64,000 nucleotides of DNA from NCBI GenBank assembly GCA_001600815.1, contig BCKZ01000007.1, positions 620,001-684,000 of the forward strand, written 5' to 3'. Each line of letters opens with the position of its first letter. The first letter of the stretch is position 1. Source of the DNA: Alloascoidea hylecoeti (taxonomy: Eukaryota). Of the stretch, positions 1 through 64,000 are shown piece by piece. The translations under genes were made by a program, and so were the position numbers. The notes under the pieces were generated by a model, which did no database searches, was not told where the DNA came from, and saw only the letters and a program-made list of their open reading frames with translations.

Positions 1-140
1 AATTATCTTCAATTGGGCCTTAAACTTTCCAAATCCATCAAATTAATTCTGTTCATAACATTCGAAATAGATATAAAAATGCTACAATTCCCCTTCCAAA
101 ATGTTGTTTTAATTCATCAATTAATAATTAATCGATATCG

Positions 141-3100
141 ATGGAAATGTCTGCTTCTCATTCCACTAATGGTTTTGCTACAAAATTTTCTCGACGATCA
201 AAAGAAGATATTCACATTTCAGAGAAAATACACATTCTCACAAATGAGGTCCAACAGATGAAGTCGATGTTGTTTCGTATATCTTCTCAACTGACCCTTG
301 ATAATTCCCACATGCATGCATCCAGATCTATGTCAACATCTGCTTGTAGGTCTCCAACTGCAGATATCGATGATCATGATATCAACGTTCAGGTGAACGA
401 CATTGATGACGGGATAGACGACTTTGATCAAGTTTCCATTGCTAGTTTGGGTACTAAAAGTAATGATTCGCTATCATCTTGCGCTGGCTCTGACGAAATG
501 CCGTCTGCAATCCTGTCTCGATCTCAGTCTCGATCTCAGTCTTCTATTGACTTCAATGTTAATAAAAGTATTGATGATACAAAGTTGAAATTAGTGAACG
601 GTGAATCTTTAAACTCTTCTAAATTATCTATTAATGAAGATAATGAAGATAATGAATCGTTTGTTTCATTTACTAATAGCATTTCAAATCTGAAAAATCA
701 TGGTGATGTCCAATCGCAACAAATTCCGGGTGCTGATAATAAAGAATCATTGGTATCTATAACTGTAGTTGATGATTATAAAGTGGTTGAATCACTTTCA
801 CCACCTATGGTCACCGGTGAATATGAATCGGTATTAAAAAATGATGATGCTCAAATATACAGCAATCGTAACAAACATTTATCTTCCCCAATTGCTGAAA
901 AATTAAATTCAAACGACTCTCCTTCAACTGAAGCCTCTAGTGAAGAAGAATCATGGACATCAGATATACCTGAAGATAATGATGAAAGGGTAAAAGAATC
1001 TATAGCTAATGATCTAATTACTAAAGATTTAATAACAAATTTTGCTTCAACCAGTATTAATATTACTGAGAGATCTTTTCCCTCAATTGATAAAGCTTCA
1101 AGTGATCATGATTCTGTTGAAATATCTCGTATTAATGAGCAACAATTTATGGTTGACGAAAATACAATTCTAGAGTCTAAAGATCATGCTTTAACTACAG
1201 CCTCGATCAATAAAAATAAATCTTTGCTACCCCCTTTTTCTGAAGGTTCAACAAAGGATAATATCTATTCCCACTTAACAAATTCCAATACTATTAAATT
1301 CGAAGAGATAGAACTTGTTAGCGATTCTAATGATGACCAACATGTATCACAAACAATGGAAATTTATAGTGAGATAGCAGTGTCTAAAGAAATGAGCGTT
1401 GATCATGATTTAACACCTTCTACACCCACTAATAAAAAGGTATTGGGATCGAGACATCAGAAAAATGATTCTGAACAGAACTTCAACAGGGATAACAAAT
1501 TGTCGTTATCCCCTATCTCTGAAGCAATTAATGCTGCTGCATTTGATGATAACGCAACTTGCCATTCCAAATTAGCAGGTCCTAATACTGTAGTTAAGGA
1601 GAAAGAACTTGCCAAAGAACCGGTTACAATAATCAGTTTAGCTTCAGGTGAATTTAATTTTAAACTCATCTTGAATTGTCTCACAGTAATTGATACTTAT
1701 AGCTTTTGTACTAGTTGCAAATTCTTTTTCGAATATTTTGAGATTCCTAGCTTTGAAGTGATTATATCTTCTCAATCTGAACAAAACAAAGATATATCTA
1801 GAAAAGAACTAGAAACAAAATGTCTTAAGATTAATAATAATTTAAAAGTGAAAAAAGATTATCATTCAAAAACTTTAAAGCTAGATGAATTTAAAAGATT
1901 GAATTTTAAAAAGTTACAATCAGATGGTTGTAAAAAAATTATCAATAGTTTAACAAAAGTAACTTCTGAAGTTGTTGTAGCTGAGAAAGCATTTATTATT
2001 GATGCCAAAAAATTTAGTTCAATTGATAAAGTTGATGTTAAAATAATCAATTGGAGCATTAAAGATAATAACAAAACTGATAATCATGAAGAAGATTCTT
2101 TTGTTAAACTAATACCTTGTAGGATTCCTCTAAAATGTAATTTTGGCCATGGAAGAAACATCTATGAACTTAAAGGATCCAAAGAACACAATTTAATTGC
2201 TACTGATATACGACAGGGCTCCAAAATTACAGGAGGATCACTTTCAGATTATGATTGGGAAAATGTTGATAGCACTGAAAATATAAATTTATTAAATTTC
2301 CCTATAACGGATGGTAACTATGAATTAATGAAAGGATTTTGTAGATATCAAAGGTTAAAGGAAACAGATTTTAACGACCTCTGTACTAAAAGAAAAAGAA
2401 GCAAAGTTAAATTAAGAATGCCAGAGGAATATTCAGCAACTTCTAGCAAATATTTTGTTTGCTTATCTCATGTTGAATCATCTATGAATAGCCTAGGAAT
2501 AATGAGTTCAAAAACTGGTGTTGTTGCAGTATTAAATTGTTACGCCTATAATAAAAATAGTAAATCTGAACAACGACTACTATGGAAAAGCAATATCCCT
2601 GGTAATCAATTACATCCCGCAGTAAGAAATCAAAGGCTTCAAATTTCTAATAATTTTCTTATCGTTCAAGCCTCATTTGATTTTTGGCTTGTATTTGTGC
2701 TGAAAACGGGTAAATATATTGGATTTTTTTCTGCATCTGAATCTTTGGGCTCAGTTGAATTTGAAGATAAAGGTAAGAAATTACCATTGAAATTGGTTAT
2801 TCGTGGTGCAAATGTATTTCTAGAATTACGGTGCATGACTGGAAATCGTGGCGCTTCCAAATCTTGCTTGCTATCAATGTCGTTAAGCTCATTTCTTTTG
2901 AAATTGAATAAAGGGAACCGATTCAAGGTAGTCACAGTGATAGAAGCACCAGAGAATGTCTCTGATAATTGGTTAAATGAGTTGGTATCATCACAAGATA
3001 GCCTTAATATTTGGAATATCATATTTGAAACAGAATACGGGAGGCCCACTATCGAAATGAAAGCTGATATAAAACACTTGTCTATGGAGTCATATTTTTG

Positions 3101-3323
3101 GGGAGACAACATTGCATTGTTTATTTCTGAAAATGATGCTAATAACAGTGTTGATAATGTTAAAACAACTGATTATTTGATGTTATATGATCTGGTAGCC
3201 AATAGAAATAAATATATCAACCTTGCTGATTCCAATTTGGAGAAGACAGGATTCATTTTGGCGGATGATAAGCTCAACTTTGTGGTGATGAGTGATTCAT
3301 TTGTTGAAGTTCCTATTTATTAA
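141..3323 (+). CDS. 1060-aa hypothetical protein: long Ser/Asp/Asn-rich N-terminal half, possible F-box-like motif, beta-rich C-terminal domain
   Basis: Long uninterrupted ORF. IISLASGEFNFKLILNCLTVIDTYSFCTSCKFFFEYF (~1620-1740) loosely resembles the F-box consensus. No recognised orthologue. Confidence 0.6.
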   Translation: MEMSASHSTNGFATKFSRRSKEDIHISEKIHILTNEVQQMKSMLFRISSQLTLDNSHMHASRSMSTSACRSPTADIDDHDINVQVNDIDDGIDDFDQVSIASLGTKSNDSLSSCAGSDEMPSAILSRSQSRSQSSIDFNVNKSIDDTKLKLVNGESLNSSKLSINEDNEDNESFVSFTNSISNLKNHGDVQSQQIPGADNKESLVSITVVDDYKVVESLSPPMVTGEYESVLKNDDAQIYSNRNKHLSSPIAEKLNSNDSPSTEASSEEESWTSDIPEDNDERVKESIANDLITKDLITNFASTSINITERSFPSIDKASSDHDSVEISRINEQQFMVDENTILESKDHALTTASINKNKSLLPPFSEGSTKDNIYSHLTNSNTIKFEEIELVSDSNDDQHVSQTMEIYSEIAVSKEMSVDHDLTPSTPTNKKVLGSRHQKNDSEQNFNRDNKLSLSPISEAINAAAFDDNATCHSKLAGPNTVVKEKELAKEPVTIISLASGEFNFKLILNCLTVIDTYSFCTSCKFFFEYFEIPSFEVIISSQSEQNKDISRKELETKCLKINNNLKVKKDYHSKTLKLDEFKRLNFKKLQSDGCKKIINSLTKVTSEVVVAEKAFIIDAKKFSSIDKVDVKIINWSIKDNNKTDNHEEDSFVKLIPCRIPLKCNFGHGRNIYELKGSKEHNLIATDIRQGSKITGGSLSDYDWENVDSTENINLLNFPITDGNYELMKGFCRYQRLKETDFNDLCTKRKRSKVKLRMPEEYSATSSKYFVCLSHVESSMNSLGIMSSKTGVVAVLNCYAYNKNSKSEQRLLWKSNIPGNQLHPAVRNQRLQISNNFLIVQASFDFWLVFVLKTGKYIGFFSASESLGSVEFEDKGKKLPLKLVIRGANVFLELRCMTGNRGASKSCLLSMSLSSFLLKLNKGNRFKVVTVIEAPENVSDNWLNELVSSQDSLNIWNIIFETEYGRPTIEMKADIKHLSMESYFWGDNIALFISENDANNSVDNVKTTDYLMLYDLVANRNKYINLADSNLEKTGFILADDKLNFVVMSDSFVEVPIY

Positions 3324-3561
3324 TCTAAGAAGATAGATATATGAGTTAATAAGATACATAAGTAAATTAAATATATGTTGAAAGTTATAGTTATTTGAAG
3401 CTGTTTAAATTTGTTTGTTCTTTGCATACGTTATTACCCTGCCTGCGGGGGCATAGAGTTATTTATATCTTTCCCATATTTAAAAACCTTCCCTCGCTAC
3501 TTTTCCTCGAATTTTTTCTCTTTGCCAAGAAAACAATCTGAGATTCATTCGCTACATAAAA

Positions 3562-4074
3562 ATGACTGTCGAACATCCAATGAAACCGCTCTTTAATTCA
3601 GACCTCATTCCACAGGAGATTAAGGACTCTCTACCAGTTGGTTATAACATCAGACCAACTCAGCTCGATGACTATAACAGAGGCATACTGGATTGTTTAA
3701 GCACACTAACTACAGTAGGTGACATCCCCTTCCCCGTATTCAAGAATACATTTGAACACTGGTTACAAGTCCCTGATACTTACTACCAAGTTGTAATTAC
3801 AGATGCCTCAGATATTGTCGTTTCTGTTGGAACCATATTCTTGGAAAGAAAGTTAATTCATCAATGTGGTGCTGTGGGTCATATTGAAGATATTGCCGTC
3901 AGCAAAAACCAACAAGGTAAAAAACTTGGTATCAAACTTATCAAAACACTTTTGGCTATTGGTAAACAAACCGGTGCCTATAAGGTCATTTTGGACTGTT
4001 CCCCTCATAATGTTGTCTTTTATGAAAAATGTGGTTTAAAAGTTGGAGGAGCTGAAATGGTTTGTCGCTTCTAA
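3562..4074 (+). CDS. GNA1: Glucosamine-6-phosphate N-acetyltransferase (GNAT family)
   Basis: Motifs ERKLIH, GHIEDIAV..NQQGKKLG and YKVILDC...NVVFYEKCG; 170 aa. Confidence 0.95.
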   Translation: MTVEHPMKPLFNSDLIPQEIKDSLPVGYNIRPTQLDDYNRGILDCLSTLTTVGDIPFPVFKNTFEHWLQVPDTYYQVVITDASDIVVSVGTIFLERKLIHQCGAVGHIEDIAVSKNQQGKKLGIKLIKTLLAIGKQTGAYKVILDCSPHNVVFYEKCGLKVGGAEMVCRF

Positions 4075-4280
4075 AATAATAACTTGGATTTTTTTTTTAT
4101 TCCTTTTGGCATTTGATTTTTCATATTTATAATTTCATATAATTTCATAAATTTTTATACTTATTTTACTTTTTAAACGTAAACAGAAACACCCAGACAC
4201 TCGCCACCTATAACGTTACAACCTCGAGCTCTGGGATCTGAACTCAACTCAACTCCATTTTTTAGATCGTCACCGCGAGC

Positions 4281-5175
4281 ATGAAGATATTCTATATTGG
4301 TGTTCTACGAACAACTGGAAACAAGGCTTTGGAACTCTCCTCTGCTAGAGATTTGTCAAGCTTTAGCTTTTTTGAAAGAACTGGGTATGTAACCACTGAT
4401 TCCACCCGTCCACTCTATGGAATCCAAACTTAAGCTAACGATATCTGTTTTTGAGATAATAGAGTTTCTCAATTCATGACCTTTTTCAGTGAGACTGTTT
4501 CTCAAAGGACACAAGCTGGTCAACGTCAAAGTATCGAGGAAGGAGGTATGTAATACGGTCTTTGTCTATACTTGTTTTTATTATAAACCTGACGTTGTGT
4601 GATCTAACCTCATATGTTTGCTTATAGCCTACATTGGACACACATACGCTCGTTCTGAAGGCGTCGCTGGTGTAATCATCTCAGATAAAGATTATCCAGT
4701 TAGAGTCGCTTATACCCTTCTTAATAAAGTCCTTGATGAATATCTTACACAGTATCCTAAAGCAACGTGGGAGAATGTAACATCTAATTCAGGATTGGAA
4801 TTTAAAGCTCTGGAAGGTTATTTGAACAAATACCAAGATCCAACACAAGCGGATTCAATAATGAAAGTTCAACAAGAATTAGATGAAACAAAGATTGTTT
4901 TGGTATGTTATATCAATTTTATAAATGAAGAAACAAAGACTAATATATATCTGAAACAATAGCACAAAACAATTGAATCTGTTCTGGCAAGGGGCGAGAA
5001 ACTAGACGCTTTAGTCGATAAATCTGAAGCTCTATCTTCTTCATCCAGAATGTTTTATAAACAAGCGAAAAAGTATGTATTGGTGATCTTTTTAATTATT
5101 TTTTTTAAATTATTTTTTTGGTGTCTAACTGAACAACTTATTTGTAGGACAAATTCATGTTGCGTCATTATGTAA
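4281..5175 (+). CDS. YKT6: Longin R-SNARE Ykt6; exons 4281-4384, 4463-4545, 4628-4902, 4963-5072, 5148-5175
   Basis: Four GTATGT...AG introns with CTAAC/CTAAT branch points. Spliced product MKIFYIG...[32 protein letters not shown]...[10 protein letters not shown] ends in the CCAAX prenylation motif. Confidence 0.95.
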
Positions 5176-5417
5176 TTTGCCACATTACTATACATTTGGT
5201 AAGCTTATATATATTTGGACTCATAAGTAAAGAGCTTTCGATATAGGGTGGATTTGTTGTTGTCTTTTACTTATTTGATCTTTGTTCTATCTTCTAAGGG
5301 ACATAAAACCTTAGCTAATAATATATACCAATCAAAAGAATGTTATCTTTTTTTTTACACAGCTATATACTTAATTCTGTGACAAATTATCGTTCGTTTA
5401 TACATAATAATCTAAAT

Positions 5418-6905
5418 CTATAACTTAGAATTTCTAAATTCTGTTGTTGTAATTGGTTCATATACATTATTGAACAGTTTATCCTCTGGAACTGATCTAG
5501 TTGTAATTCCTCTAATGTCTAAATAAGTTGGGTTTAAGTCTGAGATTTTAGTAACACCTAATAACCTCATATTCATAGTTAACTCGTCCTTTAATAATTG
5601 CATTGCTTTATTAACACCAGGCTCTCCGTAACTAGACATTGCATATAAAAATGATTTTCCAAGCCCAACTCCTTTCGCTCCTAAGCACATTGCTTTAAGA
5701 ATGTCCGTCCCTCTTCTTATTCCACCATCAACGTATACCTCAATCTTGTTTTCATACCCATGCTTACGTAGGTGCGACATGACTTCAATTAAAACTTCAA
5801 TCGATGGTCTAGAATATTCTAATTGTCTTCCTCCATGATTTGAAACGACAATAGCTTGAACACCATGTTCAACGGCCAAAACTGCATCTTCTCCTCTTTG
5901 AATTCCCTTAATTCCAATGGGAACTTTTGTTAATGTTTTAAAACCGTCGATATCTTTCCAAGTAACTGCGGTATCAATAAATGAAGATAGGGCTTTGGCG
6001 GCACCATTTTCTGGTTCGCTTAGTTCTTCTTCACCTTGTACATTGGCAAGTTCTTCTTCAAATTTACATTTAAAATCTTTTGTTCTATTACCTAATGAAG
6101 GAGCATCAACAGTGACCCATAAACCTTTCATGCCCCTTTTCTCAGCATTAACAATTAATTCATGGGCTAACTTTCTATCTGAATTGACATATAATTGAAA
6201 CCATTGTCCTTGACCAGGTATCGCTGCATCGACGATTTCATTAAATGAACAAGAAGCTAAAGTTGAAATCATTTGAATAACTCCATGTTTACCTGACGCT
6301 ATGGTTAGATTCTTTTCACCGTCTGGATGTCCTAATTTACCTAAAGCTGCGGCGGATACATAAAATGGAGCTTGAGATTTAAACCCAAGCATTTCACATG
6401 ATAGATCTATTTCCGAAACATCAACTAAAACTTTTGGTTTGAACCAAATTTTTTGATACGCTTGATGATTTTCACGCATTGTAATCTCATCATCAGCACC
6501 TGAAGAATAATAATACCATGCTGATCTTGGTAAAACACGTCTTGCAACATACTCAAAATCATATAAGTTATAAATTGATGATAATGGAGGTTTATTTTTA
6601 ATTCTTTCTAGTCTTTGCTCTTCTTCCTTGTCTATCTCCTCTTCCTCTTGTTTAATTTCGATATTACTTACAACTGGACCTAAACATTTACTAGCAGGGA
6701 GATACTTTTCTAAGATACCAGGAGCATGAATTGGATCATATTTCTTAGTTGCATCTTTCCCGGCATATCTAATAATTATTTTCTGTCCACCAGGATGATC
6801 TGGTATAAATTCAGAGAGATCATAGACCTTATCGTGTATGATAACCCAGCAGTCATCTTTCTTGTTGTGTTTTGCAACTTCTTTTATTGTAAGTATTTTA
6901 GGCAT
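5418..6905 (-). CDS. CYB2: Flavocytochrome b2 / L-lactate dehydrogenase-like (cytochrome b5 domain + FMN alpha-hydroxyacid dehydrogenase), C-terminal SKL
   Basis: HPGG heme motif, YYSSGADDE, SNHGGRQ catalytic motif, DGGIRRGTD. Starts directly at the b5 domain and ends FRNSKL. Confidence 0.88.
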   Translation of the reverse strand: MPKILTIKEVAKHNKKDDCWVIIHDKVYDLSEFIPDHPGGQKIIIRYAGKDATKKYDPIHAPGILEKYLPASKCLGPVVSNIEIKQEEEEIDKEEEQRLERIKNKPPLSSIYNLYDFEYVARRVLPRSAWYYYSSGADDEITMRENHQAYQKIWFKPKVLVDVSEIDLSCEMLGFKSQAPFYVSAAALGKLGHPDGEKNLTIASGKHGVIQMISTLASCSFNEIVDAAIPGQGQWFQLYVNSDRKLAHELIVNAEKRGMKGLWVTVDAPSLGNRTKDFKCKFEEELANVQGEEELSEPENGAAKALSSFIDTAVTWKDIDGFKTLTKVPIGIKGIQRGEDAVLAVEHGVQAIVVSNHGGRQLEYSRPSIEVLIEVMSHLRKHGYENKIEVYVDGGIRRGTDILKAMCLGAKGVGLGKSFLYAMSSYGEPGVNKAMQLLKDELTMNMRLLGVTKISDLNPTYLDIRGITTRSVPEDKLFNNVYEPITTTEFRNSKL

Positions 6906-7318
6906 GTTATTCTAAATGTAATATTCTCATGTAATTGGCAATATTATAGCTAAACCAATATAAGGCGATATTGGTCTGTAAATATAAGGAAGAGAAGAGG
7001 ATCAGCTCGGGAAGAGAGAGCTTTTAAAGAACTTCCGATCATAGTCCCTGAGGGGATAATTTAAATATTTTTGATGATGATATTAACTCAATGGCCAATC
7101 ATAATACGCGATTAATAACGCTATTAAATAATCTCTGTAAGGATATATTTATAAGCGGGAAGCATTGGCAGAAGACGAAATATTTGTAAGTCCCAAATTG
7201 CGCAATTCCAAACATTTTTTACAAATTCATAAAAATTTGCTCTTGTTTTATAATTACATTTATTTATAGTATTCTATCTGTTGAAATCAACAGCCAAAAA
7301 ATATGATATAATTATAAG

Positions 7319-7535
7319 TAGTGATTTCACTTAATTTCGGACATTCTGACTACTAATTATCGGACACTCCCACAATTAATTATCCGACGGGCTACAATGT
7401 ATAACCAGTACTGTATCCGTTAACATGCAGGCTAGGGATATAGAGCAACCTTGGGTGCGCCAAACCCGTCCGAAAATTAGTTGTGGGTGTCCGATAATTA
7501 GTAGTCAGAATATCCGAAATTAAGTGAAATCACTG
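7319..7535. mobile_element. MITE, Tc1/mariner-type, ~72-bp terminal inverted repeats
   Basis: 7319-7391 is the reverse complement of 7465-7535 apart from 5 substitutions and a 2-nt indel. Right end CACTG is followed by TA. No ORF. Confidence 0.85.
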
Positions 7536-8449
7536 TATAATTATATGTTAATGTAAAAGAGAACCCATTTTTTAAGCTTCCTAAAAATAAGAAATCAACC
7601 CCACACAGTAGCACATGTTCTTTTTTCTCCACAACTTTCCGTATAATAATCCTCTCAACTCAATTTATCATATCATCCATGGCCAACTTTAAAAAAACGT
7701 TTTTACACATTTTAAGATAATGTAAGCTTAAGGTTTATAGGTGATTCATGCCATCTTCATCTTTGCTTTCAATTAACTCAAAATTCAACCGTAATATCAA
7801 ATCCTATAAATATGCTCCGTAAATCTCAATCTTTCTTATATCCAATTTTCATTCCCTGATATTAGGGGTGTTTCAGAGTAATCTACGTTGTAACATGTAC
7901 ACTTTTATGGTGTAAGGGTCTCTACATGTTCATCCCCAGATACAAAATTTCCGGAGTGGGTATGAGGTACAGAATAGATCGTATAGCCTAATTGTGAGAA
8001 CCTTTGTTCTCCGTCTGTCTTATTCATCACACCTAAAGTCATTTAATCAAAAGTGGTGTTAAGTTCAACCCTCAATTCATCGATACATCTAGGTTATAGA
8101 AATACAAAAAGTGGTTAATAATTAATAAAAGAGAAGTTACTCAAGGAGGATTGACATATCTTGCATTTAACGTACAAATCAACGAGTATAAATTATATAT
8201 CGATTGCAAACGTTCTATAGTCGATAATGGATGATCATCTTTACTGGGCTAAGCGCTATATCAATGGTTAAAATTCAGGCCCGGGAGTACTGTGATGGGG
8301 AATTTTCACCTCGGGTTCTAGGAAGGGTGTTATATATATCTGGACAAGGGTTAGCAACATTATAATGGAGCAACGATTTACACGTAATGCTAAATGTAAT
8401 GCTATATTTGTAGATTATAGATTGGTAAATACCAATTTAGTACATCCTA

Positions 8450-8607
8450 TAGTCATTTCACTTAATTTAGGCCATACTGACTACTAATGTTCGGTGGCAA
8501 AATACAGATATGTCGCATGACCCGTTAATATCCGGAGAGCAGGCGAAAATTCATTATGGATTGGCTGAAAATTAAGCCAACATGGCCGAAATTAAGTGAA
8601 ATGACTG
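8450..8607. mobile_element. Second MITE of the same TIR family with TA target-site duplication
   Basis: TA|TAGTCATTTCACTTAATTTAGGCCAT ... ATGGCCGAAATTAAGTGAAATGACTG|TA. TIR core ATTTCACTTAATTT is shared with the 7319 element. Confidence 0.85.
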
Positions 8608-9029
8608 TACTATGCATATGAAATAAAAATACGAAATATTAATCAACCCCACAAATCCTCTTTTTTATACTTTCACTTGGAAATTGTTTCCATCATCCGA
8701 GCAATCCATATTTTAACATAATATTTTTATTTTTGTAAGTGTTTACAAACTCAACCCCAGATGAAAGCATACAAAACTTCCAGAATGAAGTTTTTTTGCT
8801 TGATTGGGTGGGCTAGGGGTATACTACAATACCTATATGATTTCCGCGTGCCTTAATCAATCTGCCCACCTATAGTGTACACTACAGCCTATACCAGGTA
8901 CATTGTTTTTGATCAAACTTAGGGTTTAGTTCAAACCCCAATTCATCCATCTCTTCTTTATACCAACTTTAGTAGAGAGTTTTTGTTAAACAAACTCTTT
9001 TTCTACATTTGTACCACGAATAATTATTC

Positions 9030-9335
9030 ATTCATCTCTTAAAAAGTACGAAATTTGTATAAAAGACTTCAACAAATTTCCAACTTCAATATTTAGTTTC
9101 ACTATTACTTTATTTTACCGATTTGTTAAAATAAAATGCTAATTTATTTTGATATATATAATTTTCATAGCTACAATATAAGTATAGTATGATATAAAAG
9201 AAGAGGCAAATACACATTTGGAGTTGACTTTTATGTGTTTTTACTACATCTTCTCGAATGCTTCCCCTACAAGAATTATCCACTCACCTCTTACAAAGCA
9301 CGAAATTTGTAGGAAAGACTTCAAATAATTTCCAA
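9030..9335. repeat. Degenerate ~55-bp direct repeat (~9030-9085 and ~9280-9335)
   Basis: CATTCATCTCTTAAAAAGTACGAAATTTGTATAAAAGACTTCAA vs CACTCACCTCTTACAAAGCACGAAATTTGTAGGAAAGACTTCAA. Confidence 0.7.
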
Positions 9336-9951
9336 TATTTACTTCCACTTCATTTTACGTATTCCACTTCAATTTTTTGATCTGAATCACCACCAAATCA
9401 ATCTAATCTTATCATTCAATCAGATTACCTTGACTGGCAATTATCAATTATGAGGTTTTCAGACATTCTTGTTGGGAAAATTTAATGACAAATATAAATA
9501 TATATATATATATTATTTTCCTGTTTTCACAAAATGGCTTACTTCTAGACTGAAAGTTATTTTTACTGCTACTCCCATTAAAACTGAATTTCTTAATGAA
9601 CTTGAATCAGAAAAAAATATTCTGATAATTTCTATATAATCATATAGAGTTAATCATACAATGATTTTTTGAATTTTAATGATCATGATGAATCTAATAT
9701 GCTTAGCAGCATAGTTGACTTATAGGGGGGTATATATGCACAAAAGCATAAACTTGTTGTCTTAAACAATGTCAAGATACAAAATCTACTCAACAATTTT
9801 TTTGGACACTGTTCAAGAAGGTTCAAACATGGAAGACAAAAGGTCTCACTATATAGCTACATTAATTAAATATAACACATAATGGTTTAATGGTGTAATA
9901 ATTCAACTTGATTGGGAAGAATCTTTTGTGAAATCAATTGTGCAATCATTT

Positions 9952-9981
9952 TGATCATGTTGATCATGTTGATCATGTTGA
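9952..9981. repeat. 9-bp tandem repeat (TGATCATGT)x3
   Basis: Read directly: ttgatcatgttgatcatgttgatcatgttga. Confidence 0.8.
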
Positions 9982-10371
9982 GTTTAGTGTTGGTGGGTAG
10001 TTTTACCTTGTGGAGTTTTCTTTTAGGAAGGTGAGTCAGAAGGTTTTTGAGACAATGTTAGCTGAAAAAATGAATCAAATAGTTCGTTTATCGTTAAAAG
10101 GTATAGAGATAATGCAGTCGTAGAGACTCTAGAGAGTGGGTTTGAACCTGTCAAAAGAATCAGTCGAGCTTTTAGTGTTGGATATATGGCTGAAGAGTTC
10201 ACAAGAAGTTAATTAGCTTTTTGGCATAACGGCTAGATATAGGCATTCGATATTTAGTAACAAAGCTGATTTTTTCAAATTCAAATTGTAAGGATATCGA
10301 TTCTTTGTAAATAATGATTCTAAACTATAAAATTTGTAATAAAGAAAGAAAATATAAGATCTTAGATCTAA

Positions 10372-11069
10372 AGAAAATAGCTTACCGTCTGGAATCAAAA
10401 GAGATATAACTCCTAAAACATCTCAAAATTAACTATTCAGCGTGACAATCTTCAACCCATTAATCTCATATTAATTAATTCTAGATCTAATAAATCTGTT
10501 GCCTTTTTGAAACAGTTGCAGACCCATAAGCTGACATTGCATATAAAAATGGTCTTCTAGTTCCAACTTCTCGCACCACTAGCCCCTAAAAATTAAACCT
10601 TACTTTTATTAGCAATTAAATAATTCATTCAATAGATCCTGTGAAGTATAAATTGTCTCCCTCCGTGACGTACAATGCAACAGTAATTTTAAAAGCATCC
10701 TCTCTGAATACCTTTCATTCGGATTTCATTGTCGTATCGTTTCTTAACTAGCGTAAATCCTTAAATATTAGAGAACTGTCAACAGCTTGTGATATACTTC
10801 CACAGCCCCTATCTGAAGGAACATCGCCCTTTCCCCTGGTTTGCGCTTTATGTTTTCCAGCACATATTTCTGATCCCTTTTCTCTGTTGCCAATTGTAGA
10901 ACAATCTATCATAATGCATCGATCTTTCTAGTTATAACAGCCTTTTAACAATTTGTTGATCAGATGTATTTTATTAGAATGTTCAGTATCTCTTCCAGCG
11001 TATTTTAAGGGCATACTCTTTCCCCTTAAATGATTGTCAATGGTATTTGATTTCTTTTAAGTTCGTCAT
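10372..11069 (-). pseudogene. Decayed paralogue of the flavocytochrome b2 gene at 5418-6905
   Basis: Colinear minus-strand fragments MTNLKEIKYH*, LKYAGRDT, KGIQR, HGGRQ, RPFLYAMSAYG, LLDLELINMRLMG and LNS*F*DVLGVISLLIPDGKLFS match the CYB2 segments in order. Stops, frameshifts and large deletions are present. Confidence 0.85.
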
Positions 11070-11514
11070 ATTACAAACAAAATGATATAATGAGCAGATA
11101 TATAATTAATTAATTATAAATATATACGTATACTGCCATGATTGGAAAAATTGGAATAATCCGAGCTACCTGGTTATATAAATAAATAGTGTAACGTATT
11201 CATAAAATATAAATAACACAGTATAATATAATAAAACTTTATGAAGAATATTTGGAATAATATTGATGTATGTATGACCTTATTCTGATATTTTAGCATT
11301 CAATTTAAAATAAACCGCCAAGAGAGCTAGCTAGGTTGTGGGGTATAAAATATATATACGGATATGTAGCAATACAGTTACGAAAGTCCGCGTGAAGAAA
11401 TAAACTTGTCCAAGATCCCCTCTTGTTTAAGGTCTTAGCAAACTTTAAAAATACTATAAATTACAACATGCTTGTCCTATTTTTTTTTTTCCTTTCAGAC
11501 ATACAACATCCAAA

Positions 11515-12801
11515 ATGGCAAGTGTTATTGTTGATTTACTTATGCCCCCTGGTGCTGCAGTTGGCACAGGCACAACAAAACTACCTCATCTTACAAAAAA
11601 ACTACTAAACTTGAAAAGTATCGACGATATTCCTGAAAATCTTGTTGAACTTGCAAAGGCGATATCCTTTGCAACCTTCGGTGGTTATCCTGCTGATGAT
11701 TCAAACACAAAAGCAGCTTGTGGAGTTCTTATTGCTGCCAATTCAATTTTATGCCTTGCACATTTGTATATCTTCATTAGAAATGTGAGGAGAAATCATA
11801 ACTTTTATCTTACCATTGGATATGCGGCGACTTGTCTACTAAATGTGTTGGGATATGGGTTAAGAATTTATTGGGGAAATCATTTTGTTCATATTCCAAT
11901 TGGCTTGGCTTCCACTATTTTGATTATCATCTCAGCAATTTTGTTGACCACTTTAAATACAATTTTAGCACATCGTATCTTCACTTGGAAACATCCAGAA
12001 GCAGGTAACTCTAGATGGTTTAACACAGCAATGATAGCAATTTATTCGGTTGTCATCGGTATTATTGTTTTAGCTATTGTTTCTAACGCCGTCCCGAATA
12101 CTACATTTTTGAGCCCAAAGCACTTCAATATGTGTAAAAAGGCCTTTAGAGCTGCCGCTATCTTACAGTGTATATACTCTGCTGCTGCGTTAGTTCTTAT
12201 TGTTCTTTCATATATTTTACCTCCTGGATCAGTTAGTCAACATTCACCTTTCAAAAAATGCGGCGAAGCCATGCCACATACTTATTCACCTTATTGGATT
12301 GAATCATACGCTCTCAACTATTTTGTTCCAAAAAGTAGTGTTCAACCAGTTTATAGGAATGATAATTTGGCTCAAGCTATTAGAATTATTAACTCTTCCG
12401 AGGTTCCGGGAAGTGGAAGAGCACATTTCACACATCCAAGTCCAAAGGATGGTATAGAGCAAACTTTATCTGTAGTTTTGGTTACTTTTACATCTATCTT
12501 ATTGTTAATATCTTCTTGCTTCAGATGTGCTTCTACTTTTATTGATGATCAAGTTGGAGGGGGGGCTAGTCAAATTAAAGAAGCAAGTTGGATTTTTGAC
12601 CCAACTGTAATGTATGTCTTATATGGAGGTTTACAAGTAATTGTTAATGTTTTGTTTGTATTTGGACGTTTCGATTTAAGATTTTATTTGCCAGATAACT
12701 TTATCAATAAAGATCGTGATGTTGAAGACCATCAACAAACAAGTGAAAAAAATGATAGCATCTCTCATGATATTGGATCTGCTCCTAATTCAACTAACTA
12801 A
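11515..12801 (+). CDS. Fungal multi-pass membrane protein (DUF3112 / RTA1-like)
   Basis: About 7 hydrophobic segments; FGGYP..D N-terminal motif; NTILAHRIFTWKHP; RFDLRFYLPD. Family assignment is from memory only. Confidence 0.6.
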   Translation: MASVIVDLLMPPGAAVGTGTTKLPHLTKKLLNLKSIDDIPENLVELAKAISFATFGGYPADDSNTKAACGVLIAANSILCLAHLYIFIRNVRRNHNFYLTIGYAATCLLNVLGYGLRIYWGNHFVHIPIGLASTILIIISAILLTTLNTILAHRIFTWKHPEAGNSRWFNTAMIAIYSVVIGIIVLAIVSNAVPNTTFLSPKHFNMCKKAFRAAAILQCIYSAAALVLIVLSYILPPGSVSQHSPFKKCGEAMPHTYSPYWIESYALNYFVPKSSVQPVYRNDNLAQAIRIINSSEVPGSGRAHFTHPSPKDGIEQTLSVVLVTFTSILLLISSCFRCASTFIDDQVGGGASQIKEASWIFDPTVMYVLYGGLQVIVNVLFVFGRFDLRFYLPDNFINKDRDVEDHQQTSEKNDSISHDIGSAPNSTN

Positions 12802-14077
12802 TAGATTAATTTATTGAAATCGTTTTGATTTATTTATTGATAACTAATTCTTGGAAATGAAAATGGTGAATCTTTTCTCCGGCAATTGCAAGTTAACAGT
12901 ATATATTTAATATTTGTTTTAAAATTTAAGTCAGCTTATGATATTAATTAGAAATATTTTAGTTGGGTATAATAATGTTACCCCATTTAGTTTTGTAATA
13001 AACGTAGATTGATGAATTTTTGTTGGCTGTAGTAGTCAACAAAATTTTAGTGCAAAATTCCCATATTGTAATTATGCATATTATAGTTGTTGGTTTATCC
13101 ATTCCTGGTATATGCATGCGCTGTTATGCATACGAGAAGAAACTGTAATTAAGCAGTATTTTAATAGCCACAAATAGACCAATGAATTGTGAATAAAGTT
13201 AAAGTTGATATGTCTAGTAATTTACTCATCATTGGCTAAACTCCACCTCATCTGTAGTTTCTGGTTACGTAAACGTTCACTTGCATTCGAATTCTATAAT
13301 AGGAAATTTAAAGCTTTAGCTAACCAAAATATTATATTCCCAATTGTCATAGCATATTGTATATAATTTTAAAGACATGAAAATAATTATATGATTGATT
13401 TTACGCCAATCTGTGATTATATATAATAGCCATTTCCAGTATATAACTTATATAAAGGAACCAACGAAAATCATCTTGATATAAGTTGCTCCTCGGGCGT
13501 TTAACTTTATTTCAATCAATAATTCCTCTTCGAAATTCTCTATAGCTAAAGGACTGCATTCGCATTCCAGTTGTAAATATTTTGCAACTATCTAGATAAA
13601 TATATTTTATATTTTATATACATTAAATATCTAAGTGAAGTATCTGAGTATAATAGAATAAATCGTTTATATTAAGATAGATATACATATTAAAATTATT
13701 AGAATAGCCTTCGTGAAAAGTGTATCGTCAATATACGGCTCGTTATAATCATTTGTTTGTGTAGGCATATAAGTAAATAAATAAATAGTAAAATCCTTAT
13801 GCATTTTGTTGGGTTGTAAAACAATGTTCGCGATATCGAAAGGTACATGGATCAGTTTAGCGAAATGATTAGAAGAAACACTGTCTAAGTAACAAGGGTA
13901 TTAAGGCTTATAGTTAATTATGAAGAATAATAAGATTAACAACTGTATGTATACCTTTTTAGCTCATCGTGAGTATGTATAAATCGGAGATAGTTATACT
14001 AAACTTGATCGAAGCTTACCACTCTATTTCAATTGCAATTGCATTACATATTATAAGTCATAGGATATCTTTAGGGG

Positions 14078-14083
<6 letters not shown>

Positions 14084-14117
<34 letters not shown>
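14084..14117. repeat. (TA)17 microsatellite
   Basis: Read directly. Confidence 0.95.
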
Positions 14118-14122
<5 letters not shown>

Positions 14123-14246
14123 CTAGGACCTTCATTTATTCAATTATGTATTTTCGCACTATCAATATACACAATATTACACATACAAGTGAAACTGTGA
14201 GAGTCTTAAGTGAACCCAATTATATGTTTAAAATGGGGTTCTGTGT

Positions 14247-14936
14247 CGGAACATTATATCGTGTCCCTGCATGAAGTTTTTCCGAAACTTTATGGATATA
14301 TGGTGCACTGAAAAATTGTGAAAATGATCAACTCTTAGGAAAATCAAAAACATTTAAACAACCCTCGCGCAAAATTTAACCACAACACCCAAATCACCTA
14401 TTTATATATTGAAGACCTAAGAATGTAGAGGAATGACAAACGTTAATATTACCATTTCAAATTTTACCTGGAGACCAAAAATTGACGAGGAAAATGTTGT
14501 TTATTTTCAATGATGCGCTATAATAACTTACACAGCAACTTCCCCATACGGCTCACGCTTATAATGACAATATCTTTAAAGATGATTTTCATAAACTGCA
14601 CTCGCATTTGCTTTTTTGTAAGTCATAAAATAGCCCTAGTAATACATATTGTAGCTATTGGCATCGATTTCAATTGCAATACGTGTGATTCTGATATATA
14701 TATATAGCTATCACCAATTGATTTTCTAGTGTATCTCTGTTGCTATGAGCTGTGATTAACGAAGGATAATTAAGTTAAAACTTTGCTTCGGACTCTCGAG
14801 CTCTACTTGCAAGATTGAAACGCAAGTTTCTAATGTGGAGATATAAAACATGAATTCCTTATTATTTCCAAAATAAATCATAACAAAACTTTCTTTTTTA
14901 ATCATTATATAAAAGCATTCATACCCCGGATTTTTT
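14247..14936 (+). promoter_or_regulatory. Candidate glucose-responsive sites upstream of the hexose transporter: Rgt1-like CGGANNA (14247-14253; 14278-14284 minus), TATAAAA (14908-14914), Mig1/CreA-like site (14924-14936, minus strand AAAAAATCCGGGG)
   Basis: Motif matches only; consistent with known HXT regulation. Confidence 0.35.
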
Positions 14937-15020
14937 TCAATCTTATAACAAAATATTCTTTATACTAGCTACACTTCACATAAAAAGGATTTTAAAACAA
15001 AACTAATATATAATAATATA

Positions 15021-16631
15021 ATGGACTCTAGAAGTAAGAATAGTCCAGCTACTACTGCGTTAGATTCTGGAGCTACCTCATTAAACTCCAAAAAGGCTGA
15101 AACATTGGAAAGTTTACCGGATTCCAATAAATCCTGGTTCAAATACTTTACTGTAACAGCTTTTTGTTTCTTAACAGCTTTTGGAGGGTTTGTTTTCGGT
15201 TGGGATACTGGTACCATTTCCGGTTTCGTTAATATGTCCGATTTCCAAAAAAGGTTTGGTCAGGTTAATAATGCTGGTGAACATTATTTGTCAAAAGTCA
15301 GAATAGGCCTTATGGTTGGCATATTCAACATTGGATGTGCTTTTGGTGCTGTAATTCTTGGTAAACTAGGTGATGTTATGGGACGAAGAAAGGCCATTAT
15401 GCTGGTCACTATTATCTATATTGTTGGTATCGTCATTCAAATTTCAAGTATCGATAAATGGTACCAATATTTCATTGGACGTATTATTTCGGGTCTTGCC
15501 ATTGGTTCTAATTCTGTTTTATGTCCAATGATGATTTCTGAGACTGCTCCAAAACAGATTAGAGGCTCTTTAGTTTCTATTTATCAGTTAATGATCACTT
15601 TAGGTATATTTTTAGGATATTGTACAACATTCGGTACTAAAAACCGAAGTGATTCAGGTTCATGGAGAATTCCCTTAGGGCTTGGATTTGCTTGGGCTAT
15701 TTTACTACTTTTCGGCATGTTTATTATGCCAGAATCCCCAAGATATCTTGTAGGTGTTGGAAAAATGGATGAGGCTAGAGCTTCATTAGCTAAAGTTAAT
15801 AAGGTTAATGAAACTGATCCAGCAATTTTTGATGAAATTTATGAGATTGATTCTGCAATTAAGTTTGAAAAATCTCAAGGCAATGCTTCATGGGGTGAAT
15901 TATTCACCGGAAAACCACAGATATTTGTAAGGGTAATAACGGGGGTATTCTTACAATCTCTTCAACAGTTGACAGGAAATAACTACTTTTTCTACTATGG
16001 TACTACCATATTTAAAGCCGTTGGGTTAGAAGATTCATTCCAAACATCTATCATCTTGGGTATTGTCAATTTTGCTTCCACCTTTTTTGGTATTTATATC
16101 GCGGACAGAGTTGGAAGAAGAAAGGTTCTCATTGGCGGAGCCATTGGAATGTTTTTCTGTTTCGTGATCTTTGCTTCGCTCGGAACCAAATTACTATATG
16201 TTAATGGTAGAGACCACCCAGATGTTACTAGTAAACCAGTCGGTAATGGTATGATTTTCTTAGCCTGTTTATTCATCTTTTCATTTGCAAGCACTTGGGC
16301 CCCAGTTTGCTTTGTTGTTGTTTCTGAAATATACCCCATTAGAATCAAGTCTAAGGGTATGGCAATTGCAATGGCTTCTAACTGGATTTGGGGTTTCATC
16401 ATTTCATTCTTCACTCCATTTATAACTAGTTCAATCGGATTTGCATACGGTTATGTTTTCACTGGTTGTTTACTTTTCTCAATAATCTTTGTAATCTTCG
16501 TCGTTCCAGAAACAAGAGGTTTATCATTGGAACAAGTTGATGAATTATATGCATCATATGTCAAACCACGGTTATCTGCGAGTTGGAAACCAATTGCAAA
16601 AGAGAAGACCCCAACCCAAGCAGATGTATAA
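15021..16631 (+). CDS. MFS sugar porter, HXT-type hexose transporter
   Basis: [44 protein letters not shown]; 12-TM pattern. Confidence 0.95.
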
Positions 16632-17064
16632 CTGCTAACGCTAGCGCTTGAAACAGGTATCTAAATCTATTGTATCTCTATATTTACCGTAAATATACTT
16701 CAGAACACAGAGACAACCATAATTAATTAATTAAATATTTATTTTTATTCTAAACTTTTATCTCTGCAATTATGTGATAAATAATATTATGCATAGCCAT
16801 GGCCAAATTAACATTGTATCTGTAATTCATTATTTTCCTTTATGGTGGCTTGACTACAAATGATTATAACTAAAGATACGACTACATCACCTACTGCTGT
16901 TCATGCCAATAATAGTTATGTTATAGGTTGTTGAATGTAACTTATTGTTATAGATCGCTAGTAGTGTATTGTAATTTTCCATGTCCAATCGGTATCCCAC
17001 TTCTTAAACATATAATTTAAAATTAATATACCGTCAACTACATAAAACTTGGATGAGTTGGCTT

Positions 17065-18003
17065 ACTCAGATGTCATAATATTGTTATGTTGCAATCACA
17101 AGTTATAAAACCAGCAACCAATACATATTATTATAAATAGTATCACTCAAGTTTACTTAATCTCATAATTCTGATAATACTTGTTTAATATTAATTTTTG
17201 CCATTTTCTTGCGCTATTCGAATCTTTCTAAAACTCAGTACCAGCGTATTTAACTCAGTGATTTATTCATAAAACGCAATTTGCGTTATCCCACTATTTG
17301 TTGAAAGCTATAATATTGATATCATATGATGTTTTTATGATCAAATAATAGTGTGGATTTTTTTAAAGTAGTTATCGTAGTGTATTGCGAGAATTGAAAA
17401 TATCTAGAAATTATGGACCTCCCCAAAATACGAAAAAGTTCCATTTTTAAAAGAACCACTAAATCACCACCAGAATTTAAAATGGCACGTACAAGGTACT
17501 GAATGAGAACGATAATACGAATAAGCGCATACTCAATCACTTATAGCTGTTGAATATAGGTTATGATACAGGAAGATATTGTACGAGAAAGTTTCCAACA
17601 CAATTGGTATCTCAAAATTGATTCTTTACAATCATTTCTATGGTAAATTATGAAATCAAGTCTACTACCAAATTTAAAGGCTTTTATTTACTGTTGAGGA
17701 GTGAGAGTTCACGTGGAGCCCGCGAAAAAAGATCTGTCTCAAAAGTTTCCAGCAAGGAGCACGATAACAAAGCATTATTGTTCTGCAAAATATCATATAC
17801 ATCATTGATCATCGGGAGATACTCTACATTCTTCTATAAAAGAACCAGATGTACAAATTTTTAAGCATGCATCCCAAAATATCTTTGCGAAGTTTTCTCA
17901 ATAAAACATCACGAATCTCTCATATTTAGAATTTGTTGCTGGTTTTGTAATTCGTGGTTGCAACATAACAATGTTGTGGGAACCAAGTATGCCATATCTG
18001 AGT
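17065..18003. repeat. Spaced inverted repeat (core 17081-17118 vs 17935-17972), possible relic DNA-transposon ends
   Basis: 34/38 identity in inverted orientation, plus ACTCAGAT (17065) / ATCTGAGT (17996). Confidence 0.7.
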
Positions 18004-18551
18004 TCTTGATCAGGATCTAGACGGTATAGCTATATGTATCATCATACACGTAGATACGTTTTCATAATCAGATAAATATCATACCCTACTATATACATAT
18101 ATCATGTCCATAACTACCTTATTATGTAGTAAAACTCAACGCAACGATCAGCAGAAAGGTTAATTCTTCCTCTTAACCAATCTAATAGATAAAAAAACGG
18201 ATAAAATGGAGATAACTCTCAAATAGACATGAACGACAGAGTTTAGTATAACAAAAAATACAAATTCTGGGGCCGTTCTCATGAGTTATTAGATATTCCA
18301 CGGCCAACATTTAGCATCATGATGGGCTTTTTGGTATGTATTACATTGCTAGCTCATGTTGTCATCATTATCTTAATAATGGAAACCAGTCTCAGGTTTA
18401 CACCTTGTAGTAATCACCAGTACAAAAATTATTCAGTCTGAATATTACACATCAAATCGGTAAATCTCAGAACCGCTCAACAAAATTTGACCACTAAATA
18501 CTTCTATTCCTGATATATCTATTTCTACCCGATATCATAACTCTTAGAAAA

Positions 18552-19360
18552 ATGCCTATTGATCCTGAAAAGCTTGCCAAATTGCAAAAATCTGCCAGAA
18601 TTGGTATGTATGAAAATCTATAAATGGTTGATGATTCTTAATTTTGAAGCGGTCGACTTAGGTGGGGAATAATAGTAATTTGGGTTAGTCATTAAAAGAG
18701 GATGAATAATATTTATGTTATTTTATCGTTTTTCATCATATTTAATACGAATGTTGTTATTCAATGATTTTAATGGCTTAAAAAATTTCTGCGAAGTTAT
18801 AAGCTCCTTTATATTTTGATTGGCTCACCTGCAAGACCATTTTCCTTGGAAGCTAATTCATCCTTTTACTAACATGCTTTATAGGGTACGAATAAGAATC
18901 AATTGATATGTCATCGCTAATAACTTAAACTAACAATTATTATAGTGGCAAAGGTACTCCTCGTCGTAAGACAAAGAAGATCACCCATTCTGAATCGTCG
19001 GACCAAAAGCTTCAGGGTACTTTGAAGAAGCTTGGTGCTCAAGTGATCCCAGAGGTCGGCGAAGCCAACTTTTTCAGAGATGATGGTAAAGTTCTTCATT
19101 TCCCAAGAGTCCAAGTCCAAAGTGCTACCAATGCCAATACATTTGCTTTCACTGGTACTGCTCAGGAGAAGGACTTAGGTCAATTATTCCCAAACATTTT
19201 ACCACAATTAGGTAACGAATCTTTGGATGCTCTACGTAAATTGGCCGCCCAATTACAACAAACTGAACTAGGTGAGGCCGAAGCTGCTAAACAAGAAGCT
19301 GGTGATGAAGACATTCCCGACTTGGTTGAAGGCAAAACCTTTGAAGACAAAGTCGAGTAA
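18552..19360 (+). CDS. EGD1: Nascent polypeptide-associated complex beta subunit (BTF3); exons 18552-18603, 18885 (1 nt), 18946-19360
   Basis: Spliced MPIDPEKLAKLQKSARIGGKGTPRRK...DEDIPDLVEGKTFEDKVE; 52+1+415=468 nt, 155 aa. Both introns have GT..AG ends and ACTAAC branch points. Confidence 0.92.
18622..18842 (+). ncRNA. Candidate structured intronic RNA in EGD1 intron 1
   Basis: Four nested stems of 8, 8, 11 and 9 bp (G-U allowed). Box-C-like TGATGA just inside the 5' terminal stem; no canonical box D. Confidence 0.45.
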
Positions 19361-20374
19361 ATAGAACAATCAAAATTAAAACGATTAAATGAAATTAAAA
19401 TGGAAAATGAAATATTTGTCACTAAATTATATATTAATTGTTTATTATGATCTTTTGTATACTTATTATATGTTTAACGTATTAGAATGACTCGCAAATA
19501 TATGCTCAAATGTATTTCTTTTGCTGATTGTTTGTCATTATTTATATGTTATGATTAATATATGGTAAATATGAAACATTTTAAGTCCTTGTATTGCTGA
19601 AGTTATTCTAGTTTTGCAGCAAATATAAATTGGTGTGCACTTTGGAATATAATTAATATTAGTGGAGTGATGAAAGCCGGTATATTATCTCACGAACTAT
19701 TATCACCCTATACTAGCTATAGGTAATGCCAAATCTCTACATCAGTTAGTTTGACCTGTTACCAAAGGATTAGGAATTGATTATTACTAATTATGTCTCC
19801 AGTTGACCTCCGCTAATAGCTCCTGAAAATTACTTTATATATCATCTAATGAAGGTAGTATAATTATTGGAATATAATAGCTCTAGAGGGAAAATATATG
19901 TTATGTTTTGTTGATTTTATACCTGTTACAACCAGTTTCATGTTGGATGTGTCATGAGGAACTTCATCCAAAAAGCCTATATTTTGCATTTTGCGTCAAA
20001 ACGTTGTATTTGCTGCTGACCCCACACAGATGCCAAAATTAAAGTATTTGTAAACAGCTGATGCCCCTTGCAATTGTAGAGCACTACACTTAGATGAACT
20101 TCTTCTTTCCTATAAGCCACTAATAATAAATTAGTGACCTGTTAAGAATCCCGTCCCATCCGCTGTATAATCAATTATAAGATCATTAATATTAAAATTG
20201 CTTTCATTGTTATTGTAGGTAATTTAAGAACTTAAATATATTGATAGAATAATGTATGATATTACGTCGTGCACAAACCTAAATGTCAATTATTAGGCCT
20301 TTTTCTCGACTATAAGAATCACATAGATCCCCCATAAATTTTAATAGCAATTTTATTACATATTTAAATTCATT

Positions 20375-22120
20375 ATGTCTTTAGTGGATCATATCGATGT
20401 TGAGCAATTAGAAGAAGAGCTTCTTGAACTTCAAAAAAAAGGTAACCAGAAAAATAAACTACATTCAGATAAAAATACACATGAGAAATATTCAAAATAT
20501 AGACCTCATCCAAATGAAGTAAAACTTGGAGAAAGCTATATCAATAAATACAATTCTACTGAAAGGATTCCAAAATTTAGAATTCCTCAATCAGGAATCC
20601 TACCTGGTCCAGCCTATCAATTGTTACATGATGCTTTAGCTCTTGATGGCAGACCTTTATTGAATCTTGCAAGTTTTGTCAATACTTATGTTTCCGAGGA
20701 ATCTCGTAAACTTATCAATGAAAATATATCAAAAAATTTGGCTGATAATGATGAGTATCCAGCTTTAATTGATCTTGTTCAAAGATGTGTTTCGATTCTA
20801 GGTGGGTTATGGGAAGTCCCAAAGGGCGAGAAAGCTGTTGGATCACCAACAACTGGTTCAAGTGAAGCAATCATGCTTGGTGGTTTATCAATGAAGAGAA
20901 GATGGGAACAAAAAAGAAAAGACGAGGGAAAAGATTTCTCAAAACCGAATATTATCATGGCTTCAAGTGTTCAAGTTGCATTGGAAAAGTTTGCTAGATA
21001 TTTTGATGTTGCATCTAGAGTTATTCCTGTTTCTAGAGAGAGCAATTATGTTTTGGATTTAGCCAAAGTCAGGGAGCAAATTGATGAAAACACAATTGGG
21101 ATCTTTGCTGTCTTAGGTTCAACTTATACTGGTCACTTTGACAATGTCGAAAAACTTTCTGATATGCTTGATGAATTTGAAAAAGAGACAGGTATTGATA
21201 TTCCAATTCATGTTGATGGTGCTTCTGGTGCATTTGTTGCACCATTTTTATACCCCAAACTGAAATGGAATTTTAAGCTACCAAGAGTAAAGAGTATAAA
21301 TGCATCTGGTCACAAATTTGGTCTAACAGCTGTTGGATTAGGCTGGATTATTTGGAGAAATAGAGAATTACTTCCTGACAATTTGATTTTTCAATTGAAA
21401 TATTTAGGTGCAGTTGAAGAAAGTTATACCTTAAATTTCTCGAGACCTGGTTATCAAGTTATTCATCAATACTATCTTTTTATTCACTTAGGAAGGGATG
21501 GATATAAGAAAATTCATTCGGGATCATTATCAAATGCTAGACTTCTTAGTAGATTCTTAGAAGCAACTGGATACTTTGAATGTCTTAGCGATATTCATAG
21601 ACCTAAAGGAAGCACTGAGTTTGATCCTGAATCAGTTACACCAAGCTTAAATGGACAAAACATAACACCTTTCCCCGAGGATCCAGAGGTCTACAATGAA
21701 GGATTACCTGTGGTATCATTTAAATTTACTGAAAAATTCAAGGAGGAATTTCCGGAAATCCCACAAGCAGCAGTTTCAGCTTTATTAAGGGCAAAAGGTT
21801 TCATTATACCTAATTACCCATTACCACCATCTGAACAAGATACAGAAATTCTTAGGGTTGTTTGTAGGATGTCACTAACACTGGATTTAATGGATCAATT
21901 GATGACAGATATTGTTCATTCCATTGAATCACTTATTAAGGCAGTTTTGGCTTCTAGATCAATTGAACATAATGATGAACAAGTTAAAATGTTACGCGCT
22001 TCTATTAATGCATTAGTCTTAACAGATGACAAGCCACAACCACATCAGAGACAAGAAAGGCAGGACAACATTAATGAGAGTAAGAATAAGGTCCATCATA
22101 GTTATAGAGGAACCTGCTAA
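20375..22120 (+). CDS. GAD1: Glutamate decarboxylase (PLP-dependent)
   Basis: LNLASFV, NLADNDEYP, TTGSSEAIMLGG, HVDGASG, SINASGHKFG (PLP lysine). Confidence 0.95.
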   Translation: MSLVDHIDVEQLEEELLELQKKGNQKNKLHSDKNTHEKYSKYRPHPNEVKLGESYINKYNSTERIPKFRIPQSGILPGPAYQLLHDALALDGRPLLNLASFVNTYVSEESRKLINENISKNLADNDEYPALIDLVQRCVSILGGLWEVPKGEKAVGSPTTGSSEAIMLGGLSMKRRWEQKRKDEGKDFSKPNIIMASSVQVALEKFARYFDVASRVIPVSRESNYVLDLAKVREQIDENTIGIFAVLGSTYTGHFDNVEKLSDMLDEFEKETGIDIPIHVDGASGAFVAPFLYPKLKWNFKLPRVKSINASGHKFGLTAVGLGWIIWRNRELLPDNLIFQLKYLGAVEESYTLNFSRPGYQVIHQYYLFIHLGRDGYKKIHSGSLSNARLLSRFLEATGYFECLSDIHRPKGSTEFDPESVTPSLNGQNITPFPEDPEVYNEGLPVVSFKFTEKFKEEFPEIPQAAVSALLRAKGFIIPNYPLPPSEQDTEILRVVCRMSLTLDLMDQLMTDIVHSIESLIKAVLASRSIEHNDEQVKMLRASINALVLTDDKPQPHQRQERQDNINESKNKVHHSYRGTC

Positions 22121-22344
22121 TATTAATGAAGTAATTTATGAGGAAGTATTACGTAAAATACCTTTAATGAATCTCTTTCGTTAACATACATTTTTGGTGC
22201 TCATAAACTTAATATTATTCATAAATTTTAATATTTTTGATTTAGTTATATGCTATAGCGCTGAAGTAAACGTAGTTACCAATTACAACTATATATGATA
22301 CTATATATAACAATAGTTAGCCAATTCAAATACTTTGATTATGG

Positions 22345-23311
22345 TTAGTTTTTAATATCAAGGTCTAAATGTAATTGTACACAAAGTTTGTTTCGTCGAC
22401 ATGCAGCTGTATTTTGATGTCTCTACAAATAAATAGAAATAAATCCATATTGTTAGTAACGGCATTTCCTAAATTATATAGTACACCCTATATGGATGAG
22501 CATTAGTGCATATAATCAGAGTAATATTTCAACGTACCTTTAAAGCATCTTTCCTTGAAAATCTCTTTGTACAATCAGGGCAAGAGTATGGGGGTGTTTT
22601 TAAATGAGTTTTACAATGCCTTTGTAAATCATGATTACGTCTGAAAGACAAGTGACAGTGAGGGCATTTATAATTTCTGAGGCTCTGCTTGTTATTTGGT
22701 TGAAATATGGCCTCAATTTTGGGTATGAGAATAGAATTATCTAGACATGAATTCGATTGTATGTTATAATGATTAAATGCTGATGTATTTTTAGTTGGGG
22801 AGATGTCTAAAGAAACGTTATTTAAAGCTTCTGGGCATATTGATAGTGAATTTTCTTGAGATGGTTGATATGTATGAGTTTTACAATTTGGCTGAATTGG
22901 GATATAAGTCGATTCTTTATGCTGTTCTATGTCTATATCTAGTGTTGTGCAGGGGGGGTTTGGTGACGGATATGGCAAATTATCTGGGGTTGTTGCAATT
23001 GTATGGGTTCCATATTTCAATATTTGTGGGGTGGAATTTGAATCGATTGAATGATAATGAGACTTAAATGACTTAAATTTCTTTTTGATATCAGGGATAG
23101 TATTAACGGAACTATACTCAGATTCACTAGTCAATGCATGTAAATGCAATTCCTCAGGTCCATCGATATCAAGAGTATCAACAACGATTTGATCGGTTCC
23201 TAGGGACCCAGATATAAGTGTTAATGCTTCTGATTTATCCACAGTGGCAGCAGAGCGGTTGTATTCAAAAGGGAGAATGAATATGTCTTCTTCATTATAT
23301 TCATTTGCCAT
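22345..23311 (-). CDS. Two-finger C2H2 zinc-finger transcription factor; exons 23311-22538 and 22422-22345
   Basis: CPHC..FRRNHDLQRHCKTH and CPDC..FSRKDALK|RHQNTAAC. The second finger is completed by removing intron 22537-22423 (GTACGT, TACTAAC, TAG). Confidence 0.85.
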
Positions 23312-24223
23312 TTATGTTAAAGTTGGAGTATAGAGTCTGTTTTCAGCTCCAAACAAAGTTGCAATATATTAGTTATACTTCTTTCCCCTTCAAATCCTGC
23401 TTCACGTTTAAAATTTCAAACTTGTTCTAATTTCAAACTTCTAATTCGCAATATTAGAGTGTATCTTTCATCAAAATAACTCCCCACAATATATTTGTAA
23501 ATATATCTTTGTTATTATGAGTAACTTAAACTTTTGAATATGACTAAAGAGGTAGGTGTAAGTTATATTTGTGACTTAATTTTGTAGCTATGGAAAAATA
23601 AGACAATTACAAATTTAAACAACTTACGCTGTCAAGAAGTAGTTTTGTTCTTTGACCAATGAATGGTAATTGCAATGGTTATTCTTAATGAATTATACCT
23701 GTATTCTCAAAAACACTATACCTACTAGTTAATAATTCATATATGACATTGCACCACTTCACGTGAAAATTCATGAATAATCGTCCTATATATCAATCCT
23801 CTGGATTTAGGAAAATGTGTAAGCTGAGGCCTCGATTTAAGCAAATATGAAAATGTGTTTGCTACTGCTTAAAGTTGCAATTATATGTGACATCACAACG
23901 TTTACAACTGCAGGAACAGCTACGGATCATTTAAATGGACATATTTAACATCTGTCTCGTTTAATGATACAATATTACAGATGTTGTACGATATGACGAC
24001 TAAAAAAATTTCGTATTTTAATGTAAAAGTCAGATTAACATTAGCTATAGCCAATGCTATTTGAGTGATCATAATAATATATTGTTATACATAATTAAGT
24101 ATAAATGTACGCGTTTGTACTTCATATTAAAGAAAACATAAAATAACCCTAAGCAAAAGTAAAACAAATACAGTAACTTTGTAAAGAGAACTAACTAAAC
24201 TTCCCCTTTTCCAATTTTAAAAA

Positions 24224-25153
24224 TTAAACAGCACGGACTTTTCTTTCTAGAGGTCTTGAAATTTCATCTTTGAAGTCGTCAGGATCAATATCAAGATCTC
24301 TTTTTCTTTTTTCCTTTATTAAATCAGCCAAATTATCAATTGTTTTTTTAGTAATTAATGAATTCCATTCATCATATTCATATGGTTGAACATAACAATT
24401 CCAATTTAATGCTTTAAATAATAAAATCTCATTCTTAATTAATTCATTTTTTGAAAGACCAGATACTTTACACCAAGCATGCAAAGGTATTCTTATATCT
24501 TGTAAATTTTTTGTAGCTAATATTATCGATGAAACAAATAACTTTTTACAATCAATATAATTTTTTTTAATAAAATCTTCATCTTTATTTTCCTTTAATA
24601 ATGAAATATAATATAATGATAATTGTAATGTATGAACAGATGCTCTTGATCTTTTTAATAATTCTTTTATAAAATAAGAAAACTTTAAATGATTTAACGA
24701 CAACTCTGGCCATATCTCTTCCATCATATTTGTTGATACTTCAACTAATGATAACATAAAAATAGATCTTATCTTAGGAGTTTTCAAGATTACCTCTGAA
24801 ATATGACTAGATCGTAATTTGATATTATCAATTCCTTTGCTGTTTAAACTATCTAAATCGGCGCTATTGTTTGCACCATCATTATTATCGTTATTAACGA
24901 CATTGTCATCAACCGCGTCATTTGTATCATTAATAATCGGTGAATATTCTAAATTTGGAGGGCTATCATCATATGCTTCACTCTCACACTCACTGCCATT
25001 TTCAATTCCTTTAGAATTCATGTCTAAAGCACAATGTTTTAAAGCAACTACTGGTTGATTTTGTAATGTTAAATCTAAATTTGAATTCTGATTTTTTAAA
25101 TTAAATAGTTCGTCAAAGTTCTCCTCTTCAGTTACTACATTTGCCTCAATCAT
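24224..25153 (-). CDS. Pho85-type cyclin (Pcl5/Clg1-like)
   Basis: Cyclin box FIKELLKRSRASVHTLQLSLYYI...LFVSSIILATKNLQD...WCKVSGL...E..L...LNW. Confidence 0.8.
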   Translation of the reverse strand: MIEANVVTEEENFDELFNLKNQNSNLDLTLQNQPVVALKHCALDMNSKGIENGSECESEAYDDSPPNLEYSPIINDTNDAVDDNVVNNDNNDGANNSADLDSLNSKGIDNIKLRSSHISEVILKTPKIRSIFMLSLVEVSTNMMEEIWPELSLNHLKFSYFIKELLKRSRASVHTLQLSLYYISLLKENKDEDFIKKNYIDCKKLFVSSIILATKNLQDIRIPLHAWCKVSGLSKNELIKNEILLFKALNWNCYVQPYEYDEWNSLITKKTIDNLADLIKEKRKRDLDIDPDDFKDEISRPLERKVRAV

Positions 25154-25368
25154 TATTTTTTAAACTGGACCAAGAAATATAGAGAGAGATAGAAGTTTAT
25201 ATTATGAGTGTTATGCTTCTTTTTTTTGATGTGTCGAGTATAGTAGTTGAAGATTATTATATAATTATATTCTTTAATTTAATTTAATTTGTTTTGATTT
25301 TAATTTGTTTAATTGTAATTTGTTTAATTTTAATTTATTGTTATCTGTTTTTTGTTATTTTTCTATCG

Positions 25369-25416
25369 TTAAAATATATCTTTCAAACTGATAGAATGTA
25401 ATTTCCCCATTAACAT
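25369..25416 (-). promoter_or_regulatory. Candidate uORF (MLMGKLHSISLKDIF*) in the cyclin leader
   Basis: Two in-frame ATGs (25416, 25410); I saw no other minus-strand ATG in ~25154-25850. Confidence 0.4.
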
Positions 25417-25989
25417 TTCGATTCTACAAACAAACGAAGAGAAAAAAAAAAAAGAATCGAATTTATCGCTTTACAACCAATTAATATAAAGAAATAAAAA
25501 AAGATTGAGATATTGTATTATTTTCTTCAGTGGCTTATTTTGTAACTGAGTTTGAATGACTTTTTGGTGTAATATAATAAAAATTTAAGATATACAATAG
25601 GCTAGAAAAACTAAATTTAACCTAATTTGTTTATAAAATAACGTGTTGAAGTTAAAGAATAAACTGCTGTTGAGAGCAAAAATATAAAGCTGTAAAAGGA
25701 GCTTTAACTGTATATAATTATTATTATTGTGATTTTGCCTTTAAACCAAGAGATATCTGACGATATGTTAAAAACACGTAATTAGCGATAATCAATTCCG
25801 TTGATACACCACTAAACTTGATCAGATTTTGCTTGATATTGATATATAAATCAGGTCAGCAAAGTTATTTGTTGAATAAAAGGAAAACAGGAAGAAATGG
25901 GAAAAAAGAGAAGATGACAGTAAAAAAAGGGAGACAAAGAGTGATAGATAAATATAATTTGATGACGGCACGTAAATTTGTAATTATAA

Positions 25990-26051
25990 TGAGTCAGAGC
26001 CGTGTATGGAAACCGGGTAACTGATACATATATTACGTAATCCTGAGTCAT
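25990..26051. promoter_or_regulatory. Two Gcn4/AP-1 sites TGAGTCA (25990-25996, 26044-26050) plus bZIP palindrome TTACGTAA (26033-26040)
   Basis: Exact motif matches in the divergent cyclin / IleRS promoter. Confidence 0.55.
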
Positions 26052-26101
26052 CATCGATTCCTTTTTGTGTCCCGAACTTTCTGAATATTTTGGTGAAGAA
26101 A

Positions 26102-29100
26102 ATGCTGAGATATTTGGCAGCAGGGCCGAATATTAAACAATCGGTATGGCATTGTGTTAGACCGACTAAGGCTCTACGTAACAATTCCGATCTAGCACAT
26201 AAATACTCAAAAACACTGAAACTTCCAATAACTGAATTTTCAAATAGAAGTAATCATGATGTGACTGTTAAAGACTATTTACCTGTAACTACTGAAAATT
26301 TATATAAATGGCAAACTGAAAAATTACCTGAAAAGTCTTTGTTTATATTTCATGATGGTCCACCATATGCAAATGGTGATCTTCATCTTGGACATGCAAT
26401 GAATAAAATCTTAAAAGATATACCTAATAGATATCAATTGTTAAAAGGTCATAGAATCTCCTATATACCAGGATGGGACTGTCATGGTTTACCAATCGAA
26501 TTGAAAGCTCTTAATGAGCTAACATTAAAAATGAAAAGTGATCCAACTCTATCATTAACAAATTTGGAAATTAGAAATATTGCAAAAAAACATGCAACCG
26601 AAACAATTCAAAAACAAATGAAAAGTTTTAAAAGTTTTGCTGTAATGGCCGATTGGGAAAATCCTTATATAACCTTGCAAAATGATTATGAAGTTAGGCA
26701 ATTAAAAGTCTTTTCAACAATGCTGAAAAATGGTCTGATATCAAGAAAAAACAAACCCGTATATTGGGGATGTGAGACTCATACTGCTTTAGCTGAAGGA
26801 GAGCTAGAATATAATGATAATCACATAAGTACCGCTGCTTATATTTCTTTTCCAATAACTAATATAAATGATGATTCGAAACAACTATTAAGTAAATCTA
26901 TTTCATCAACTGGTTTATATAATGATATTTTAAACAATTTAAAAGCTTTGATCTGGACAAGTACTCCATGGACAATTGCGAGTAATAAAGCGATTTCAAT
27001 TAATTCGAATTTAAATTATAAAATTCTACATTCAAAAAAGTTTGGTTATTTAATCATTGCTGATACATTAATTGAAAATGTTTTAAAATTAACTGAAAAT
27101 CATAAAGATGATAAATGTGAAATCTTATCTGATATTATAATCCCTGGTTCCTTACTGGTCGGTTCAAGATATAAAAATCCACTCTTCTCTTCTACTGAAC
27201 TCGGTAAAACTGAGGAGACTTTCCCAATATTAAATGCTAGCTATGTCACTTCAACAACGGGAACAGGTCTTGTACATAATGCTCCTGGACATGGAGATGA
27301 AGATTACTTTATTTGTAAACAAAACGGTATTGAACCATATTCACCTGTTGATGATTACGGACAATATACTGATAAAATACCAAAAGGTTTAGAAGACCTT
27401 ATAGGCTTAAAAGTATTAGGTGAAGGAACCAAAACAATTATAGATAAAATGTATTCAAAAGATATGCTTTTTAAATTAAATAAAAAATTTAAACATTCAT
27501 ATCCATACGATTGGAGATCCAAAAAACCAATAATTATACGTTCAACTCCACAGTGGTTTGCAGATGTTGAATCTTTAAAGAAGACTGCTACAAATGCTAT
27601 TAATAAAGTCAAATTTTACCCTGAGAAGGGTCAATCAAGATTATTGTCATTTGTTAATAATAGATCTGTATGGTGTATTTCAAGACAAAGGGCATGGGGT
27701 GTTCCAATTCCTGCTTTATATGAAAAAACCACTGGTGATCCATTATTAACCGAAGAATCTGTTGATCATATAATAAATCAAATTGAGAAATATGGTACTG
27801 ACGCTTGGTTTGAAGAAGAAGTGGATATTTCTAGATGGTTACCAAATGGTTATGAAGGTAAAGGCATAGATTATCGTAAAGGAACTGAAACAATGGATGT
27901 TTGGTTTGATAGTGGAACTAGTTGGACATTATTAAAAGAAAAATATGGTTATAAACCAGACTCAAATTATATTGCAGATGTTTATTTAGAAGGTTCTGAT
28001 CAACATCGTGGGTGGTTTCAATCATCATTATTAACAAAAATCGCAACGGAAGATTCAACAGCAAATGATTTAGATTCAATTGATGCTCCTTATAAAACGG
28101 TAATTACCCATGGATTTACATTAGATGAAAAGGGACAAAAAATGTCAAAATCTTTAGGCAATGTTATCGCACCAGATTCAATTATATTTGGCGAAAAAGG
28201 AAAATTTGGCGCTTTAGGAGTTGATGGTCTAAGACTTTGGGTTGCATCATCAGATTATACAAATGATGTAACTGTTGGTCCAACAGTCTTAAAACATGTT
28301 GGTGAAAGATTGAGAAAAATTCGTGTTACATTAAAATTTATTTTAGGTAATATCTCTGATCTAAGTAAAGAATCACTAATACCCTATGACAAAATGTTAC
28401 CTTTAGATAAATATGTTCTTTCTGGGCTTTATTCATTAATTAAAACATGTGAAAATAATTATGAAACATATAATTATAATAGAGTGGTACAAGAAATTAA
28501 TCATCATGTTACAACATCTTTATCTTCATCTTATTTCGATATAATCAAGGATAGACTATATGCCGATGACCCATCATCTTTATCAAGATTATCAGCACAA
28601 TCATGTTTAATTTATATATTTCAAGTTTATATATCATTATTAAGTCCATTGATTCCATTAATTACTCAAGAAGCATGGAATTTTGCACCAAATTGGTTAA
28701 GAGATAATAAAGAAAGTCCCTTCATGATTGGTTGGAAAGAATTACCCAAAATATTTAAGAATAAAGATTTAGAAAAAGAATTTGAATTAATTTGGAATAT
28801 AAAAGATGAAATTAAATTATTATTGGAACGTGCTAGAAAAGAGGATAAAAATTTAAAAAATTCATTGGAATCATCTGTCTATTTGGATATAAAAGATTCT
28901 TCACTTTCAAATAATAGCTTGTCAACAAACTCAATATTAACCAAATATTCTGAATATTTGGCTGATTATTTCTTATGCTCACAAGTTTATATTAATGATA
29001 AAGAAGCGCTGTTAAATGGCCAAGGACTATGGAAGTATGAAAAAGAAATCGTCAATAAAGATAATGGAGATACGATTACAATTTCAATTGTTCCATCAGG

Positions 29101-29200
29101 AATGTGTAAATGTCCAAGATGTTGGAAATTTACTTCGAAATCCGAAGAAGACCTATGTAATAGATGTGATGATGTTGTAAACCATCATCACCACAATTAG
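26102..29200 (+). CDS. ISM1: Mitochondrial isoleucyl-tRNA synthetase
   Basis: DGPPYANGDLHLGH (HIGH), GWDCHGLP, WCISRQR, KMSKS, C-terminal CPRC..CNRC zinc site. Basic presequence from ATG 26102. Confidence 0.93.
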   Translation: MLRYLAAGPNIKQSVWHCVRPTKALRNNSDLAHKYSKTLKLPITEFSNRSNHDVTVKDYLPVTTENLYKWQTEKLPEKSLFIFHDGPPYANGDLHLGHAMNKILKDIPNRYQLLKGHRISYIPGWDCHGLPIELKALNELTLKMKSDPTLSLTNLEIRNIAKKHATETIQKQMKSFKSFAVMADWENPYITLQNDYEVRQLKVFSTMLKNGLISRKNKPVYWGCETHTALAEGELEYNDNHISTAAYISFPITNINDDSKQLLSKSISSTGLYNDILNNLKALIWTSTPWTIASNKAISINSNLNYKILHSKKFGYLIIADTLIENVLKLTENHKDDKCEILSDIIIPGSLLVGSRYKNPLFSSTELGKTEETFPILNASYVTSTTGTGLVHNAPGHGDEDYFICKQNGIEPYSPVDDYGQYTDKIPKGLEDLIGLKVLGEGTKTIIDKMYSKDMLFKLNKKFKHSYPYDWRSKKPIIIRSTPQWFADVESLKKTATNAINKVKFYPEKGQSRLLSFVNNRSVWCISRQRAWGVPIPALYEKTTGDPLLTEESVDHIINQIEKYGTDAWFEEEVDISRWLPNGYEGKGIDYRKGTETMDVWFDSGTSWTLLKEKYGYKPDSNYIADVYLEGSDQHRGWFQSSLLTKIATEDSTANDLDSIDAPYKTVITHGFTLDEKGQKMSKSLGNVIAPDSIIFGEKGKFGALGVDGLRLWVASSDYTNDVTVGPTVLKHVGERLRKIRVTLKFILGNISDLSKESLIPYDKMLPLDKYVLSGLYSLIKTCENNYETYNYNRVVQEINHHVTTSLSSSYFDIIKDRLYADDPSSLSRLSAQSCLIYIFQVYISLLSPLIPLITQEAWNFAPNWLRDNKESPFMIGWKELPKIFKNKDLEKEFELIWNIKDEIKLLLERARKEDKNLKNSLESSVYLDIKDSSLSNNSLSTNSILTKYSEYLADYFLCSQVYINDKEALLNGQGLWKYEKEIVNKDNGDTITISIVPSGMCKCPRCWKFTSKSEEDLCNRCDDVVNHHHHN

Positions 29201-30470
29201 AAATTATGTTACAATATTGATCAAAAACTATATGATGGAGATGCACAAGTGTAAATAGTTCCATATATGATTATGATATTAATACTGTATATAGCAACAT
29301 CAAACCTTTTCTTATACTTACCTCCATATTTTTGTGATTAGAAAACTGTATCCCCTTGTTCTTATAATCTATTTCGCAGATGGTTTGATTATTTAGTGCT
29401 TCCACTGAATTTTGGCCACACTAATGATCGTATTGTACCGAATATTTAGTTCAATATATGACAGATCATTAGTTCACCAGGCGACTGAATATATAGTGCA
29501 ACATCTAAGTGATTATTCAGAGGCTCATGTGGTCAAATGCTTTTTCCAAATAACGATTTTTGATGGTCCTTATTATCTTGAGCTTTCTCCAAGCGTCGAG
29601 CGGATTTTGTTAAAATTTAGGCAGTTAGTCCTACGTTGGTGTTTTTAGATTAGATTAGAATAGTTAAAGGTTACCGTAATTAGCCTAGAGAAAAGCTGGG
29701 AACGGTCAAGGATTGCCTTCAACTTTGGATTCAACAGAAGCTTGAATATTTAACTTAAGCTAGTTAAAAAAATAGTCTAACATTAAAATGAGTGTATTCA
29801 CACAATTTCACAGCAAAAAGTAGTCTTGTGAGACGAACACAATGGGATGATTATAATCAGTGAAATTTTAGTTCGCTACAGAATATTGTTTACTTTTACC
29901 GCACCTAGCGGTTAACATTTACAACAGTATTCGTAGAGTTTCAATAAAGATTTTAAAAATAAAACCACTGCATACCGGTATAGAATGATTGTACTCACGG
30001 ATTCGTTTGCCGCAAACGAAGCAACACTATTTATTTCTCCACTATTAAAACACTAACGCGGACTATGCACAGATTTATCTCTATATTTGTTAAAAGGTTC
30101 AAACCGTCAAATTTTAGGGTAAGTAAAAGCTCTTGCAATTGGCTCTGTGCAACAGATTTCCACCTTAAGTCAACAATTGCACTTAATCATTAATATTTAT
30201 TGAAGCTACTAAACTTAATTAAGTCGAAGCTGTCAATCCAAAGTTATAATTATAACATAACACCAGTATTAAAAAATCAACTAATTATATATATATAAGC
30301 CATACATGTCAAAAGGGTCATTAATGTATCCAAACTTAACAAAAGGGAGGGAACATTAAATATAAAATGAAAAGGAAAAAAAGGTGTCAGAAATTATATC
30401 GTACAAGCAGCTAGAGGTATCTCATCGTCCGATCATCGATATCCCTTTCAATTGTTTACGAGTTGATACC

Positions 30471-32834
30471 TCATGATTTTATTGATATTGTGTTTTCAGC
30501 TGATGTTTTTCCATTTAGTGTTGGAATAACTGACTCATTTGTACTGTATTTACTTTTACTACCGATAGAATCGGGTGCATCCGACTGTGTTTCTGTATTC
30601 ATATCTGCATTCGAAAACAGATCCTCTGGCGGTTCTGATTCACGTTGTTTCAGCATCTGTAGCTCCAATTCTCTCTTATCATCCGTTACTATGATTGGAA
30701 TATTACCATTACCTTTACTGCTTCCTTCCCCATTTGGAGGTTCAATTGGCACTTCATAGGCTGGCACGTAGTCATTTCCAATCTGCTCTCCGTATAAATC
30801 ATATGGATCTTGTTCCATTTGTTGTAAATGTTGTTGTTCGAGTTCTAATTTGTCAGGATGTGGGTTCGGCGTACTATCATTATTTGTATCATTTACATTC
30901 GGTATCCGGGTTGTTGGCCCGTGAGATGATTGTGGAGTAAGATAGCCATCAATATATGAATCTGACGGCGGAGGAAACATTGAATGTGATACTAATGATG
31001 ATGCCGAGGGCGCATTCGGCGTTAAATCATTGATTGGCACATTGTAGTCTGGCTGTGAGGGAAGTAAGGCCTGTTCATGTCTTCTTATTAGTTCTTTTTC
31101 ATCTGTAACCTCATTTGGAGAAGCAGATAAGGGATTTAGTTGTAATGGGATTGTAGGGGGCATCTCTGATGGTGATCGAGAATAGTAAGAATTTAAATTA
31201 TTATAATGACGAGATCCATATAACATATTGTATTGTAAAGGAGAGGGTGGTAATGATGATGGGCTGTGAGAATTCCGTATTTCCATAGATGCTGATTCAT
31301 GAGAATGTGTTTTTGTGATAGGGGGCTTTGACCTAACAGTTCCTACAATTATCTCAGCCCCAATACTAACAATTTGTTTATGCCGTTTTAATTTATCGAT
31401 ATCAATTAATGCTAAATCATTTATTGAGCCATTCCCCGTTGTGTTGAATCCAGCAGCTATCAAATCACCTGTACTTATTATGCTATTTATGTTAACTTCA
31501 CCGGATAGGTCAATTACCACATCAATCCAGTATCTGAAAGATACGAGATTGTTACCGGTTATTGTTGGAAATGCATCTGTAGGTATTTTAACTTTTGTAT
31601 TTATCATCGCTGTCATAGTAGATGGATCAATGTATAATGGTGAAACCGATTGAGATAAATCCTTCCTAAAAGATTGAAATGAGTTTAATACATTCGAGTC
31701 TTTATCTTTATCCTTATCACTATTATCAGAATTACTATTAGATTCTCTTTCTTTAGATTTTAATTTTCTTTTACCTTGAGAATCACCAGATTCATAACCA
31801 TCGCTTATCCGTTCATCTGAACTTCTGTGTTGAGATTGTGGAGGAGATTGCTTAGATACTCTACATATCCGAGAAAGTGTTGTGACTATTCCAGATAGAG
31901 ATCTGATTGGCTTTAAATGAGAAATAATAAGTTGAACATGAACGATCTCTCCTGGTAGGTAGCCCATTTGTGGCACATTCATAATTACTTTTATAATTCC
32001 AAATTCATCAGAGTTGTTAGAATGTACGATTTCTTGTGAAGAGGCAGAAGATAATGTGTCTTCATCACGAGTTTCTCGATCTCGTTTCTTCTTTTTCGTC
32101 AATGGTACTTGAACTTTTAAGATTTTTGAAGGTGGCTTATGAAGTTTTGCTACATCAAGTGGACAGATAACATCAAAGCCACGTTCACATATTGTTGAGG
32201 ATTTAGTAATGTTTGAGTTGTTATCTAAGATTGATTGTGAAGATGATCGTATCATATATGATTTGGAGTTATTTGTAGATTTCTTCCGTCGTCGTCTTCT
32301 GAATATTCCTTTTAATGAGTAAGTTATTGAGCCTCGTTCAAATTCTAAGCTTGTATGCAGTCCTTCTGAAGGCAGACGTATCTGAAAAGGAAACCGATGT
32401 TCGCCTTTATCTAAAGCCTGCGAACCTATTTCTGTATTTTGGTATCCATAAATATGTAAACATTGATCTAATAGTGTCGAAGTTTTCACTCCTCCCGTTG
32501 CTCCGCTTCGTACTGTTATTTCGCCTTTTAATATTAAATCAATAGTGCATTCGGGAGCCTCACCCTCGGCCTCAGATGCAGCAGAATTCACTCTTGGAAT
32601 ATTGTCCGAGCTGTGTGATTTGGCAGAAGGCAGAACAGGAGAGCAGTGCTGCTTTTTTTCCAGTGTCAGTACTATTTCACCCGAGATGCGATCACCAGGA
32701 GCCCATGTTCTGTGTGGCTCGTTGAGGGTGATATAGAAATCGGAGACCGGGCCCTCAAATTTGGAGGTGATGGAGGAAGCAGAAAGCGAAGAGAATCGTC
32801 TTCGTGAAATCAGCCTGGAGACTGCTTTCTTCAT
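30471..32834 (-). CDS. RIM8: Arrestin-like pH-response protein Rim8/PalF
   Basis: Arrestin folds (GEHRFPF, SLEFERGSITY, GYLPGE), FRKDLSQSVSPLYIDP, repeated DK.EL motifs, YVPAY near the C-terminus. Confidence 0.85.
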   Translation of the reverse strand: MKKAVSRLISRRRFSSLSASSITSKFEGPVSDFYITLNEPHRTWAPGDRISGEIVLTLEKKQHCSPVLPSAKSHSSDNIPRVNSAASEAEGEAPECTIDLILKGEITVRSGATGGVKTSTLLDQCLHIYGYQNTEIGSQALDKGEHRFPFQIRLPSEGLHTSLEFERGSITYSLKGIFRRRRRKKSTNNSKSYMIRSSSQSILDNNSNITKSSTICERGFDVICPLDVAKLHKPPSKILKVQVPLTKKKKRDRETRDEDTLSSASSQEIVHSNNSDEFGIIKVIMNVPQMGYLPGEIVHVQLIISHLKPIRSLSGIVTTLSRICRVSKQSPPQSQHRSSDERISDGYESGDSQGKRKLKSKERESNSNSDNSDKDKDKDSNVLNSFQSFRKDLSQSVSPLYIDPSTMTAMINTKVKIPTDAFPTITGNNLVSFRYWIDVVIDLSGEVNINSIISTGDLIAAGFNTTGNGSINDLALIDIDKLKRHKQIVSIGAEIIVGTVRSKPPITKTHSHESASMEIRNSHSPSSLPPSPLQYNMLYGSRHYNNLNSYYSRSPSEMPPTIPLQLNPLSASPNEVTDEKELIRRHEQALLPSQPDYNVPINDLTPNAPSASSLVSHSMFPPPSDSYIDGYLTPQSSHGPTTRIPNVNDTNNDSTPNPHPDKLELEQQHLQQMEQDPYDLYGEQIGNDYVPAYEVPIEPPNGEGSSKGNGNIPIIVTDDKRELELQMLKQRESEPPEDLFSNADMNTETQSDAPDSIGSKSKYSTNESVIPTLNGKTSAENTISIKS

Positions 32835-33093
32835 GAAAAGAGCTCACGGAGGACAAAACTGAGGTCAGTAGTTGACGGTCAAAAGATATACGTGGAAACG
32901 TCTGTGGGGCTCATTACGTGAGAAACACAAGTTGGGGGATAGATTCGGTGCATGGTGTACGGGTGTACGACATGTATGCCTGAAGCCTTGTCGCAAAACA
33001 AGACTTGCCGGCTTTCTTGGCACCAAATTTAATTTAAATGTTATTTACTATTTACTATTAATATTATACCATCGTATTAATTATATATTATCC

Positions 33094-34854
33094 CTAAAAT
33101 GTGATTTTCTTCCCCTTGAATTCTCCGCTACTTGGGCCCCGGGTTGGAGTGCCACGGTTACTACCGCCAAACCCTCCACGGCCACCTCTAAATCCCCCAC
33201 GTCCTCCACGTCCTCCTGGGGATCCACCACGGCCACCACGGCCACCACCACGGCCACCTCTAAAACCACCCGATTCTCTTCCTTCACGTGGAGGTCGTGG
33301 CGTAGTATAGTCAATACGGATTTGTCGACCGTCCAAGTATTCTCCAGACCAAGCTTCTAAAGCTGCTTTAGACTCATCAATTGAGCTAAATTGAACATAT
33401 CCGAACCCTCTTGGTTGTTCGGTCTCTGGATTTGTAGGAATTCTAATCGAAATAATATTTCCATACTCTGAAAATGCTTCGCTAAGTGAATCATTTGTGG
33501 TCTTGAATGACATATTACCAATAAATAAGGTGTCAGATGGCTCAGATGGCCCTCTTTCAACTTTCTGAAATGAACTTTGCTCCTTTGGTGCATCTCTTGG
33601 TCTAGCATTGGAAATATCCAAATTGGCTTTTCTTCCATCAATCTCCTTATCTTGTAATTTACTAATAGCTTCTTGGACATGGGCTCCATCAGCAAATTCA
33701 ACATAACCATAACCCTTTGATCTGCCACTGTCTCTCTCGGTAATAACCCTGGTTTCCACAATAGTTCCAATACTTTCAAACTCACGTCTTAACCATTCAT
33801 CATCAACATTCCATGATAAATTACCAACAAACAATGTACCAGCTTCACCCTTCTGTTTTTTAGCAGGTGTAGATACAGCATCATCATCTGTGTGTTTTCG
33901 CTTGGTAACTTTTTCTTTTTCTTCTTTTTCTGAGCTAGAATCGTCATCACTGCTATCAGATGAATCAGAATCAGAGTCAGAATCTGAAGATGAAGATGAG
34001 TCTTTATCCTTCTTATCGTCATCACTATCTGAACTTGAGTCTGAATCCGAAGAACTGGAGTCAGAATCAGATGAACTTGAGCTTGATTCCTTCTTTTTTT
34101 CTTCTACTTTCTTATCAGAACTTGAATCAGAATCGGAGTCAGAATCAGAATCAGAATCAGAGCTAGAGTCAGAATCAGAATCAGAAGATTCTTCTTTCTT
34201 TTCGTCTTCAGATTCATCATCAGAATCGGAATCAGAGTCGCTAGAACTAGAGCTTGAGCTGTCAGAATCAGAATCAGAATCAGAGGAGTCGGAGTCAGAA
34301 GACTCCTTCTTTTCTACCTTTTTGTCTGCCTTTTTGACTTCCTTCTTGTCTTCTTCAGCATCACTATCAGAGTCAGAGGAATCAGAGCTTGATTCGGTCT
34401 CAGTTTCAGTTTCAGAACCCTTAACAACCTTCTTTTCGGGCTTCTCATCTTCATCATCTGAATCAGAACTAGAGTCAGAATCAGAACTAGAATCAGAGGA
34501 GTCAGAATCAGAATTGGCACTTGATTTAGCATCCTTCATCTCCTCATCAGAAGAATCCTCATCAGAGCTAGAACTTGAGGACTCATCAGAAGAAGATTCA
34601 CTTTCACTATCACTCTTCTCAACAACAGTCTTTTTACTCTTTTTCTTTTTCTTTTCAGAAGAGTCCTTCTTTGATGACTTCTTCTTCTCGGCAGCTTTCT
34701 TAATAGCAGTTAAGATTTCTAAAGCTTTCTTCTTTTCATCACCTTTACTAATCTTTGGTGCTTTAGACTTCGTAATCTTCGAAGAGGACTTAACAGCCAA
34801 TGACTTTGGCTTGGAGCTAGATTTTTTGCTAGCTTTTAATGATGTTTTACCCAT
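33094..34854 (-). CDS. NSR1: Nucleolin-like protein (Ser/acidic tracts, two RRMs, RGG tail)
   Basis: LFVGNL/KGYGYVEF and LFIGNM/RGFGYVQF RRMs; GAR tail ending KGKKITF. Confidence 0.93.
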   Translation of the reverse strand: MGKTSLKASKKSSSKPKSLAVKSSSKITKSKAPKISKGDEKKKALEILTAIKKAAEKKKSSKKDSSEKKKKKSKKTVVEKSDSESESSSDESSSSSSDEDSSDEEMKDAKSSANSDSDSSDSSSDSDSSSDSDDEDEKPEKKVVKGSETETETESSSDSSDSDSDAEEDKKEVKKADKKVEKKESSDSDSSDSDSDSDSSSSSSSDSDSDSDDESEDEKKEESSDSDSDSSSDSDSDSDSDSDSSSDKKVEEKKKESSSSSSDSDSSSSDSDSSSDSDDDKKDKDSSSSSDSDSDSDSSDSSDDDSSSEKEEKEKVTKRKHTDDDAVSTPAKKQKGEAGTLFVGNLSWNVDDEWLRREFESIGTIVETRVITERDSGRSKGYGYVEFADGAHVQEAISKLQDKEIDGRKANLDISNARPRDAPKEQSSFQKVERGPSEPSDTLFIGNMSFKTTNDSLSEAFSEYGNIISIRIPTNPETEQPRGFGYVQFSSIDESKAALEAWSGEYLDGRQIRIDYTTPRPPREGRESGGFRGGRGGGRGGRGGSPGGRGGRGGFRGGRGGFGGSNRGTPTRGPSSGEFKGKKITF

Positions 34855-34946
34855 TATGTCTTCCTCTTAATATAATAATAATAATAATCAGTAATGTCTA
34901 TCAATAACGTGGAAATTGAAAGTTGGGAATTATATTTCAAAAGGGT

Positions 34947-34984
34947 GATGAGAAAAAAAAAGCTTGATATATAAAAAAATTTCA
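34947..34984. promoter_or_regulatory. PAC core (GATGAG, 34947-34952) and RRPE (AAAAAATTTCA, 34974-34984) upstream of NSR1
   Basis: Ribosome-biogenesis promoter motifs ~100-130 bp upstream of the ATG. Confidence 0.55.
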
Positions 34985-35200
34985 TCATCACGAAAAAACT
35001 TAAAGTTTTCAAAATATTTCAAATTACCCGGACAAATATAAACAAGGATTTAAAATTTAGAAGTAATGTGTCAATCACGTGATATTTTTTATCAATTGGA
35101 ATTGAATTGAATTGCATTTTATAACAAATTATTATTGACATGATTGTACCAGGATCCTACATAGGAAATGAGTAATCGGTAGCATTCTGTGTATGGCTGG

Positions 35201-36354
35201 CAGTTGATTAAAGTTGCTAAGCTTTTGACGTCGCCAAGCGAAATTTCACGTAATTGTAATTTTAAAAAGGAATTGCAACCAACTAAAATATGTAATCTGA
35301 ATAAACATGGCTTCTCAATTGCTGAAATAGATAGAAAGCATATCTTCAACTGTGTAGTTCACTGTTAAGAAATAAGCCAGCAACTTTTCTAGCAAAACAC
35401 CTTCTCGAATAAAAGAGATCAAAACAATTCCTAAAAGGGCATTAAATTCTAAGTGCGAGTGTTGTAAAAGCTTCTTCCTGTAATACGTTTGAAGAGCTAG
35501 CTTCAAAGTTCAATATTAGACTATCAAAGGTCACCTAAAACCGCTTTTTGTGAAGACATGAAATGCCCTTTCTGAATGAGAGGAACCAAAGGAACAAAAT
35601 ATTTAATCTAAAGATATAATGGAATGATCTTAGCGTTGTACTTAATGACGTACAGTATCTTCGGTGGCTATAGGGTCTTGACCTGGAAAAGTATAAGGAT
35701 AACAGTCGCTTCAGACCCTTATTTCAAAATATTTGTAATATAAGGACTGGGTCTGTAAGACTTATTTTCACTGTATAACTAGAGTGGTTAAGGAGTCACC
35801 GGAGGTTCTTACATAACTTTGAGACTCCTGAAGGTCTCATATTCAAGCAGGATAACGTAGCTATTTATAAAGCTGAAATGAGGATGAATTGGATTTGTGA
35901 TAAGGGGATAGAGGTGTTAGCTATATAGAGTAGCCGCCTTTTTCACTAGGTCAGACCTGAAATTATTTGAACGTACATATTTGGTATCTTCTCAAAAATT
36001 GCATCACAGGGCAAGAGTCACGATTATGTGCCTTCCACGCCGTGTAGAAATGAAGAAAGTATTTTTTATTAAGTACCTTTCAAAATGTTATGACCTCATG
36101 GATCAAGATATGATTAGTAACTTGACTAACTCCATGATCCGTAAAGTGGAAGCCGTTCAGGGTGCCAACACTAAATACTAGATTTAAATTTTCATTTTAG
36201 GTATATACTGATATAAACTCCAGTATCTACGGAACATTGTGTACTATTTTAAGAACAGGTTAAGGTCTTGTAGAGTATTCGGTGGGTGGTTGAAATATAG
36301 CCACATTTTTGAAGTGGTATCCAAAAATAGCACTTATCATCCTTATACCAACTG
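35201..36354 (+). mobile_element. Fossil Tc1/mariner (Tc1-like) DNA transposon with a decayed transposase (~35267-36181)
   Basis: Ordered fragments: KELQPTKICNLNKHGFSIAEIDRK (HTH-like), IFKQDNVAIYKA...W....GIEVL, E*PPFS..DLK.FE (WPP.SPDLNPIE), ISNLTNSMIRKVEAVQGANTKY*. Degenerate CAGTTG.. / ..CAACTG-TA ends. Confidence 0.75.
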
Positions 36355-36972
36355 TAATTATTATAATTAATGACGAAAAGCCGGCATTTTAACCTTATAC
36401 CAACGATTACGATCATTAAAAATGAATGTATAGATAGAATTTCAACCTTATAATAACAATAGTGATTTAGTTTAATTGGAATTACTACTGAAATTAAGTT
36501 TAATTAATTGCATTGTTTGAAATATTAGAACACACACACTCAATTCCCACAACAAATTCACAATTTCGGATTTAATTTAAAAGAAAAAAATATGAAATTA
36601 ATTTAAGTCAAAAAGTTTATTTATTAAATATAATGGTTAAAATTTTTTTTTGATATACCAAAAATGAATGAATTTTTAAGAGTAAAAAATGGTGTTAAAC
36701 ACAAGAAAATTAAAAATCAAAAGCAAATATTAATTAATGTTTATGGTAGTTAGTTTTAGTTTTAGTTTTATTTTTTTTAAGGATTCCCCGAATACAATTT
36801 TTTTTCTGCAAAAAAGCCTATACACATAGATCAAACAAGTTAATAGTTACTGTCAAATACAATTTAATTCAAGCATACCTCTAAGAACAAGATGATGTAT
36901 TAGCTTTTTATTAGATAATATATTTTTTTATAAAAATTTTAAAGTTCTTTTTCTCATGTTCTAATTCTAAAA

Positions 36973-38589
36973 TTAGAATAAGACAAAACCGATACCACCG
37001 AAGAAGAAAGTACCTAAAATTACCAACATTGATAATTCTCCAGCACCAATGGTTGGAACACTAACTGGATTAGCCCATGAAGAAGAAGAAGAAGATTTGC
37101 TGCTACTTCCACTCTTGGAGCCACTAGATTTAGAATTAGAACCACCTGAAGAACTTTCATCAGCGGCTGATGAAGCAGAAGCCAAAGCCTTTGAGCATGA
37201 AGCATTAGATGTAGCCTTTGAGTTGTAAGAAGCACTTCCACTAAAATCACAAGCAGAAGAAGAGGCACCATTCTCGGAATAATAATGATTAAGAGCCCAG
37301 TTAAGTTTAGCTTCAGCACCACAGTAAGAGAATGTACCATATTCACCTGATGTAGCATTACCGTTCAATTCATCACAAGAAACTTCACTACAGACATAAG
37401 CGAATAAGGTTGAGTAGTCATCAGTGTCAACACTGCTTGAAACAGTACAAGCCAAGTTACTAAGACAGTCACAAGCATCTTTATCAGGTGTTGGTGGTAA
37501 ATTACTTGAAGCACCCCAATTTGTTGCAGTTGGACATGATGCTCTGTTTGTATTTGTTGGAGTATAAGAAGCGGAGTTGACAGATGAAGGAGAAATATCG
37601 GCAATAGCGGAAGACAAGTAATTGAAATCTGATTCAGTCTTAATTGAAGATCCTGAAAGAGTAACTAAACCATAATTATTAGCTTCTTCAAAATACATAT
37701 AGACAATACCACCAGACCAAACATCAGTCATATCTGAACTGTATAAAGTACCAGTTTCTTGGAATTTTCTTGGAGTAACTTCATTACATCCATATTCAGA
37801 GAAAAAGACAGGAACACTATAGTTTGCAAATTCCTTTGTTCTATCTTCGTAACCGGATTTGGCAAATGTAGAAGTACCACACCATTCATACATATTAATA
37901 CCGTAGAAATCAACAGCTTCATCATCATCACCACAGTTAAAGTATTCTAATAGGTTAACACGAGTATCAGAATCATCATTAGTGGAGTAACCAACAGGAA
38001 TAGCTCTATAACCTTTGTCACTAATATAAGCCTTCATATCACGAACAGCAGCCTTGACATAAGCGGATGCCTCAGTGTTGGTATCGTTATTGGTGACCTC
38101 GTTACCAGCGAAGAAACCTAGAACATTGTCGTATTGTTGTAAATCATCGATGACGGCAGCATATCTGTCATATAGTGTAACAGTCCATGAAGGATCATCA
38201 CGGTTAATGGAAATTGTTGGTTCGGATAAATCAGCAATGATGTAAATACCATTATCGGCAAACAGGTTGATACAGTCGCTGTGATCTTCAGTTGTGTTGA
38301 CGGCATAGACACGGAGAGCGTTGGTACCTAACTTAAGTAGGTAAGGTAAATCTCTCTTACATCCATCATAATCAGCCAAAGGATCTGTGAAAGAAGAGTC
38401 TGCACTGGTGACGTCTTGCTGGTAAGCGACACCCTTGATGTAGAATTGGGAACCGTTACCGGCATAAAAGAATTTGTTTCCCTTGATTACGATGCTGCTA
38501 GAAGAGGAGGAGGAGGAAGCGGCAGTGGCCGTTGAGAACACGGAGAGTCCGGCGACCGCCAAAGCAAGCAGTTTTGAGCCCCAGAACAT
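36973..38589 (-). CDS. GAS1: GPI-anchored beta-1,3-glucanosyltransferase (GH72 + X8/Cys-box)
   Basis: Signal peptide, [27 protein letters not shown], Cys-box, Ser-rich linker, GPI signal. Confidence 0.92.
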
Positions 38590-38824
38590 TGTTGAACGAG
38601 ACTATTGATAGAATAAGTTGAAAGAAAATGACCCGAAGTAACGAAAAGAGCGAAGGTGGGTTGGGAAGAAATAAAAAAAGAAGTTAAGTGCAACTTTGAG
38701 GATCTGTGTTGATATTTAAAGGGATGCCTGAAACATGCAACCACGCCCGAACAAGCTCTGTAGGCTGTGCTTAAACTGAAAAAGCACATAGGCTAAGCCT
38801 TGGCCGGCCCGTTGCCGTGGGGAC

Positions 38825-38932
38825 GCGGGTCACGTGCACCGATTATTTCAGACCACATTCCCTATGCCATTTGTTCCAGCCTGCTATCCTGGGAGCAGCC
38901 TCATTGATCCCTCCATCCCCACGTGACCCCGC
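38825..38932. promoter_or_regulatory. Inverted pair of GCGGG(G)TCACGTG E-box (Cbf1/bHLH-like) motifs in a GC-rich GAS promoter
   Basis: gcgggtcacgtg 38825-38836 and cacgtgaccccgc 38920-38932. Confidence 0.45.
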
Positions 38933-39499
38933 GAGCTACGAGTGGCCCTCGGCTGCGGATCAATTCGACCAAATCACACTCCGATCATGTATCAGATAGC
39001 TCATGAAACTCCATACTTTTTCGGTTTCCATTTCCGTTTCAACTTTGGAATATTCGGTTTGAGTTTGGCTTCGATATGACTTTGTTCTTCAATTTCAATT
39101 ACTTCTGTACGCCTGTTTATTAATAGCATACAAGCCTCACTTATATTATGATTACATAACAATCGATCTGATAAATATCCTTTGATACATTAATGTCTTT
39201 AACCACTCCATATCAACTTATCAAGCCTCACTAGTTATATTATTCAGTACATACCAAATTTAAATTTAATAAAATCTACATCTAATGATTGACACATACT
39301 ACTATGAACGTAATTTGAAATTAAACATTATTATAAGTTATATATGCGAGGTAAAATGACCAAGAGTCATGTTATGAAAATTTTAAAATGATGAAACGTA
39401 TCAAATAACCACACCGTTAAATATACGGCTGGTTGAAAATGATGTTTATAACATTTAACGTTGCAATTGGAAAATATTTTGAAAATAATTCGGGATGGC

Positions 39500-41113
39500 T
39501 TAGAAGATAATGGAAACACCAAATAATCCGCTTAAAATCATAACGCCTACCATCATCAAAGATCCATTATCAACTTGATATCCAACATTTGCTAAAGAAC
39601 TTCCTGATGCCTTTGAACTTGATGAACTACTGGTACCTGAACCTTTTGAACTCGATTTAGATCCTGAACTAGACTGTGTTGCACTTTTAATAGCGTTTGA
39701 AATAAGTGATTCACAGGTTGAATTACTAGATGATTGTAAAGTAGCCATACCATCAAAATTGCAAGCACTATCACTTGAATCATTATCTAAATAATATTGA
39801 TTAAGGACAACTGATAACTGCTCTTTGGGTTGACATCCTGAAAATGCTCCATATACACCTGTTGTTCCATTGGCTGTAATTGAACTACAGTCTCCCTTAC
39901 CACAAACGATTCCAAATAATTCACTATAATCATCTTCGTCTACATCATCAGCTAAAACACATTTTAATCCCTTATGAACACAATCACATAAATCTTCATT
40001 TGGTGTTGGTGGTAACTCGAGTGCCGCCTTCCAGTTAGGACCATCTGTTGGAGGGCATTGAAATTCACCTGTAGCAGTAGGTGTATAATCTGCAGATTTC
40101 ACTCCTTTTGGTGTAACTTTGGCAATTTCCGAGGATAAATAACCATAATCCGTTAAAGTCTTAACTTTCCCTTTATCAATAGAAACTAAACCATAATTAT
40201 TGGCTTCTTCAAAATACATATATACAATACCACCAGACCAAACGTCAATCATATCATCACCATAAATTGTACCAACTTCGGTAAATTTTCTTGGCGTCTT
40301 CTCATTACAACCATATTCTGAAAAGAACACTGGAATTGTCATATTTTCAAATAATGTGGTTAATTGTGAATAACCTGATAATTTGAAACTTGATTCACCG
40401 CACCATTCATAGACATTAATCCCGTAAAAGTCGGCGGCATCTTCGCTATCACCACAAGCAAAATAATTGGCCATTGCAATTCTTGTGTCAATATCATCAT
40501 TTGAAGAATAACCAACTGGTATCTCACGATAACCTTTTTCTTTGATGTATGCTTTGCAGTCACGTACAGCTGCCTTCACAAATGGGGAAGCTGCAGTATT
40601 ATTGGAGGAGATTGTAACTTCATTACCAGCAAAAAAGCCTAAAACATTATCATATTGTTGTAGATTATCAATCACAGCGGTATATCGTTCATAATGATCA
40701 ACATCCCATGATGGATTATATCTATTAATTGATACCTTTGGATTTGATAAATCGGCAATAATATAAATCCCCGCATCATCGAACATTTTCATACAAGCGT
40801 CATGATTAGCATCTGGATCAACAGCATAAACACGAAGGGCATTTGTACCAAGGTCAACAAGGTAAGGGAGATCTCGTTTACATGTTTCTTCATCAGCCAA
40901 TGGATCTATATAGTCCTTTGAAGTTCCTGTAGTATCTGACTGGTATGCAATACCCTTTATGAAGAATTGGGAACCGTTTCCCGAGTAAAAGAACTTTGTG
41001 CCTTTAGAAACTATAGGGTCGGAAGCTGCTAATGTTGAGCTGGCCAGCAACGAGGACAGAAACAAAAGCGAGAGAGATAGTGGGCTTGAGGAGGAACTCG
41101 AGAAGAGCTGCAT
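39500..41113 (-). CDS. Tandem GH72 + X8 beta-1,3-glucanosyltransferase paralogue
   Basis: Same GH72 catalytic motifs, Cys-box and GPI signal as the neighbouring gene. Confidence 0.92.
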   Translation of the reverse strand: MQLFSSSSSSPLSLSLLFLSSLLASSTLAASDPIVSKGTKFFYSGNGSQFFIKGIAYQSDTTGTSKDYIDPLADEETCKRDLPYLVDLGTNALRVYAVDPDANHDACMKMFDDAGIYIIADLSNPKVSINRYNPSWDVDHYERYTAVIDNLQQYDNVLGFFAGNEVTISSNNTAASPFVKAAVRDCKAYIKEKGYREIPVGYSSNDDIDTRIAMANYFACGDSEDAADFYGINVYEWCGESSFKLSGYSQLTTLFENMTIPVFFSEYGCNEKTPRKFTEVGTIYGDDMIDVWSGGIVYMYFEEANNYGLVSIDKGKVKTLTDYGYLSSEIAKVTPKGVKSADYTPTATGEFQCPPTDGPNWKAALELPPTPNEDLCDCVHKGLKCVLADDVDEDDYSELFGIVCGKGDCSSITANGTTGVYGAFSGCQPKEQLSVVLNQYYLDNDSSDSACNFDGMATLQSSSNSTCESLISNAIKSATQSSSGSKSSSKGSGTSSSSSSKASGSSLANVGYQVDNGSLMMVGVMILSGLFGVSIIF

Positions 41114-41961
41114 TATTTAACAATTGTACCAAAGAGTGAATGAAGAGAAAAAACAAAAGAATTGGAGGCAGAAAAGCAGGTATAAATAAAAAAATCTGGT
41201 TCGCGGCGGGCGGGATGGTTGTTTATTTTTACATTAATATGTGTTTGTGCCAAGCGCCAAGGGCCAAGCTAGCCATTGAACACTGTAATTATTAATAACC
41301 AAAATCTCATTTTAACATTACAACCTTATAAAATAACACCCAATTACTATACAGCCCCAACCCTAACTGTCTTACACTGGTAAGGGTATCGATTTAATTA
41401 TGGTACGAAAAAGTACTCTATCCCAAGGATCATGGTTACTCTCTTGGTCTTGCTGTTGAAAAAAAAGTTATGAAAACGTTCAATTCATCATCAAACCTTA
41501 TGTATAACTAACTACCCTATTTCTCCAGACTATTACTGTTCTATTTGGTTATTGCTTGAATGAAATAAGTTGTCGTAAATTATATACATCTTTACTATTC
41601 ATAAGGAACTTTAAGGTTGAAGCTAATCATTTAAGTTTCCAAAAAAAAAAAAAAAAAACCTGAAAAAACCAAAATGTAGTCTTCAATGTCACGATTTTCT
41701 TCAAAGGTACCTTGCATTCGGTATATTTAACATTGTAATTTAATTATATGAATTCACCTTATTTTTAGGACCAAATAATTTATGGATGAGCGCCCAGCGC
41801 AACGTAATCACTCTAACGGGTACTACGTATTTCTTATTTACAGTTATCATATAGAACTACGTATACGAGTGATATATACGAATAATATGTGTGCATATTC
41901 TTATTTGTCAACAAGCCTTCTGTTATTATACTAATATCAACTATTAATTTATATATGATGA

Positions 41962-44900
41962 TTATATTGTTAGCGTTGGGGTCTGTGTTACAATCGTACT
42001 AGGAGCATTTGGTCCCGTGTCATTGTTATCCTGAGATGTAGGTTGAATGAGTCCAACTCCAATCAAAGAGGGTATCGAGCTATAGCTATGAATATCCGGT
42101 ATCATACTACCTGCTAAAAGCGGCCCAACAAATAAGAGGATAAAAAACGCAAATGTAATAAAGTAAAGTATTATACTCCGAACCAACTTTTTCCTATTAT
42201 TTGGTCGCCTTTTTTCGGCTTTAACTCTTCTCAAATTTTTTGTCCTCTTTGGTTTCAACCAAAATAAAACCCAAAAATGAATCCAGTCAATCCATGGTAT
42301 ACATACAAGTGGTAGTTGTACAAACAATAAGAAGTTTCCAAGAATAAAATCAACCGCAAACATATTCATTTCTTCAAGTTTGCATAGAAACTCTCGAAAT
42401 GGCTGCCCGATTCCACTCCATCCAACAAGCCTCCAGTCTCCTGTCCACCAAGCAACATTAACTGCATCTCCTCGGTATTCTCTCGTGAGCAAAAACGCTG
42501 ATAAAACACTGTAAATAAGCCGTTGTATCGATAACACACTAATAAGTCCTAATAAACCTCGAGTTTTATTCCACCCTTCAAAATACCATAACAGTTCAAT
42601 TGATGCAATATGGTTAATAACTGCCATTCCATGGGCAATAAAAGCAACGGTATTAGCCATTTTCCTTCCAGCGAATGGAACTAACAATAGTGATCCAAGA
42701 CCCAAAAATATCAGAATAACGCCATCGATTACAATAGGTATCAAAGCACAAATTATTAATCTCATCACTGTATTCGCTGGTATCACCTTATTATTATTTA
42801 CTTCCCGAACACCATTTTGTGCATTTATAAAACTAAATGCACAAAAGCATGCACAAGCATTTATTAGTGGCAGTCCCAAGGCAGTAAATAATGAATTCGT
42901 TAAATGTGGCCTAATATATCCTGATATCGAGCCTGCCTCATGTTGTACTGCTTTTAACTGTCGTTTCTTACTTCCGGTAATCTTTGTTCGGGTATTACTA
43001 ACATGCGATATCCAAGAATTCGAAGATCTTGCAACTTTATCATTTCCTCTGCTTAACCAACAAATAAAATCTCCATAATCAATAAAAAACCGTTTCCATT
43101 CAAACTGATGTGGATTAAAAAGGAATGGGGATATACAAAGCGATGTAACTGTTACCCAAATCCAGAGTAACGCTGGCTGCCATATCGTGACACACCCAAA
43201 AAGTAGCATTAAACCGCTTCGTACCCCATCGTATATTGCTGTAGGGGTATATGTTGAATATAGATGATGAAATGTATTCCTTTCGATTGCGTACCCTCTG
43301 CCTGTACCTATATAGCGAGCACCACCAAGAGAAATATCACAAAACAATGCTTGTGCATATATCTGGCAAACAAAAACTTCAAAAAATGGTGATAGTGATA
43401 AAAAATGATGCCCAAAACGAGTCAGAGATTTTATTAATCCATTCTCGGTAAATTCTTCAACAAGTAGAGGTGAAAAAGATATGAAAAATACAATGAATAT
43501 AGACAAAATGAATATTTTAACCCAATGAAGAACAGGAACCAAGTTATAACAGCCGATCGGTAACATTAATTTAGTTATCTCATCTTCCATTTTGAAATCA
43601 CATAAAATAGATTCATGAACCATCGATCCCAAATTTATGAGAATTAACATGAACATTTCCATAGATATCATAATGAACAAATTATTGATATGGAAACCAG
43701 GGTGCGCATAATAAAATGACAGAAATCTATCTAATGGTAACTGGGTTCCGAGATAAAAGTATTCTCTTGAAAGCATCTGTTCACCCATTCCAGCTCCAAT
43801 CTTTGACGTAAAATTAAGTATCGAGTCAAACCCAAGATCGCGCCCCTTGCCACATTGATAGAAATCGCAATGTTTGATTCTTCCTCCTCTACATAATGCA
43901 TTCATACCTGCGTATATATCTTCATTCAAATGTAATCCCTTCTGTGCCTTTGAGATTCCACCTCGAGTGGTCATGAATATAGCATTCAAGAAGTCAGGGT
44001 GCCCATAATGAAGTTTACCGCTAACAGTTGCCATGGTTCGTGCAAAAAGAGTTCCAAATGTTTTTTCCTTTCCAGCGGCTACATCTCCTAATATACCAGC
44101 CTCTTCAGAAAAAATAAACTCTCTAGCCCCGACAAATGCCACTGGCGCTTTACTTGTTGTTCCTTCATAATAAGGATCTAAATCGTTGGGAACATTCAAT
44201 TCTTCAAACTCGGCTAGAACAGATCGAATCTTTAAGCATTCTTCTAAATAATTATCCTGATTCGCATCAATTACCTGGATGTATTCTCCTCTGTAAAATT
44301 GTAGAGCCATATTCTGATTATCGCTTTTACCATCACCAATGATTGGATTGCCTGAAAGTTGAACTCGGTATCTTGGACGACGTTTTCCTTTTTTTGTTAT
44401 TTTGCAACTTCCATCAATCAAAACAGCAAAATATTTTTTTGATTCTTCTTCATCATAGTTTTTATTGGTACTATAATTATCATCAGTTTCTTCTTTTTCA
44501 ACTTCTAAATAAGCTATCTGTAACTGAGGAAATGCTCTCAACAAAAATTCGGTACTCTTATATTCTTCTATGCTAAAATCATTTAGCCTTTGCATAGACA
44601 CAAGCATCTTGAATTTTCTAGAAGCCATTTGATTCAGTTCCTTGTCCAGACTCTCTGAATTATTACTAAACATATTCATAATGTCGGAATTTTCAACATG
44701 GTATAAAAGTTTCAAAGCACGTTGATAGTTCATAAACCCGGAAATAGTTCGATATAATGTCTGAGATCTCGTTGATGCCCATATTCTAGTACGCAATATA
44801 TTTTCTGCTGATGAAGATTTAAAAATCATACGATTTAGATCCTTTGAACAATGCCTCAACTTAGGTATTTCTTTAAAATCATCGAAAGTAAATATTTTTG

Positions 44901-47588
44901 AACTTGGATCATCCACTTCAACTTCTGAGTCAGTAGAGTCTTCATCATCAATATCTGGTTCATTGAGTAAAAAGTTAGTTTCTTTTACAAATGCCTTCCA
45001 TTCCAAAGGAAATAATCTTTTTAAATATTCTAATAATGTCATGTCACCATTTGTACTATCCTCCTTGAGCAATTCTTTGATCGAAAACATAATAGTCTCT
45101 TTATAATGGGGAATCATCACAGTAAAGGTAGGCATACAATCTATGGCCAATGGTTCTTGAATTTTGCATGCTAAAGACTGGGAAAAAAAAGACAATCTCC
45201 GTTCTGCTTCCGAGTTGTGCGAATAAAAATCAGAACTCGAATGTCTGTCATCTTGAGAAATGAAAAAAGACGGTCCTCTAATCGCTATTGCATTCTCCAA
45301 TTGACTAGTTATATCATGGTACATGAGTTTTCCTGCTTGTTCAATTGTCAAAAAATGCTCTCGATATAAGGATATAATTATGGAATTCCAAATTTGAGAG
45401 ACATATCTTGTCTTGGTGATAGGGGTAACATCTGAACTAACTAGCAATTTATGGTATATTCTGTCGGGTAGCTGAGAAAAAACCTTTCTCCAAGGAGTGA
45501 ATAACGATATTCCATTTCTAAAGGACAAAGCAATGGACAAAATACAACTGCACATGACATACCATAAATAAGTGTCAAGAAAAAACAGAATCAAATCTGT
45601 GAAATACATTAAACCAAGGAGAATTAACGGTTGAATTTGGCATAAAATATTTCCAAGGTATTGCTCGCCATGACATCGTGTCATTTTCATAATTGATAAA
45701 TCTCTTATAGGATCACGTATAGATAGAGTCAGGAAAAAATAAGATTCGGTAAGTTTTGCTACAAAAACAATAATCCAAAATGCTATTGAAATGACACGAT
45801 TATGGAAGGAGATGCTCGGGAATGATGCAGTAAAGTTTTTTGAAGGAATGTATCTTCGTGTATTCTTATCTAAGTATGATCCCATAAGTGCACCCAGCGG
45901 AGTTATTGAGAGATAGAGACAGGTGCAAATAGCTATCGCAAATTGAATTCCAGCAATTATTGCCGCCGTTTTTGAGTATATATCAAGAGGAAATTTCATA
46001 AATATGAAAATTGAGGGAGCGATGTTTACCGTAAGTAAGCCCAATAGAAGGAATAATCTGCCTATTATTGATTGGGCACCTGGCCAGTTTCTGGGTACGA
46101 ACCACGATTCGCTTAAAAGAGCTATTAATTCAATTATGACGGCAATAGTACCACCAAGGGAAACGGACGACCACCGAGCATGCAGTGATGGTTCATTGTT
46201 CAAGAGCTGATGATATTCTTCTGTGTATAAAGTTGGAGAGTTAAATGCTGTGTAGAACCAAAATATAGTTATGTGTATTATCCAGATACGATTGAAGTTT
46301 GTGACTAAATGAAACCAGGTTCTAGTCTCTCTGTATGTTTTGAAGAAAACCTTTGACCAAACGGCACTTTTTAGATGATTATACCGTGACTCTAATGGTT
46401 TATCTATTAGATGTGAATTATCATCTAAAATGATTCTCTTAATTCCCTCAGGATACCAAAAAAGTTGGTTCACATCATCATATCCAATAACTTTATTATG
46501 ATCACTATTCCTTTGAATGTATTTTCCCTTCACAAGTTTATACCTTTGATTTCTTAAGAATTTGTATAGCGGTGTAATAACATCTTCAAGGTATGCACCA
46601 TTTTTAACAATATTTGTACTATTTTTACATTCAGTTGAGTTGTAATAATCATTGGCACACTTAAAAATAAAGCATAGACATTCAGGAACAAACCGAATCT
46701 GATTTGCCTCTCCCCATATTAGAAAATAGAGAGCCAATTGTTCAACTTTTTCATTATCTTTCATATTTTTCATTTTCATTAACCAATTGGATTCTGCCGT
46801 TTCAAGGGAATAGTCTAGAGAGTTGTTTTTCTTATCATCCTTTTTTAATATTCTTTTAATTTTTTGGAAAGATCTATTTAAGGGGATTTTGCCAAATCCT
46901 GTTTGGTCATCTATATCAATTCGAGCAGCTAAATACCATTTTTTATAGTTTGCGTTCTTTCCACCGATATAATCTGCATGAAGACTATCCAAAGCCTTAG
47001 GGGCAAACATACGAGATGCTCTAGAGTCCAATTGTGTCATTAAATGATCAAACATATTGTTCATACTCTCCTTCTGAAATCCAAATTTATACGTCAAATC
47101 AATAAATATGGATCTTATTTCCTCTGTACTTATAGGCATATGATTTTTTTCACACCATGCAGGATAAAGGTTATCAGGGATAACTTGTCGAAATGGGTTG
47201 AACTGCTGTTCCATATTAGATGAAAGATAAGAGGAGTTATTATTTATAGAATAGTCAAGATTAAAATCGACGAGATATGATGTGCCATTTTCTGTGAAAG
47301 CAGGTCCAATTGATGGCCCGGCGATGGATTGGTGGCGATCAGGCGGTAGTGAGTTTTGCTCATTTCCCCCTCGTTTATTTTCTGATATTGATGAGGGTGA
47401 ATCTTTTAATTTTGTAGAATTTACATCATCATACTGTTGATAGTTAAGGTAGTAGTTATAAAGATCATTGATATTCTCATGATCATTTGTTGGCAATAGT
47501 TGAAGAATGTCTAATAAATATTAACTTGGCTATTCTATCTTTCCAATTTCTTTTTTAATCATAACTTACCTCCACTTTGTTCATTCAT
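41962..47588 (-). CDS. FKS3: 1,3-beta-glucan synthase (GT48), probably FKS3-type; exon 1 47588-47570, intron 47569-47511, exon 2 47510-41962
   Basis: LIWGEANQIRF, GDGKSDNQN, IDANQDNYLEE, HYGHPDF, GLHLNEDIYAG, KIGAGMGEQ. An ATG exon spliced via GTAAGT..TAG joins the TTG-started ORF in frame. The FKS3 subtype is inferred from divergence and gene neighbourhood. Confidence 0.8.
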
Positions 47589-47915
47589 GCTTGAATCCGA
47601 GTTTGTCCCCAGAACCTGAACCTCTCCACTTTTACTAAACTTCTATTATGGTGACTTCTGTAAAATGTTGTTGAAGGATTTTAAGAGAAATGAGGTGAAG
47701 AAGGTTGGGAAATGTTCATTCACAGATTTTAAGCGCTGAGATTGAGAGTTAGGAGGAGGACTGAACTATACTCACGCTGACGTATTTTTCAGCACTAACA
47801 CTTTTCTGGGGCCTTACATAATAAAATGGACTTAACAGCTTTTATACCTTTATCATTATTTAGTATTAGTACCAGTTGTTTGAAAATTGAAATTAGTCCG
47901 CTGCTCATCACAAAT

Positions 47916-49971
47916 ATGTCTTCAACATCCCCCTCCTCTACGTATAACCCTTCCACTTTCAGATCTTGCCATCATATCACATCGGCATTAAATTCAAATG
48001 CAAAGCAGACCATTCTGGAAAATTATGGATTAGCTGTTTTGGTTTCCCTAATAAACTCATCAGACTATAATAAGTACTACAACCGTAAGGCCCATCCTCA
48101 CTCACATGAAAACAGAAAAAAAACAGGGAAAGTTTTAGTTGAGCCGAGGAAATTATATAGCTTAAGAGCTGATGCTTTAAAATGTAAAGACTGTCATACT
48201 AATTGTGGGACATCATTTATGTGTCTGCAATGTCCAAACGTCGGTTGTTGGTCTCTGAATCATGCTTCAAAACATTCAAAAACTAGTAATCATCATTTTG
48301 GTAAGTTAAACAGAAATTCAACTTCTATACATTTAATATCGCAATTTATTCCCTTCTCTCTCCTTTTTTCTTTTTTTTTCTTTTTTATTGAATTATAGGT
48401 TGGTACTAATTCAACCTTAGGTATCGACACAAAACTAGGAGTAATATTTTGCTTCAAGTGCGGAACATATGTTGGGGAAGAGAGGATAGAAGCTATGCGG
48501 GAGAAAAAAATCAAACAACTTCATAGTCGTTGTAAGCTTGAAAATTGTATAACCCAAAAAGTCCAAGGGTTTATATTTGGCTAACTTATTCCTTATTTTT
48601 CAAGTCTCTTGTAATGGTCAATTACCCGTTTATCTTAATCCTAATATTTCTTCGAACGAAAAACAATTTATAAATGAAAACTCAACATTACCAAGTTACA
48701 AAGCCACGACTGGATTACGAGGATTCTATAATATGGGTTCCACTTGCTTCATGAGCTCTATTCTTCAATCTCTGCTCCACAATCCATTGATCCGAAATTT
48801 CTTCTTGTCCGGTAGACATACCGATTGTGACCGGAATAAAGATCATTGCATAGCATGTTGCATCGATGAGATATTTACAGAGGTTTGTATTGATTTTTTT
48901 GGCTTAACTTGTTTTTTGATGATTCCCTAACTTATATATGTTACCAAGTTTTACTCCTCATCCGTAACTTCAGGCTATGGTCCCACATCATTTCTAATTG
49001 CAGCATGGAATTCTAATAAATCATTTGCTGGATATTCTCAGCAAGATGCTCATGAATTCTGGCAGTTTCTGGTCAATGAACTTCACAAAATTACTGCTTA
49101 TGAAGCAATAGAAGAGGTTCGGAAAGAAAAAGGGGACGTGATATCAAATGGACAAGTTATCCAATCCTATCCTGATTCAAAAAATTTAGATCAATATTCA
49201 ATTGATGGTAACTGCCCATGCTTTATTCATGAAACATTTGGCGGATTACTACAAAGCAATGTTAAATGCCAACATTGTCATAATATAACAACTACGATTG
49301 ATCCTATGTTAGACTTAAGTTTGGAAATACGAAAAGATATTCCAAAAGATGGTGCGCTACAAAAATTGACTGATTGCTTGGATAGATTTACTGGAGTAGA
49401 GAAATTGGATATGATGATATATTGTTCGAAGTGTGATGCTCAAAGAAATGTCACCAAAAAGCTGACTATTAAAAAACTACCTGTTGTACTCTCAATTCAA
49501 TTAAAGGTAAGATTCATTTTGTCTCTTTGTATTACATTCTCCACTTTATCTTGTTGATCACTAACGGTTCATTTAGCGCTTTGAACATTTTGCATCATCC
49601 GCTAAAATTCAAACACATGTTCAATTCCCATTAATTATTAACATGAAAGATTATGTCACACAAGAAAACACACCTGAAGCTACGTTTGGTGAAAAGGCTA
49701 ATGAGGATGGACTTATTTATGAACTATTTGCTGTCATCTGTCATATTGGTTCTGTCAATACTGGACATTATATCTGTATGGTGAAATCAAGAGAAGGAAG
49801 AGTAAGTTCTGTTAACTGATTATTATTTAAACAAATTTAATCTAACTTTTAATAATATCTCATATCTAGTGGTTCAGATTTGATGATGCTGTTGTGAGTC
49901 TTGTTACTCCAACTCAAGTTTTAGATACCAACGCCTATTTATTATACTACATTATGCAAGACATTCCTTAA
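47916..49971 (+). CDS. UBP8: SAGA deubiquitinase Ubp8; exons 47916(or 47826)-48300, 48421-48531, 48605-48882, 48949-49506, 49577-49801, 49870-49971
   Basis: ZnF-UBP cysteines, GFYNMGSTCFMSSILQ Cys box, QQDAHEF, GHY His box, WFRFDD. Five GT..AG introns give one continuous frame. Confidence 0.9.
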
Positions 49972-50139
49972 TATACTCATCCTTTAATATTAATCATTCT
50001 ACTACGACTATTTTGCTTCATTATAATGTATATAAAAATTCTTCTTAATAATATATTAGACTGTCTTAAATTTTGATGCTGTAATGCTATTAATTGTAGT
50101 TGATGATTTCAATTAAATTCAATGATCTTTTAAGTGAAC

Positions 50140-50928
50140 TCAATTGAAATCACTATCACTATCACTATCATAAGTTCGTTTCGATTGTTTCAAAGATTTA
50201 GATTTAAATCGTAATTTTCTTTCATCATCATCGAAATCACCCTCATCTGTTTCATTCTCAGAATCACTACCATGCTTTCGATTTTTGACTAGCCGTCTAT
50301 CATTAGGTGCAACTGCGTTTATAGACACCAGGACATCCTCCAGATCAGATAATCGTGTTGACATACCACCAAGTAAAGTCAGTGTAATGAATTGTTTAAC
50401 AACATTTGTATTGTGGTATATTAGAATAGTAGGACAATTTTGGTCGGGATAGTTTTCAATAGCTCTTGACCCTTGAATTTCAACAAATTTGATCTCTTTA
50501 TACTTTTGAGCAAGGTCATGAAGCAACGACGATAACAAACGACATTGTGTATTAGCAGACACTGTTAAATGAACAAATACAAAGCATTCATTAGAACATT
50601 CGGTTATTTCTTTTTGATATTCTGGTTTTGAAACAGGATATACTGATCCATACTTTGCCTTAGCTGCCAAATCATTCAATTCTTTCATTCTTTTTTGTTT
50701 ATAGAAGTTCAAAAAGTCTTCATCTTCTTCATCCTCTAAAGCATCAAGTTCGTCCAAATCTTTATTCTCGAGTCGATTTTCATGTTGTTTTGCAATAGCA
50801 TCTTGTAAGGCTTCTTCGATCTGTTCCGATGGTGATGGTTCTCTCTCGGGAATGATTCCTTGGGCCCGTAAAATATCATTCCATTCTGTATCCTCAGTAG
50901 GATCAACTTCCATATTAAATCCATTCAT
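50140..50928 (-). CDS. PLP2: Phosducin-like protein (CCT co-chaperone)
   Basis: EDTEWNDILRAQGIIP, IENYPDQNCPTILIY; thioredoxin-like fold. Confidence 0.92.
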   Translation of the reverse strand: MNGFNMEVDPTEDTEWNDILRAQGIIPEREPSPSEQIEEALQDAIAKQHENRLENKDLDELDALEDEEDEDFLNFYKQKRMKELNDLAAKAKYGSVYPVSKPEYQKEITECSNECFVFVHLTVSANTQCRLLSSLLHDLAQKYKEIKFVEIQGSRAIENYPDQNCPTILIYHNTNVVKQFITLTLLGGMSTRLSDLEDVLVSINAVAPNDRRLVKNRKHGSDSENETDEGDFDDDERKLRFKSKSLKQSKRTYDSDSDSDFN

Positions 50929-51092
50929 TTTTAACGTATTTTATCTGTAACTATTTTCGTAATGTGGCGTTTGCACAATTTACATCGAATATCACGTGAT
51001 ACGTTACATGGTCGGTAAACAAGTACAATTTATTTATTTTATATAATTTATTTATAAGGCTTATATTGTCATAGTTTAATATCAGTATGGAT

Positions 51093-52961
51093 CTATTTCT
51101 TGAAATATTCAGGGAATAAATCTCTTGCCAAAGACTTTTTATTAACTTTACCCATTTGGTTTCTAGGGATGGATTCGACAATCAGCACATTTTTTGGAAT
51201 TTTATAACCCGATAGAATACCATTCAATTTAGTCTTCAGCCAGTTTCTGTCAATTCCATCTGAAGAAACTCCTTGACGTACTTTTAAAACTGCAGTTACT
51301 ACCTGTCCCCATTCTTCATCTGGTAAGCCAATAACGGCAGCCTCATCAATCTCATATAGTGATAAAATCTCTTTTTCAATCTCTAAAGCTGATATTTTTT
51401 CACCTCCAGATTTGATGATATCCATTGATGAACGTCCAAGAATTGTAATTGTCTCAAGATCATCTGCATTAATTGAGACAATATCACCGGTCTTGAACCA
51501 CCTTGTTCCCTCTGTATCAAAAACTAAAGATTCGGCATTGGCTTCATCCCGATACCAATAATGATCAAATACGGTATCACCTCCAATTTCCAATTCTCCG
51601 ACAATTTTCTCTGGTTTTGAAGAACTAATTTGGTCGATTTTATTGGATCTATATATTTCTTTATCCCCATTATCGTTATCAATCACACGAGCAATAACAC
51701 CCGGTACGGGTTTTCCAACAGTACCAGCAATTCTCTTTTTAGGGTCTAATGGTTGAGACAATGTAATACCAGTTTCTGTCATTCCATATCTTTCTAATAG
51801 TGGAACATTTCCACCGGATAATTTATCCCAAGCTTCACGTAAAGGTAATGGTAGAGCTGCAGATCCACACATCACTAATTTCAAATTTGAAACAATACCA
51901 TTAGTTATTCCTTCTTGTTCAGAAGGGGGCTTTTTGTTGTAGAGGTTTATTAATCTATTATAGATGGTAGGAACAGCAGTATATGTATTTATAGGTCCCA
52001 TTGATGGAATAAGACCTTTTGTATTGCTAAGAGCATTTAAAACGTTGTCGGGATTAAATGGAAATTGAAATTGTAAAGATCCTCCTCGTAATAAAGGAAC
52101 AGTGAGAGCATTTAAAATACCATGAACATGATGTAAAGGTAGATTGTGCAAAAAATTGGTGGTTGGGTTGATATTCCATGCTTCCGCTAAGCCATAAGCT
52201 TGTGCTATAAATGTTGAAATTGGTGTCAAAACTCCTTTTGGCTTACCACTAGTTCCAGATGTGTATAACATCATACCACTATTTATTGGGATGTCCTGTT
52301 TGACAAATTTAATGGACTCGGTCTCGGAATCTGGAGGGGCAGTTTGATCCTCTGGCTGAATATCCTCAAAAACCAAGAATTCGATATTCTGATCCGGAAT
52401 TGTAGTAATAATCTTCTGTAATCTTTCTTTAAATCTCGAAGGAGTGATAATAAAACTCGCTTGGGAGTTTTGAATAACAAATGAAATCTCGCCATCGGTA
52501 TGGTTCGTACATAAAGGAACAGCTACCGTTTGTGGTAAAGTCAAACAGGTATAGAAGGTAGTAACAAATTGGTATGAGTTCTCCCCCATTATTGCCACTC
52601 TGATACCATCTTCCAATGGTAGACCTTGACCTTTTGAAGCTGTTAACCTAGAAGAAATAGTTTGCCATGCCGGATACTTGATCAATTGTTCTCTCCAGTA
52701 TGAAATGTCTGTTAACAATTGGCCATAGGAGTAACTATTAAGCGAAGGAAGATGGCCAATTGCAGGTTTGGAAGAAGGATACTTCTGTAGTTTAGAAAGA
52801 ATTGGATGGCCATTCGGTAACGAAGCGGTATGTGTCATTTTCAAGGAGATTAAAGAAGAGGTAAGGCTATGACGGGAAATGAGGGAATTCGAAGAGAGCC
52901 AAGTCGATGGATAACAGTTGTGAAGTTTAGGAAAATTTAAAGGTTTTGCAAGACGCAACAT
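51093..52961 (-). CDS. AMP-forming acyl-CoA synthetase, ACSF3/malonyl-CoA synthetase-like, with mitochondrial-type presequence
   Basis: YTSGTSGKPKG, LPLHHVHG, ERYGMTE, WFKTGD, PRNQMGKVNKK. Confidence 0.85.
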   Translation of the reverse strand: MLRLAKPLNFPKLHNCYPSTWLSSNSLISRHSLTSSLISLKMTHTASLPNGHPILSKLQKYPSSKPAIGHLPSLNSYSYGQLLTDISYWREQLIKYPAWQTISSRLTASKGQGLPLEDGIRVAIMGENSYQFVTTFYTCLTLPQTVAVPLCTNHTDGEISFVIQNSQASFIITPSRFKERLQKIITTIPDQNIEFLVFEDIQPEDQTAPPDSETESIKFVKQDIPINSGMMLYTSGTSGKPKGVLTPISTFIAQAYGLAEAWNINPTTNFLHNLPLHHVHGILNALTVPLLRGGSLQFQFPFNPDNVLNALSNTKGLIPSMGPINTYTAVPTIYNRLINLYNKKPPSEQEGITNGIVSNLKLVMCGSAALPLPLREAWDKLSGGNVPLLERYGMTETGITLSQPLDPKKRIAGTVGKPVPGVIARVIDNDNGDKEIYRSNKIDQISSSKPEKIVGELEIGGDTVFDHYWYRDEANAESLVFDTEGTRWFKTGDIVSINADDLETITILGRSSMDIIKSGGEKISALEIEKEILSLYEIDEAAVIGLPDEEWGQVVTAVLKVRQGVSSDGIDRNWLKTKLNGILSGYKIPKNVLIVESIPRNQMGKVNKKSLARDLFPEYFKK

Positions 52962-54200
52962 AGTACTGCTAATAGAAGATTGTTTGAATTTATAGCAGAT
53001 TAGAAGTTCGGTAAAAGGATGTTACAACTTTGATCTTTTAAATCCATGCATATAATTTCCATGACATCTCCGGTATTCTAAGATTCTCAATGTGGACGAG
53101 GACTCCGTTGAGGACTCAACGAGGAGGCCTATAACTTTTCATATAACAAACTTCGCTAGAGTCTATACCCAATAATGATAGTATTTATTTTCGAATGACA
53201 ATATATGTAAGTGAGAGGTAACTTTGGGTGTGAAGGGATTCAAAGATTCTGGCAATTATGCACTAAACCCATTCCGGAAGTTTGGCGCGTTTTCACCCAT
53301 AGAAAATATTACTGTTAAAAGATGGATTTCTCTAAAATACCCTTGATAGCAGTATATGAAATTGGATATGTGATAAAAGAAATATTGAGACGGAGGGATC
53401 ATATTTATTTAAAATGGGCTTGTTATGACTTGAAGTTTGAGTTAAAAACAAAGATGAGGATGACTCCTACACACCCATACATTTATCTTAACAAGTGGAT
53501 ATAACGTCAGGCAATAACTTTTCTTTACAATTTAATTTCTGTTAGTATATATCTAAAATGTTATAATAATTGAAAGTTAGGTTGTGAAGAAAAAAGGATA
53601 TGTAGGGGTAGTTATATCGGTAGTGACCTCAGTTTATACCATTCAATAAGTTATCAGACTTTAAAATTCTAATCTGAAAAAGCAGAGACATGCATATAGT
53701 AATAGCCACACCAAACAATTCTGTTCATGTTGAGATATTTCTTCTTTCAAAGTCAGAAATATGATTTTATATAATAGCTATAGATCTTTCTACCATACGT
53801 CTGTAAAATGCGATTGACCCTTTAACTAGAAAAGAAACTTGAAGTTAACGGTTCGTGAAATGTCTACTATATCAAATGAACTCTTTTTGAGTCGGGTTTA
53901 AAACATATGATATTCTATCTTAACATCACAGAACCACGAGAAACCATTCCTAAATTTAATAATTTACCTTCTATCTACTCTTTGTACTACATTTTGTATT
54001 GTAAATTGGATCATGAAGGTCATTAGAATATAACCCATGACATAAAATATATTAATTATGTATGTTATAAACTTAAATGGTAGTAAGGTTTCTGGTATAA
54101 GGTCTTATAATTGAGCTTATAATTCGTATATTAATTTGTTTCGGCACGTCCCAACCGGGAAATATAATGCTATGCATATGTAAGTGTATACGCATAACAT

Positions 54201-54427
54201 CATCCGCAACTATTTTCTTAGGTATGTTTGTAGCTCAATGGAGTAACCCATAAACACTTAACATTTTTTGTATTCAAAGGTGGCTATATTTTTCAAAATA
54301 AATATTGTGTGCTATCTTCATACGTCATCCACAACTAGAATATAATAATATTTACTAACTACGAATTTGGTATATGCCATATTCATGGCTCAAAGGAGTA
54401 GCCCATGTTTTGAATTCAAAGGCTATC
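54201..54427. repeat. Degenerate tandem duplication (~54201-54287 / ~54326-54427)
   Basis: Shared blocks in the same order: CATCC(G/A)CAACTA, GCTCAA(T/A)GGAGTA(A/G)CCCAT, ATTCAAAGG...CTAT. Confidence 0.55.
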
Positions 54428-54729
54428 TTGTAGATCTGGTAATAAGAATGGCAAACAGTTATTGTTTACTACTTTCAATTTTAATTGCCACCTTATACTT
54501 AATTTACTAAACGATATATTTTGAAAACACAAATTTTAAAATCTTCTAGAAATACAAGAACAAGTGTAAGATTAACCCTTAAAAATTGTATAGAATAAAA
54601 ATCAGCTATATACTGTATAAATATATAAATATATATATATATAGAAGAAAAAATATATATATCTGCTCAGAACTAAAATAACTTGTTGTAAGGTGATAAG
54701 GATATCGATCGCCATTAAAAATGGTCAAA

Positions 54730-55899
54730 TTATGGGTTTAAACCCCAAAATTGTTCAGCTTGGAAAGCACCTGGAGCTTTCCAGCCATCATTGTAGGCAT
54801 TAAAGAAAATGGCATCATTTCCAAGGACAGTCTTGATACTACCCATTGCAATATCTTGATTAATCTTACTTGGAACACATAGGTTATTTGAATCACCTTG
54901 TGTAGGCCAGCCTGTTTCTGTAACCAAAACATTCTTCTTTCCACCACAAGCGTTCCAAACACGTTGAACTTGGCCCAAAACCCAAGGACCAGCAGCGACT
55001 GGAAGAACATAACCGTCAAAGAAAGCATGAGCATTAATACCCATATAATCAGAAATATCACAGAGGCCTGGATTGTTGATTACAGCAATAAATGTATCAA
55101 TAGAGATGACAGGGCCATTATAACCAGCTTGTCTCAATAATGATCTAGCGGATCCAACATATTCAGCAATTTGACTGACAGTAGCTTGTCCATTGTTGAC
55201 AAGTTCATTACCAACGGAGACAGTGTGGAAATCATCCCAACTGGATCCTGTAGAGGAAACAGCATCCTGGATTGTTTTGACAGCTCCAGGAATATTGGAA
55301 ACATCGAAAATTCCAACCAAAATCTTTTGATGTTTGCCTTTACCGGCTAAAACATTGGCGACTTGATTACAGTCGACACCATAAATACGAATAACACCAT
55401 AGTTAGAAATTTTAGATAAATCAGAAGCAACATCAGAAGCAGATTTGCATTGACCAGATGAGGTATATGGAGAATAAGTAACACCCAAAACTCCAGCATC
55501 AGAGTCAACCGTTGGTAAACCAGTAGATGAAGAACCTGCCGCAACTTGAGATGAAGTAGATGGTGTTGAAACCTCTGTGGTGGCTGATGTTGAAGCCTCT
55601 GGGACGTAAGTGTTGGTTGTAGCACTAACAGATGGAGGAGTCCAAACTGGAGCAAAGTTTGAGATGGTAACTTCTGGGACAGGCTCACCAGAAGAAGCAT
55701 AAGTTACGACACGCTCTGGTTGAGAAGCAGGTATATCACTTGGAAGAGCTTGAACAGTAACATGTTCGTAGACCGTTTCGTACTGATAAACAGTTGCAAC
55801 GTCACGCTTATGTTGATTATGAGCGTGTTCAAGAGGCAAGGGAGTAGCACAAGAAATAGAGGTTAAAGCCAAAGGAATCAAGGTTGTTGATAAACGCAT
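54730..55899 (-). CDS. SCW4: Secreted GH17 cell-wall glucosidase (Scw4/Scw10/Mp65-like)
   Basis: Signal peptide, Kex2 KR site, Ser/Thr-rich region, TYSPY, SVGNELVN, TETGWPTQG. Cannot separate SCW4 from SCW10. Confidence 0.85.
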   Translation of the reverse strand: MRLSTTLIPLALTSISCATPLPLEHAHNQHKRDVATVYQYETVYEHVTVQALPSDIPASQPERVVTYASSGEPVPEVTISNFAPVWTPPSVSATTNTYVPEASTSATTEVSTPSTSSQVAAGSSSTGLPTVDSDAGVLGVTYSPYTSSGQCKSASDVASDLSKISNYGVIRIYGVDCNQVANVLAGKGKHQKILVGIFDVSNIPGAVKTIQDAVSSTGSSWDDFHTVSVGNELVNNGQATVSQIAEYVGSARSLLRQAGYNGPVISIDTFIAVINNPGLCDISDYMGINAHAFFDGYVLPVAAGPWVLGQVQRVWNACGGKKNVLVTETGWPTQGDSNNLCVPSKINQDIAMGSIKTVLGNDAIFFNAYNDGWKAPGAFQAEQFWGLNP

Positions 55900-58388
55900 T
55901 TTGTTGAACTAAAAGAGAGGTGTAATTGAGAGTTTCTTAAAATATGTTAAACAAAAATGTTGAAAGTTTTAAATCGAGCTATATTAAATTTAAAGGAATG
56001 ACTGTGGATATAGATCCGAAATAAAATAGCAAAATCTGGAAGAAGAAAAAAAGAAAGAATGGAAGGATTGTGTTCATTTTTATGGATTGAAAAAAGAGAT
56101 AAAAAATATCATCATCATCACATTTTAGTTTTCATGTCCGGAAACTATAATTATACTTTACAGTTAAGGTTCTACTAATTATACCTTTCTGCTACAACAG
56201 GCGTATCATATATAATCAGAAAATTGCGAGCTTGATTATCTTCATATAATGACTTGTATTAATATCATTTTCAAACATCGCTGGTATGATGCCAAAGATG
56301 AAATTTAAAGGGTGTACGATCGGATCTTGTAAAATGTTGCATTGCCAAATACTCATTGCTAAATTATGATTAAATACGCATGCTACTTCTAAGGCGCGTT
56401 TCGTATGCTTCATGCAAGCACCACAAATCTGTAAGTAGGAATTTATGGCCACATGTTATTGCCGTGACAACCATGTTCGCTATGAGAAGTTGAACAAAAG
56501 TTTTTTTAACAAGTTTTTGCAAGTGTTTTCCAAAGCTCAAATTTATCTCCCCAAAAAACGTTATCATTGATAGGTAGATAAAGTACGGGTGCTTTATCAT
56601 ATTGCAGGATCTCCTGTACAAAATTTTTAAGAATCCCAAATGAAACAACGCAAACCTTTATAATGTCCTGACAAGTTAGATATTCTAGTATATCAAGATT
56701 TGTCTTACTTCGCTATATAGCTATATGTATTATGTAATTTAGGGCTGCCAAGGACTAATTGATTATAACTAAATCCTCTAAAACTGAATCTGAAAGTAAG
56801 AGTTTGAGCTTTCAATTTATCATACATTAGAATTAATTAAGATTATAGAATAAGAGATAGAATAAAAAAACATGGTTACTACCCTGATCGTGGGGATCGT
56901 AAGTAATATAAATCTGGGAAACACTTTAAATTCATTCCTATCTTTTTTTTACTTATAATAATAATCATAATTAGAAGTTTCGAATCTATGTAATGAAAAG
57001 AGGATATAAAATATTGCAGTTGCAGTCGTAATTAGGCTTACACTAGTTGGAGGTCTGGGTCTAGATCTAAATCTAAAGTTTCAGATGGTAATAGTCAGAT
57101 CTAGTTATATAATTTAATTGGAAAATATATGAAAAGTTAAAAAAAAAAAAAGAGATGTAAGCTTATATTCAATGGTATGTGGCATATCAGTTTATCTGTA
57201 ACCATTATATGAAGCACAAATGAACTTGTCAAGGCACCAATACTATCAATCATAGGTCAATGGATTTTAATCTTCCACATAGTCTTTATGATTTTCAGGT
57301 TGCGTTAAACCTCATATGAAGTAATCTACATTATAAGGCTATAAAATTATAGCTTGTGTGCACACACCTATCAAGGCTGGGCGTTTAATTATAAGTAATT
57401 TTAACTGTAATTTTGCCATAATATTCCTTAATGTGTTACTACTTGGTTTAGGCGCTCTTAGTTGCACTAAGAATATTTGTTAATAATAGAAAATTTTAAT
57501 GATAATTACTTAATTTTCTCGTAACTTAAACTTCATTTTTTCTACACTACGGAAAAATAAAAGTAAACATCTAATTAATCAAAATTAATGTGAATCCCAA
57601 AGAGTTTTAAGTTTGGGGGTGACTCAAACATAACGGGAATATTAAGTAGTTGACCTCATCAATTGCAAGCTTAAGATTAAACGAAATTATGAACCGGTTC
57701 GCCATCGTAAATAGCATTGAGATTGCCTCATTATAATCTGTAGCGAAATCAAATAAATCAAATACTTATAGGTACAGTTTACAACAATTGTAATATAGCT
57801 TCAATTGTAATACTAGCTACCTATTGCAAATTACAACTAAAATAAGTATTAGATATTACAGATAAGCTTTAAAAAGGAAATGTAAGAGAAATTTAAAGAT
57901 GATTATTAGTACGTATAAGTTATATAATTAAAACAATAGCAATTGCAAAGAATTAGTATTAAAAATCTTCCAGGGTTCATCGTTAAAAACGTGCTTGTGG
58001 GAATGTGCTTTGAAGATTTTGAAGTTATATCTTTTTTTTTTATACTATTTTGCAATTAATCAGAATATAGTGTATTATAATTCCATGCTTCACGATTGAA
58101 TTAATGAACCTTGTATAATTACATGTTCACCTCAGCACAAGGGTGTCAGATTAAACATCTATAAGTAATATATTTTGTCCATTTAAATCAAATGGCTCAG
58201 ATTGAATAGTTACAATTCTAAGACTTTAATTAATATTAATATTAAGTCAATAATGATCAACGTTATCACAAGAAAGCTCTATATTGTATTGCAGCTGGTA
58301 CGTAGGTTTGTACCTACTATTCTTCTGGATTCAAAGTTAAGAATTCATCCATAACCTAATGGCCAAATAAGTATACCCTATCATTTTT

Positions 58389-60608
58389 TTATTCTGAGTC
58401 ATCTAATCTTGGAAGTTGAGAATTTTCTTCTATCCACTTCACCATTTTATCACAAATTTTAGACACATCCTTCAGGCATTCATGATAGTCATTGAACTTT
58501 GGTTTTATACAATCAGAATTAACATATGAAAACAGGATATCAATTTCTTCTTTTCCTTCATAATCAAGAAGAAGATTGATAGTATCACGTTGACATGAAG
58601 CAAAATTATAAGCATTACTATGCGATTCAATAATAAGTCTCGTAATTTGAAGTTCTAATTCTGAATACCCTGTGTGAGATGCAATTTCAGTATCTAGCAA
58701 AACTGGGAGTAAAACACGAGCTGGCTCACCATCACCTCTTGGGCCATTTAACAATGAAATCTTCTTCCATGTTATAAGTTGTTTTAACAATGCGCAGATA
58801 CTGGCCCTAATCTCCATTGAATAGTCACTAGTATCAATACCCTTGACAATTTCCATTGCAAGAATAAGACATTCATTTGCCAAAGAGGGTATAGCCTGTT
58901 CAAAAGAAATTAAAACGAGATAATGTAACCTTTCAACAACTTTGTTATTTTGCATTACTTTATTATTTTTTCTCAAACAAAGTTTAAAATCTTCAATGCT
59001 ATTATAGAAAAATATGACATTTGTTGTTTCCTTTCGTAGAAAAAAATGAAGGTTATATATTAGTTCAGAGAAAATAGTATAATATGGTGTGGTAAATTCT
59101 TTATCTATTGTATATTGATCTTCAGTTTCTTCATCAAAGCTATCATAGTATTTGAACATATTTAAGCTCTCGTTTAGCAAAGGCTCATCATCATCATCAG
59201 GACCATTATATACTGTTATTTCCTTGTAATTAGAAAGATACTTTAGTATCCTGTAGACTGCGTGTGGGAACAGGGATGCGGTACTTGGACAAAATACCCT
59301 TCTTTTCATTGAAAACACAAGTAATGTAGCACTGGCTCCTAGCCAAGTAATATTTCTTCCTAGGAATACCTCATACACATACTTCATCAACTCATCATGA
59401 TTAAAGGATAAGTAGACACTATTTGAGAATGACATTTCTTTGATGGACAATGTTACCTTCTGGCAAAATTCATGGACTATTGCGGTATCACCATATCGCT
59501 CCCTGTTTAAATCCAATCCCACCTCAATTAATTTGAACAGCCGTATAAAAAACTCATCCCCAGAAATAACTTTATCTTTATTCAATTCATAATCCATTTC
59601 CTTGGTGGTAAATATATCATAAAAGTTTCTATATTGGTGTATATCAGGTATCGTGTAAGACATCCCGACTAACTCGTCTAGTGATTGAACATTATAGATT
59701 TCTTTTTCGTTAATATTAGATTGGTCATCATCTTCAATAAAAATATTACTTTTCCGTATTTTATCTAAAGTTTTTGAAAGGCGCATAGTATCAAATCTTA
59801 AGGTCATTAATAGACAATTCAAACAATGAATAGTAACATGGAACTGGTCACCCATGGCTACCCTTCGATTATAGTTTTCTATATCAATAAAATATTCATT
59901 ATCAATATGTCTTTTCGCTGCCCTTATACCCGAAGCAAGAATAAAATATAAAGCATAGTCAGGAAGGTAGTGACTGAAGTTAATCTTATTTCGCTTCACT
60001 TCCTCATACAAGCGTTCTAGTAATGTTTCTACTAAAAAAAATAAGAATCCAGTCCTCATTCTTGGTTTATGATAAGCGCACATTATCAGTAGCTCGATAT
60101 AGGATAATTTTATCATTCTCAACTTTAATCCGTTACCTGAATTAGAAATACACCATAGAATATTTACGAGTTCTTCCATGAAAAAGGTTGGAGGTTCATT
60201 TGAGGTTCCTACCAACAGAAAACATTTAGAGACATATCGTTGAAATTTCTCATCAAGAAATAAATGCATTCTCAACCATGGGAAATCATTAAGTATTCGA
60301 GACATTAAACTACCAGCTAGCCCGGATATTACTCTCGAAATCTTTGTTTGAATAACCAATGTGCCATAGTGAGAAAACACATCTAATACAATAGATATCC
60401 CCCATTCTAAACTATCGGGCATTAAATTTCCAGTTGTCGTGCACTTTTTCAATATTGTTTTCAAAAGTTTTAAGTCTTTTAGAAGTTTAGCAATGTTTTC
60501 TTCATTAAAGCACTTTTTAATGTCACGGAACACAACCTCCAGTAGTTGTTCAATGGGATACTCCTTTTTTTGATCTAATTTGGGGTCCGAGAGAATTAAT
60601 ATTCCCAT
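58389..60608 (-). CDS. 739-aa hypothetical Leu/Ile-rich, probably alpha-helical repeat protein
   Basis: Long ORF; no recognised motif. Confidence 0.6.
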   Translation of the reverse strand: MGILILSDPKLDQKKEYPIEQLLEVVFRDIKKCFNEENIAKLLKDLKLLKTILKKCTTTGNLMPDSLEWGISIVLDVFSHYGTLVIQTKISRVISGLAGSLMSRILNDFPWLRMHLFLDEKFQRYVSKCFLLVGTSNEPPTFFMEELVNILWCISNSGNGLKLRMIKLSYIELLIMCAYHKPRMRTGFLFFLVETLLERLYEEVKRNKINFSHYLPDYALYFILASGIRAAKRHIDNEYFIDIENYNRRVAMGDQFHVTIHCLNCLLMTLRFDTMRLSKTLDKIRKSNIFIEDDDQSNINEKEIYNVQSLDELVGMSYTIPDIHQYRNFYDIFTTKEMDYELNKDKVISGDEFFIRLFKLIEVGLDLNRERYGDTAIVHEFCQKVTLSIKEMSFSNSVYLSFNHDELMKYVYEVFLGRNITWLGASATLLVFSMKRRVFCPSTASLFPHAVYRILKYLSNYKEITVYNGPDDDDEPLLNESLNMFKYYDSFDEETEDQYTIDKEFTTPYYTIFSELIYNLHFFLRKETTNVIFFYNSIEDFKLCLRKNNKVMQNNKVVERLHYLVLISFEQAIPSLANECLILAMEIVKGIDTSDYSMEIRASICALLKQLITWKKISLLNGPRGDGEPARVLLPVLLDTEIASHTGYSELELQITRLIIESHSNAYNFASCQRDTINLLLDYEGKEEIDILFSYVNSDCIKPKFNDYHECLKDVSKICDKMVKWIEENSQLPRLDDSE

Positions 60609-61038
60609 TTTTATTCCAATTTTATATCATGAAATAAGTAATTTATGGTATAAATAGCCGTAGCGATATATATAAACACCCATGCATACAAAAACCTCAA
60701 AAGTGAAACCCGTTCTTTTAAGCCATTAATCCTCTAACAATGATTTCTTATCTTTATACCTTGTGCTATCGCTGTCGTTATTCTCTTGTTTATGACAAAC
60801 ATACTCCTGATTGTACAATAACTCATAAAAATAACGTTATTAATACATCTGAGATCTAGATCTATCTTATAATAAAATGAATTCTTCTGACTTAATACTT
60901 TTAAATTTATTTATATCCATCTATTCAGTCTATATCTAATATATTATAATTTCCATAACAAAAGAGTCCATAGACTAATCCAATTTAAGATACATGTATT
61001 GACATTGTATACCTTCATATTTTAATCTTCCATTGAAA

Positions 61039-61668
61039 TTACTTAAACATTGTTTTAAACAACAAAAAACTAGAATACCCAATCAGAGAAATAACAATAA
61101 AGATATACACTCTCTCTTTGGTTTCTACTTCGCTTAAGAAAGGATAAGGTAGCATTCCATTAAACTTTTGCAGATAATGAATCCAGTACCAATAAGCAAT
61201 AGTCAACCCACCAAATAACACAAAACCAGCTTTCTTTGAAATGAACCCCCAAGATTTGATGAAGAGAAAATTATTCAGTAACAAAAACAATAGTGGGAAA
61301 GCATGCAATTGCAAGTCTAGTGTAATTGGAATTGGATTAATACCACCTCTAAACATTAGATTATGGTCATAAAAGCGAATACCCCAATAAACAGTTGTAA
61401 CGATAAATTCTGCAACGGTAGCAGCAACAAAAACAAGATTTTTGATCGATTTAAGGAGGTTTGGACCACTGAATACTGAATGAAGAGTTGATAAAAAGAA
61501 AGCAGAAAGTGTTATAACAAGAGACAAAAAGGTAAGAAATTGGAAATGCCCACCGACTGCTACTCCTCCAGAGGGTGTTATAATTTCAAATTTATTGACT
61601 GCATAAATAGCATATAAAGCTGATGATGAAGCAATTGAGCTTGAAATGAATTGTCCTGTTTTAACCAT
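61039..61668 (-). CDS. FAR-17a/AIG1-like membrane protein
   Basis: GGHFQFLT (conserved Thr), VYW, DLQLHAFP (conserved His), PYPFL; about 6 TM segments. Confidence 0.85.
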   Translation of the reverse strand: MVKTGQFISSSIASSSALYAIYAVNKFEIITPSGGVAVGGHFQFLTFLSLVITLSAFFLSTLHSVFSGPNLLKSIKNLVFVAATVAEFIVTTVYWGIRFYDHNLMFRGGINPIPITLDLQLHAFPLLFLLLNNFLFIKSWGFISKKAGFVLFGGLTIAYWYWIHYLQKFNGMLPYPFLSEVETKERVYIFIVISLIGYSSFLLFKTMFK

Positions 61669-61781
61669 TGCTTCGTTCGATATAAATTGCGGGTATAAAA
61701 AGTAGGGAAGTCTTAATTGCTAGTGGATGTTTGGATTTGACCGGCAGTGGAAGATATTACGAAGCCGACATCAACCTTTAT

Positions 61782-61908
61782 GAATAAGCTAAGTAACATG
61801 TACTTTAAATAAGCTAAGTTGAATAAGCCAATAAGTTGAATAAGCCAATAAGTTGAATAAGCTAATAAGTTGAATAAGCTAAGTTAAATAAGCTAAGCTA
61901 AGTTAAAT
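61782..61908. repeat. Minisatellite of 14-19-bp units, consensus RAATAAGCY(AAT)AAGTT, about 7 copies
   Basis: Read directly; lies between the AIG1-like start codon and the EMP24 3' end. Confidence 0.9.
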
Positions 61909-62248
61909 ATTTATATGAGTTTTGAAGACGTTGTAATATTAACATGAAGTTATACAAGTCTGAAATAAAATTTTAAATATATCCATTGAAAGAGCCATAT
62001 CTAACCATTATATAAATTTAAACAGTAACTTTTAATTCTACTACATAGTACTTAAAGCTTTGTACAGGGTTAGAGTGAGCTGATTCAAATTTCAAAACAA
62101 TCCACAGTGCTCCTTATTCTTCAGATCAAGCTTACAACTTATTTTATGAAAATATAGAAAAGTTCGTTTAAACTATATATTGAAATTATAAACATTAGTT
62201 TCTTCTATAAGCCTTAACTCCTTGTCATGTTATTACTAACAAAACTGT

Positions 62249-63023
62249 TTAGATAACAGACTTGACTTCAAAAAACCGTTTTAAGTAATATATCTGGAAC
62301 AGACTGTTGGCGGCAACCACAATAATTTGGAATATACTCCACCATTTAACTCTATCATTTGTAGATTCAGCAGTATTTCTATGAGTTCTTTCTCTAATGA
62401 CGATATATGTCTAGATTAAATCATCAGTTAGTTAGTTATAAATCGTGGAAAAGGGAAACAAAGTTCAAAATTTTAATAAACGTACCTGTTCATCTCTAAC
62501 TTCTTGAACTAGATGGGCAAGATTTCTAACTTCTTTATCCAAAGTATCACCAACATCTACATCATTCAAATCAACATAAACAACTCCATGAATATTGAAG
62601 GTGATATCTTTTGTAGCAATCCCCCACCTTTCATTTGAGAAGCAATATTCATATTTTCCCTTAACATCAACTTCAAGTGATACATCACCGTGAGAAACAT
62701 CGTATAGTTGCTTGACGGATTGTCCATTTGGTTTAATAATCTAGATTTGGGAAAAGCGCGTTAGAACTAATTTATTTCAACCACACTTCAATAAAAATAT
62801 ATTGCAAACAGAATACAGTCAACAAACTTACGTTAAAGTCAGCAGTTAATTGGTCTTGATGTGAAGGATCACGATTTCCCACCTGGAAAGTGACAGCAAG
62901 GACATCATTCACCTTCATGGTTTCAAAAAAACAAGTCTTTCCTCTTGGATGTAGCAAGACATTGTGGCATGCGACCAAAGGTAATAAACTGGCCAAGACC
63001 CAAAATAATGATAGAAACTTCAT
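62249..63023 (-). CDS. EMP24: p24 beta cargo receptor; exons 63023-62832, 62740-62486, 62410-62249
   Basis: Signal peptide, GOLD domain (CFFE, YEYCFSN), RERTHRNTAESTNDRVKWWS, YLKRFFEVKSVI. Two GT..AG introns; 202 aa. Confidence 0.92.
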
Positions 63024-63481
63024 GTTTTTGGTTTTCTTTACGGATTGGATGGTGTTGCTTGTCAGTCCAGAAACGTGGTAACTTCTCGATGAGAGTTGTA
63101 TGGGTGTTTCGACAATTCTGAGCAACTTCTACATCTGCCCCATCTTTATGAGACAACTATTTACAGCATTAATACATCTGAAATCAATCAAGTCTTAGAT
63201 GAAAAGTTTAAACAGGGCCCGCCGCCAAATTTTGAAAAAAAATGGAATACGTTAAAATTAGTAAATAGTAAGGTAGGGAAGATATTTTAAATAATAATTA
63301 GATATATAAACCTTTTTTCCACATTATTATATATGAATAATATTAATTAACTAAAAGTAAAAAGCATATATATCTTGAAATCATTTAACTCTCTAAACAT
63401 TATCATACTTTTAGAAATAAATTCGTCATTGAGGATAGTGATGGTTAGGGTTTTGATGAAGACATGGTGTTTGTTTCTAAT

Positions 63482-63739
63482 TTAATTGATTCTTTCCTTT
63501 CTTCTGAAAGAACAACCTTCTGTGAGCTTGGCTTTACCTCCAGTTGGCTGGCATAAAACTGTAGAGCAGGCACCACAGGTGACAGCTGTCTGAGCATGTG
63601 AAAAGACGGTTGTGATGTTAAGACAACCAGGACACTTGACATCCATAAAGTATGATCTTGGTGTGGCAACAAGTGTCTTTAACTTGTGTTTTCTTAACTC
63701 AGCTTGAGGAGTTGGGTTGAGTAAATCTTGAACTAAAAC
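63482..63739 (-). CDS. RPS27: 40S ribosomal protein eS27, 3' exon (ATG exon lies beyond the window; intron 63740->64000)
   Basis: ACTAAC..CAG acceptor, then VLVQDLLNP...[10 protein letters not shown]...[27 protein letters not shown]. Confidence 0.93.
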
Positions 63740-64000
63740 CTGTACATAAAAGAAGTTAGTTGAGACTACCATGAAATTGATTGTGAATGAAATGTATTAA
63801 TGATTTGGATAAGTGAAAATAACTTGGGATTACATAATTATAAGATTGTATCCATCCAATATATACCAATGAGTGTGCAAAATATTGTAAATACTCCGAT
63901 CTTTCCTAGGAAATCCCTTCCAGATAGTTGAAGGTCTGTGATGAAGCCCATGAATTGTTCAATATTGATCTTTGTTCTTCGATAGATGTCGTGTAATGCT

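Follow-up and report, generated by a model that had tools for sequence, protein, structure and literature searches.

How is a gene read when its two coding pieces do not join in frame? On the + strand, positions 18552-19360 of the window (the whole 64-kb stretch of DNA that was analysed) code for NAC-beta, a protein of the EGD1/BTF3 type. NAC-beta is a subunit of a ribosome-associated chaperone, and its basic N-terminal motif has a role in ribosome binding. When position 18603 is joined straight to 18946, the result is a one-base frameshift with a stop after 43 codons. The initial annotation of this locus had proposed that a single nucleotide, G18885, forms an exon and completes a glycine of the RIGGKG motif. 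We found this structural claim well supported by the signals in the window, by the checks of the DNA, and by 24 of the best 80 of 425 related loci. Thus, we consider it highly probable that G18885 is kept as a one-base exon between two canonical introns, with a predicted NAC-beta of 155 residues as the product.

The coordinates that had been given for the exons, the introns and G18885 were all correct on re-reading the sequence (Table 1). From the ATG at 18552, exon 1 translates to MPIDPEKLAKLQKSARI and ends in ATT G at 18603; the peptide MPIDPEKLAKLQKSARI can be aligned with the N-termini of fungal NAC-beta proteins. Intron 1 presented the donor GTATGT (18604-18609), the branch site TACTAAC (18867-18873) and the acceptor TATAG (last base 18884), and intron 2 the donor GTACGA (18886-18891), the branch site AACTAAC (18928-18934) and again the acceptor TATAG (last base 18945). 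The distance from the branch A to the end of the intron is 12 nt in both. The last exon opens with T GGC AAA GG at 18946, continues as GKGTPRRK... from 18947, and reaches the stop TAA at 19358-19360. It contains a match to the Pfam domain NAC (PF01849) with an E value of 5.2e-19, covering profile positions 1-57 of 57.

Table 1. Predicted parts of the NAC-beta gene and other introns in the window backed by homology
Feature	Position	Strand	Description
Exon 1 of NAC-beta (EGD1-like)	18552..18603	+	52 nt; ATG + 17 codons + first G of glycine codon
Intron 1	18604..18884	+	281 nt, phase 1; GT-AG, own branch site
One-nucleotide exon	18885..18885	+	G; AG upstream and GT downstream, directly flanking
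Intron 2	18886..18945	+	Exactly 60 nt, phase 2; GT-AG, own branch site
Last exon, coding part	18946..19360	+	Third base of split glycine codon, GKGTPRRK..., NAC domain, TAA
Homology-backed introns			C2H2 zinc-finger gene, p24-family gene, UBP8-like gene (two introns)

Including G18885 restores a reading frame of 52 + 1 + 415 = 468 nt, that is, 155 codons without an internal stop. The added base is the middle one of the glycine codon G18603 + G18885 + T18946, and the peptide across the junction becomes R-I-G-G-K-G-T-P-R-R-K, identical to that of Trichomonascus, Lipomyces, Dipodascopsis and many filamentous fungi in an alignment of 18 homologues. Both introns have an uninterrupted donor, branch site and acceptor, and a workable length. 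We also asked how often such an arrangement would be met by chance. The composite signal CTAAC-N(3-30)-AGGGTANG has a single match on both strands of the 64 kb, at 18869-18890; shuffling gave an expectation of 0.04, with one match in 4 of 100 shuffles. The octamer AGGGTANG alone is not rare (5 found vs. 3.2 expected).

At the level of splice signals, the intron 2 donor GTACGA deviates from the GTATGT consensus. Four other introns in the window are backed by restored protein homology, with lengths of 70-120 nt, the donors GTACGT (twice), GTAAGT and GTAAGA, and the branch sites TACTAAC, AACTAAC, TACTAAT and CACTAAC. Since the donors of these four introns vary, GTACGA is within the range of this organism, and the AACTAAC branch site and the 60-nt length fit its intron range as well, as sampled by four introns. 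Another candidate intron with a GTACGA donor, following an ATG at 41403, was rejected, as it opened no credible gene.

The gene content of the window is fungal and includes a FKS-type glucan synthase, two GH72 glucanosyltransferases, a hexose transporter, a cytochrome b2-like dehydrogenase and a mitochondrial-type isoleucyl-tRNA synthetase. For NAC-beta and the isoleucyl-tRNA synthetase, the best named relatives come without exception from budding yeasts (Wickerhamomyces, Pachysolen, Geotrichum, Nadsonia and Ascoidea), and their identity is only 46-57%; the best named NAC-beta matches are 50-57% identical. Since the best named relatives of both proteins are budding yeasts, their sequences place the source organism within Saccharomycotina, for which the collection offers no close named relative of it.

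To assess the correctness of the DNA, we compared the region 18450-19450 with four DNA runs, two of which (X3 and X4) gave matching contigs. Logan contigs from X3, a second sample of the same organism that is possibly not independent of the source of the window, matched the window without a single difference over 18538-19450. The X4 match, a 14.9-kb wood-decay metagenome contig, differed in the last exon by just two substitutions, 19111 C>T and 19264 T>C; each falls on a third codon position and is synonymous. The same contig has a 2-nt deletion at 18810, within intron 1. The X3 and X4 contigs showed no insertion or deletion at any of the three junctions. The other two runs (X9 and X10, other organisms from the same study) gave nothing matching 18450-19450 at 80% likeness. 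An extra G at one of the outer junctions, which the initial annotation had named as one observation that would speak against its model, was not seen in the X3 or X4 assemblies. It is very unlikely that the assembly lacks one G, because X3 and X4 are both free of junction indels.

To find related loci, we searched JGI and ENA metagenome contigs with aligned NAC-beta proteins of fungi; of 425 confirmed stretches, the best 80 were retained. The layout of the window was found at the same glycine codon in 24 of the best 80 of 425 loci. These 24 loci form 17 groups at ≥85% identity (at least 85%), and one of them, L031, is yeast-like. Among the same best 80 of 425, 50 loci are contiguous at the junction, three (L017, L057 and L071) have a single phase-1 intron, and three (L019, L039 and L070) are cut off upstream. 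L019 begins within intron 2 and is thus uninformative. The contiguous class comprises short cDNA-like contigs and intronless genomic loci from CTG-clade-like and Saccharomyces-like yeasts and from other eukaryotes.

In the 24 loci, the layout can be written as ATH G, then donor, branch site and AG, then G, then donor, branch site and AG, and finally N GGN AAR GG. The branch site of the first intron lies 10-20 nt upstream of its AG. The AG, the single G and the GT are kept across the 17 groups of related loci. Otherwise, their introns cannot be aligned, with lengths between 53 and 631 nt; the split codon ends in T, C or A, as a glycine codon allows. The position of intron 1 is common to the 24 two-intron and the 3 single-intron loci within the best 80 of 425. 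The nearest named proteins belong to Eurotiomycetes, Sordariomycetes, Lecanoromycetes, Leotiomycetes, Dothideomycetes and Pezizomycetes, although at 50-85% identity these are rough labels. In the yeast-like L031, the two introns measure 631 and 141 nt and carry GTATGT donors and TACTAAC branch sites; the motif of this locus is K-V-G-G-A-R-R-K. In the stretch surrounding the G, L031 and the window have ACTAACATG...TTATAGGGTA in common, with 31 of 47 columns identical. The second donor of L032 is GTACGA, as in the window.

One contiguous contig, L015, has the appearance of a spliced product: it is contiguous at the junction and also lacks the downstream intron of L041. When compared with the spliced L041, L015 is identical at 81 of 82 positions with the G and at 54 of 81 without it. 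The identity between L015 and L041 is 96-98% in the 5' exons and 81% further 3'. Since it is only 81% there, L015 comes from a relative rather than from the same genome. From its missing introns, we infer that L015 is a transcript. A search for poly(A) tails on the contiguous contigs found an A-run end on L030 only, and none on L015. Pairing of cDNA-like with genomic contigs reached 96-98% identity only for L015 with L041-L044; L008 and L020 matched L032 at 91-92% identity, in the exon only.

Several other readings of the locus have to be weighed against the one-base exon. A brute-force search for single GT-AG introns in the window gave four in-frame solutions, two of them near the junction, which the initial annotation had missed. 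One is an intron at 18608-18945 with the donor GTATGA, which would give 156 aa and the motif R-I-G-I-G-K-G and would make the internal AG-G-GT coincidental. It has GT-AG ends, stays in frame and has no stop; donors ending in A are known in this organism (GTAAGA), and public gene models of several other fungi carry R-I-G-I-G-K-G or R-I-G-T-G-K-G, so that gene predictors favour this shifted donor. However, the splicing machinery would have to bypass the consensus GTATGT 4 nt upstream, as well as a perfect TACTAAC and the first AG after it. This intron also leaves unexplained a composite signal that is expected 0.04 times per window and is kept in 17 groups. The shifted donor is absent in 5 of the 17 group representatives (L032, L041, L058, L078 and L079), which have no GT at donor +5/+6. 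Moreover, all 50 contiguous loci within the best 80 of 425 present an uninterrupted G-G pair, with no inserted residue and no deleted form at the junction, and L015 fits the one-G product. We thus regard the shifted donor as very improbable. The other solution near the junction, 18604-18953, places its acceptor in AAAG and would give 152 aa with R-I-G-T-P-R-R-K and loss of G-K-G. It is likewise GT-AG, in frame and free of stops, and a short product is not absurd, given that Saccharomyces-like and CTG-clade-like NAC-beta have a naturally shorter motif, K-V-G-G-T/A-R. Against it, splicing would have to pass over the AG that comes first behind each branch site (18884 and 18945), and the internal acceptor, G and donor signals are not accounted for. 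In relatives with the lysine codon AAG, the AG is out of phase for a phase-1 donor; among the 17 group representatives, the R-I-G-T-P route exists only in loci with the AAA-G context (L048, L056, L058, L078 and L079), so it is not the conserved solution, and we find it extremely improbable. Across the 17 group representatives, canonical single GT-AG introns near the junction gave many in-frame pairs, and none of them gave R-I-G-G-K-G.

A single non-canonical intron, either 18605-18945 (TA...AG) or 18604-18944 (GT...TA), would produce an mRNA no different from that of the one-base exon. As positions 18604 and 18945 are G too, the mature sequence is identical and cannot tell a 1-nt exon from such an intron, so RNA junction reads alone could not exclude it, and the check on the mature mRNA proposed in the initial annotation discriminates less than it claimed. 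We know of no spliceosomal class with TA...AG or GT...TA ends. The same odd ends would be required in every relative, each of which has the full internal set of acceptor, G, donor and branch site, and this makes the explanation hardly credible. A frameshifted pseudogene, or the loss of one G in assembly, would fit two coding pieces that are out of frame if read naively, and another NAC-beta copy could lie outside the window. In contrast, two further assemblies are identical at all three junctions, each coding piece is an open frame, the two strain differences are synonymous, and 17 groups of fungi share the same 'frameshift'; the chance that this is the explanation is next to negligible. Ribosomal frameshifting and RNA editing as means to restore the frame were rejected: there is no slippery site, and neither could make the second glycine codon.

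The initial annotation had gone further and raised an on/off splicing switch, which is compatible with the one-base exon: regulated inclusion or skipping of the G would set the dosage of NAC-beta. Skipping, from the donor at 18604 to the acceptor at 18945, would produce the 43-codon nonsense transcript, and the long conservation of an awkward structure could mean selection. Splicing coupled to nonsense-mediated decay is documented in Schizosaccharomyces pombe, as described in the part of the report available to us (bioRxiv 10.1101/226894). However, the rarity of precise intron loss explains the conservation equally, a constitutive feature fits as well, and the structure is dispensable, since many yeasts and some other fungi have lost one or both introns. 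The switch is unsupported speculation, and we consider it unlikely.

Returning to the one-base exon between two canonical introns, the proposed mechanism would need two ordinary spliceosomal reactions, which would take out the introns of 281 and 60 nt while G18885 is retained in the mRNA. The glycine codon of R-I-G-G-K-G would then be put together from three exons (G18603, G18885 and T18946). Fungi recognise introns by intron definition, which would explain the tolerance of an exon without length to define. The two introns would be removed one after the other and not at once, because only one base separates the intron 1 acceptor from the intron 2 donor and two spliceosomes would hardly fit. 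The 'ordered or recursive-like' removal suggested at the outset is thus plausible on steric grounds as regards sequential splicing. However, no order would be forced, because once one of the introns is gone, the signals of the other are still complete.

This also bears on how the case relates to known arrangements of adjoining introns. In a stwintron, a splice signal of the outer intron is split by the inner one, which forces the order of removal; here, the signals of both introns are uninterrupted. In recursive splicing with a zero-length exon, the acceptor abuts the donor; here, one base stands between them and is needed for the frame. Since no order is forced, the case would be distinct from both twin introns and zero-length-exon recursive splicing.

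Regarding its origin, the layout may have been inherited from an ancestor common to budding yeasts and filamentous ascomycetes. The simplest history would be an old phase-1 intron and a second intron gained one base downstream in an early ascomycete, because three loci have the phase-1 intron alone, and both yeast-like and filamentous lineages have the two-intron form. One or both introns would later have been lost in many lineages, e.g., in the CTG-clade-like and Saccharomyces-like loci. We also considered whether the pair arose when one intron was duplicated in tandem, and rejected this: comparison of intron 1 with intron 2 gave matches of 7-9 nt only, and no trace of a duplication.

One-base exons are already published for other genes, and the NAC-beta exon is a further, frame-critical case in a budding yeast. 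The closest likeness is to the CYP621A P450 genes of Fusarium, for which a one-nucleotide exon was described (Nelson and Syed 2026, PMC12940212). As in NAC-beta, there is an AGGGT core, whose single exonic G supplies the middle base to a glycine codon in a conserved motif, and a phase-1 boundary meets a phase-2 boundary; the exon was detected via comparison of orthologues and is routinely mis-annotated. According to the accessible text, the Fusarium case covers one genus and 20-24 genes and is backed by RNA from read archives, whereas the predicted NAC-beta layout extends over several ascomycete classes and budding yeasts. In Arabidopsis, APC11 likewise has a constitutive coding exon of a single nucleotide that restores the frame and was formerly mis-annotated (Guo and Liu 2015, PMC4674806). 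In the sections available, the base of the APC11 exon is A, and the exon was proven in a plant by reporter constructs, in contrast to the predicted NAC-beta exon.

Within budding yeasts, single-base exons with RNA-seq support were found in snoRNA host transcripts of the Candida parapsilosis group; they were attributed to the classic splicing mechanism, with nested and recursive orders discussed in the accessible part of that article (Donovan et al. 2016, PMC5033589). These transcripts also have a single G between two introns, but they are non-coding and their exon base is uninformative, whereas the base in NAC-beta is required for the protein frame. In S. pombe, the transcript SPNCRNA.445 has zero-length exons and undergoes recursive splicing, as far as the available text of that report goes (bioRxiv 10.1101/226894). 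As in NAC-beta, an acceptor stands beside a donor inside an apparent long intron, which in SPNCRNA.445 is removed piecewise; however, SPNCRNA.445 retains no base, while NAC-beta would keep one and both its introns are complete on their own. Finally, a long-read annotation of Coprinopsis cinerea listed 13 one-nt exons in 13 genes (PMC12230235). These fungal one-base exons were similarly noticed since their omission breaks gene models; this fungus is a basidiomycete, and deep conservation was not claimed in the part of the article we had access to. For NAC-beta, EGD1 or BTF3, no published one-base exon was found in the literature outside subscription journals and supplements. A mention of EGD1 in PMC11342254 was set aside as unrelated to a one-base exon.

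There are also consequences for annotation. Among 120 listed homologues, 87 have a GKGT-type motif; the junction is canonical in 39 of them and deviates exactly there in 48, by inserted residues, intron read-through or false N-termini. A few of these 48, e.g., P0004, are probably true variants. The statement that 1-nt exons are rare and missed by gene predictors is in line with the few published cases and with the deviation of 48 of the 87 listed homologues at the junction. The one-base exon would explain why about half of the predicted NAC-beta proteins of public collections deviate there, and it offers annotators a simple correction rule.

At the biological level, the boldest version of these findings would be that three exons have shared the glycine codon since a time before the divergence of budding yeasts from filamentous ascomycetes, as the oldest and most widespread one-base exon known, and that selection keeps it, with skipping setting the dosage of NAC-beta; we regard this version as doubtful at best. 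One-base exons are the lower limit for the spliceosome, and only a handful are documented. Budding yeasts are usually regarded as intron-poor, with strict splice signals, and here the site of the predicted one-base exon is a conserved housekeeping gene of a budding yeast. The NAC-beta layout would thus provide a natural and widespread test case of the way in which two spliceosomes cope with splice sites that are one base apart.

Among the matches listed (P0002 to P0121), 48 of the 87 predicted NAC-beta homologues with a GKGT-type motif deviated precisely at the R-I-G|G-K-G junction. The deviations were of several types: an additional I, T or D, a read-through intron, or a false N-terminus. They are consistent with the one-base exon of NAC-beta being widely mis-modelled in public gene sets. 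For the window's own NAC-beta gene, the sole matching database protein among those listed was a 112-residue fragment (P0002). It starts at an internal TTG and misses both upstream exons; it is a gene call of prokaryote style. Another listed homologue, P0118, is labelled as the basidiomycete Cerrena zonata and carries a NAC-beta N-terminus of the CTG-clade-yeast type (MPVDPEKLAKLQKAGPKKVGGARVK); it may be a contaminant in the Cerrena zonata assembly.

Other intron layouts were found among the metagenomic NAC-beta loci (best 80 of 425 confirmed). Three of them (L017, L057, and L071) lacked the second intron and had only one phase-1 intron, placed at the same glycine codon in the arrangement ATH G, intron, GN GGN; L017 was closest to a Fusarium protein, with 92% identity. 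It thus seems that certain lineages either lost the second NAC-beta intron or never acquired it. In L065 and L069, the junction had no intron, and their match spans of 477-492 nt imply a downstream one. These two loci represent a third predicted NAC-beta gene structure. The fungi carrying them showed only ~64% identity to any named match.

Elsewhere in the window, an FKS-type 1,3-beta-glucan synthase gene adjoins two tandem GH72 (GAS-like) glucanosyltransferase genes (36973-47214, minus strand), and together they are a small neighbourhood of cell-wall genes. At ~7348-7506, near-identical stretches of ~40 nt starting with GACTACTAATTATCGGACAC lie on opposite strands and form an inverted repeat. 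The 11-mer at the exon 1 donor of the NAC-beta gene, TTGGTATGTAT (18601-18611), is present again in the 5' flank, 270 nt upstream (18331-18341); this second copy is probably due to chance.

Further introns were located in three other genes of the window.

Introns in other genes of the window
Gene	Position	Strand	Length (nt)	Donor	Branch site	Remark
UBP8-like ubiquitin hydrolase	48301-48420	+	120	GTAAGT	TACTAAT	Protein continuity restored
UBP8-like ubiquitin hydrolase	49507-49576	+	70	GTAAGA	CACTAAC	Protein continuity restored
C2H2 zinc-finger	22537-22423	-		GTACGT		Splits second finger
p24/ERV25-like	62485-62411	-		GTACGT		

Compared to Saccharomyces, this yeast has more introns, and its donor sequence is less strict.
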